64,000 nt of DNA from Tubulanus polymorphus (Eukaryota; Animalia; Nemertea). The notes under the pieces were generated by a model. The model had not been told where the DNA came from. It made no database searches and saw nothing but the letters and a program-made list of their open reading frames with translations. The DNA lies in contig NC_134026.1 of the NCBI RefSeq assembly GCF_964204645.1, positions 24,648,150-24,712,149 on the forward strand. The letters run 5' to 3'. The position numbers were made by a program, and so were the translations under genes. Positions 1 through 64,000 of this stretch are shown here, in pieces; within the stretch, counting starts at the first letter, position 1; the number at the start of each line of letters is the position of its first letter.

Positions 1-737
1 TACTCTAAAGCAAGCCATGAGAGGCTATTATTTGATGACAGCGATATGAAAAGAGAAAAAAAATGGTAAAATAAAAAATCAATGCTGAAACAAATGAATG
101 ACATTTATCAAGAATATCATAGCTGGGATTTATGTATGTATCGCGAGGAATCCATAGAAAGAATGATACAAGAAACATTCACACAACAAATATACATCAG
201 GAGCTCAGATTCTATTCTTGCGGCGTATCATAAAAGTTTAATCCGATCAGATTTTCAGAAGCCGTCGGCTATCATTAAAATAAAAATCTGTCAATTGAAT
301 GATACGGCGGATTCATCGTGGCTGTATATTTCATCGGAAACTGTAGGCTATCATGTGTTGCTGTGGTAACCAACTATACAGCAATACCAAAATAAGCTTA
401 TTCACCAAACACCAGTGGTGTTACTTATTTCTATAACTCTTCTCAAATTGCAGGTACATTAATTTGCAAGATTTACAGCTGATCACAATTTGAAAGGAGG
501 AAAGAATATTTTCGTATGAATGAGCGATGGAATAAATGTATGACTATCACAAACATACACAAAAAATCAAATAGTCTTTGACATTTTCCTGCCATCGAAC
601 AGAGCTGAATTTTCTTTTTTAATCGATAAATTTCATGGAAATCCGTACATTATTCTAGAATGGGAAGTTTATTCTTATACTGCTTGCTAAGTTACATGTC
701 GGGACTTAGTGGATTATGTTTATTCATCGGGCCTCAC

Positions 738-3700
738 CTTAAACTGCGTGATCTCGGTCGCATCATCGGTGACCTAGGACCATCTTCATCGATGCCGGGA
801 TTGCTTTCATTGCTGCTGAAATGTTTAGTGAGGAGGCGTAATTCATCAGCGGTCGGTTGATTAGGAAGTTGATGGAGCTTCTCCTGTGAGGAACACTGTG
901 ACTGCAACAAAACCGAGCAGAAAAAAGTTCATAGCCAACCATTCTAGACGCATTCGATTTCCAAACAAGTGTTAATCTTTAATATCAAATGAATGATGAA
1001 ATCTGATCATTAATCCTACATTTTCTAGTCTAATATTAACCGATATATCATATGAATTTTCATGATAGCTTCAGCACTTCTATTATGACAGATTTTCTTC
1101 ATTACTTCGGGACAACAGGCTGTTTAGATCATTTATTCAATAACAAGCGCAGGAATAGTTCGGATGTAGATTAAACATAATACCGACTAATTAAATTTGC
1201 TGATATAACGTTAACTCTGTGTATGCACTGTAAAGCTTCATAGATTTAATACTTACTGAAAGGTTAGAGCTCGGAGTATTAGTTCCATAACCCGATGATG
1301 GAAGAGAAGCCAATGACCAACGTCTACCATCAATCCTACGTATATTACAGAACATGAATCACATCAAAATTTCAATTACCATTCCACATTGATTTAGATG
1401 AAAAATAAGCGAAGAGTTGAGGATTTTAATTTTTTTTCTAAAACCATACCTTCTGGGATTGAGGGCATTAGAGAATGGGAAGTGACCGTGTTGACTCGGA
1501 GATGCATTGCGGGGACTTTCTAATGGACTTCCTGAAGATATACAAACAAAATGAAAATCAAACAGAAGCCTTATTAGTGCATGTTGAATCAACACGAACA
1601 GTAATGAACACAGGCATCGCAATAGAAGTCTGGGAAATAAATTTCCCTGAGAGCGCAAGCGAATTTCAAATGGGGCACTAATCAACTTGTCACTGTGATA
1701 TGTTCATGCTCTGCTCAACAAAACGATTGCTGCTTGGAAATGTGATTAAAATTCTTGCCACGAGCTGTTTCAATGAAATGGTAGCTTGAAAATTATGGCG
1801 CTACGCGACAAGACTGATTTTACATGGAATGTGAAAGAAGAATGCGCACAGAATTATCCAACAAATGTCCCAGAAATCAACAATTCCTTTACAAAAAACA
1901 GTCATTGGGTCAACATGAATACTTTGAGAGTAATACTTGACAAATTGCGAAGCTAGTAAAACATAGGAATAGTGAAATGAGCTGGTGAGGAGCTACTCAA
2001 TAACTAAACAATATCTCTTCTTTGAATGAACCAAAACAAGAATGCATCATCAAATAGCCATAAACTACAATTCCAGACATGAATTCTGATAAGCAGACAC
2101 CAGTAAATGAATTATTCTTAAAAATGCTACCATCCTGAAATAGAGAAATGATCCAACGAAAACCTACATATTACATTGTACATTGACACTTACCCAAAAG
2201 CAATGTCTGTGATTTATATGGTCTCATCGGAACACTTAATGTAAGTGTATTATACTCCTGCACTGCAGGTATGTCCAAAGCCAAATAACGACTGCATTTC
2301 GGTGAAAGAGCCTTCGGCGATTTAATGTTTTTATTATTCATCTTTGACGTTTAAAGATGCTCAAATGTTTAATTCAACCAGAATATTCTGCCCCTTCAGC
2401 GCGAAGCAATTCACTTGATTCCGTTCTATATGAGACGGAAACTGTTTTGCCTAATTTCTGTCGTCTGCGATCAAACAGGCAATCCGTTTAAACATGCTGG
2501 GCACAAACGCACATGACGCTTTCCCCAGCGAGCCTCGTCTTTGAGATCAAACGCATGCTTCCTTAATAAACAACCCTTAAACTGGTATGGAGACCTATCT
2601 AGTTTATCGACCATATCCTCACCTATTATAACCAGGTATGAACAACAGACAAATGTAATCTGCTTCTGGCTAAAAAGCTTCAAGTTGCTTCAACGCTGAT
2701 CTAAATGCTGATCTATACAGTATTTCGCAACCTCGTCGATTCATCACGCTTTAATAATAATGTAACACAGTCTAATCCTGGTTGGATATAGGTATACTCT
2801 ATAACTAGTGGAAGCTATACCCGCTGATTTTCATTATCTAAGCTAATGGTTGTGATTACTTCAGCCACGAAACCTAATCTTGATTAATATTACAAATGAT
2901 TGTCATTATTACCAGTTGAAATTTGTCTAATAATTCATCTGATGTACTGTGTGGGGCACTTTCATCATTACCTTCACTTCGCAAGCAAGTACATCCTCTT
3001 ACCGCAACTTCAAGCAGTAACCAGTTATTCATCTCTATCGAGCCACAAGAAGAATAAACACTTTAAAAGGTTATATTTACTGATGATTTCACAGTAGGTG
3101 AGGCCGAGTAAATCAAAATGAATGCCACCATTAGTGACTAAAATGCTTTCCTTTTCATCCATATATCGAATTCATTGATTATGACAGGTCCACGTTTAAA
3201 AAAATCAATCTTGCGATGATTTTGGCAAAATAAATGTTGAAATAAATCATCAATGCGTTGCAGGTACTGATAGGATACCAGACTAGAAATCCCGCGCGTC
3301 ATTAACAAATAAAATCCAGGTTTATCCGACGTCTACACTTCAGGCTGGCTCTTGATCAACGACTCGAGAGCTTGAGAAATGTCACGGAAATGAAGTTCTC
3401 CTACTTCCATTCTTTCTCCGCGTCTGTCTCGCTATCTTACAACTGGAGGCTGATCGTCTTAGTCGCTGATGACAGGAGTGTCGTAGTTCGTCCTAATGGA
3501 GAGTAATCCAGTAACAATAAGTGCAGCGAATTTCATGCGAACGACTCCGAACTCCGGCATGGCGAAAACATGATTCTTATTCCGACGCTGTCGGCAGAAT
3601 AATACTGGAAACCTTCAAGATAACGATGAACGCTTCATTCGGAGAAATTTTTGATTTAACTCGATCCGAGCTGCATTGAACATCTAATCAATACGCACCG

Positions 3701-6700
3701 ACAACAACATCCGAGAACCATTACAATGACATTACGGTACCCGCAGAGGAAAGGGCATCAATACTTTATTCGAGACTGAATAAATTAATCCACCGGAAGA
3801 GTCAACAGTACAGTAGCATACTAGGAAACATACAGCATCTCTACATGATAATAAACCACACCCAGACTATTGGGAGATCTCACCTTGATACTCGAGAACC
3901 ACTACAATTAACACTGCCCCGGGTGACATAGAAACTAATGTTGTAACTGAAGACAAGCACAAAATTTTTTGTGCTTCAAATAATCGATTCCTTAGAAAAT
4001 ACACGTTGCTAGATGATTATAAACTGATACCTGGATGGTGAGTTTTTTTTTTATGTAATGAGTTATTTCTCTCAGGGCGAGGTGACACCGATGTAAGTAA
4101 ATAAACAAACTACAAACTTTACAAGAAATAAGAAACATAAGAAACTCACCTATGACACTTTGAGGAGAATGGCACCGTTGCGGAAGAGTAGGTGATGAAC
4201 TTCCAGGCAGAATCTTTTTCGTATGGCATCGACTATGGATCAAAGTGAACATATTAAACAGAAGGTAGAGAAGTACAGTTCTTCCTGCTGAGTTTCCACC
4301 AAACTAAAACTATCTATGCAACTAGAAAATTATTCGAGATTTATGTTTGGTAGATTCCTCATTCCATGTCTGAACTCTTTATTTATGAGCTCCTGATTTG
4401 ATAATAAAAAAAAGAGCCGCGATTATGTCCAATATTACATGCTCCTAATCGGAACCAGGTTATACTAGTGGATAGCGAGTGTGACTCTTCAGTTTTTCAC
4501 AGTTTCTGTTTTCAGGTATGGTCAGCACACATGGATATAAAGTTCACGCTGTCATAGACATTTTGTCTAACCGTGAATTCAACGTATTATACGATTAACT
4601 AACGAGAATTCTATAAAATTACAAATCCCTCATGTGTAACTAGATATAACATATGCATTATTTGTAAGCAGTATATGGTTCAGAGGCAGAGAAGACGTAT
4701 TAAGCAAAATCTGCGGGTAATATACAGTAGTACAGCTAGTTCAGTACAGTGATTGACTGGTTCTATGAATATAATCACTTCAATATAAATGCTGACGATT
4801 TCAAATACAAAACGAGCTTAATCAATAGTTGTGGACAAAATCATTGAATTATTAACTACAAATTGCAGTAATTTGCCCCGCGTTTATCATCATAAGCAGT
4901 AGTTACTGTTTCTGAGGATGAATTTATTTTTTATTGACAAGAAAATTGTCATGGCAACTATATTCCGAAAGCTATCACGGGGAATTTTCAGGAGATTTTT
5001 CTGACAAGGAGAATTTCGGCCGCACATCGACAGGATAAGCGCGCGTGTCACAGCAAATCAATGTCCCCGCTCGCCAACACACGGCTCGGTCTTCGTTACC
5101 CACAGCGCCGCGAGGCACTAAACAAATATTCGAAATGAAGAATTTCATCCTCGATATAATCAAGTTCCCAATCAGTACGAGTTATGCGGAAACCTCAGCT
5201 TGACAGTAGTCAATCATGTCTTCCACTTGGTTTGACGTTCCGTCCATATTCACAGAATTCGTAGACGCGAATTAAAAGTTCAGGGTGTTAGAAACTAGGC
5301 TCATTAATCACGTTCATTATTTACCTGTTTCTTCTGGATATGTTGAGCTCCTTCTGAAAAAGAGAAAAAGCAGAAAAATCTCAAATTACGAAGTTATCAC
5401 TAATACATGATTATCAATCTTTCTATCTATTGAGATTGATGCGAAAATTGATTGAAAAAGAGTTCTTTTCGAATTAGATACATTTCAAATGGAGAGAAAA
5501 TCAATTGATTGCCAATATATCGACGAATGGAAAACTTTCATGCATCGTCGATTCAGCGATGTCTCACTGAGAGGCCAGTAATGATGATACATGGCTATGT
5601 ACATAATCAATATACATGTATAATCTGAGACCTTTTCACACGTATCATATATACAACTTATAACAGAACTAAGAGATGAAAATGAAGCTGAAAAACTGAC
5701 AGAAATTGAAAATAACGTCGAATTCGCAGTTGATTATTTTCTCTAATGAAAAAGCTAGTATCATACGAACTTCAACGCATACAATACATATAGGCATTGT
5801 AACGCTTATCAGATTGAGAAAGAACGACTACTCATAAGTTTCTACTATACAGCTATCATTTTACAGCTTATGTCTACCTTGAGCATTAGTATATTGTTCA
5901 AAGGCAATCCGACTGAAATACCGCTATCACTAATACTCCGACGAACAGCTTTTAACTTCACTTCAGGACTATTAGAATACGTCTGTTTCAACAGAGTCAA
6001 ATGTCTCAATGGAACCGAGAGAAAATCCGACACTTTATCGACGACGGCCGGTGATTCAAAATTCGACGAAAGATTACAACTTTTACAAGCATCGGCAAGT
6101 TTCTGAGCTGTCGAATCCTTCACTTCGCTGCAAGAATCCAAAATCTGATTCAGTCGTGTCTTGATATCACGCTCGACCCGGTTCACTTTTGACTCCATTA
6201 TACTTTGGTTGCTTCAGTTACTGTACGAGTGATTTACTCAAAAGAACTCTACGATCAGTAATAAATGATCTGAGATAAATACTGCTATTGTAGCTACAAA
6301 TAGCACAAAATTGCTCGTACAACATCATGATGGTCGCTCGTTACCAGAAATCAAGTCCCCAAAATTGAGCGATTATATGTTTGATCTGAAGATGAGATGA
6401 TGAAATGGTAACTCGCAAAACGCTTAATACCGCAAAGGTCCTAACACAAATAGAGCGCATCATAGAAAACCTTCTTACGATCAGAAGTAATTTTTTCTTG
6501 TCATCGCAAATTAGCCAACAATCCCGGGCTGCATCGCTCGCATGCTCCCGCTGCATTTGCTAAACGCTGTAAAAACCATAGCGCCACTCAACGTTTAATG
6601 AGAACTACGGAGCATTCCTCCGTGAATTTCTACAATCAATACAGCAACTTTAAAAACCAGATAAATTACAACATGTCGAGAGTGAGAACGCGGAAGGTAC

Positions 6701-9700
6701 TATTTCAAACTGTCAACGCCGAAATCATGACTGAAAGATCAGTTGTGTTATCGATATATCCAGCATTATTTCCATGTAAGCATGCAGTATTCACGCGCCG
6801 ACTGCTTTTGGGTCCAAGACTGAACGGAAACTGTGGTAAGATTGATTGGCTATCTCCGTATACGTCGTGTGACAACCATAGAAGAACTGTACATACACTA
6901 ATAATTCCCATGACAGTCGAACTCAAACACCTATTCCTTTAGGGCGCGATGAATTTATCTTCGATAAAGCGATCGACGGCGTCAACAACTCGCGGAAAAA
7001 ATTCAATCACACTACGAAACACGACTTCGATGATGAAATGAATTCTAATCCGCTCCATTCGCAGTCTAAACAACAAATCAATCAAATTTTCTATTCGCAA
7101 AGATCAAATCAGCCTGCAGGCGCGAAGTTGTCGTAGTCCAAATATGAAATACGGTATACATTTGCAATTTGCGAGATGTTGCAATGCGTCTTTAGTTTTC
7201 AGGAAACGCACCTGAACACTTCTTGAATATAATTACAATGACAGATCCAGACTTGCAGCGTACATATCCTTAGAATTGCTACAAGACGTCTCAACCGAGC
7301 TCGCTGCAATATATAGACACGAACCGCATTTAATGCACGAACAAATCGAAACACAAAATTCTCCTAGCATCAATGACGTCACCCGATTCATCAGTTGTCA
7401 TACCATGCATGTTCGTGTAACATTCCCTGGTGGCCCGGCAAAGGTGAAGTCTTCGCAACACAATCCGAACGAAACCATATATTTATATTACATTATCATC
7501 GAGTTCATGGTTAATGTTCGAATGAGTCGCCTCGGGGTTTATCACTTTTGCGAGTACATGATAATTCAGCCGACGATCTCGCAGCACCGTAACGACCACG
7601 ACGACCAGAACATGTAACACGGTCAATGATGGATACCGCAAAAAACCCCTGCATCCAATCAAGCTCCGGTCCGAAAAAAGCCATGGATTTTGCCTAGTCG
7701 AATGCGATTATTGCTCTCGGTACTTTGCTGAAAATCATACATTTCCAGGCGGAGCGCATGATGTAATTACATCTGAAGAAAGATTCAACGCGGCCAGAAA
7801 TTATATCCGCCAACCGCACGAACCTTGCGAACGAAATTCTACAACATCGAGCTATGCATATTGACTCGACTTCTTTATATTCTCGCTTTTTCATTAATAA
7901 TATGTTGGTACTGTGCAGAGGGTTTTCTATTTGATCGTGCGAACATCTTGGGAGCAATTCTAAGTCAACCGCTCGCATGATGGTTTAAACTATATGTTTA
8001 TATGCGTTCTATGTGTTCAGTGTGTCTACGCACGCGGTGGTGCAACTTATTTGAAAATCGAACGTAAAGAATCGAGTCGACAACACTTGAAAACCGTCCA
8101 GAGACGTATTAAAGTGCGATTAAAAATACCCATTAACAATTCGTAAACTAAACTACATCATGCGTCTAAATCAAACGGTCACATGAGACTCGCTCCGCGA
8201 CGATAATGAATCCTTGAGAATATCGAAACGATCATAAATGAATAAATCATAAGAAAAACATTTAATCGTCGAATAATGATTTGAATTCCGAATGAGATTA
8301 CTGAAAAACTTCTCGTCTCATTGAAATCGGAATGCAGTTCTATATCGGATCCAGGCAGATTTACGGGAGTGTGACATACGCAGTAATCTTCATGTTCTTT
8401 CATCACAAAAGCCATCAACAGTAACCTGGACGGATTCGCAAGAAATCTCTCACACTGTCATCAGGCTTCATATATGATTTCCGCGGAGACAACCAAAGCA
8501 TGCACGACGCTTCTTGATGAGCTATATGCTAACCAACTATTCCCATGGACAATGAAGAATTACCACTTCATAAAAAACCCTACCCATTAACTAGTTGAGA
8601 TGAATATGAGGTGAGGTGTATACATAAATGATATGGATTTTTTCTATCATTTCCTGGGTGATGTTACAACTGATGATGCTCTGTGTATCTATTGGAAGTC
8701 AATATGGCTGCAAGTCTAGAGCAGAACATTTGAATTCCGCACTTATTCATCTGACTAAGAAAGAACTTAGTTTCAGCGATTCAGGAAACAATCGATGGTT
8801 ATCATGAGAGCTATACATCTTCATAGCGTGTCGATAGTTATCGCAATTAGGTCATGTAGGTCCATTTTGTGACATTCATGCATCACAGATCGGGTCCAAG
8901 GAGGCCGCAGTTAGTAATCAAAGAAAATTCTAAAAGAGAAAACTTTATCTACAGATTATGAACTCGTGAGGTCGAGGGCATAACTATCTCTCAAAGCAAA
9001 CACATCGGATCGATAAAGACTGTGAAATAGATTGGTAATTGAGTGGACCAACTCAACTATTTTTTGCAAAAATCGAGTGGATGAGCTGGGGGGAGGGTTC
9101 ATCCAATTTTGTTATGGCTGCGATAGGGCATTATAACCCAGTCCAATGTGCCGCATTTTAACAGAGAACGATCAAACCGATTCTCAGATTATGGGATCTA
9201 CATCAAATGAATTTGTGGTAAATTTGTCCGCAATTCATGTACTGGTTTGCATTCATTAATTATGTGCCTCAGAGCAGAGCGACAAGCTAAGTAAATCTTG
9301 TTATGATATCTGATTCGAGTGTGATACAGATATTTGATTGATATTTAGATTGTACTGATGGTAATGCCCAGCTTTCATCGTCATTATTCACAGTCCTTAC
9401 GAGGATTACACAATGCCGTTGCGCAAACTGTATTTACAATAAAATCCAGCGATGACAAAGTTAGAACATGAATAAATGACTTCTCTGCAGTGAAATTGGA
9501 TACGAAATTCCGAAATAGATGCAAGTGTTACCATGCTATTTCGATTATCAGCAAATTCAAATTACTTCACAGCCGTAGAGACAAGAGTGAGACGTGTCTC
9601 CTGCTTCCTTCCAGCTACGGTGAATATTAGAATCAAGGGGCGAATTTCATTCCATACACGGAAGTGTGAAGCGCTATGCATAAGAGATAGAAGTAAGACC

Positions 9701-12046
9701 TTCGATTCGGATCACGTCAAAGGAAAATGCGTTTACTCACTACCAATCAACTTCATTCAATAATCCTACATGTATTCCCGTCTGGCCGAGTCATAATCGT
9801 ATTATCTTACGACCGAAATCACGACGAGCTGAGCCTCAGAGAAATTCAAACGCCTTTGATGCAGATTTTTGACGCAAAATGTGAGCAATCCTACTGATTA
9901 GTAAACGCTGGAAAGTATTTGCATGGATGATACTACGATAAAGGGGATTTTTGCGATCTCTCGGAATTGTGCCACAGAGACAGCAGCGCACAGATATTGA
10001 TGGCTTTTTGAAAATAAGGCCAACCAGATACTAAATCATCAGCCTACAAATTATACATCAACCTTGGCTTTATCGATTAAGCAATAGTCTAGCGCATAGA
10101 CTAGCAACTGATCAAAATGATCTTACATCAATGTCATCCAACTAATCTATGATTATGTCAGTATACTGACTGCCTTGGTCAGTCATAATCTGATCATTTC
10201 TCATCAATTTGGCGAGATTTTTACTTCATAAAGAGTCCATTATAATCAGAGAAATGGGTACACAAAGCCTGCACGTGCCACTTCAATCTTATATTCATCA
10301 TAAAAAATATGTAGTTGAGTGTTTCCTAAAAACATTCTTTTTACTAAAGCTGTCAAATCTTCAAGAACTAGAACAAGAATTCACAAAAATAGCTTCAGTT
10401 TACATCTATCTTGTTTAGTGAAGGACCATAACACTGAGTCTGATTGAAGATTTTCAGTAAGGCAGAACTGAGTTTGTAATGGCATGTTATATCGACATAA
10501 GAACATACCAGTCTTAGTAAAGCGACGTTCAATGATGACGCCTTTATCAGCACATTTTCTTACATCGAAAAAGCAGTAACCACGGAGATTAGATCACGCA
10601 ATTTCGACGTAAGGAAAATTAACATGTCTTTTCAATCATTCATACACGAAATCCATTACTATTTCACTGCGTGAATTTGAGCCATAGGCAAGCGACTTGT
10701 CAAATGACAGAGTCATGTCCTCCATCAATCTAAGAGAACAAACTGAATCCTAAGTCAATTACGTGACGCAAGAAGCTTTCAGAATGTTTTTAACACTGGG
10801 AATTCAGTTGGAAAATTATCAAAATCAAATTGGAGTGAGAAAAATTCTTTGAATATTGATTCGTTGGAATTGCTACAAACTGTCTTATTACTTATTTCTA
10901 CGATAGATGATGCGCCAGCCTCCCTTTAATGTTGCGGAGATCAGGTAGATGGCAGCACATTCTTATCCGCAACAGATCGAGAACCCGGTTGTACTTACCA
11001 TGCTCGCTGATAATGATGGAGCTGACTGACCAAGGGATGAAGTTCTCATCCTTATCAAATTAGACGTTTCATGGCTGCCCGCTGAAACATAAAAACACTT
11101 GCTTACTTATTACACCAATAATCAGTTTCAAAAAGTGAGTTTATTCATTTATTCTTGTTTTCATTCATCGTCAATTCATATATAGTTTAATTCCAGTCTT
11201 TAGACGAAAAAAAAACAAAATATACATAAATAACCAACAGAATACTGATGACAGGATTCAAAAGAAAATACTTCACTCGGAACAAGAAGCAAACCGACTA
11301 TTCAGTATGACTTATAGGTAAATATATAAAATACCGTCATTTCAGGAATACAATTGGGCCATATCCTTATAGTTTAAGAAGAAAAAGCACATTATCACCG
11401 CATTGCGCATAAAACAGACGGAAGGCCACGAATAAATCAAGTTGTTTTCATAAGAGAACATAATACAGGTTTTTTTGTCATTTAGCCAAGCATTGTCACT
11501 GTCTGCATACGAATCATGACCGGAAAACTCATTAGGGACCTCCCTGATATACTGAGAAAACCATATCTGGGTAAGCCAACAGGACATTACAGATGATTGC
11601 TATGGCAACGATTGAAAACAACTTTCTCCACATAAATAAGTGTCTGAGATTGCTGCTTCCAAATCTTATCTGTAGATGAATCGGACCACAGATGATAACG
11701 ACAAGGAAAAAATTTTGAGAATTCAATCTAGCATTTGAATACCAATTATTACTTCATTATACGTCGCATTCCCCAAGGATCGGCCGAATTTTGTGATAAA
11801 TGAACTCGTTTCTGTTGTAAAATATTCAATTCCGGAATTCTACTTACAGCTGAATATATGAAGATGAGTTGCGCTGAGACCTCTGTGCAAGCCCGACGTA
11901 GGTGTACAAGGCACGCTGTCCCTTCTTCGTCTAACATCCTCCGATAAAGTTCGATGTAAAAGTCGCAAATTCTTCGGCAGACTCACCGAAAGGTCATCTT
12001 TCTTACGCGGCGATAAACATGGCGACACAGGTGGTCCATAATCAGA
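738..12046 (-). CDS. MAST: Microtubule-associated serine/threonine kinase (MAST family), shared N-terminal/DUF1908 exons; gene continues beyond the left edge
   Basis: Phase-consistent GT-AG exons 12046-11848, 11081-10999, 5353-5325, 4232-4150, 1531-1450, 1335-1257 and 901-738 translate to ...[130 protein letters not shown]. These are the hallmark MAST N-terminal motifs ([22 protein letters not shown]; [10 protein letters not shown]). Confidence 0.95.
2194..2227 (-). CDS. Candidate short MAST alternative first exon ([12 protein letters not shown])
   Basis: ATG to G|GTAAGT (perfect donor), phase 1, matching the phase-1 acceptor at 1531 (GSPLESPRN). Confidence 0.4.
5878..6198 (-). CDS. Candidate MAST alternative first exon (107 aa, [13 protein letters not shown]...NNILMLK)
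   Basis: Long ATG-initiated ORF with protein-like composition ending AAG|GTAGAC, phase 0, matching the KELNISRR exon acceptor at 5353. Confidence 0.65.
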
Positions 12047-13184
12047 CTGAAAAATATAATAAATCAGAAATATTTATTAACTCCAGTTTTCATATCACGT
12101 GTCTCCAATAAAATCGCATGGAATGTTTTTACGATGTGTTTGCGTGCATATTTGTTGACATATTCAAAAACCTTTTATTGCGCACGAGAAAAATTAACCG
12201 ACAAAGTCTATTCGACCGCTGCATGATCGCGTCATAGCTGAGCTATGATTGCGACCAAATTACCCAACAGCTTACCAAATATATGTAATAAGCAACTGCA
12301 AGAATTTGTCTTATCCTGTCACAAGAGTATAAGCTTAACGCGCACCGCTATCGCATTAACGCCACACATATCCAAAATGGCGCTGATATTAACCACTTGG
12401 TATTCTGAACGAGATGCTACCCCATGCGTCAACCCAGACCCAGCATCTAATGAATAAATATTCTCCGTAATCCAGCGTACACAGGTGGATGAATTTCGAA
12501 TTTATCAATAACAAATGTCGAGATATAATTATCAACTTTCTGTCCACACTCCTCGCAGGCAGACCTGTACCGAATATTGAATACTTATCACAAAGCGATT
12601 CTGAATATAAAGCGATTAATGACTGAATATATAGAGTTTTGAAAAGCTTTTTTTCGAGTTGCCAAAATTTTTATTTCTGTATTTTCATGTTGACGACTTA
12701 TTGATGAAACGATCGGCGGCAAATTCCAATTCGACGTGGTTATTGATTACTGATTTATCACTGGGGTGATGGCATCATTGGCATTTAATCCTGATACCAT
12801 ACCAGTCATCCATGTGCCTAGCTACAAAAGCAGGTTTCTGATATGGAGTTATTGGTTAGAACCAAGCCGAGTATAAAGCAATAATTTGAAGCAACGATCC
12901 TCGCATCGAGGCATATTTCATGGCTGTCCATAAAGACCGATCAATCTACGAGATTTTTTTCATCATAACTAGAACGAATAGAACCAGTGAAGCAGTGATG
13001 TGGATTAGAAAGTAAAGAAGAAGTGACTCGGATGGGAGAGAGTAAAGAGATAAGAAAGCCGATTCAGTTCCATCGCCATCTGGTGATTAAAAGAGGAACT
13101 AATTGAATAAGTAAAGAGGAGGCTGGGATACTCGGTCATATATATATATATACAGAATACCCATATGATATAATTGTAATTTAC

Positions 13185-13268
13185 CTCTAATCGCACCCTT
13201 CTCTTTGCCATTCTCAATTCATAATCATATCCACTCCATGTTAGTCCTCTGCGAAGTCGCGTCGACAT
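13185..13268 (-). CDS. Candidate MAST alternative first exon (MSTRLRRGLTWSGYDYELRMAKRRVRLE)
   Basis: ATG to GAG|GTAAAT, 28 codons, phase 0. Confidence 0.5.
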
Positions 13269-16200
13269 ATTGTCTGTCAAAACGTTTAGGGCAACATTAC
13301 GCAAAAACTAAAGGAGTCCATTCTACGACCAGATTAGTAATAACTTCACGCAACAGTACTTCATTATTTCAATAATAATACTACATGGCCGGTCAAGTGA
13401 TTTTCTACATGTTTCACGAGGATTAATTTGCTAAAATCCACAACTCTATACTCTACGCACTGCACAATCATAGTCTAGGAACTATAATAATTATAGCCAA
13501 CCGTAAACACAGACCAGTATTGGAGGTGACCCATTTCGATTGATATGGGTACAGCAAGAGATAATGCCGGTTTCGGTATAGCACACATGAACAATGATTG
13601 TCTACCTAAACAGGACACAGTTTGAAAAACTAATCCAAACCATTTATGTCGCATAAAGTTCAAAAAACCTCCACGGGGTAAAAAGTTTATCCTGTTTTGA
13701 AATTCTGTGAAATATCCAAATTGAGAAGATATTTCAGTTAATATTTACGAATTAATCCCCAATCATTTCCAATTTACAAATTTGAAGAAAAGCTTCCAGT
13801 ATGATAATGTTCCACACAGACATCTAATCTTATTGAGTCATGAAAATTTAAAAATGATGATATAAGAATCTTTTCGACAATAGGCCTAAAGAGACATTTT
13901 GAAAATAAAATATTAGAGAAACGGGTTATTTCCTTCTGACAAAATGTTACGAAACCAAAAACGAATGATTTCATTTTTCTAGATGAAAACCTACCAGAAG
14001 TTTGGCACTATGTACGCGTGGTATATCGATACAATCCGAGATACGAACGCGTAACGTGATTCCTCGCCGCCTTACAATCACGGGAACCTCTTCCTCGTAG
14101 ATAGTTGAATTCATATTTGCTACTTTATCCGCTGACAAAATATCGTCATGTTGACGGAGGTATTCCTATTCACAGAATGTTTCCGCTATACTAATTAAAA
14201 CCACAGAAATACACCTCACAAGTCCAGTAAACGCCTTTTCAATTCCATTAGGCTTTATTGTTTATGACTAAACGGTAGACCGAGTCAACAGTCCAATCAG
14301 GAACGGAATCGTACTCCTACTGAATTTACCTGAGTTCAAGAATAAACCAGCAGATAATGCTCTGTTGAAATAGAGAGAGAACGATATAAACAGTTTCAAA
14401 CTCTCTCGGTTTCTCTCATGTCTACAGTTTCGCTTCACTATGATACCCAGTATTGCCACATCTTGCTTTCACTCCAACAAGAAAAATACTATGTATGTGT
14501 GTGAAGAGATTCCACCATGTCATCGTACAGAAAAACGGGCACAACTATTTGAGCGGTGTTTTCACAACTGAGTCTCGCTGAAAACCTAGAATGTAATCTT
14601 CGTAGAGGCCTACCCGGCGGAAACTATATTCAGACTAGATCGCGAAGAAGCAACTGCTCCTCAGCTGTTTCTATCCAGTTCCTTTCAGAACACGCGATGT
14701 CCTCCAGTAAATTATGGTATTTTTTATCTCTAATTCCAATAGTTTCATTGAGTGCGCTTCGTGATCTTCTTACGAGCTATTCCACAATCGGAATGTCATC
14801 ATAGTCTCATAAAAAACTGTGCGAACATACCCGCCGTGTCAATATCTATCTTAATTCAAGTATTATTTATACATCGGCAGTTCTTATCATATCAAATATT
14901 GAGAAGTAAGCCAGCACCAACGGTGTTAGCTCTTCGATGAATGATCAACTAAAGTATGATATTTCTATCAAATGAAATGTATGCCTGCTGATAATATGCA
15001 AAATCTGTTGACGTCAACTTGTTATTTATGACATGTCTAGAAGCCATGATTTTGCTACTGATTGTCACTGATAGATTGAAGACTTTATTTCTTTGACATT
15101 TTCACCATCAGACAATGACTTGTTCTTACGCTCCACCTGAAAGAAATACGATGCAAAGCTAACACTTTTAACGGAGATCGCACAGAATGATGTCAACTTC
15201 AATTTCTTGATTCATCTAGAAAACATCAGGCTGATACATAGAAAGATATCTACAGTACAGTAAATCTTTTCTTTTGGAATGACAGGAGGTTCACTGTGCA
15301 GTCAGAAATAATCTTTATACTTTGTTGCAGGCGTACGTTTCAACATCAACATGTTCACAATCATGTTCACAATACAATGTTTTACATGCGTGGGTGAAAA
15401 AGACTTCTGTGTAAATTCAATTACGAGTAAAAACTCATAAGAAATTGCCATAAGACGTTGCCGGGAAAGGTCGTTCCGTTTTCAGCGATCTAAAATAAAG
15501 ATCATAGAACTAGAATGGAAATAACGCCACAGATGAGATAGGAACAAAGCAGAGCAAATACTGAAATTGAAGTTCCAAGAACAAAAATATGGATCAATCG
15601 CTTAACGACCAGGGACTGCTTCGAGAGCCTTGTACAAAATGTCACTATCGTCAAGTCGAGTATATTCTCACATGAATCAACCCCGCAAAAGATTAAGCCT
15701 CTGATTTGCGCGGCCATCAAGGGAAGGACGCTCGTCAACTGTGAAGTGACTGAATAATGCCTGAAGTTAACATACAGACAGACGTGTTTCCCATCGATGT
15801 TCTTCAGTTCAGCGAAAGTATCAGCCACGTCTGAAAAGCTCTCTTCAGCCCCTCTCTGCTAGAGAAAGCAGTTTCCTGAAATTTTCTATGATGTAATACT
15901 TTCCTGAATAGAGATCAAAACATGAAACAGACGCTTGTTCAGTGAAAGAAAGTTGCTTTGTGTTTCATTGCATTTCAGTTCTGTTTTGAAGATCGCGGTT
16001 TTCGCTGCTGGAGCTGCTGTGAATAAGACAAAGCGACGACTGTTTAAACACAAGAGTGAAGTTGAAAGAAAGAGAAATGCCAAGAGTTAACAGCAAATTG
16101 AATGGATTTTTGTGGAGGCAGATTTAGAAACTGACTCTAATAACATGAAGATATAAGACACACCCAAGATTTTTATTCGATGAAAACAAAGAGATATTTT

Positions 16201-17096
16201 ATCCTGAACCAATTCAGACACTTACTGAACAACAGACCTACAGGGTACATGTACTGTTATAAAAAGGACGATCTATGCTTCAATCTATTTCTAGATATAC
16301 ATAGACGACTACGTCATCAAAATAACATTAATCTCGTAAGATAATTTTCTGATATCGAGTAACAGTGCCACCACCATTACGCCATCTGGTAGCTATATCG
16401 CTTACTAGCAAGTCTTGGTTTTTTGTTCTGAACATAGATGGAGCATAAACTTTGATTTGACATTTGATCACATAAAGAATATAGGCCCTATGTATTCAAT
16501 TTAATGATTTCAATTCCCGACAATAAAAACATCAAGTATAAACTTTGTCAGAAATGAGATAATTCATTGGACAATTTTTACATTCTTCAATTAATCTATA
16601 CTGATAGAAGATGAATACTAATTGTAATTCGTTCAACAGTTCTATTTTTGGCGTATGTTTAAGTCCTCCCTTGAGGTAAACTCATGCAAATACGAGACCC
16701 AGAAGGCAGATAAATTCTCTCGTTGACATTAACACGAGACATTACAACAGCACCAAAGATGTTAACAGTACTTCAAAATGCCTGTTGGGAAAGTGTTTTC
16801 ATAATGAATGCAGCAGAAAAAAGCATTAACTGAAAGAGCGTGACCCTTTATTATAAAATGGTTCGGATTCACAACAGCTTTTAATGTGCAGAACCTGATA
16901 CAACGGGGCATTACCTCCACTAAAAGCCTGCAAGAGTAAAATTGACAATGACAGCTTCTTCAGTTTACTGAAATAATGGCAGCACGGCAGATAGAATGTG
17001 TAAAGCAGTAATGAGTGCATATTTTCGGTCTTTGCGCACAATATTGCGGATAATTTCTATTTGATAAAAGCTTGCGTTGTGATTTAACCACCTTAC

Positions 17097-17249
17097 ATCT
17101 GGAAGCCTAATAGCGTAATATCGACAGCAACTCGGATATTCAACATCATAATGATTCACATAACGACTGCATAGCTGTAAATGTTGTCTCCAAGGGAACC
17201 ATGGACACGATTTTTCATTTTTCCATGAGTAGTATGGAGTATATACCAT
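17097..17249 (-). CDS. Candidate MAST alternative first exon (MVYTPYYSWK...YAIRLPD)
   Basis: ATG to GAT|GTAAGG, 51 codons, phase 0. Confidence 0.45.
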
Positions 17250-20200
17250 AAGCTTCTCTTACGATTCATTGTCAGAGTTCAGATTTCCCCGCGAGATCTT
17301 TCGAAACATTGATATCGCTAAATCGCGTTACAAAATGAGCTAAACTATAAATCGGCAGAAAAACGGTCGAAGCCTTTGAACAATGCCAGCAGACTCATTC
17401 CAAATGGAATATGATTGCTATTGCATCAGAGATGATTGGTATATTGACCATTTTCATGATCAGTCTGTGATTTTTGCAATCAATATCATCTTACACGGGA
17501 GTATTGATTGATGTGCTTATCTGACATATATACGACTACTGATCAATACAGTGTTTATCAGCTAAATATAAAACATTACAGTCAATATAGAAACTTCCTA
17601 CAAAATATTGAAGAAAGCCACTTGAGTCGAATTACATATATCACTACTCAACAAAAAAAAAAACTTCACAAAACTAAGATGAAATTGTCATCAGTGACTT
17701 CTAGACACATCAGAATTTAAAACATTGTTTGCACGGTATTTCTATCCTGCAGAAATGTACGTGATTACACCCAATACTGAGTATTGGTAACCGTCGAAAT
17801 TGTGTCCTTAACACTGATGAGAAAATCTTAGAGTCAGCGACTCTAGCATGCAGGTGCATCATCTTATATTTATTGTCATTATACCACAACTCATACAGTT
17901 GCCCGTCACATCAGTTCTACCAATAATACTTGGGTTCTGGGGAGGGGGCACTCGGTGTGTATGTCTAAGTGTTTGCCATAGTCATATATCTAATGATTTA
18001 GTTACCGATTATGGCCAGCAACCTGCGGTCTGATTTCCTCATCAGTCAAACTGTCATCATACATCTCGCATTATATCCAATTCATCGATAATGGCATTTG
18101 CACATCAAACTCAAGCGATGCATTGATGATTCCTTTATTAATTACAAATTCACCATTCCAATAGTATGAAACAAAATAATGGACATCAAAGAAACTTTTT
18201 TACAAGATTTTCTATTTCTGAAGAATTGATAGCGACTGGAATTAGATGAAGGAACGATGATTAGAACTTTATACAGTAATATCTCAATCAACTTCCTTAA
18301 ACCGGGCCTATCCTTTTGCATAATCGAGCATAAGACAAACCACACCTCACTATTGTCAAAAGCCACTCAGGTGTCAAAGGTTTTCATCATCTTCTAATGA
18401 GGACTAACGTCACATCATCAAGAGAATCTCGTGTATCCCAAAGATACATCATAAGAGAACCACTCCCAGTTTGTAAACCTACTGAGAATTCATCAACTCA
18501 GTCTTGACAGGGCAATATCGATAGGAATATTGTTTGAGAAAAATTTATGAAAAACACTGTCATAATCAATCACAATTTATGACTAAATGAAATGAGTCTG
18601 GCCGATGAAGATACTACATTTTCTTGCCCTTGTGTTGCATTGTGTGTTGTCTTTAAGGCGTTTCATATGACTTAAAGCAGTACAGAACAACTCAATGAAT
18701 AATTGCCACTTAAGACGTGATCCATCTTCTTTAGGCAACAGGAAAACTATTCTCTATCACGAGCAATGTTATCCGTACAAGACACCAAAGCCGAAAACCG
18801 ATTAATGTGAAATTTTCTGCAACAGTAAGCAGGTTTCAGTGCATGTTCGTGATTATTTTTCGATTTTCTTATGTCTGCGCAGTACACCAGCTGTAGCTGC
18901 TAATACGACCTAAGAAATAGTTGTATCTATTGAAACTAGGGGTCCATGGACAGTACGCCCACTTGTTGAAATGTTTAACATCGAACAATTTCAATATTCA
19001 AGGACCCTCATGAATACAGTAATCAATGACCTTGAAACTCTCCTCAATCGCAGAACATGTCATGAGCTACTACAATTGATTGCGGTAGAAAAATATGCAT
19101 AGGTAGCAATATATATGGAAATACCATGTTATTCCATCATTCCCAAAATGTTTAAGATCCCTTCCCTAAGTATACCCATCTCAAATTTCAATGAAAAGTG
19201 ACAAAGCATAAAGAACCTACAGCCCAATAAAGTCACACGAAGACCATCTTGTTCCCTATTAGCCTGATTTTTAGAGTGAAAATTGGCCCCAGAGGCCAAC
19301 GGAACATCATTTTTGGGCTGCAAATGTGTCTAGGATAAATACATGTATAAAACTAAATATCAAAACTCGTGGCGAATGGCAATTCTAGAGAATGGGGAAC
19401 TACAAACACTATTGTGGCAAGCAAGGATGCGCCAGCTTCGCTAGTAGTTACTTGGTCTTTCGCGTTCAATTTCTTCTACATTTCAATGAAAACCGAATGA
19501 ACTTTTCTCTTAAACAGGTCAAATGTTATGGAAACTACACCGATATCTAAGTAGAAAAATAAATTTTAAGTATATTTATAGGGTGGTATGATAAAGTGTG
19601 GATTTGGGAGCCTAAATTTCAGTTTGAAGTTCATTGAAAATGAACTGATTTTGACAATGAAAGACTGAGTATTCGTCACTCCATCTCGCAGGGAAACCTG
19701 GCATTGCACCTCCCCATCGGCTCGGTATGCAATTTTCACAAGCGGTCGAGATCGCTGAGCTTGAAACCAAAATGTTAGATATTTTTGCCGACTTTTCCAC
19801 AAAATTCATTTCACGCTACAAAATCGCTTTACGATCAACCCATTAGCCAATTGAATTGGATCTTTTAATCATGTGATCAAACAAAATGGCACCACCCATG
19901 ACACCAGCAAAAACTACAGGCTAGTTTTTGCCATGGGGCAAAACACTATAGATTACTGGAACTATTATTACCAATCTCAAGAACTTAAATTCTACAAAAT
20001 GTGAGACTAACATCATTGTCTATAAAATGTTTACACATTGTATAGGCTATTGTAGATCATGATCATTGATCTTTTTGGCTGTACAGTTTGTATAATGTAG
20101 GTAGGCCTATATAATATCTCGTACTATTTGTCTATAAGCGACTAGTGGAAAAATTGCATCATTTTGCCAGTGGATTTGCATTAAAATGCCCTGCGCTGTT

Positions 20201-22433
20201 GACTAGACACTGTTTTGAATGAGTCAGATAATTGCTCGAAACATCATCTAAAGCGCTCGGCTCCTTTCTGATATTTCAGAACCCACGAAAACTGGTGCAA
20301 TCGGCAACAAATCTAGTGTGTCCCAGCTAAAGAATTTAAGCCAATAATACATAGTCTTCTGTAACTTCAACAATGCTAAATGTAACAGCCAATGGACTGG
20401 TTAGTCATTTACCAGTTTTAGTCGGGTAACTACATCCTCTCCAACCAATTTCTTGAATGAAAAGAGCAAAGTAATAACATGATTCAGGGGATCAAAACAT
20501 GTTAACAGTTTTCCTATTGTTTGTCACAGCCATGAAGAGGCAAGTGTGAACAGAAATCTGGTATATCTTTGATAGAAGCAGAGCCGAGTGAAGTAGCTTA
20601 AAGAAATGGTTGCATGATCACTCTTCAGGGGAAATGTGTCATTTCCTTTTAGTGTAAGTTGTTCTGTGGATAATATAATCCGTAGATAGAAGTCCCGATA
20701 CTGACAGTAGTGTATTTGGTGACGGTGCTTCAACAGAAAAAAACAAACAAATAAGTATATCCGAAGATATGGACGTTATACTACACGAGAGTTATATAAT
20801 ATTCATAGAAAATAAAACTGTGCTCAACTTTCCAGGAAAATATGTCTCTCTGCTCTCGTGAACGATAAATTGCTGAGACTAAGAGATATTGAAAAAAAGG
20901 TATCAAATAAGAATAATCCTGCTCTTCTGATAAGCTTTCCAGATTGGAAAGCCGGAAAGGATGAATAATGCATGACTTTGCTGATGAATACTGGAATATA
21001 AGAGACAATTTCTTTCATTAGTTGAGTGTTTTTGGGCCAAATCAATTATATTGAAACATTACAGACACTAATTATTTTGGAAAAATTTTTCTATAATCCT
21101 CTCTTTGAAGCGAACAAACTGTCAACCGTTTATTAATCTTGATAATGTTCGACCAGTTGTATGCGATCAACTAAATAAAAACGCTATAAAATATCAATGA
21201 AATCTCATTTTCATCGGTCACTACTAAAGAAGAATTTTGAAACTTGAAACTTAATGAGCTGCCGAAGTATAGTTTTTGAAAAATAAAATCTGTTTACATG
21301 TCTCACTGGCATTAACAATTTATATATCAATAAGTAAACATCTAAACAAACAATGATTGTTCTCCTTTCATGTGAACAAGTGAACATCTATCTGCACAGG
21401 TGAAGTAAGTTATCAGGAAATTTTGATAAAAAGATGAGTTTTAATGTCGCGACCGAACTTCAGATTAGATATATCTATAGTCTAGATATATAAGATATAT
21501 AATCTTACATTCAATGACAATGAACGCTAAAATGGGAGAATGGCGCAAGTTAGGTTTTTAACTCACTCCTTTTATTCATAATATATACCGGATACTACAG
21601 TAAAATGGATGGAAATCTGATGCATGCAATAGAGAGAGAGTTAAAATATTAGATTGAAATATCGCAGTTGAATAAGTTTTGGATGCTGCCGGCAGTTCTG
21701 TGATTTTGCTTATTTCTTTTGATTGGATTATAAGGAGTACGGAGAATTTTTTATTAAGGCTTAAGTTTCAATTACCTAAATTGATGCTGATGAGAAAATT
21801 AATGCCTTCAGGTGGAAATTGCAGAGCGTTATTTCTACGGACATCAAAGGGGTTGTCTGTGACCAATGTAGATTTATCCAGACTATGGCGAGACATCATT
21901 GCATTGCGTGCGAACTGGTTATTCATTTTTACATGTGTGACTAGATTTTATACATATACAGTTTCACCCGGGGAACGCATTCTGAGAAAATAAATGTCAT
22001 AAGCAGGTTGTTAATGATTTTCTTGAATGATTTCAATATCATTTCGATTGAAGCCACATCTGACATTTTCCCAACTCGCTTTAATCAACAAGTATAATAA
22101 TAAGCAGAAGCAAACATATCCAGCGCTTGTGTCTAGACGGGCTTCTAATATTCTTTAAAAAAACATGGTTCATAGATGGATAAATAGGCTTTCTATGGTT
22201 CTTTTGCCATTTTGTCACTTGCTGCAGTTGACTATGGATGTATATACTATCGATTAATATAGGTATATCTAGGTTATGTGTCCAAGACTATTCTGACCAT
22301 GCTTGACACTTACATTAAGATTCATATCCATAGTATTGTGGTGACAATAGCTGTTAATGGTTATTTCCAGCCTTTCTCTACATGTAAATGCGCATTAACA
22401 GCCATTAATTTCAGAAAAGTTGGAAATAAAACT

Positions 22434-22479
22434 GAAAACGTGATAAAATTCACCACGAAAACGTGATAAAATTCACCGC
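22434..22479. repeat. 23-bp tandem duplication
   Basis: gaaaacgtgataaaattcacc(a/g)c x2. Confidence 0.9.
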
Positions 22480-23298
22480 AAAACCGAGTGTTATCGTCAT
22501 ATTTACAAATCAGATTCATTATCATTGATTATTTTCTATGTGATTATAGAAGTGTAATGATAAGACAAGGCAACGACAATCAATTCCAATTTCATGATAA
22601 AAACTGGCGTCATTCATTTTCATACGAATAACATACATGTCTAAAAACTAATAATGAAGCGAAAAATGTAGGAAACTGTATTCAAATAATTTCCAAAGCA
22701 AAAATTGAATTTATACACATGAATATTAATAACAGGATATGCATAACTCGCATTCATGAAATTTCAATTTTCAAGAGGAAAATATATTGGCCTTTAACAA
22801 TGTGAGCATAATATTACATGAGTAAATCGAAACGCTCATTTAACATCTAACCATTTTCTCTGATTCGGCCTTATATAATGTTAGCTTTAGGCAACTTTTA
22901 CTTTGCCTGTGATGAAAAGTGCAAATGATAAATAGTAAAGCAAATAATGTAAAAGCATCCTGGTTCCAGCAAATCCAGTGAATCTCTAAGGCTTTAGATA
23001 TACCACGAAAAAACTGATAATAATTCTTAGCGAGTTGCCCCAAAGCTACTTCTGTCATTTAAGTGAATTAGATACGCAGAACAAGGGTAAAAACCTAGCA
23101 CTCATGATATACGATCATACAAAAGCATACAAACAGTAGTTTTATCAGACAAACATATAATAGATAGAAGTTAAATAAGACTGAAAAATTTCAAGAACTA
23201 GAGATAAACAAGATTAGGTGAAAACTAGTTTCGCATACTTCAAAAAGTTTTCAAGCGAAAAACGTTTTATCTAAAATGTTCTAAATGAAGAGACTTAC

Positions 23299-23403
23299 AA
23301 TTATTACAGGTATCCTACTACCAACTAATTCAACTTCATGAACGGTGTATCTTCTTGTCGACAAATCATGGGTAAGATGCAGGTAAGAACTCGGGTTTTC
23401 CAT
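23299..23403 (-). CDS. Candidate MAST alternative first exon (MENPSSYLHLTHDLSTRRYTVHEVELVGSRIPVII)
   Basis: ATG to a consensus GTAAGT donor, 35 codons, phase 0. Confidence 0.5.
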
Positions 23404-26400
23404 TGAAAATTTCCTCATTTTGTGTTCATAATCCTACAGTCGACTTTCGTAGTAAGCGTCGATAATTCTGACGATAAATCGTATCTTTTGTCCACGCTTC
23501 ATTCAGAAACGTACCGGTAGATAATAATCATCTTTCTGAAGATTAGTTTTTAATGAATGAAAACGATGTATTCACATCCGATATCTTTCAATCAGATCGA
23601 TTATTAATTTGTCGGCGTGCAGTTGTCTCTTCAGCGAATAGTATAACAATCATTCAGCCTTCAGGAAGCAATGTGCTCTCCATAAAAATGGATATCACAA
23701 CATAAATGAAGTGCTAACAACTAGAAATGCAGGAGGCGGTGTACAGTGACATCACAATGCCACCTCTGCTATACACAGCAATGTTTTTCCAATGTGCTTT
23801 TAGCATGCAGTGAATGAAACAGGAAGATACAGCACATGATGTTTCAAAGGAGAAAAATTTGCTGTCATTTGTATTAATTCGTGATGCACCGATTCAAACA
23901 TATGCAACGGCATGCAATACATATTTCATCATAACCCAGCTGACATCAATACCTGCAGGGGACAATTGACAAGAAAAAAATTAAGAGAAGGCATCGTCAC
24001 ATCAGATATGATAAGTAGTTCATAAGAGTGTGAATATCATGACCAGTCTTTTTGAAATAAATGGGATTTTCTTGTGTATTTTCTGGCAATTCATGTCTCA
24101 GTTAGAAGAAGGTAATTCGAACATTGTCTCCTCTATGGAATATTGAACCATTGGCAAGCGATGGTTCATGTCAATCTGTCTGCTTACTGTCTCAAGTAGT
24201 CGCCTTCACATCCAATATTCTTAAAGCGGTCCAAAACGGCTACAGCTTTCTGTCTCTTTATGATGATCATATATGTGCAACGAATCAATAGGCTAAGTTT
24301 TTAGGCGAAGGCAGCAAAATAACGACAGAAAAGCAAATAGACGTTCTGACGCGCAAGCTAATTACTGGACAGCGAAGATGGACATAAATAATCCACACAG
24401 GAAACACCACGCATCTGTTTCAATAAACTACTGATAAAAGATAATGTATGAAATAGCCAAGAGATTCCTGTTGGTAATAAAATATTTAATATAGATCTCT
24501 TGCTGGTGGCAAGGACCAGTCATCAAATTATTTCTTGATCACGTTTTTTTCTAGTTCTTATGCACAAAATCGTGAGTCAAATCAGGGAGCAGGTACGTGG
24601 ACTATCGCCAATGTGATACTTGATGAATTTACCAATTCAGCACAATAAAACGCCACTTTTTAATTTTGGTAAAATATCGATTTGCACTGTGAGCACCGAT
24701 GTAAGGAAGATGATAAAACGATGTTAAATTCAATACGATTTTAACAAGGAGAATATATACAATCCTCATTGATTTAACAGAACGGTTATATCTATTCTTA
24801 TGACGAATGCGTCATCACGAAAAAACTTCTGAATGAAATCGAAATAAAACCATTTCCAACCTACACTCAAACAACAGCGATACATGTAAATATAAAACCA
24901 CACAAAAAAAAATCTACTTTTACGTAAATTCGAATACCATGAATAAATCTATAACTGCCTCCACTGAGATGCATTAATGGCGGCTTAATTCGATCAATTT
25001 CAGCACACATTTTAGTTTTCATTCACTAACAAAGCTATAAAAATATGTATTTCTACAAATCGGTAGAATTTAATGAATTGTACAGGATCCGTACAGATCA
25101 GTCATTCCTGGATATATAGGAGTTTTCAAGGTGTTTCAAAGGAGAAAACTTCGAGGAAGGGTCTGCACCACTTTATATCCAAATAACAGTACACTCCTTC
25201 TAAATCAGTAGTTTATCTCGGTAAACCAGTAATTCAGAAGCAAATTTCTATCCTTAACACCATGTTAACTCGTTTCTTGGTAAATTTGGTTAAAAAATTC
25301 CTATTCCTGGTCCTGACTGTACTGATAGGCATAGTCTAGTGTATAACCATAAACTCGACAATAATTTCGAATTACCTATTTCTCCAAGTTGAAGGAGTTT
25401 TAAAGGAGCTTCAAGTATTTTCTGTTTAGAGGGAGTTTATAAGGAATCAACAAATCGTAGAGACCATGTTACTAATTAAAATGATGCCTGAAAATTGAAA
25501 ACTTAAACGGTCCATTCCGTATGAAATGACTGATATTATATCAGAGTTCACATTCAACCACTGCAAAGGTGTTCAGTAGCAGCGCCATCTATGAAAAGAA
25601 TTAGTAATGATCAACGCGAATTGTGAACAAAATACACTAGTGACATCTAACAGAGGAACTGAACACTAAACCATTGCTTAGATAAACTAACTCACGATCT
25701 AGCATTTCTTGAATTATAGAAATATTACTGAAAAGTTTTCAGCAGGCTTAGACAATTTGAAGCAACATATCATTTTGGCATTCTAATAAAATTTCCCATT
25801 GATTTCTTACATTGCAACCCCCCTGAAAATGAATGTAAAAAAATGTCTAAAGAACATTTAATTACTGTTAAACATTCCACTGTTTCACTGGATTTATTGA
25901 ACAGTAATATTTTTCGACCAACATCTGTTTTTAGCAAAAATTAATTATGGGATAGTGTCTTCTAACAGTGAATGAGCAATCTATTATAATTAAGCCGGTG
26001 AATGTTCCAATTATCAGCTTTGTCAGTGTTGTCAAAAAGTTCAATTTATCAGCGCGTTTCCATGACAACCAAGTTTTATCATCTTAGCAGACACTTTCAA
26101 ACAGACAGACTATTATTCAGGTTACCAACCTATGAATAAAATTCATTTCACTCAAAGAGACACGTCTTTCAACTTGAATGGTGACAGTCGACTAGAAATT
26201 GGAAAAATTACAGCTGTCATACGGACCAAGGCTATTCGCAAGTGAGTTATAACAGATTTACTTATGATGAAATCAAAGATAACCTGTTTCGTCCCCAGCA
26301 AGTGTGGTGGGTTTGTAGGGGACACATATAGCAAATTAAAATTAATTAACCAATGAAATAGGCTAAATAAAAGGAACAATTCTCTATTTTACGATACAAA

Positions 26401-26589
26401 ACATTGAACAATATGACTCGTAGGGAAACTTATGAAGTAACAGGTATCATGTAGATCTCTACATGCTTATAGAATGCTTACAGAAAAAACGTCTTCTTTT
26501 GAAAGAAAACATAAACTAGACCTGTAGCAAAGAGTATATGCAGCAAAGGTTACCGCATTGATAATTTCATATAAGTGTACATTACACAT

Positions 26590-26665
26590 GTAGAACAAGC
26601 CGCACTCGCCAGGGGTAAACTTCAGTAGAACAAGCGAACAAGCCGAGCTCTCCGGGGTAAACTCC
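26590..26665. repeat. Imperfect tandem repeat (~35-bp unit, GAACAAGCCG...GGGGTAAACT)
   Basis: gtagaacaagccgcactcgccaggggtaaactt followed by gtagaacaagc-gaacaagccgagctctccggggtaaactc. Confidence 0.7.
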
Positions 26666-27682
26666 GACCCTGGAGATGAAAACTATACATCAACTTGTCA
26701 AATACATGTGAGTTTGCCAAAGCAAGCTTAGCATAAATGGCTTACAAACCATACACAAACTGAAACTGTATCAGTTCATCACACGGGACTCTCGTCGATA
26801 TCAATGTTTGTCGGGAACGCAATGCAGTCCGAGTCAATAAAGAAGAAAATTAATTTACATCAGAAAAAAAACTATTAAAGGGATCAGGACGTCTATTGTC
26901 ATTATCAAACCAGATTCGTCCGATCAATCTCATCTTTCAATCAGAAGCTTTCTGAGCACTGTAAATATGACTAAAACAGGGTTACTGGTTACTTTGTGAT
27001 CATCTTACTGCAGATAGACTAATGCATATGTACTCAACTAAAAAATAAACCACAGCTGATTTTTTAGAAGAGGATGTGGTTGCCATGAGTGGGAACAAAT
27101 GAAGAACTGATTTCCTGACATCTATATTCATGGAAATTTCAACTAACAGAATGATTTCATTCCATGGGTGTAAAAAACGTTCTAACATGAAAATCGCGGA
27201 ATTCAATCCTTATGGTTGACTTTTAAGGAAACTTATAACGGACAAATACAGTATAAACCGATGAAGTCAGGCTGCAGTGTGGCGTTGTAGTTAAACCATC
27301 GATCAGTTCAAAGGCCAGTCCAGGACAATTCTGACGTTATTCATGTGTGGTAATCCTGTTCCCCATGGAAACATATAAGAACATCAATATAAATCTATCG
27401 ACAACCGTCCAGATAGCACCGTGAACCCTCTTGAACTTTATACTCAATGATTTAATCGGAACTAATTGTTCAAAATCTTCGCAAGATAAATACCCGAATT
27501 CGAGACTAATACAAAATTGAGCTGAAATCATGCGAGATGTACAAATCTTTTGTCAACTGTTCTTTGAAAATACACGTAGAATATAAATTTCAGTTTCAGA
27601 CAGTTTCAACCTCTAAAGGTGATTCTCCCAGATTCTGGCGTTGAGCTTGCGTCAGTAAAATATAGTTTAAACCGATACTGAC

Positions 27683-27736
27683 CTGTAGTGAGTGACAGTG
27701 TTGAAGATGTAACCTTCTCACCCAAAGATTCTCCAT
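27683..27736 (-). CDS. Candidate MAST alternative first exon (MENLWVRRLHLQHCHSLQ)
   Basis: ATG to CAG|GTCAGT, 18 codons, phase 0, matching the acceptor at 12046; CpG-richer upstream region. Confidence 0.45.
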
Positions 27737-29515
27737 CGGATTGTTTTTAGATAAAACCGAACGAAACTAGAGTAAATCCGAAATTATTCATCATTTTGAG
27801 GAAATCGATACGGTCCGATGTCGGCAATGCGCAGAAAACAACTCTGTCGAGATACATCTTCAGGATGATCCCAATACAGCTCGACGCGGCTGCTCAACTG
27901 GTGCACCTGATATACACTGGAGTAGGTCTCCTCCGACACCAAACACTACTGTGCGCTACGTGCTCTGACTGCCACCAATAACCATTCCTGATTGATTCAT
28001 TTCAGTATGGGACAGGACACCAAATAATTTACTTCCGAAACACACCGAAAAATATCCCGTTGCATTAAACCTCGAAACAATACTGAAACAACATTGCCGA
28101 CGAAATATTCAATAATGATATTCCATATAAATCTCGCCGATTTTTCAATGATTTCATAATTTCTCGGTGAATACGCCTCGGAACATAATAATAGAGGCAC
28201 CGCAGAGCTTTCATGTATCGTATCTTATTTATCGGAATAGGGGTGAGTAATGGTGATGACATCATAGTAGCAACAGTTCACCAGTAGGACTAGGTAGATA
28301 CGGTTCAGCGTAGAACCACAAACAATCCTATCTCTAGACTTTTAACAGCAATTAAACAATAATTAGACAAGACAATCTCTAACGACGCAGATGGTCATTA
28401 ACTTAATGAGGCTCCAAATTAATTGGTTTCTCATTATGCGTGCTCGATAGTATTTTTCGATGAATAATTGCAATGCGTCTGAATAATTTGATTCCAGCTC
28501 ATCCGTAATTAGTAATTCCACAATGAGCAGCGTCATGTATATTTGAATAACCAATTCATAAAAATCCTGAGGTCTAAACCCCTAAAGCTTGCCATAAAAT
28601 ATCACCTATAACGCTACATTGATCAACATCGGGATCTCATAAATCATTACATGTACTGTTGTTATCAACCATTATCAGAAAATATGTCTCATTAACGTAA
28701 GAGCATAAACCCATTTTACTATAGCAGGATATGAGGACATTTCTATTCCATTAACGTCATTGATCAGGAATTGCCATTTCGTATTTAATTATAGAAAAGT
28801 ATTGATAAGGCTTTGTCAGTATAATCAGGTGGGCATGATCAACGATTTACCAGTAATATGACATCAAAATACAAATAATAACAAATAGAATATTCTTCAA
28901 AACGTTCAGAATAATTCAAGCACTCATAAAAGCCCTCTCTAAATACAGCTGCCAATCATTGTCTAGGGTCTAACAAGTATGAAAACACATGTATTTGTTC
29001 CCTTTTCAAAATAATGCCATAATATCAGCCAATAGCTTAATCATAATAGAGCATAACATAGGGGCCGTATTCAAAGGTCAATAACTAATTTGACTAATAC
29101 TATAGGTTCTTTTTGAACGAAAAGCTTTTGAGCAACCAGACAAAAAGTTACTGTGTAATGAACCAGTTCTGGTTGTCCTATGTACACTAGAATATTTTCA
29201 GGCTGTTTCAGAACAGTTACAGCTCGACAATGCAACAGACTTAATCAAGCTTAAAAATATATTTCAATATATGCATGTTGTTCAAGTACTTAAATGCATT
29301 CCAATTGATCAGAGCCATTTGTCATGTGAAAAACAGACTGGTTAAAGCTAGGGGCCTACTCAACAATAGAACTCCATCAGAACACACAAAATGGCCCATA
29401 AGTAAAATTGGCCTCAACCACCGGGTTACCATGCCAAAGTTTTTATCAGAACTACCATACAATCTGAAACTTAAAAACATACTAATATCTACTCAAATAT
29501 ACACCTAGGGCCTAC

Positions 29516-29878
29516 CTCTTCATCAGTGATATTGTCAAATTCTTTACACGCTTTTTTCACAGCCAGCAGTAAACTACTTCTATCATCTTCTTTCACGACT
29601 TTATACACATTTATCAGTTCTTCATCAGTCAATGCCTTGAATTTGTCAAGTGAAAAATCGGATGGAAAATAATGCATGAACGGCAACAACTGATGACGCT
29701 CCATGAATGACAAATAAGCCGAATTTTTCCTGATGTGTAAACGTGGTGGTCGACTGGTTTGATGGCGAATTACTACCGGTTTTGATGATGAAATATTTGA
29801 ATCTTCCTCACGAAAAACATCATCCGAATCACCAGCATCCTCGGTCATTTCAACAATACTACTATCTGCCATCATCAT
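29516..29878 (-). CDS. Probable most-distal first coding exon of the MAST gene, encoding a SAM-like helical domain
   Basis: 121-codon ATG-initiated ORF ending GAA GAG|GTAGG (phase 0), compatible with the phase-0 acceptor at 12046. It has an upstream acceptor at ~29945 and a non-coding exon donor at ~31028. FMERHQLLPFMHYFPSDFSLDKFKALTDEELINVYKVVKEDDRSSLLLAVKK follows the SAM pattern. Confidence 0.65.
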
Positions 29879-32800
29879 ATCTCAACACTGGACAAATAAT
29901 TCACAATTCTCTAGGTTAGCTGTCCTCATTCCAGTTCAACAGCTACTAAAAACACATACAAGAACCAGTCATAAGTTTAATGTCTAATGGCTGAAATAGC
30001 TGTCAAATCAAAATAATCGATCTTTTAAAAATTGAAAAAATATTACCTATACTTTAAGATTAGCTTATCAGAAACAGGTAAGGGGGCCTAAACCCTGCTG
30101 ATATGTAATCTGATAATAGAAATGTAATAATATCTCAGTTGGGGAATACTTCTTGCTAATCGCAAAGTTTCAATGTCAACAATATCAGTTGCACGCATTT
30201 AAAAAGCTTTTTTAAAAGGGACTTTTTAAGAGATTCATTTATTTGGAGGATCCTACTTTCACTGAGAACACTCATCGAAGTGTATATACAGCTGGTGGCA
30301 TGATTGACACAGGCATACGTAGAAAGGAATGATTGAAAACTGCAGTCCCTTTTGTGGTGCCGAAGTATACAGTACCGTACGTACGGAACAAATACATTAT
30401 TCATACAATGTATCATAATGTAGGCCTGCTAGATATCTGTGAGCATTCACTGAGATATCATGATTGCTCACAGGCTAGATATAATGGTAAGCCATGAGGC
30501 CTATACACTTTAGTCTTGGAGTAATAAGACTGAATAGGGTTTATGAGTTTTAGTAGCGCGGGTAACCCGTGGACCATCAGAGGCCGACCATCAGACTATA
30601 CGTAAGTCATCTCACAAGCTCACCACCACAGTTGTGATGGTTCCCACTAATGGTTCCCACTAAATTGATGATGATGATTTAGCCACTTGGCCCTTCTGAC
30701 TGTGAAACCAAAAAAGCAATAGGCCCTGAACTGGACATGGAAAGCCCAAGCCGGGATTTTAAAAACTTTTTACTCCAGCAGCTTTGGTAGTGCAGCCTAA
30801 TAAAGAAACATTGTATTGGGATGGTCTTTAGTGGGTCAGACTCTCCCTGAATATTTATGATTTTTGGATAGGCTTAAACGATACAAATGGAGGGAAAAGT
30901 GTGCGATATATTACTATTCTAATCAGTGATGAAGCTAAGTAAAAAAGATGTTTGTGTCGACGACGCATCCATGGCCATCCAACATGAAAATGCGACAAAT
31001 CGCTCCTTTTTAACCGATGTTACGTTACCTATTGCTTTTTGAGACATATTCAGCCGTACTCGTGAAACCTGTTTTATTCAACCACACCAGTTAAATGCAC
31101 TAAGTTCAATTACAACGACCGTTAAAGCCATACGTGTTAACAAAAACCGACTCCAACACACACACCAACCCTACAGCTGATCGGCCATAGTTGCCGTATC
31201 TTCCATTGGTGGCAGCACCTCCCGGTCGATGTCCTGGCATCTGAATTTGACCAGATAAACCCATTGTACCACGGAATAGTTCTATGATAAAACCAATGAA
31301 TGAATAAATGTACTAACTTTTATTCTGAATATTTATTTCATATCTAAACCTCATCCGCACAAAGCTGGTACAATACAAATTTCACATAAAATATATTCAA
31401 AAATTATCATTCTAATGGAATTTAATAAAAAGTACTGGACCCAGATCCACCTTTATTCCCAGTTAAAATCAGTTCATTTTCAATGAGTTAACTCTATACA
31501 TAGTAAAATCTTAACCCTGAAATGTGAAACTGAGTCCAGACCAAAAGACTAGATACACATGGTCAAGATCGAGAGAAGGCAATACATCAACAACAAACCA
31601 TAAGTGATCAAATATCAGAGATTTCTGTTAAAACGGAAACAACAAATATATTATATGTATGTACCTTTACTTGTACAATTTACCTATATTGAAGCAATAA
31701 ATAAGTTAATAGATACTATATATACATATTTACCGGGTATATGTATGTGCTGGCAGCATGGTGGGCAAAACAAATCAGCTTTCAAATCTATAAAAGCCCC
31801 AAATCTTCTAGCATGATTTGATACTATATTAACACCGCATCAGCTGATTAGTCCAATCTAAGTGGACCTATTTCCAGTCTTACATCAACGGTATTTAGAA
31901 AAAAAATGTGAATCTTATCTTAATAGCTTCAATTCGTTATAAACAATAATGTCATAAGTCAACAAAGTTTAAGTTAGATTTATCAACAGTATGCCAGGCT
32001 TTGATTATCATAATAAGAAAATTTCTTATAATAGGAGGGACAATGCTCAACAGAGAATATTTGTTCATAGCTCCTAACACACTGTATTCTATCTATTTTA
32101 CTGAATCTAGCCTTAGTTATCTGCATGAAATTAGTAAAAAGATATTAAGTATACTTAATTTTATAAACTTTACTTAACCATGAGAATCAACTCAAGAATT
32201 ATGTAATCATATTTGTAAGCCCTCAATAAATTCCTCAATGGAAATAGCTCACATAAATAGGAATGATTCTTATTCTGTTAATCATATTGGTAAATTCATT
32301 GAAACGTTAAATGCAAAGTATTGAATTTCACATAGGTCTACCTATCTTTAATTTATTAATTTATCATGGAATGTATGGGTCAGACAAAAATCTATATACG
32401 AAAAGTCAGTAAATGGAAAAAGATTGAAAAACTTAATGACAAACCATTAGCTCCAGAACAATGTGCAAATTGGGAAGACGATACATTTAAAACATCAAAT
32501 TACAACTGACTATTCAAAAGATTGTGATATAGAGATCTTTTTTGCAAAGAATGATGAAAATTACTTCTGTACTACTGGTAAATGCCTTTTATGGTTCAAA
32601 GTGGAATGAATTTGAACATACCGGTACATATATTCAGATGCATTTAATATAGGTGCTCTGGAACCAGGCAAACATTGGGCCGACCAAAGATAGATTTCTA
32701 AGCTGGGGCCCTCCCACCGAAAAATTTGTGAATGGATTGTATACTAAATCTGGTTTGTAAAAAGCCAGCGAGACTGGCAGGAGGTTGTTGCAAAAAATAT

Positions 32801-32935
32801 CTTGGTTGGCAAAATTTTTGCCCTGACCAAGTCATGATATTTCCGGATCCCCTTTATTCATGTAAAATTTAAATATGCGCATGACATAAATTCAGGCCTT
32901 CCTTTTTCTCAGCTGTACTATGCTTCGATAACTTC

Positions 32936-35900
32936 TCACACATCATCAAATATTCCTTTTGGTGGTTTGCGATTTTGTCCATTGCCTAAATTCCTAGACT
33001 GATAACGCCCACTTCCATCTCGGCTGTTCAGTGTCATATCGAATAAACTATCATCTTCATCATTGAAATCAACAGGTTCAGAGTTAAGTAGACTTATACG
33101 ATCGTTAGCCTCGAAACGTGAAAGGTGTTTTGGACTGGTAAACGTATGCCTCGGAGAGTTATGATTTACTGCAATGAGAAAATGATACAAATAGTATAAC
33201 AAAATTACAATATACATGTTTTCTTTTTCAACTCAACCTATCTATACGAAAAAGACAGCAGGACACTATTCTCTACCAGAAAGTAGTAAAATGCAACGTA
33301 CATGTGTTATATGAAGGCGTACCTCTCTTCATCTGTTTAGTGGCATCAGAATCACTTTCTTGATCATCGCGACAATCACCTCCAAATCTTTCATGCCACT
33401 GTTGACGTCGTGTTTCTCTATCTTCCTTCCTTTCCTGGCGCCTTTTCTCTAGAAATATACAATATCAAGGTAACAGAACCGTAGAATTAAAGTTTTTAGC
33501 GGAGAGACTGATATGAACTATAAATTGTTTGTCTATATTTTCACCAAACTATAGACACTATATTGGCAAGTGTTACACATTTGGCTACAGTGTTAAGGAA
33601 TTGAAAAGTGATATGATAGAAATTGTTAAGTCTGACAAAAAAATGATTGATACCTCTATTGATAAATTCTCGACCTTCGTCAATGAGATCTTGAGTCATA
33701 TCATCGTCACCGACAAATTGTTGAAATCCAAGAAAGTGCAGGACTCGACTGCCCAGATAGAAATACGTTGCCAAACATAACAGCAAAATAGCGATTGGAA
33801 AATATATGTTGAAGCCATTAGCAATGAAAGGGATGACATCCATGTGTCCCATGATCTGTAAGAGATTACATAAGACTAGATCAATACAGAAATAGAACTA
33901 CCTAGAAGGGTAACTATAAATCGAAGGTTTAGAGATTGGAAATTTGGCATTAGCAGTTTTGAATTGTTACCCTCGTATAAGCTGTTTCTACAAGATCTTG
34001 AGATTTAGTGATGTGGCTATCTAGATGTATAAGTCCGAGGAAATTCAAACACATCGGCGGTGTAAGACGACAAAGCAACCTTAAGGAAAAGAAAATTTTT
34101 CAAAAGAATTCTTTATATCTCACCCCAGTTTACTCGAAACTCAACACCAGGATCCCTCAAAAAGCCCAACTTACATGCCACTAAATATAAGACTGTTTTC
34201 ATCAGTCTGATGACGAGAAACCAACTGGAAATAATTCAGTACACGTATTTTGAAGATGGTAAAATATGCACAAATACTGATGTATGCCACTGTCAGACAG
34301 CAAGTTACCTAAAATACAGATTCATTCATTATCAGCTTCGGTTTTATGGAAAAAGACTTGTATTTAAGAACCATTCTTACTTCAACTGTGAAATAGTCGT
34401 AGTTTCTTTTGGCCAGGTAAACAAAGTTAGCAAAAATAGACAGGACTGGCTTCGGACAGAAGAATGTACACTCAGACCAAACAACCATAATAGAGACAAT
34501 TATGAGAAATCCCGACAAAAGCTTCATCACCCACGGTTCAATTCGACATCGCCAATACCATTCTGAAATAAATCCATTCTCAATATTAAAGTATCTATAA
34601 CGATTAAGCACTAAACAATGATGTAATATAATCAACATACCAATGGTCGGATTGTAGCAGTACCGGTAGAATATTCCTTCATTTCCAGGATTCCGTTTAA
34701 ACTTTCTATCAGCATTATTTTCATTAGCCACAACGTCTTGTAATCTAAACGCTTGTTCCATCAACATCTCCCACTGGCATTGAGTTCTATGATGATCGCG
34801 TATAGCGCGAATCACACGTTTGTGTAGCCTGACCAATGATTTCACAGTTGGCGTTTCAGTTGGGTTATTTCTCTCCTCAGGATCTGACAATCGCTTCAAT
34901 GCGTATTGTTGAACTGATTCTGGGCACTGTAACGAACACAAAATACAGTGTAAAATGGACATAAAAACAATGGTTTATTCAGACTACATAGTTTCACTGG
35001 TCGTGTTCAGACCAATTAGAGGTATGTGTTTAAAAGATTAAGAGAAATATCTCCAAAAAAAACGATCCCAGTTAAAAATAAAAAGACTTAAGCTTTAATA
35101 ATAATTGTACTGAAATGGTTGAGACCATTTCTTAAATTGGAGAAACTAGATATACGTATATTCTATTTAGACCTACCTTGCTCAGGATGGTCTCAACATG
35201 GGGTCTAAGTGGATTTCCACTACGTATTGATACTACAGCTCTTTTCACTTCCTATCAATAAAATACAAATCTATGAACTCCTAATTACTGTAAAATTAGC
35301 AATATCATACATAAGGCCTAAAGTATTCAATATGTACATACATCCAAAACATCTTCTAAATTTTCTTCGGCTTCGGATTTCTCGGTGCTCAATTTGGATA
35401 CTTTGAATTGAGTTTTCTCTAATCGCTTTCCTTTTTTTGAGTTCTCCCAACACATTCGTGGAACCTCCACTAATGCATATCCGAGTAGTAAAACAAGGAG
35501 ACACAGACCCCAAGTGTTACTGGCTGTGATACCAATAACCTTCAATTTTGGTCTACAATAGTGAAACAAATTGAAAAACATTAGATTACCTTCACGCAAA
35601 CGGCATAAGATCTATCAGACAAATAGCTAGAAATAGACCTACCCATCTAAATTCAAATCAGGTCTAGCAGCAACATAAATCAAGCAGATTCCGAATATAA
35701 TCAAATAAGTTCCGTAGTATATAGCATTTTCAATTAAAGAAGATTTCAGCTTTCCAGCAACAGTAAAATCTCCAGCACTTGCATATGACTGCATCATAGG
35801 CAAAACAATCCTAAAATGTAGAGAAATTTTATTTAGAGAAGAGGCATGCATATGATTTTACCAACTGTCAGGGCCTCAAACTCACCAAGTCAATAACTGT

Positions 35901-36396
35901 GATGTCCAGTAGACTATTCTCCATAATACTGGCAATATATGAGGCTCTACATAACTCCACGGTTTCTTACATGGCATTGGAATCGTTGTAGACATTCCGG
36001 TGTTCTGTGAAACATTCTGGTGATTTGGAGTAAATGTTGAATTTGATGGGTGAGATTTTAAATCAGATGAAGAATTCAAAGAAGGGGCCAATGTTGTTGT
36101 AATAGTGACAGGCATTTGGTGTTCCTTAACACACTGATGATAATACGTCTAAAATAAAGAAAATATAGAAAAATTACAAACATTATTTTCAATAATCTCT
36201 CTCGCAAATAGATTAGACTTACTGATGAGACATCGAGGGGCAGTATGAATATTATCATGAATGAGAAATACCACGCTATGAATGTGGCTAAAGTAACGAT
36301 GACATGTTGTTTTCGCCAGTTTCCATATCGATTCAGCAGAAATGCAGCCAAGCTACCGACAAGTAGTATTTCTACCACTAATGGAGCAACACTCAT
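32936..36396 (-). CDS. LMBRD2: LMBR1 domain-containing protein 2 (multi-pass membrane protein), about 12 coding exons
   Basis: Exons translate to [145 protein letters not shown]. These match LMBRD2 motifs, and all introns are GT-AG and in phase. Confidence 0.96.
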
Positions 36397-36589
36397 TCTC
36401 TCGCTGCAAAAACCCAATAGCTCTGAAAAGATTGAACACAAAGTTTTGTTTTGGTACTTAGCACAGCTGGTAATGATTTGCGATTCAGTCTCTACGTTTT
36501 ACGAATAATTTGCACCATCAAACAATATTAGACTCATAAATTCGATAGATATTCTAGTTATCATAATCAAACGAAGGAATTACACGTAA

Positions 36590-36960
36590 TTTACCTTTTG
36601 CAAATACTATTTTACATCAAATTCATTTTTATACGTCATGTTCGATGTTTGGGTAACACTATTTCTCGTACTGCGGCTTGGACTCACGAGTGTTTGCATG
36701 CCAACCGGGTTGTTTTCCAACTTAGAATAATTTAATGGGACAGTAGGTCTATGAAATCAACTTGAAATTAGCCTTTAATGTTTAAAGATGTGGAAAGTCT
36801 CTAAAAGAAACGTTGAAATCGTACAGAATTTAGTAAGTTTTGATTCGATTTGTAGACGTAGTCTTTCTGTCTGGCTAATTAGCGCCATTGGCCGACTGTA
36901 TCCGCCGCATACACCGTCAACACGCAGTTAAAGAACTTTTTAAAAATCTATTTTCAGTTT
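36590..36960. promoter_or_regulatory. Probable bidirectional promoter between head-to-head LMBRD2 and CRCP
   Basis: The start codons diverge ~740 bp apart. There is a minus-strand UTR donor at ~36593, a plus-strand UTR intron at ~36833-36957, and local CpG enrichment. Confidence 0.5.
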
Positions 36961-37137
36961 TATTTCCTGACTGTTGTAATATCATGGGGATTCGTACTGT
37001 TCGCTGCGTATTACATCAACAAAGATCATCTTGATTATTTAGTGAAAAGTAAATATGGACTTGCATAAATTGAACTGAAAGTTGTCGTGAAAAGTATTTT
37101 TCGAAGAAATTTTGTGGACGTATCTGGAATCGAGATT

Positions 37138-37578
37138 ATGGAAGTTATCGATGAAAACACTGCTTTACTGAGTAATTTTGAAGTGCATCAGTTATTAAGT
37201 GAGATACAACAAAAATTGAAGGGAGAAAAAAAACCCAATAAAAGTCTACAGAATTTAGCGACAATTTCCTATGAAACGATTAAATATTTAGAAAAGTCGC
37301 CTTGTAAAGACCAGGACATCGAATCGCTCGAGCAGTTTATGAAAGCGATTGGACCGTATAATCTTACAAAAGCTGAAAAACTACAGTTGTTTAACCACCG
37401 TCCATCGACCGCCGTGGAAATACAGCTTCTAATCGAAGAGAGCGAAGAGCGTCTTTCCGAAAACCAAATCGAAGAACTTTTAGAAATTACCGCTTCAAAT
37501 ACTGGTGAGGAGGAGCAAATGACTGACACTGTATATGAAAATGAAGATGATAATCCTGACAACGAAATGTTAGAATAG
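37138..37578 (+). CDS. CRCP: DNA-directed RNA polymerase III subunit RPC9 / CGRP receptor component protein; intronless CDS
   Basis: MEVIDENTALLSNFEVHQLL..NLATISYETIKYLEKSPC..LTKAEKLQLFNHRPSTAVEIQLLIEESEERLSENQIEELL matches the Rpb4/RPC9 (CRCP) family. The true start is the ATG at 37138, not the GTG at 37087. Confidence 0.95.
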   Translation: MEVIDENTALLSNFEVHQLLSEIQQKLKGEKKPNKSLQNLATISYETIKYLEKSPCKDQDIESLEQFMKAIGPYNLTKAEKLQLFNHRPSTAVEIQLLIEESEERLSENQIEELLEITASNTGEEEQMTDTVYENEDDNPDNEMLE

Positions 37579-37625
37579 TCAATTTGGGAACACTGAATAC
37601 TTGTGCTCTTTTGAATACTTGAAAA

Positions 37626-37763
37626 ATGGAGGATGATATTTTCTCTGCTCCAGAAAATAACTGGATATTGTATTATGTTTTACTCATGCCATGCACGATT
37701 CCTGTCTTAATCGTCGCCATGTTAATAATGTGGATGGGCAAAGAGTTGTTCATAAACAATTGA
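37626..37763 (+). CDS. PIGY: PIG-Y-like small membrane protein (GPI-GlcNAc transferase subunit Y family), 45 aa
   Basis: MEDDIFSAPENNWILYYVLLMPCTIPVLIVAMLIMWMGKELFINN*. The C-terminal 30 aa align to the PIG-Y signature (human FYSLLLPITIPVYVFFHLWTWMGIKLFRHN*). The start context is strong (aaaATGG). The ORF is below the ORF-track length cutoff. Confidence 0.8.
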   Translation: MEDDIFSAPENNWILYYVLLMPCTIPVLIVAMLIMWMGKELFINN

Positions 37764-38990
37764 GATTACAAAATTTTCTCAACTTAATTGTAGAATTTGA
37801 TTATATTTAGATAACTAGCCTGCCTGATATCCTTTGTTTCCTTAGACTAGTGCGGGTTGACAAAATCGAGATAATATAATGTGAAAATTGTTTATTTATA
37901 GAACATTGAGAAATGTCTCCAAGTCATTATATATGAGGAATCATGCATGACTTTGCTTTTTTATTAATAGTGTATTTCTTAAGAATACATGCAAAATAGA
38001 TATTATTAAATGATTTAGCCTAAATGAAAAAAATCTTTGTTAGAAATAAAGGCAAAATATTTTCTAATAAATCATATGACTTGTGGTACTGATCTAGTTC
38101 ATTAGAGGATTTGACTCAAGTGGAAGAAGTGCAGGTACTCTTGTGTGTGCTGCATATGTGAATGGCAGCCTTCATTAAAACATATGGACTGGGAGGTCTA
38201 CGTGGTGAATTACCAAGTTATCATTGGTGACCAACGATTCTTTGGTTAGTGTCAGTGATTTATTTCCCAAAAGTGCAGACGGTGAAAGGCTTTGGAAATA
38301 AAATTCAATTCGCATGATCTTCTGGAATAAGCTTGTTGGGTTTTTTTTGAAACTGTGTCTTCTGATTGTGCATAAATGTCAAAGAAACTGAATTGAACCC
38401 CAATCTTTTTCTTCGGAACCGGGAAATTTTGACAGCCCGAGATGTGCATGCAGATAAGATCTAACATCGTATGGTGCTGCCACCTGTAAAGGGGCAACGG
38501 GAAATAGTTGTGCATAGTTACGCTCTCTTAGCATTGCAATTATTTCATAAATTTCCTACACATTCCATTTGATAAGGATTTTCAAGCGCAGCTTTACGGA
38601 GATGGAAATGGTTCGTATCGTGGTGGTGTTGCTCAAACTTTTTAAACGTGGTTTATTACCATTTTTACGGCTAAATTTCTAATTAAAAGTACAGTGTATG
38701 ATTGCAAAGCAAGGAATGTGAAAAAATTACAACGAAATTTTATTGAATTTTTGACGTTTAAAATTTGTAGGAAATTTTAGGAAGCAACTTAAACGATACT
38801 CGGTTCTCTATTTTCAGATTTAATAAAGAGGACATTTATCATTTCACCAGTTCATGTGTCAAGACTACTTTAACAAGAAACACAAAGAGTAATGGAAAAT
38901 AATTGTTAAAACCGTCAGTCATCAATTTCATATACTCTCTCTCGGAAATAGCTTTAAGCTCACCTTTTTGGTGGTGTCTCATTACGAAAA

Positions 38991-41375
38991 ATGAATCCAA
39001 TCCTGGTGCAAGAAACAGTTCCCTTACCTTCATCGATGGATATCAATCAACAATTGCCACCTCTACAGCAACAGATGCCACAATGGTCACGTGTTGGTGC
39101 TCTCGACAAAGCAAGGTACCCGAAACCATTCCTCAAAGACCGCCTTCAGCCATTACCTCCAACAAATGATAACAGCAGTGTTAAAACGCGTGAAAACTCA
39201 GCTGATTCCAGTGAAAGATCCATAGAAATCAAAAAAGATCTGAATGCGTCGTCATCAAGGGTACAGCATTTAGAAAGAAGTATCCTATTCCTGAAGCAAC
39301 AACATTGTGACATATTATCTAGTCTTCACCAAGAAATAGACACTTTAAAAAAAGAGAATAAAGGTTGGTGAAATAAACACCGATTTCTCAATCAAAACCT
39401 ATGACAGTGTCTCGATTCTCATGATGACAATTTCCTCATTCTTTTTAGAATTACAGTTCCAGTTGGTGATGGTTCAAAAGTTATCCCCACCAGCATCTGC
39501 TAAGCAATCATCTCGACATAACAGCGCTAAAGGAAATGCTAAGGAACAGAAACGTAATTTTCAGATTATCTTTTGAATGAAATTTGTGTAAAAACACATG
39601 ATGTTCTTGCTGCTTTCATAATTACTTTATGATAATAGTCTCCTAATGCTTTTCATTAAAACCAATTTTATTTCACCTAGGATCTAGTGCTGTTAGAAGA
39701 CTACCTCCTGTAGAGAAAATTTCATCTGGTATGTTGGTCCTATCATGAATTGTCTTCCAAATTAAAACCAAACCATGAAATGATCAAATGCTTTGTCAAC
39801 ATGAAAGATTAAGTGTATTTTGATAATTTCGCAGCAGGTAGCAGTAAAAAGAATGTAGAAGTCCGTGCAGTGTATTTAGATGATGAGATCAAGCAATTGA
39901 AATTTCAACTGAAAGAGGCTCAAAATAAGAATGCCTACCTCAAACAATTACTAGACGAACAAAATAAGAATATAATGTGAGTATAGACCTACTGAAACAA
40001 TTAACACTTCATAAAGCTTCTACAATCTGTGCTAATAAATATTTCCTGTTATTTTGAAGTTGTATATGCGTTGTGTTTTTAGCAAGGAATCGATTGAAAG
40101 AAAGGCGATTGATGGGCCTGTTGGTGAATTCGGAGGGGCAGGTGCTGCATCTGCACCGGATGTCAGTCATATTGACTTAGAAGGAGAAGGTACGGAACAC
40201 ATGGATATCACGACTAATCCAATAACTATTAACAGCATGCACACTGGTTCGCGAAAACCAACTACTGCAGAATACGAAGCCATGATTCGATATTTGCATG
40301 GATTGAATCAAAGACAGAATAATGAGGTAAATCAACAATTCAGATCAATCTATTAATCACCTCTGAATAAGAAAGGATGGCTTGTAATTTACTACCAGTG
40401 TATTGTTCTATATTACAGTTAATGCAGTTAAAAACAGATTTAAAAGATGTTATATATTCACAAAAGTGGACACCAGATGCTTACCTTCTGGCTAAAGCTT
40501 ACATAGCTGAAGATGAAGACATAGAATTGGCAGAGAAGAATCATCTACCAAAGGTTCCAATGAAACATGCTACTCGCAAATTGTAAGTTGGGTATATCTG
40601 AAATAAAATGATGGTTAATTTCTTCTATCTATATTTCGTCTTTCTTCCTTTCTTCACTCTGTCTCGTGTATATCTTGTATTGAGGTATTTTTTTAATTGA
40701 ACCTTTTATTTACGGAAGCCATAAGGAGCTTCAAGTTGTTGCGTGCCAACTCAACAAGTGGCCATAATTATGTCGACATATTGCATCGAGGTGACGTAAA
40801 TATGTTGACATATCTATTGCATCAAGTTGACATAAATAAGTTGACATATCATGTTTTGATGACATATTTCGTTTTGTTGACCATTTTCCCCATGAAAAAC
40901 TGAAATGTTGAAATGTAAGATGAAGATGTCAGAAATATGAGGAATGAGTTTCAAGTTGTCATTTTCAACTTGTCGTGAGGAAAATGGTTGAAAAAACCAA
41001 ATATACTGTCAAAAAATCACGATATGTCGACATGACGCAATATATCGCGATATGTCTACAAAAATATGGAAAATTGTTGAGTTGGAACAGGACAAGTGAA
41101 GGCCCCTTATCACTTCCATATATTCATTAGTGTCTGGTGAACAGAAAATTTTCCTAAAGATACATTACTTTTATAGTACTTTGATCTTTTTTAATTCAAC
41201 TGATATGGATTGATAATATTTGATTGCTCTATTTTCTAGGCCCAATGTAGCTTACGCTCAACGTGATAACGCATCCCTCCCAGCTCTGAAACAGACATTG
41301 GGTAACAAGGCTGCAGAAAGGAGAAAACGCACTCAAATTCTACAGAAAGCAAGATTAAAGAAAGAAATCCTGTAG
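38991..41375 (+). CDS. CCDC74: Coiled-coil domain-containing protein 74-like (CCDC92-type coil plus CCDC74 C-terminal domain)
   Basis: Exons ~38991-39363, 39449-39553, 39681-39728, ~39836-39977, 40083-40326, 40419-40582, 41241-41375. Motifs RVQHLERSILFLKQQHCDILSSLHQEIDTLKKENKELQFQL and C-terminal SLPALKQTLGNKAAERRKRTQILQKARL. Confidence 0.8.
40711..41120. mobile_element. Degenerate fold-back MITE with long imperfect terminal inverted repeats in the last CCDC74 intron
   Basis: Left end tacggaagccataaggagcttcaagttgttgcgtgccaactcaacaag versus reverse complement of the right end tatggaagtgataaggggccttcacttgtcctgttccaactcaacaat. Both ends are TA, and internal GTYGACATA motifs are mirrored. Confidence 0.7.
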
Positions 41376-42571
41376 CTTTGTATGATGTCATGTCCATGGT
41401 TTGGTGATAACTCATATTTCACTGTCATTCCAACTACCAATTTTTGAGTGACTTATACCCATTCTATGAATGTTTCATTCCTGATCTTTATGTATAGAGG
41501 AAAATTGTTGTCATAGGTCACACATTTACACCCCATTCCATATTGAATGTATTTGTAAAGCTTGAGGATGCATTCCACGGTTTTTGTGCATCAAGGCAAG
41601 TTGTTAGACGGGCTTCAAGCATAATTTATTGTAAACTGGTTTTATCATAAATGGACCTAGTTGGCCTGTATTGTATGATACTTGTTGTTAGGGTGCTATG
41701 TTTGACTTGTTGATGTGGATTGTTAATTTAATCCGTCCATTAGATGATGCGAAAATTGTTCATGGAATCAATTTTCACAATTCATAAACTCTACTTCACT
41801 TAACCTCTTCAATATATCATAATGCATGCATCTCATGAGAACTTTATCCTCGATAAGAGCATTGGTGCAATATCTGTGTTCGGATCATCAGTTTTGATAA
41901 TCGAGCAATTAGTTATTAGACAATTAATGTAAAATTGTTACCCAGACTATTTGCTAAGATAGAAAAATACAATATGATTTTATGATATGAAACACTACCA
42001 GCTACAGGCTATTGTTACATAGTGATTATTTATTATTGTAGTCTTGAATACAATGAATGTAATTATCAAACAGTGAAGTGTTTTTATTTGGAAGAATTAT
42101 TTAATCATGCTGCTGTTGTATTTTGTTTAAATGGGAAATTCTATGTACTATTTATTTTTAGTAAATGTAAATCAAGTACAATATTGTACATATAATGTAA
42201 TCAAAACTTCTTTCCTTAGTAACTTCTCTAGGTGTATCAACAGGAAGGAGTGGTTGAAATACATGCATAGTCTCTTTTATTGCTCATATTTATGTCCTGG
42301 AGACATTCCTTATTCACCAAACACCAACTATGTCACAAGTCATCTTCAGCAGATTCCAGTTTATCCACTTTCTGATACGATTCCACGATGATTATGATAC
42401 GTTACAATAACATTATATAAGACTATACCATTTATTTACATCAAATATACAAATATTACAGAAGTGGGATTTGAATATAATTAACTCTCTAGTTCAATGG
42501 AGACTGTTAATGATTTACAGTAGTTTTAAGCAATAATTTCAATAGGAGTTGAATCCAATGTCCTAACACTG

Positions 42572-44821
42572 CTACTGAGTGTTAACCGTAGGAGTGGCTG
42601 ATAATTTACACAACCTAGCAAGTAAACCAGACATCTGCAGCAAAGTTTGTACACCTTCCGATATTCTCATGTGTGTGTAACCAATTTCCTAGAAATATTC
42701 GGAAACCAAGTAAATTTACACCCAGATAATTCAGAACAAAGTGTGAAAGCCTTTCATTATCACCGGTCAGCTCCTACCTTAATGAACTCTAGCTTTAGGA
42801 ATTCAGGCATGTTATACGTTTTACACACTCGAAATACAATAGTGATGATATCTTCAGCAGAATAACCGAGTTTCCACAGATGCGACATGATTTTATAAGC
42901 TTCATCTATTTCTCCTTCGACACAATGCTGTAACATATTCTTGATCAACATCGGATGTGGTTCATCGCAAACCTTAAAATCAAGAATGAAATAAGTATCA
43001 TTTACATATATAGTAGTGGGTACAGACACTTGGAGAGGTTTTTCAGATCATCATTTAATACAAAAACGAACCTTAAAAACATTCTCACTATTGACATGTC
43101 CGAAACCTTTGTAAGTAGATTGTAGGTTGTTAAGCGCCTGGAAATATATAGAGGATGTTTCTTCAACATCACGCTTTAGACAATTTTATAAGAGTTTAGT
43201 GAGCGGTCGCTCTACCTGTCTCATGTCCCCTTGAGATGTAAATATGATTGCTTCCATTCCATCATCTGCGAAACTAACATTTTCTCCCCGACAAACTTCT
43301 AGCAGCCGCGCTAACAGTTGAGCATCAGTTAATTTACTGTAACGTAAAACAGCACATCGAGACTGGATAGGTTCTAAAAAAATAAATATCTTGGTTATGT
43401 ACTACTGGAAAAGCGTAATAAGAAAAGATATTACATATCATCTTTGAAATATACAATTACCTATGATTTTGTCAGAAGCATTACAAGCCAGAGCAAACCT
43501 CGTAGTTTTTGAATAAATTTCCATAGTTCGACGAAGAGCTTGTTGAGCGCCATCTGTCATACTTTAAAATGATAAAACAATAGATTCATCTACTACTTGA
43601 ATATGTTAGATAAAACTGAAAAATTATACACAGAAACTTAGAACTAACCTATCGGCTTCATCTAAAATAATAATCTTGTGTCGTCCTTTCGGTAGTGTTA
43701 CTTTTGATTGGGCAAACATCTTAATTTTGTTTCTTACTACATCTATACCTCTAAAAAAAGGAAATTATGCTGCAATAAGTAGTGGAAGTTTAGGGTTAAA
43801 ATCTGTAGATCAACAATTACATACCTGTCATTTGAGGCATTAAGTTCTAAAACTGCATCTTTGTATGAAGCACCAAGTAATGCTCTGGCTAAGCAAAGAA
43901 TGCTTGTTGTTTTACCAGTACCAGGTGGTCCCTAAGAGTCAGAGTAACCAGGTGGTGAAGCATCAACTAATCAAGTTTGCAAAGAAATTATCCATTTATG
44001 AAATACCTACAGCAATGATTATATTTGGGACGTTCCCTTCTCTTGCAAACACTTCCAGTCTGCTAACAGTCTCTTCATTGCCAACAATATTTTTCAATTC
44101 TGTCGGTCTGTATTTTTCAACCCTGCATGAGAGGGACAAAACGTATCATGATAAATATCAAAGTAGCCTGCTATATCGGCTGATACAGCTCTGCTGTGTT
44201 TCGTTAACTTTATAATACTTTTTTCATCTCTAACGCCAGTTGCGGAACGGCCACAGGCACAGTTGATCTAATAATAGTCTTAATGGTATCAAATCCTTCA
44301 GAACGTAACTTAGTACCACCACGTTTCAGCTTGATCTGATAAAAACTAGTAGCAATTTGAAGTAAAAGTTGATCGACAGAGAAGTGTTTAATCATGCAAT
44401 AGGCGATCATTATAAAAACCAAAGGGGCTCGTATTTGACTAACTTCATTTCATTTCTTATTTGATGTTTGGGGGTGAACTGTAGCTTAGATCATCCAGTA
44501 TCCCTGGTACTATATATATATATATAAAAAGAATATTCTTTTTATATATATAGTACCAGGGATACAGGATTATCTAAGCTACAGTTCATCCCAAAACATC
44601 AAATACGAGTCCCTGTGATAAAAACAAAACAAAGGAAAAATCATAATGTGTATTTTAGGATTCGTAAATATTGGGATTCGAACCCAGCATGCCTGATATC
44701 ACTCTCACCAAGGCAATTCGTATCTACTTTTCTTCTTTCCATCGACCGTATCTCTTTTGTCAGCTGATTTAGATGATTCACCCTGATCTGTAGGTGTAAC
44801 TTCCATACTTTCAACATCCAT
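42572..44821 (-). CDS. RFC2: Replication factor C subunit 2 (40 kDa clamp-loader subunit)
   Basis: Exons give ..[146 protein letters not shown]. Confidence 0.97.
44423..44614. repeat. Near-perfect long palindrome (hairpin/fold-back element) in RFC2 intron 1
   Basis: tatttgatgtttgggggtgaactgtagcttagatcatccagtatccctggtac(ta)n-aaaaagaatattcttttt-(at)n-gtaccagggatacaggattatctaagctacagttcatcccaaaacatcaaata. The arms are ~70 bp with no spacer, centred near 44534. Confidence 0.92.
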
Positions 44822-45638
44822 CGTAGACGGAAAAACCTTTCGAATTGAGATTTAGTGTTTTTTTAACGCGAAAGAACTATACTTCCCGGACAGCCAAGCT
44901 AGGGGTTAGATGCAATAACGCTGGGTTGTTTTACTGTTGAAATCGCCGTGAGGTTCGAATGCACTATTGGCGGAATTTTTCCTCCTAACTTCACGACAAC
45001 AAAAACAAAGCAATCACCTCAATATGGATAAAATAATTTGGCTAAACTTTATTAAGATACAATAGATTACATGCGTTTATAAATTGTTTCATGTCATGAT
45101 CATGAACTATATTACAGTACACACACTCTTACAGTACACATAGGTCACCAGTTTTTAATTAAAAGCGAATCATGCAACAATCTATCTTTATTTAGTAACT
45201 AGTATTTTGTACAATAAGATCACAGTGTCTTGTCAATATTGCTTACAAGTAATTGTTTGCGTATTAAGTAATCATTACATAACAAAAGAATTACTGAATG
45301 TCTTTTTTTATCAGCAAAATACTGTAAAACTTGTATAAGACGGAAATGGTGGGACCAGCAAAACATGTTCAACTTTATAAAAATTCTGAATAAGAGTAAG
45401 TCAGACTCAGAGACATTCACTGAAAAAATTTTACATAGATAGCATATGTAATCTAAAATCTAAATTGGATTAACTTCGACTGAAGGATGTCTTAGCTCCC
45501 ATATAGGATTGCATTCCAACCAGAAAACTAATGAGCCAGGCAATTATGGGACCCAGGAAAATTCAGGGCCTATAAATTCCTTTAGACTAGTCCAACTTAT
45601 GCAAATTTTACTGTAAAGTATTAATTTTCTTCTTTAGT

Positions 45639-48600
45639 CTATGAAGTCCTTGTTTGTTCACAAATGTGACTGAATTTTCTGAAAATAGAAATGGATGAGA
45701 TATTCTATTTGAACGGAGCATTATGACTGTTATGAAGCCATAATTTTTTCAACAACACTTACTGTGCATGTGGAGGTCTATTCTTCTGAGTACGACAATT
45801 CCGTCCCCAGTAACAATCTGGTCGTGAAGTGACAGCATCAGGCAATTCAGAACGGGCTATATCCCTTCTGTACTGATATGCTAACTCTTTATAGTTCCTC
45901 AGACCGCAGGAGTAACACATGTATATATCTGGATTGCCTCGAATTCGTGCTCCATCTGTAACAAGAAATAAGCATTGTGGAGATACATGTATATCATTTT
46001 CTAGCCTACACCCGTTTCTATTCAAATCAACGAACTCTATGGTAAGAAGGTTTCAAACAAATATAACTCACCAGGACATGTATAGGCACCCGCATGTAAC
46101 TTGTCAACACACTCACGTTGTAATTGTCTCACAGATATATTCTTTTCAACTAAATAATCCTACAAGACACATTGATATTTCTCAAGACACATTGATTTTT
46201 CTCATGTGCTACCGGTACTATGTTTATGTAGGATATTTCACGGCTCTTTTTTTATTCAAAACCAAACAACAATAATGGTATACCTTAAATACATTTGATT
46301 CATGGAGATTATCTAAGATTATGTTGGTAAGACATTTTCGTCCCAAAGTAATCACTGCAAGAGAAGATTTGACACAATAATCCAATAAATAATTCTTCAC
46401 CAATATGTTATTGAATTGTGCTTAATTGAAACCCACCGCTAAACTTGGCTATGCAGCCTAAACAATCACTTTTCTGACAGCCCCAATATGCATGGCAGAA
46501 AGCGCGAAAACATATTGCACCTGTTGAAATAAAGAACATAGTAGATACGTACATATGAAATAACAAAAATTTATAACTTTCAATCATAAGAATAATATGG
46601 AACTCACAATTTTGTGCAGGTATAGATTGTTCGTGACGTCGGTCTGGCATTGGTAAAAGACAACATGTACACAATATATGGTTCTGATTCAAATTACAAA
46701 CATAGTTTGGTATAGTTGGCATAATCTTCTGGTCATCTGGATGAACTCTACTAGTAGTGCCAGTGCTAGTACCTAACAAGAAATAATATCGTTATAGAAA
46801 GAGACACTGGAACACAGTCTTTTGAAACTGAGTATGAGCTCACTTGGTTCAGCCGAGTTTCCCTGAGATTCTGAAGTTTCTGTAGATGCAATATTTACAG
46901 GCGTTGATGAAGGAACATTATTTTCTGAACTACTTGATGTTGTTGAATCTGCAGATACCGGTACTTGTTGAGCACCTGAACCTGTTGGATCTGGTGGGCA
47001 TTGCCTGCAAAGTGTTCTTGGTGGTCTGAAAAATTACGCAAGCGACTAAATAATTCTTTACCATATGCATGTACATTTTCCGGAGTATGCATGTGCAAAA
47101 ACACTAAGAGTAAGAAATAATTTATTCTACCTAATTGTAGCATATGGAGTCGTCAGCCCATGTCCTAGGCTAACCAAAGCAGGATTGAAGTTTACAATTC
47201 TGTAAGTAAGCACAATTACAGCTGATACAACCCAAACTAAATTCTTTGATTTGATAACTGTTAATGTGAGCATCTAGTTAATCTATCAGTGAATGACAGC
47301 ATGACACAAATGAATAGAATTTGGAACAATACTGAAGTGCTCTGATCAAATTTTGGGCTAACCCTGGGTTATATCTTGGTCTGTAATGAAATCTTGGGGT
47401 AACACTGAATCTCTCATCTTCAGAACTGCTACTTCCCTCTGAAGAATGTCGCACCAGGGTCTTCTTAGAATAAAGCTGGAATAAGGTGGGTGAAATGAAA
47501 GCTGAGTAACAAATATAAATCAGACCCAAATGAATCATCCTCTTCTTCAGCATCATTATCATAATCTGAGTCATCAGAGTGTCCACGATTTTTAGGGTAC
47601 AACTGAAAGAAGCCAAAACCAATACTGGTCATACTTGACATTCTTCACAATACATCAATCACATGAAGTGGACGTTTCAATCAACGATTTTATGGAATTT
47701 AAACATGTATTTAGACATGAAATACATGTATATCAGATTCTCAATCAAAATTCTAACCATATCTCTTGTTATCCGATTACGAGAATCCAAATCTTTCATA
47801 TCCTCTTCGGATCGTTTCTTATCTAAAGGAGATTAATCTTTATTAGAAGCATCTTTAAAATATTAATCAAACGGACTATTTCTAGAGTGTTTTCAATAAT
47901 CTACCTGGATGAGATTTCAGATATGATTCCACACAATTGTTCACTATGTGATTTTTATTAATGCGATCTACTTTCACTCTACACTGGAAATAAAAACATC
48001 ATAAATCATACAGTTTGAAAACACGTCGACAACAATCATCTGAAGTAGCTTGTCTTCTTACTGTTGGACATTCATTTGAAGTTTTCATCCAGTCCGAGTA
48101 ACAACCGGAACAGAATGAATGCATACAAGGCTGTAAACTGAAATGAAAAAAGTCAAAAAATTGTGTCATTCTCAACCCATGAATTGCAATATGAGATGAA
48201 AAAGAATATTCCCATATCATACAAACCTGATGCAATCATATAAGATTTCTTGGCATATGATACAAGTCAGTGATTGTAACATATCATCATCATCTTCAGC
48301 CATTGCACTAGTTCCCGGTTTACTGCTTGCTTCTTTAGAGCTTGCAGCATGCTCACTATCAACTTCTGTTGCTTGACTGTCAGGTTCATCATCCGCCTTA
48401 GGTTTCTTTGAGGGTGTTTCACTGACATCTTCCTACAATAGAATATGTGCGAATATCTACAATACCGAGGCAAATTCCAGCGATTTACGATAAAACAATA
48501 TTGTCATTCTATTCATACACACCTCTCTCTTACGTTTAGCACTCTCATGGTCATCTAAATCATCAATTGAATCTTTAAACAAATAACATATTCACTTTTT

Positions 48601-49593
48601 CATCTTAGTTATTTCGATGAATACCGGTAGATTGGAATAATGCCGAAATGCAGATTACGACTTACCTAATAATGTTTGATCACATTCATATTCCTGTGTA
48701 AAACTTTCAGTTAAATGCTCATTTTCTAACTCGGCTTTTACTTGGAATAAATAACCTATATCTGTAAAACATGGTAAAGTTAAGTTGTTTTTAAGAGCAT
48801 TACTTCTTCCACTGCCTTAAATTCCTTGCCTTCATCAAGTACGTGGAAGATTCTGAGAACTTTTGTCATTTGGTCGGTGTTAAACACTGACTTACGTCCA
48901 GGCCCAATAGCATGATTTCACTGGGATTCAAACCCACCATCTCTTGGTTGTGAATAACACCTTATCAACCAAGTCACAAAGATAGGATGAAGACCCCAAA
49001 CAAAGATAACTTTTCAAATCAGAACTTACTTAGATCTTCTTGGTCTTTCTTGTATACAACATGTATTTCATCTCCATGTTTCAACTCGTGGCGCTGTCAT
49101 TTGATAAGAATGCAATGAGATCTGTTTAAACTTAAGAAGATATTTTACCTATCTCTTTCAAATTATGTCCAAGTAAAAATCTTACCTTGCCCTTTGTTAC
49201 CCTGGTCTTTAAATTCAGCAAGGTTCCATTTGTACTGAAGAAGATTTAAAGTGGCAAGGAATTTTGCTTCAAGCATCTCAAGAAATCACAACGCAATGAA
49301 GCCTACCTTGTGTCTACAATCAAATACTTATCATCGCTAGCTTCGATGTAACAATGTTTACTGGAAACAAGCTTGTTTGAACCAAGACACAAATCACAAC
49401 CTTCAATAACAGAGAAAAGATACAGATCACCCTTAATGGCATATGCCTACAATAAGTGGATTTGGAATATTTTATGTATAGCCCTATTACCTGCAGCTCT
49501 TCCTATGGTGAACTTGTTTTCCTTAATTAGAACAGGTTCAGAGTCCAAATCTGTTGTACTCACAAGTTGTGCCCAATGTTCTTCCGAAGCCAT
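45639..49593 (-). CDS. CHFR: E3 ubiquitin-protein ligase CHFR (FHA, RING, Cys-rich, PBZ domains)
   Basis: FHA: MASEEHWAQLV..FTIGRAA..CDLCLGSNKLVSSKHCYI..DTSTNGT. RING: CIICQEILYDCISLQPCMHSFCSGCYSDW..CPTC. Cys-rich: HILCTCCLLPMPDRR..CFRAFCHAYWGC. PBZ: RPDCYWGRNCRTQ..HAQKFSHICEQTRTS*. Confidence 0.95.
48919..48977 (-). mobile_element. Degenerate tRNA-derived SINE head in a CHFR intron
   Basis: The minus strand reads gtgacttggttgataaggtgttattcacaaccaagagatggtgggtttgaatcccagtg, with A-box-like and B-box-like (GGTTyGAATCCC) motifs at tRNA spacing but no intact acceptor stem. Confidence 0.45.
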
Positions 49594-49762
49594 TTCTTTT
49601 TTCGTCAGATATTTTCTATTTCAAGTTAATATTCTTGCTTATTCATCATTAGGCTTAGTCCTTTGAATTGAATTAGATGGAATAAATAGAAGCAATATAT
49701 TGCAACAATCATCTTATCAATCAGACTTTAAACTTAAACGTAAGGCTTAGCCCTTGTCTGCT

Positions 49763-49846
49763 TACCAACCAGCAGGCAATGTATGGGTTCCCTACCAACC
49801 AGGCAATGCATGGGTTCCCTACCAACCAGGCAATGTATGGGTTCCC
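49763..49846. repeat. 27-bp minisatellite, three copies (TACCAACCAGGCAATGTATGGGTTCCC)
   Basis: Direct tandem copies at ~49763 (with a 3-nt insertion), 49793 and 49820, upstream of the CHFR start codon. Confidence 0.9.
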
Positions 49847-49930
49847 CACATTTAGGAATGACGGCTGATACCAGACTACGCCCTAGCACGAGTGAGCTGG
49901 AGGAGAGCTAGACTTTAACTTATGGGTCTA

Positions 49931-50043
49931 ACTGCAGTTTGGGTCACCTATCCACTGGGTGGCGCTAGTAGGCCTATTAATAAAGAATAGTGTTAGGTAC
50001 AAGGTTAGGTACATAACCATATTAGGGACACCTAAACTGCAGT
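49931..50043. repeat. Small inverted-repeat (MITE-like) element
   Basis: actgcagtttgggtcaccta ... tagggacacctaaactgcagt (about 20-bp imperfect inverted termini), with an internal gttaggtaca duplication. Confidence 0.5.
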
Positions 50044-50569
50044 CATACAAATTTATGATATTAATTAGTTATCTTTATCATCGTTATTAGCAGATTATTC
50101 TAATGTAGTAATTAGCCAATTCTCCCATCAAATAAGGAGAATCCGTACATCGTCTGCCTGCTGGTATTCAAACACTCACTGACAAACTGATAATTACTTT
50201 ATAAATATAAGGACAGTTTGATATATATCAAATTATAACGTTAATTTATTAGTTCTTCATCGTCGTTATCTCTACGGCTCCTTAAATGATTGACAATATG
50301 ATGATTTATCAGATAAACCGATAAACCATAGAACTACAGGTCAAATTTTAACATTTTTAAAAATTTTTGACAGCAATGTTTTCTGATGGAGCACCCTCTA
50401 GCGGTGATGATTCAATTAAATTAGATTTTATTGCGGATACAATGGTATTTGGGCCTGTCCGTGATGACGACAACAAAATAAAGCAAATAGCCAAAGCTGG
50501 TTACAATATATAAGGGATTCAACAACTAGATAAGGAAAAAAGAAAGTAAAAATAACACTGGGTAGAGTT

Positions 50570-50910
50570 TTTACTTTTACCTTACCGGTTTATTTGATTC
50601 CTATAATAATTAAATTAGCTGTGGCATGTGTGCACGCTAATGTCGCCGGTAGGTGGCGATTCATCGATACGCACTGTTGACGCTACGCCGCGCGCGTGTG
50701 TTGTGTAGTGTGTAATTAGTGTGTAGTACGAGTGCGCTGATTGACCGGAGCGGTCATTCATGCGTCTGTCTGGTTTACGCACGTAGAATTCATTTCAATG
50801 TGTTGTGTGACGGGAAGACGGATTAATCGTTGTAATTTCTTCTGTAGCCTACATTTTGAGTTGAAGAAAGCATCCAGTTGAAAAATACACACGACTTCGA
50901 CAAAAGGTGA
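50570..50910. promoter_or_regulatory. Divergent promoter region for CHFR and FANK1
   Basis: CpG-rich patch (cgccgcgcgcgtg) between oppositely oriented genes, with UTR-type splice donors on both strands (~50584 minus, ~50907 plus). Confidence 0.45.
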
Positions 50911-51467
50911 TTGCTATAATAATAATAATCAATTAATTGAAAGACCTTTTATTTTTTTCTGGGATCGTTGTTTGGGGATCTGATATATTTTACTATTTTT
51001 TTAATACCAATACTATGTCCCTGTGTCGTGAAACTGTGTAGTCTATCATTAGTGAATAACAATAAGAATGAACCATCGTTATGATCCTGAAAGATTGCTA
51101 AAAAGAGTATGTTTAGTCAGTGTCACAGAATTACATATCTTCTTCGAATGGAATAATCCAGGTTTTTTAAGTGAGGCGCCTTGCTGTGATTTCATTTTCA
51201 CCCTGATATCCCCCCGCCCTTGTCCACTTGGTCCCTATAGCATCGACATTGGCTAATTGAAAATAATTTATTAGGCCTAATTCAATTGAGTTATAGTATT
51301 CTTACTTTGGTGAATGCATGATAGTAGAGTAGAGGTTGCCTGCCATTATCATGGAGGTAAGCTATTTGTTTCTATTTGTATGACTTGGCATTGGAGCCTG
51401 AAATTTAGATTTTTTACTTCAGTCAAATACCAATTAGAATCGAACAGTTTAAAGCACAGCTAAGTCC

Positions 51468-54400
51468 ATGGCAGGTGAGTAGTAATACTTTTCTGGTGTT
51501 GACATATTTCCTTCTTTTTTTAGATCAAAGCAATTTTCTTTCTGTTTTAGCTCCACCAAGACCACCTGCACCTATTGTTGGGAAGGTCACCCATCACACT
51601 ATACTAATATCCTGGGTAGAAGCCTATGAACGTTTAAGTACGACAGTTAAAAAGGGTGATGGAAGAATAAGAGTTGTACTTCAAGAAGAAGATAAAAGTT
51701 GCCAATGGGGAAATGCTTACACGTAAGTTCTTTCAATTCTCTTTTTTTCAGAATATGCTCATATTTCAATGCTGTCCTGCTCGCGCAGCAATTTGCCCAA
51801 AAAATCATTGTTCATTGTTTTCATTGTAAATCAATCAGTCAAACTTGCTTAATCCGGATTTGATCTAATCCGGACAATATTTGCAGTAGGCCCCTACATT
51901 TTTCAAGAAAATGACTTTTAATCCAGATTTCCCTTTACAAACCAGATGAATTTTGTTAGTCCCAAATGATCTGAATCAAGAGGATTCTACTGGTGTATGT
52001 TTGATGTATTTTGGTCCCAATTATCAACGAAAGATTTTGCTCAATTTAGATACAGAATCTTGTGCTTATCTTGTTCCTAATAAGGCCTCTCAATTTAGAT
52101 ACAGAATCTTGTGCTTATCTTCTTCCTAATAAGGCCTACTGTTGCCATATGTAGCCTTTCACAAAAACATGCTTGTGATATAAATTTGAAAAAGCAAATC
52201 ATGAACAGTTCATATTTACATTAATTATTGAATCAACCTACAGCTTCATACAGAATTTGTTTGTTTGGTAGAGAGCACGCCTGGTAATCCTAATGAACAT
52301 ATCGATTAAATCTACGCTTATCTAAATATCTATCTGTTTAATTTCAACGCATGGCGAAATCGATTTACTGGCATGGCCAGCCAAACTTAAAAGACTGTAC
52401 ACAAATACACAGAAAAGTTGTCGAAGTGTAAACCCATTAATAATTTAGTTCTCGGTGCTGCTGTTAAATAAGTGCAATATCTTTTCAACTGGAAACATTA
52501 GAAAGTGATTAATCATATTTTTGTTGGAATAATAGTCAAAAGGTGAGAGACGACTGAAAGGGCAACTGAAACTATTCACTGGTGCATGTCAACTGGTCGC
52601 TTTACTTTTCCTTCATATATATATATATATATACAAATATACATATCTTTGTGGAAAGATTTTGACAAGTTTCAGGACGTCTGCTGTACAGTCTTTGAAG
52701 TCATGCCCAAACATAACCTTAAATTAATTTTTTTTCAAGTCTTGATTCTTTCAGTTTCACTTGTATTTTGTATTATTGCGTGTGAATTTTATTCATATAC
52801 AATTGATACAAGTTATTTAAACAGGTATTAGTGAACATTCTAGTATATCGCTTCAGATACCATTGTCAAATCTAATGGGCTAGCATTAAAAAGAGTGTAG
52901 ATCATTTTTGAATTGCAATGGTAAGACTATCACCACAGTATGAGATATAAACCTGATATTCTTTGGACTTGGGGAAGACTATCAACGAAAATCATGCTTG
53001 TTCCATTGACACAAATTCTAGGACTGAATTGAGTTGATTTCCAAGTAAAAATTTGAAAAAAAGAAAGATTCATGTATTTGCAGAGGTTACGCTAAGTCCC
53101 ATGTTGTTGAAGGACTGGAAGCATTGACGAAGTATAGATTCAGAATGTGTTTTAAGAATGACCACGGCGAGAGTGACTGGAGTGCTCCTGTTGTTGTTAT
53201 GACTACAAGTGAGTTCGTGCTGTCTGTTATTACGGAGATAATTCACCATCATTTGATCGCAGACCGAAATGCAATTTCGAAAGCTTACTACAAGTTTTTA
53301 TGCTGATTGATTCGTTTTTTTGTGTGTCATTAATGGCAGTTGATATTACGGCATTGCGTGCCATTGAATCCTGAACTTGAATAGACCGCCTGCAAGAACA
53401 TGATATCAAGCGACACATATTAATGGTTGTATCATTGATTTTTGCAGTTTGAAGACGTCAGTCCTGCTCTTAATAAATCAACATGTACTTCCTGATGAGA
53501 GAATTTTTATGCAAACTGTATATGAGTTTAGCGATTATGTTTTTTATAGACATGAAAGATTATATAAGGATGACGAATGGTTTATTCCTTTCTATTTATT
53601 ACTTTCAGAGGAACCATTGACTGGAGTGCATTTACATAAAGCTGTTATTCATCGCGATATCGATGGTATTGAGAAAGTTCTTAATACTAGGTACATGTAT
53701 ATACTCTTTTGGTAAACATATTTCATTTATGGCTGGTCGCCGTTCTTGTACCAGCAATGACAAGGTTTTACTTTTTGTCTCGTGCTATGTTTTGCAGTGA
53801 TGTGAACATTGATGTGAATGATAAATCAGGAAATTCACCGTTGATGGTTGCTTCACAGAAAGGATATTTGGAGTATGAGTTAAAAAAATGAATTTTTCTA
53901 TTTGATAGAGTTATTTTGGTTCGTCTTGAGATGCTGTTTATTTATTCATTTCTTTGATAGTGTTGTTAATGCATTGATTAAGCGAGGGGCTGATGTCAAC
54001 CTTCAAGATGAAACGGGAAAAACAAGGTAAGTGGACCTATCAGAGGATGCGATATGAAAATTATGTCTTTCTTGAATGACATGTTATTTTCAATCTACAA
54101 TAGTTTGATGTTGGCCTGCTATGCTGGAAGACTGAATATCGTTGAAATTTTGCGTGAAAACCAAGCATCATATACGATTAAAGATAAAAACGGCGCTATA
54201 GCTATTCACTCAGCGTGTGATGGTCAGAATTTAGAAGTTATCAAGTATTTGATCGATGATGGAGCGGATGTTAATGCAAGAGACACCACTTCAGGATGGA
54301 CACCTCTTCACCGATGTGGTAAGTTTTCATTTTATAATTTGATTATGTATCTTCTTATAGATACGAGATCACCTCTTATCGTATTTTATGCTTACAGTGA

Positions 54401-55308
54401 AATGTGAAAGTTAAAATTGAAAGTAAGGACTAAGTATTATCTGCATGATTGCTATTTCTGTTTTGAGTTGACCAAGTCCGCTTTGAACGAAAATCCATGA
54501 GCTCACTGATCAAGTGTTTGATCCCCATTACTCCATTAGCAATGTACACCATTGAGTGAATTACTCTGCTGTATATTTGCACAGCAAACACCGTTTTCAG
54601 CATGTGTGCGTATAGGTTTTTCTGGGACAACCAAATATTAATTTGCACTGATTCAAGTTTTTCAAATGATCTGGTTATGTGGCATTGTTGAATCCATTAT
54701 CAAATATATCGTTTTGAGATTTCTGATTTTGAGATGAAGCTTTTATCTTTTAAATGAATTATCAATATCCCGATTTCACTCATCTCTATTTCAAGCTGCT
54801 ATCGGTGGAAATAAAGAAGTTGCCAATTTGTTGATAAGAAAAGGTGCAGTAATCGAGTCGAAGGACAACGATGGGAAAACGCCATTAATGATCGCAGTTG
54901 TATATGGTCATCAAGGATTAGTGGAGCTACTTCTACATTATAAAGCTGATATATATGCAACTAATGTGGTATATATCAAATTATTCTAGATCGGATTTTA
55001 CACGCAATAAGGATTGTTAGAGGTATATTTGCTCTATGAATGAATTGTTTGTTTCTTTTAGTATGGTAAGAGTATATATGAAATGGCCCTGTCAATGGAA
55101 CGCCAGGTAAATGAAAGGTTATTGTCGAGGGAATGTTGTTATTTACATAATACATATTTGTCATGGATTACTACTACATCTGAGATCAATTTGTCTTGAC
55201 TGAGTATGCATGGTTTCATTTTTGCAGCGGGTCATCAAAACTATTGAAGATCACATGCAGCTACAGCAGGTGCAAAAGTATGAATTTGTTGAAGGCGAAA
55301 TGACATAA
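51468..55308 (+). CDS. FANK1: Fibronectin type III and ankyrin repeat domain protein 1
   Basis: Exons ~51468-51474, 51551-51722, 53083-53208, 53609-53690, 53798-53872, 53961-54026, 54103-54318, 54796-54968, 55061-55086, 55228-55308. FN3 domain (PPAPIVGKVTHHTILISW..GYAKSHVVEGLEALTKYRFR..SDWS) followed by ankyrin repeats (SPLMVASQKG, SLMLACYAG, GWTPLHR, GKTPLMIAV). Confidence 0.92.
51836..51992. mobile_element. Degenerate pogo/Tigger-like MITE remnant in a FANK1 intron
   Basis: Ends cagtcaaacttgcttaatccggat and (reverse complement) cagtagaatcctcttgattcagat, with repeated taatccgga motifs. Confidence 0.4.
52040..52137. repeat. 49-bp tandem duplication (two copies, one mismatch)
   Basis: ctcaatttagatacagaatcttgtgcttatctt(g/c)ttcctaataaggcct repeated directly. 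Confidence 0.95.
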
Positions 55309-57064
55309 AGACAGTCATTAGGAGCGTAATGAAATGTTTACAAACCTGTTTATGAACTGGACAGCACAGCAAAGCCTCATTGCTGAAAAATGTGATATAA
55401 CGATAATTTGATTGTTATTAGTGATCCGTCCATAATTTGACTAGAGTAAGAAATAAACAAATGTTCAAAATGTATAGAAGTTTTGTTATCTGTATTCTAT
55501 GAGTGTGTGTGTAATTTAGGATATAAAATCGTTTAAAATCCTTTTCTAAGAATCCTTTTTTTTCAATGAAAATTTACTCTGCTTTCTCTAGAATGATATT
55601 GATTTTACACATAACTGTGCAGACCAATTCTGTGGGACATAAACCTGGCTTTAAACCAGTTCGAATAGCCCTAGGGTATGGTGAAACTAGGGTAGTCTAA
55701 ATCAGCTAAAGCTATACACTAGTTCCTAGAATAGAAGTATTGAGATCTGACATTAGTAATATCTAGTTTGTATTCGTCAATACTCAAAAGGTTCATGTTA
55801 CAGAAAATCTTAAGACACCGCTAAAAAGATTGCTCGTGATATTTTTAGAAACGTGCATAGTTCCAATATGTATCTGTCACAAGAGTATGACATGTGTCAG
55901 ACAGGATTCAAGAGGTTATTTCTGTAGAATTTTTTTACAATAACCTCAAACGTAAGGTTATTTCTTTCTTCTCTGACCTGTTCAACGTACTGGTATTTGT
56001 CTTGTTCTATTTACTTGCCCCAGGGGAAAATATAAACCCAAACCCTCTTACAGAGTAAGATAATACATATGTGCAAACTGTAAAAGAATTGACTTATGTA
56101 TTCGTTCCCAGATAAGGAATTGTTTTGGAGACACTATTTATCTTTTTAAGGCGTTTGTGTGAAACATCAAGGAAAACGCCCACAAATATTGTTCTAAACC
56201 CTGGAAAATGTTGAACCTGATAATGTTGTACGCTTATTATATATATTTCCTATTATAAAGCTACATTATAAAGTTACATGTGCAATAAATGTATATGCTT
56301 TAGAGAATAATTCGCGTTAAGTGATATTTTAATTTTCATAACCTGCACTTCCCAGAGAAGGAATTGTAATGGTCGACCCATTAGAGGTGTCCGGCTGGCG
56401 ATTGATTTCCACGGTTGATTTGAATTGAAATGTGTGGGAATTAATCCAAGGATAAAAAAGCTACTTTTGGACTTTCAGCTTGTGATGTGCCAGTATGATA
56501 TAGTTTTCAAACTATCTAGAACAAGTGTTACGTAAAACGGGCTAATTACCCAAGTCACTGCCCGATTTAGACGATATTGACGAGATAATCATTAGATCTG
56601 ACATGCATCCCGTGTCTACCCCAACCATTTAAATGTTGATAATTATCTAACGTAATTACCGTAAATTGGAATTTGCGCGATAACATTATCTATACCATTG
56701 ACCTTTATAACTGACAAAATCGAAAGCATTCTTAAATATCATGTATTATCGTCGGGGCAAGAGAACCCACTACTAAAAACAAAGGTAAGAATGTTTCTTC
56801 AGCATAGATTCGATGATTATGTGTTTTCGCCAAATGAGACGATTGACTTAATTTCTAAGCGTTCGAATTTTATTACCGGCCTCATTTGCGCGCATGCTTG
56901 AATTGCCAATTTCGTCAACAACAAGCCAATACAGATCCTACAAACTGTACTTAAAACTGTTGAAATAGCTATATAAGTACATCCATTTCAAGTACGATAT
57001 CATTTTACATCATTCTACTGCCTTTTTAGAGATTTTTCACGGTTTTCGTCGGTGGCAGTTGATA

Positions 57065-60000
57065 ATGCCTAGTGAGGAATATGAACTTGATTGTCGAGAT
57101 GGGCACAAAGCAGGTGTCACTGAAACATTTATAACGACGGAGCCCGAGGAGGAAACATATAACCAGCTAAACGATACTAACAAATTGATATACGGGGTTG
57201 ATGATAACCCTCCCATCCACATGTCAATATTATTTTCGCTACAAGTAAGGAATTAAATTATCCATATCACCTTTTAACGCTCCCCTTTGCTGATGACAGA
57301 GGTCAATGCAGGGGGTTCAGGTTTAGGAGGGAAAAGGCACAGTTCCGCAGTTTTTGTGTAATAGATGATTATAGGGGTCCATTCACTGCATTTTGAAATT
57401 TTCCCTGACCACCCCCCCCCCCCCTCAAATATAAGGGCCCGATGAGTTCAAGTCCGGACGTCCTGAAGCCCTCTAAATCTGGCCCTTTAATGAGACTAGC
57501 TAACAAGAAAACATTTCGAAGGTTTTTCATATAGTTCGCACATAATTTGATCATTGAGTACACATCAATAAAACAATGACAGCTTGAAATTATGTTTTTC
57601 AGCAAATTTTGTTGAGTCTAAGCTCCACGATCACATTAGCGGTCATAGTAAACGATCAAATATGTGCAAAAAATTTCCCTACAGTCAGAGCAGAGATTTT
57701 GTCAACTAGTTTGGTGATTTGTGGAATCACGACTCTTATACAGAATACTGTGGGCGTACGGTTCGTATCTAATTTTCTGAAATAGGGACCCGATCTATCT
57801 AGTTAAAAACACATTAGATCTTAGGAAGAGAGTTCAAATATCCGAATAACCATAGAAGCGATAACATTAAAAACCTCATTTTCTAATGAGTAAATACAGT
57901 TTATTAACACGAACGTTTTCGGGATCATATCCCCTCATCAGGTGAAATACAAGTGAATCAAATGATTAAAAATCAAATGATCAAAAACACATTAATAACA
58001 AACAGATCATCATAAACGAAATTGATTGTATGTGAAGATGATTTTCAGCATTCATTACTACTTCAAATAATCAAATGTATGTTAACAAATTTGATCGTTC
58101 ATCGTTCCATAAATTCCTTGATATATTGATTCACTATAGAGTTCCAATATTGCAAGGCGGATGCCATAAATTTGTTCCGGCCATCGTCGCGTTGATGTCT
58201 TTAGAAAAATGGTCTTGTCCAGTAGTCAATGTCGTTAATTCAGGTATAGATTCCCACCAAGATTTTTTACAAGATCCCCCGACCTTCTTCGTATATAAGA
58301 TAATTCAGTTAAACTGATTTTGGAAGTTCTGATTCACTTTCGTAGAAACGCTCAATTCAACTATTTTAAACATATCGACCATCAACACAACCGATCCTGA
58401 CATTGTCTGGAAAATCCGCATAAGAGAGGTCCGTATAATCGATGGAAGCAATAAGATTTTGTCCTAGAACTTTTTCTTTATATAAATACGAGTTATTTCT
58501 TTCATTAGATTCAAGGTGGTGTATTGCTGGCATCAGTTGTTCAGTTGATGATTGGCTGTACAGGATTACTTGGATTAATCATTAATTTTGTCGGTCCTTT
58601 GACTATCATGCCCACTATCAGTTTAGTCGGTATTTCGATGTTCAAAGTGGCTCTAGGATTCACCCAGATAAATTGGGGAATTGCCGGCTTGTAAGTAGAG
58701 AAAATAAACACTATACACCCAATTTGTATTTGTAGACTCTACGAAATGGTGTATTTCAAATACAATTTTGAATTTCTCTTATAGGACAATTACCTTCATG
58801 CTAATGTTTACTTTATATTTGGCAAAAATAAAGATTCCTTTTTTCGTGTGGACTCGGAAAAAGGGGTTTCGAGTTGTACATTACCAAGTTTTTCAACTAT
58901 TGCCTGTAAGCATTTCTTTCCTCCAAGATTTAATGAGTATTTTGAATGATTGACATGTAGATGTAGATGATACATAATTTTCATATTCTAGGTAATATTG
59001 TCAGTGATCCTCAGTTGGTCATTGTGTGCCATATTGACGTATTTTGAAGTATTCCCAAATGATCCGTCTGAATTGGGATACGGGGCTCGAACTGACGCGT
59101 CGATACAGGCTCTTCATAATTCACAATGGTTCTATGTCCCTTATCCAGGTAGAAAATGTAAAAAATGTACAACTGAATTCCAGTTTTCTCCGAAGGAATA
59201 AAGTTCTTATACTTTCGTGCTCAGGTCAGTGGGGAACACCGACATTCAGCTTTGCCAGTTTTCTCGCGATGATGGCCGCCACTTTTTCGTCGATCATCGA
59301 ATCCGTCGGGGATTATTACGCTTCAGCGAGGATAAGCTTACAACCTCCGATACCAGCTCATGCGATTAACAGGGGAATAGCCATGGAAGGCGTTGGTGGT
59401 ATTTTGGCTGGGGCGTTCGGTTCAGGCGGCGGCGTTACTTCTTACAGTCAGAATGTGGGGGCAATTGGCTTCACAAAGGTACGCTTATGATCTAAGTCTA
59501 TACGAAAAAAACATTATATCGACATGAAGAAAATGAAGTTTATATCAGATATCTCTGTTGACCTGAGTTTTCGCCCAATTACTTTCTGAAGTTTCCCGCT
59601 GCAGGTTGCTAGTCGAAGAGTATTTCAAATAGCTGGGATAATGTTTATCCTAGCTGGAGTATTTGGTAAATTTGGTGCCATACTGACGATGATGCCCGCT
59701 CCAGTTTTAGGTGGAGTAATAACGATGACTTTTGGGATGGTGATTTCCATAGGTTTGTCGACGTTGCAATACGTCGATCTTTCTTCAAATCGGAATCACT
59801 GCATTATTGGGTTTTCAATGATGATGGGATTGATGTTACCGTCCTGGGTGAAAAATAATGAAAATTCTATAAAAACAGGTATGTAAACGTTGACAACAGG
59901 TGCATTTCGTAATGAATATTTTTATCTGTTGTAATATTTTGTGTAAATATTCCAGGAAATAACGAATTTGACCAGGCATTAAAGGTCATTCTGAGTACTG

Positions 60001-60361
60001 GTATGTTTGTTGGAGGATTGATTGGATTTGTTTTGGATAACACTGTTCCAGGTATGTATCTTAGTTTTGCTATCGAACTGGAGAATGCAGCAACCATTAG
60101 GCGATCTCATTAAGGCATTAAAAAGGTTGAACAAATTTTTACTTTTAAGGTACTGCCGAAGAACGCGGGATTTTAAAGTGGCGACAAGATGCATCAAACT
60201 CTGGGGCCCTGGCTGGCAAAGACTCTTCTTACGATCTTCCATATGTAACGCGTTGGTTGAAAAGACAGAAATGGTCAAAATATATTCCCGTCCTGCCATC
60301 ATACAAGCAGGTTGTCAATATTAGATGTTGTTCGCGTTCATGCAAAGATGTAAAACATTGA
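57065..60361 (+). CDS. SLC23/NAT (nucleobase-ascorbate transporter) family member
   Basis: Exons give [154 protein letters not shown]. This includes the NAT signature [QEP]NxGxxxxT[RK]. Confidence 0.95.
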
Positions 60362-62829
60362 ATGACATGCATTAGCATATAAACTAGTTTCCGGTTATTT
60401 TCAGGGTATAATTGATTATGAATGTTATTGTTTCTTCATCTACCAGGTTTAATGCCTTTCTAATTTCATATAAATACCAGCGGAAATCTGCTAGATGAAT
60501 TTACATATACATGTACTTATATTTGGAAGAATCAACTGATGTCATAGAGAAAATAATTCAAGGGTTTCAAGACTAATCTATACAAAAACGAGAATTGCAA
60601 TGTACTTCATTGTCTAATTACAAGTGAAGTGTCCTTAATCATAGGCTTCGCGGGGGTTATAAAATAACCTAGTCATTAGCACAGACAGGTGCCGAGATAA
60701 TACCAGTTTGAAGTCAAATCATTATCCATATGCCATTTATAATCATAACCAGTTGGTTGACTACGCGTTCCTCGTGCTCGGCATTTGTCCATTGTAATTT
60801 GACACGAGACATTGATCGAAGCAATTCCTATACAAATAAAGACGACAGATGACAAAAGAGACTAAGATATTTTCCAACAAATTTATTGTTAATCACATGT
60901 AAACAGTAACAAAACACAGCCATCTACACATCAGTAACTGCACGACCAAAATAAATCAAAATTGCACAATCATTCTTCATATCCAACTCATTAACTATTT
61001 AACTTCATTATCGTGAATATGATTCAATAAATACTATTGTGGAGTAAATTATAGCTTAACTTTTGAAAAACGGAGTAAACTTGAGATTTCTACGATATCT
61101 TCAGATACGTTGAAGGAATTCCAGAGCTTACCCTCAACTTAAGTAGTAGAACTAGAGGGTCTAGGGACACATAGTACCTCTTGGCGAAATCGCGAACCTA
61201 CTTGAACTCGACAATCTGACAATTCTTATATTCCGGGCCCTCTGAATGAATGCAGAAATGGAGATTTTGAAAATCACCACAAATCATAGAACATGTCTAG
61301 AATTTTGCAACTGATTGTGGTTACAAAATTTGCAGTGTCCATGGTCAATCTCATTTATGACTGTCAATGAATTTTTTGACTCCAATTCCAGGACTTACAT
61401 ATAATCGATATAAGCGTCATGCTTAAGCCAGGGATTCTGAAATCTACATTTTCCAGGCATTCTTATAATCAGTATATTTTAAGAGCTGTAAAAGTGAACT
61501 TGTATCTTCGATCTGCTTATGACTGGTGCCATTCAAGGACCATCACGATTTAATAATATTAGAGCCCATTCCATAATACACAAGGCCTTGAATTGACCGA
61601 TTCCCATTTCAAAACTTTAAAGGACCTTCAAGGACTGCTAGGAACCCTGTCATCTTGATTCTGATCAGGCCACTTATTGGGCAGTAGATGTACATAAGGT
61701 AGATACATGTATAAACCAAATATCAAGAAAATCCATTGAAATTCCAAAAATAACTGGATATTCCGTTTATTGACCGACAAAATGTGAACGCAATAACCTG
61801 CTGGGGGTATGCCCCAAAACAAGTGGGCGAAAAAGGAAACAACATGAAAATATAACATAGAGTTGTTAACATATAACCAGAATCTACGAAGACAATTGAA
61901 GGCTAAGAAATGTGAGTAGCAAAAAACGTAGGCATTAAAATGCTTTGTTGTATAAACTACTACATGTAGAGAACGCTAGAGGGATAAACACTAGTAAAAT
62001 AATACGATTAAATGCAGGTTTATATAACTATGTGAGAACTGAAAAAAGGTGTTCGGAGAGCAATGACATGAAAGGTTCACCCCTGGCGAGTATTCAAACA
62101 GTGCGGAAGCCATTTTTTCAATTCAATGTGTAAGAGGTATTATAGTCATTTATCACAGGTGCAAAATGACACAATAAGAAAGGTATGTGACTAATAAAAA
62201 GATTTTGTTGAAAGTGCTTAAATCATTCAAATTACCCTATCATCACACTTACATCTTTCAAATCTACGCAATGATTACATTAATTACAAGAAATCCTTCT
62301 CTATATATGTCTTGCTATGAAGATAGATACATGTATGAAAAAACATGACAGAAATAGAATAAGCCAAGAAAGGTATTATGGCAGGATGAGAATAGGTTTT
62401 AAACAGGTACAAATGCCCCAGAGATACGGATCAAATACACACACTACCTTTACATAAAATCTATGGACATGATTGAAATAATGATTCTTAAAATTGATTT
62501 CAATCATCAATCATCTACCCGGTAAATGAATACTGCCGAATACTATATTTAACAAAAAAAAGTAAAGAATAATAGCTAGGAGCAACAAGGTTTCATCAAT
62601 TTCATAGAAAACAGGACGGAAAGAGTATTGATAACAATGAGAATAAGCATCTATTCAGTTGGTAGGATTTACAAGATATACAAATAATAACTACTTTGGC
62701 ACTGACTACCAAACTGTACATCTAAGTTAATATTTAGATCTAAAGCTTCTTATCCACATAATACAAAATATATTCAAAAATAACTTTTTTATCTAGAACC
62801 TCCAAGATCAATCAATGGTTATTTTCAGA

Positions 62830-64000
62830 TCAGACCATATGTTGTGGTTTACTTTTCACATCATTGAATGATATATCGTCTAATACACTGGCAAGAATGT
62901 TAGGACAACGCTTAATCACCACTCCCATCAAACGGTTCAGGAACACCTTTTGACGATGATGTTCTATTACATGGTCTTTCAATGCCTGCAGGATCTCCTC
63001 CTGCAATGAGAGAACAAGTCGGGGAATGAAAGCAATCAGAAAACCAGAATGATCCATTTACTACATGCTTTTCGTTCTGGTCAAGTCAGTTGAAAATTAC
63101 TTCTATTCTTAAAATTTCCTATCAGAAATAACTCATCATTTATAGTCACAAATCACACGGGTCTACTGTGCACTCATTGAAAATACATACCTTACTGCTG
63201 TTTCTCAAACTTTCCCAAATTGGTATATCATCATTCAGCAACTCATATGGGACATCTGTAAGGCAAGTTCAAATCTTTATTGACTTGGCAGATGAATTAA
63301 CAGCAAACTATATAGAATGGAAGTACAGGCACTTACCAACATCGCGGCTTACTGCATTAGACTCAGATATTTGCTGTAGATATTCCCTCCTCTCTTTTTC
63401 AAATGCCTTAACAGCAGCAGTCTGAAATACACAACTGAGATTATAGTAATGGGTACAAACAATCAAACAAGTTGATATCCTTCCTAAAAATCCAACGCAA
63501 ATAAAGAATGGTGGATAAGAACATAGGGAATCTCACAAATATAGCTTAATCAAAACATCTAGAACTCATGAATGGTTGTATATATAACCTTTTTCTACGG
63601 TAAATGGATAAGATGCAATACATGCAACATAAAGAGAAGCACCTTAACACCATCAGATAGTCACCACATGCATGTACCACTGGTTTAGGCCCAGGCACAC
63701 ATTTTCTGTACCTTTTTCTGCAGAGCTTTAGCTAAACATTGAATCTTCGTAACGAAAGTTGTAGCATCATCCTTCATGCAGCACATAAATCAGTTTAAAA
63801 TGTTAAAATTCTAAATTGAATTCTCTTTGAAACCTTTCATCCTGACACAAAATGACAAATATCCAACGACACATTAGCTAATGGCATATTTACTACACAC
63901 ACCTTTTTATCTTTATTCCAATCGAGCTTAGTTCCTAAAAGAGCATCATAATCAACATCTTCCACTTTCAATTTTTCAAGCAGATTGTACAACTGACGCC
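62830..64000 (-). CDS. 3' exons of a coiled-coil protein ending in a Rab11-FIP RBD-like domain; gene begins beyond the right edge
   Basis: Phase-consistent exons ~64000-63903, 63771-63712, 63422-63338, 63258-63191 and 63001-62830 give ..WESLRNSSKEEILQALKDHVIEHHRQKVFLNRLMGVVIKRCPNILASV.., resembling the FIP3/4 RBD (S.DELMEA...E..N.RL..YID.II..I....P.ILE). Confidence 0.55.

Follow-up and report, generated by a model that had tools for sequence, protein, structure and literature searches.

Can an ORF of only 45 codons, situated immediately behind the gene for a Pol III subunit, be a working gene, and if so from which RNA is it translated? This question is raised by a locus within a 64,000-nt stretch of the Tubulanus polymorphus genome (hereafter the window). 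An earlier note, made from the sequence alone, had proposed that the small ORF encodes PIG-Y and is carried behind CRCP on a bicistronic mRNA. The features of the locus are given below in window coordinates.

36595..36624, minus strand: first exon of an LMBR1-family gene, head-to-head with the three-ORF unit (from an RNA contig)
36671..36832, plus strand: exon 1, its extent taken from the RNA contig of run X2, whose 5′ end is not a mapped start site
36788..36832, plus strand: coding exon 1 of the spliced upstream ORF, 15 codons followed by a phase-0 GT donor
36833..36957, plus strand: intron of 125 nt, GT-AG, within the upstream ORF (joint 36832>36958 in X2 and X3)
36958..37068, plus strand: coding exon 2 of the upstream ORF including its stop, completing a 51-aa peptide
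37069..37137, plus strand: spacer 1, 69 nt, between the upstream ORF and CRCP
37138..37578, plus strand: CRCP/RPC9, 146 aa, intronless CDS (Pfam RNA_pol_Rpb4, 88.5 bits)
37579..37625, plus strand: spacer 2, 47 nt, without ATG, AG dinucleotide or poly(A) signal
37626..37763, plus strand: short PIG-Y, 45 aa, one transmembrane helix and conserved C-terminal tail (Pfam PF15159)
38045..38050, plus strand: AATAAA terminating the RNA contig (contig end 38051), with a second AATAAA at 38066

The description of the 45-codon ORF in the earlier note held in every point on re-examination: it lies in frame +2, which is not that of CRCP, begins 47 nt after the CRCP stop (37578), is preceded by an in-frame TGA ending 3 nt before its ATG and has the strong start context AAAATGG. 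Its proposed identity was borne out by the Pfam PIG-Y profile (PF15159, 31.9 bits against a cut-off of 25), and the match covers profile positions 40-67 of 69 only, in agreement with the remark that the first transmembrane helix is missing. In the ESM Atlas, the best cluster for the ORF is a 46-aa PIG-Y with 68 members, among which plants are commonest (score 0.90). Moreover, a profile built from eight relatives without the window sequence picks out the ORF from the 64 kb with an E-value of 5.9e-15, the next match being at 0.17, and therefore the match is not one of chance. The window's 45-aa sequence is itself absent from the protein collection, so that an apparently unannotated PIG-Y is located in an invertebrate group. 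A word-index search with the peptide gave no match and PDB sequence searches nothing useful. Searching cluster representatives with phmmer returned three matches, namely P0138 (a repeat artefact), P0139 (the peptide of CRCP locus L003, below) and P0140, a further unnamed single-helix PIG-Y of 38 aa on a 959-nt contig.

Human PIG-Y, a 71-aa protein with two helices (PMC4599673), has been modelled as a V-shaped two-helix hairpin (PMC12182360), a structure that the window peptide cannot form. The conserved second helix and C-terminal tail are present, and Y16, Y17, L20, V27, W36, G38, F42 and N45 are invariant in all nine PIG-Y sequences compared. Neither the window peptide nor its eight relatives have the vertebrate form of ~70 aa with two helices, each of them matching profile positions ~37-69 only. 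A decayed copy, as the earlier note had considered, is thus contradicted. Because absence of the first helix is common to the eight relatives and to the 46-aa Atlas cluster, it is not a defect of the window copy, and on these comparisons the single-helix form appears to be the normal PIG-Y of these animals rather than a product of decay. Conservation within PIG-Y is stronger in the second helix and C-terminal region, which may contact PIG-A (PMC4599673). As both are kept, the 45-aa peptide is predicted to serve as the PIG-Y component of the GPI-GlcNAc transferase, and retention of a one-helix form of 38-46 aa indicates which portion of this GPI-GnT subunit may be the minimal one.

The gene in front of PIG-Y carries an Rpb4-family domain and is close to named RPC9 proteins (71% identical to an RPC9-like protein of Lineus longissimus), which places it in the CRCP/RPC9 family. 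It had been described as intronless. This is true of the CDS; the transcript, however, contains the intron at 36833-36957, within a third ORF that had escaped notice. Joining the exons opens 51 codons, from an ATG at 36788 to a stop ending at 37068, 69 nt before CRCP. With a 5′ end at 36671, exon 1 would also contain, ahead of this ORF, four short ORFs of 3-10 codons that begin with ATG (36698-36804). The upstream peptide has one hydrophobic helix (mean hydropathy 2.0 over 19 residues). Neither the window copy nor its relatives matched a Pfam family, an ESM Atlas search with exon 2 gave bacterial hypothetical clusters only (scores below 0.9), and PDB and protein searches led to no named family. 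Profile searching produced 169 candidates, of which two are relatives: the Dreissena polymorpha hypothetical protein DPMN_083803 and an unnamed 49-aa protein. A profile without the window sequence recovers the spliced ORF with an E-value of 1.2e-11, the clear best match in the 64 kb. In its N-terminal and helix pattern the peptide presumably resembles vertebrate SMIM27. The latter is a ciliary transition-zone microprotein of 55 aa (PMC13143143), and the upstream ORF is alike in size and in its single helix.

Is this arrangement peculiar to the window? We used a CRCP alignment to scan metagenome contigs and obtained 60 CRCP loci. A conserved ORF in the 3′ flank of CRCP, which the earlier note had led us to expect, was present in 10/60 loci: a PIG-Y of 38-46 aa lies right behind CRCP on the same strand in L001, L002, L003, L006, L007, L008, L011, L018, L019 and L032. 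These represent 8 organisms because L007/L008 and L018/L019 are near-identical. For all eight relatives' peptides Pfam PIG-Y is the top match, four above the cut-off and four at 19.8-23.9 bits, in each case through the C-terminal half only. Divergence is of coding type. Over the last 31 codons of PIG-Y (36 pairs) mean pS is 0.78 and mean pN 0.32, a contrast that is not an estimate of dN/dS, pS being saturated and the sequences having been chosen by protein likeness; identity by codon position is 0.61/0.76/0.35. L007 and L008 do not differ in PIG-Y and have too few changes for a selection test.

The upstream ORF was likewise found in 10/60 loci, as exon 2 in L001, L002, L006, L007, L008, L011, L016, L018 and L019 and as a whole ORF in L009. 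Exon 1, with 15 codons (16 in L011) and a phase-0 GT donor, was located in L001, L008, L011, L016 and L019, and the intron is at the same place wherever exon 1 was found. A search for exon 1 in L002, L006, L007 and L018 was negative; the sister loci of L007 and L018 (L008 and L019) do have it. In exon 2, pS is 0.71 and pN 0.45. All three ORFs occur together in 8/60 loci, from 6 organisms besides the window, and neither small ORF was seen in 48/60. The upstream flanks of L003 and L032 are too short for the upstream ORF to be sought. Coding-type divergence, third positions that are least conserved, and retained start and stop codons suggest that each small ORF is under purifying selection, and we consider it very likely that both are genuine genes belonging to a single unit.

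Across the organisms with a PIG-Y behind CRCP, the CRCPs share just 49-71% identity. A CRCP tree of 53 rows (22 of the 60 loci together with named proteins) has weak resolution: a grouping of the window with L003 and Lineus receives no more than 90/82, and L001 and L002 lie near the annelid Paralvinella. We infer a spiralian range for the three-ORF unit, most loci being without an established taxon. Two mollusc-like loci carry the upstream ORF and CRCP with no PIG-Y in the sequence downstream (1.2 kb in L009, 3.9 kb in L016); the L009 CRCP is 80% identical to that of Bulinus, and the L016 upstream ORF is close to the Dreissena protein. The CRCP of L004 groups with L002, yet L004 is without both small ORFs.

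Intron positions point to how the unit was assembled. In a comparison of 14 multi-exon CRCP loci, in which a few junctions were poorly mapped, introns turn up repeatedly after codons 15, 46, 77 and 97, in a set comprising L055 (salmonid-like), L039, L041, L057, L059, L053, L054, L028 and L038. None of the loci with small ORFs has introns at these positions, and the CRCP introns of L019 (codon 25) and L032 are at other places. Lacking the ancestral introns, CRCP probably arose as a retrocopy that landed behind the small upstream gene. This gene, and not CRCP, was probably the host, because CRCP sits behind a conserved, spliced 51-codon ORF. An intronless CRCP retrocopy may thus have landed in the 3′ UTR of a two-exon upstream gene, PIG-Y would have joined behind CRCP afterwards, and it may later have moved or been lost from this slot in mollusc-like lineages.

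Transcript evidence comes from contigs of sequencing runs. X2 yields a single unbranched contig of 1256 nt at depth 210, consisting of 36671-36832 joined to 36958-38051, with zero cover of the intron or of 38082-38486 and with neither a loose end nor a joint in either spacer. X3, from a different study, has the identical splice joint 36832>36958, and its contig at 37124-37690 bridges the CRCP stop and the PIG-Y start. The joint is absent from the DNA-like run X1, which covers the stretch unspliced in one piece and may be the source of this DNA; none of the runs being recorded as RNA, X2 and X3 were taken as such on account of their spliced joints. From the sample of X2, runs X4 and X5 gave short patchy pieces only, and X6 gave none matching. 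The sole variant, 37467 A>G, is silent in CRCP. Spacer 2 lacks ATTAAA as well as the AATAAA whose absence had been reported before, and beyond PIG-Y, downstream of both ORFs as previously described, the poly(A) signals are AATAAA at 38045 and 38066, together with an ATTAAA at 38005; one AATAAA falls within the CRCP CDS, at 37237. The contigs show one transcription unit and not the full length of each mRNA: a contig across two genes is not proof of a single transcript, and it is blind to start sites and rare isoforms. The proposed bicistronic CRCP-PIGY unit is thus upheld, to the extent that contigs allow, in that the genes share a transcription unit and amended in that this holds three ORFs, not two.

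Tight same-strand spacing is typical of trans-spliced operons, and the unit could be imagined as an operon that is resolved to single mRNAs by spliced-leader trans-splicing. Some CRCP-PIG-Y spacers do contain AG. However, spacer 2 of the window, L001 and L006 has none to serve as acceptor, the depth-210 contig passes through both spacers without a loose end or branch, and PMC7854359 describes an annelid without spliced leaders or operons. For the window spliced-leader trans-splicing is largely refuted, and as an account of the unit we regard it as scarcely credible.

How, then, do ribosomes reach PIG-Y? Between CRCP and PIG-Y the spacers measure 7, 18, 33, 47, 48, 52, 55, 71 and 141 nt, and the two ORFs keep no fixed relative frame. 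In 7/9 loci no other ATG comes between the CRCP stop and the PIG-Y ATG; the remaining 2/9 spacers contain ATGs. The PIG-Y ATG has a purine at -3 in 9/9 and a G at +4 in 7/9. In 6/9 loci an in-frame stop lies 3-18 nt before the PIG-Y ATG, with no AG after the stop. The window CRCP holds 8 internal ATGs, of which 3 are in frame and 5 out of frame, and over 7 CRCP CDSs we counted 24 out-of-frame ATGs against 25.1 expected. Out-of-frame ATGs are thus not depleted in CRCP, which shows no trace of leaky scanning from the cap, and the earlier view that simple leaky scanning is unlikely is sustained.

These junctions also bear on the possibility that PIG-Y is not a separate product. It could be made as a fusion, by readthrough or frameshifting from CRCP or by splicing to the upstream helix, or the upstream ORF could supply the missing first helix in trans; the upstream ORF does have one helix where PIG-Y lacks one, and the two flank an apparently inserted CRCP. 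Against a fusion are the varying frames, the in-frame stop without a later AG in 6/9 loci, and RNA contigs without a joint from the upstream helix to PIG-Y. Moreover, the whole upstream ORFs (L009, P0121 and P0122) have no Pfam PIG-Y match, and L009 and L016 keep the upstream ORF without PIG-Y behind CRCP. We therefore hold PIG-Y as a fusion, or as one half of a pair, to be very improbable. A complex prediction for the upstream exon-2 peptide with PIG-Y gave no answer either way (score 0.03).

Fresh recruitment of ribosomes in the spacer, in an IRES-like manner, would make PIG-Y a downstream ORF (dORF) translated independently of CRCP. For vertebrate dORFs such recruitment has been proposed; their translation is reported to be independent of upstream scanning and to occur in all frames (PMC7459409), and frames vary here too. 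However, spacers of 7-18 nt are too short for a ribosome entry site. The spacers share no 5- or 6-mer above shuffled sequences (P 0.09 and 0.06, respectively), and no Rfam match was found. We judge IRES-like entry improbable.

A more serious alternative is that PIG-Y is translated from a shorter mRNA, started by a weak promoter inside the CRCP CDS, and that the long RNA shares only its 3′ end. A nested start of this kind would be hidden by the contigs, and it would explain a strong PIG-Y start context without upstream AUG depletion. Monocistronic isoforms are, moreover, common at Drosophila dicistronic loci (PMC4528330). L004 bears on the same point. Here a 425-codon zf-HIT ORF (Pfam PF04438; L004:1900-3177) occupies the slot held by PIG-Y elsewhere, its start 11 nt beyond the CRCP stop and the interval free of AG; we take it to be ZNHIT2-like. 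An ORF of this length would easily be expressed by an internal promoter, and the swap fits reinitiation or an internal promoter alike. Upstream of the L004 CRCP is an apparent LINE remnant. L025, an unrelated-looking locus, has a 52-codon ORF (cut by the contig end) 141 nt after a CRCP stop at 946, with what we take to be a zf-HIT-like cysteine pattern. The short spacers of L006 (7 nt) and L001 (18 nt) count against an internal promoter, which would have to persist inside a CDS whose silent sites have presumably diverged as those of PIG-Y have, and there is no shared motif upstream of the PIG-Y ATG. We thus regard an internal promoter as possible, if unlikely.

Reinitiation by ribosomes that have terminated at the CRCP stop fits best, because spacers are short, the PIG-Y AUG is generally the first and in strong context, and AUGs are not depleted in CRCP. 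Low levels of PIG-Y would come from ribosomes reinitiating at the first strong AUG after the stop. Reinitiation of the TURBS type calls for a conserved UGGGA-like motif upstream and for stop and start to lie within ~20-30 nt of each other. Within 150 nt, TGGGA was found in the window spacer only (1/9 loci), and the spacer is <=30 nt in 2/9; the junctions thus do not conform to TURBS. Neither do the CRCPs have an Asp-rich tail (0.10 versus 0.08). Termination-reinitiation after long ORFs is exemplified by calicivirus TURBS (PMC10275272) and by the Asp-tail coupling of CASQ2 (PMC3923131), which the present locus resembles in that a second ORF follows shortly after a long one terminates and from which it differs in lacking overlap, a conserved TGGGA and an Asp-rich tail. 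Such reinitiation is best known from viruses and usually needs extra elements (PMC10275272, section 9).

Upstream of CRCP the situation is similarly crowded. Distances from the upstream ORF to CRCP are -17, -14, 2, 19, 21, 43 and 69 nt, plus ~26 and 43 nt in L016 and L002, respectively, once a probable second intron is removed. In L007, L008 and L011 the upstream ORF stops 14-17 nt inside CRCP and out of frame (L007:1188-1204, L008:1251-1267, L011:710-723), and in these loci CRCP needs leaky scanning, backward reinitiation or a start site of its own. The CRCP ATG is itself in strong context in 8/8 loci. Ribosomes may arrive at CRCP either by leaky scanning past the short upstream ORF or by reinitiation after it; given the strong CRCP context and the overlapping upstream ORF, several inefficient steps would then be stacked.

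We therefore favour, with a probability of roughly 0.55, an old conserved unit of a 51-aa membrane microprotein, CRCP and a single-helix PIG-Y, all likely made from one spliced mRNA, with PIG-Y probably produced by reinitiation. Taken singly, it is somewhat probable that PIG-Y comes mainly from the long mRNA, and the odds that it is made by reinitiation after the CRCP stop fall slightly short of even. A bolder proposal, which we advance only tentatively and consider rather unlikely, is that the end of CRCP has been a cellular platform for long-ORF reinitiation since early spiralians, on an obligate tricistronic mRNA without single-gene isoforms, such that any gene placed behind the stop is translated. 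The slot would then have been held by PIG-Y in eight organisms and by the 425-codon zf-HIT gene in L004, and the products of the unit would be a ciliary-type microprotein, a Pol III subunit and a minimal one-helix PIG-Y.

The closest known case is PYURF-PIGY, a human bicistronic mRNA (PMC13303939). There too PIG-Y shares an mRNA with an unrelated gene and is the second of the two cistrons; in the present unit, by contrast, the partner is CRCP, a third ORF precedes it, and PIG-Y has 38-46 aa and one helix rather than 71 aa and two. In Drosophila, 159 dicistronic pairs and seven tricistronic sets are reported, and 114/159 loci also have a monocistronic isoform (PMC4528330). They are alike in placing unrelated genes on one processed mRNA without trans-splicing; the three-ORF unit, however, is kept across CRCPs that are only 49-71% identical. 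A term search of 12 supplementary files of that paper, with one file outside its reach, gave no entry for Rcp or PIG-Y. Vertebrate 3′ UTR dORFs offer a looser parallel, as small ORFs in any frame after a main stop, and of the human dORF peptides 6/1,406 are conserved (PMC7459409), whereas the PIG-Y ORF encodes a deeply conserved subunit of a known enzyme. In the literature searched, whose coverage of subscription papers is incomplete, the three-ORF unit is undescribed. New with respect to PYURF-PIGY and the fly polycistronic loci are the partners, the one-helix PIG-Y and the deep conservation. PIG-Y is a downstream cistron both in vertebrates and here, each time with a different partner, which suggests that low-level, coupled production is favourable for it. 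Moreover, with spacers that range naturally from 7 to 141 nt and with partners exchanged in nature, these loci form a test set for whether cellular mRNAs reinitiate after a long ORF.

Finally, we note the surroundings of the unit. The contig of the LMBR1-family gene starts 46 nt from that of the three-ORF unit, and the two likely share a bidirectional promoter. On the other side, the next gene, with a CCDC92 domain, begins at ~38492. Window genes have short introns, and short intronic repeats resembling mobile elements, with many partly matching contigs that have loose ends, occupy ~34940-35060 and 40750-41070.
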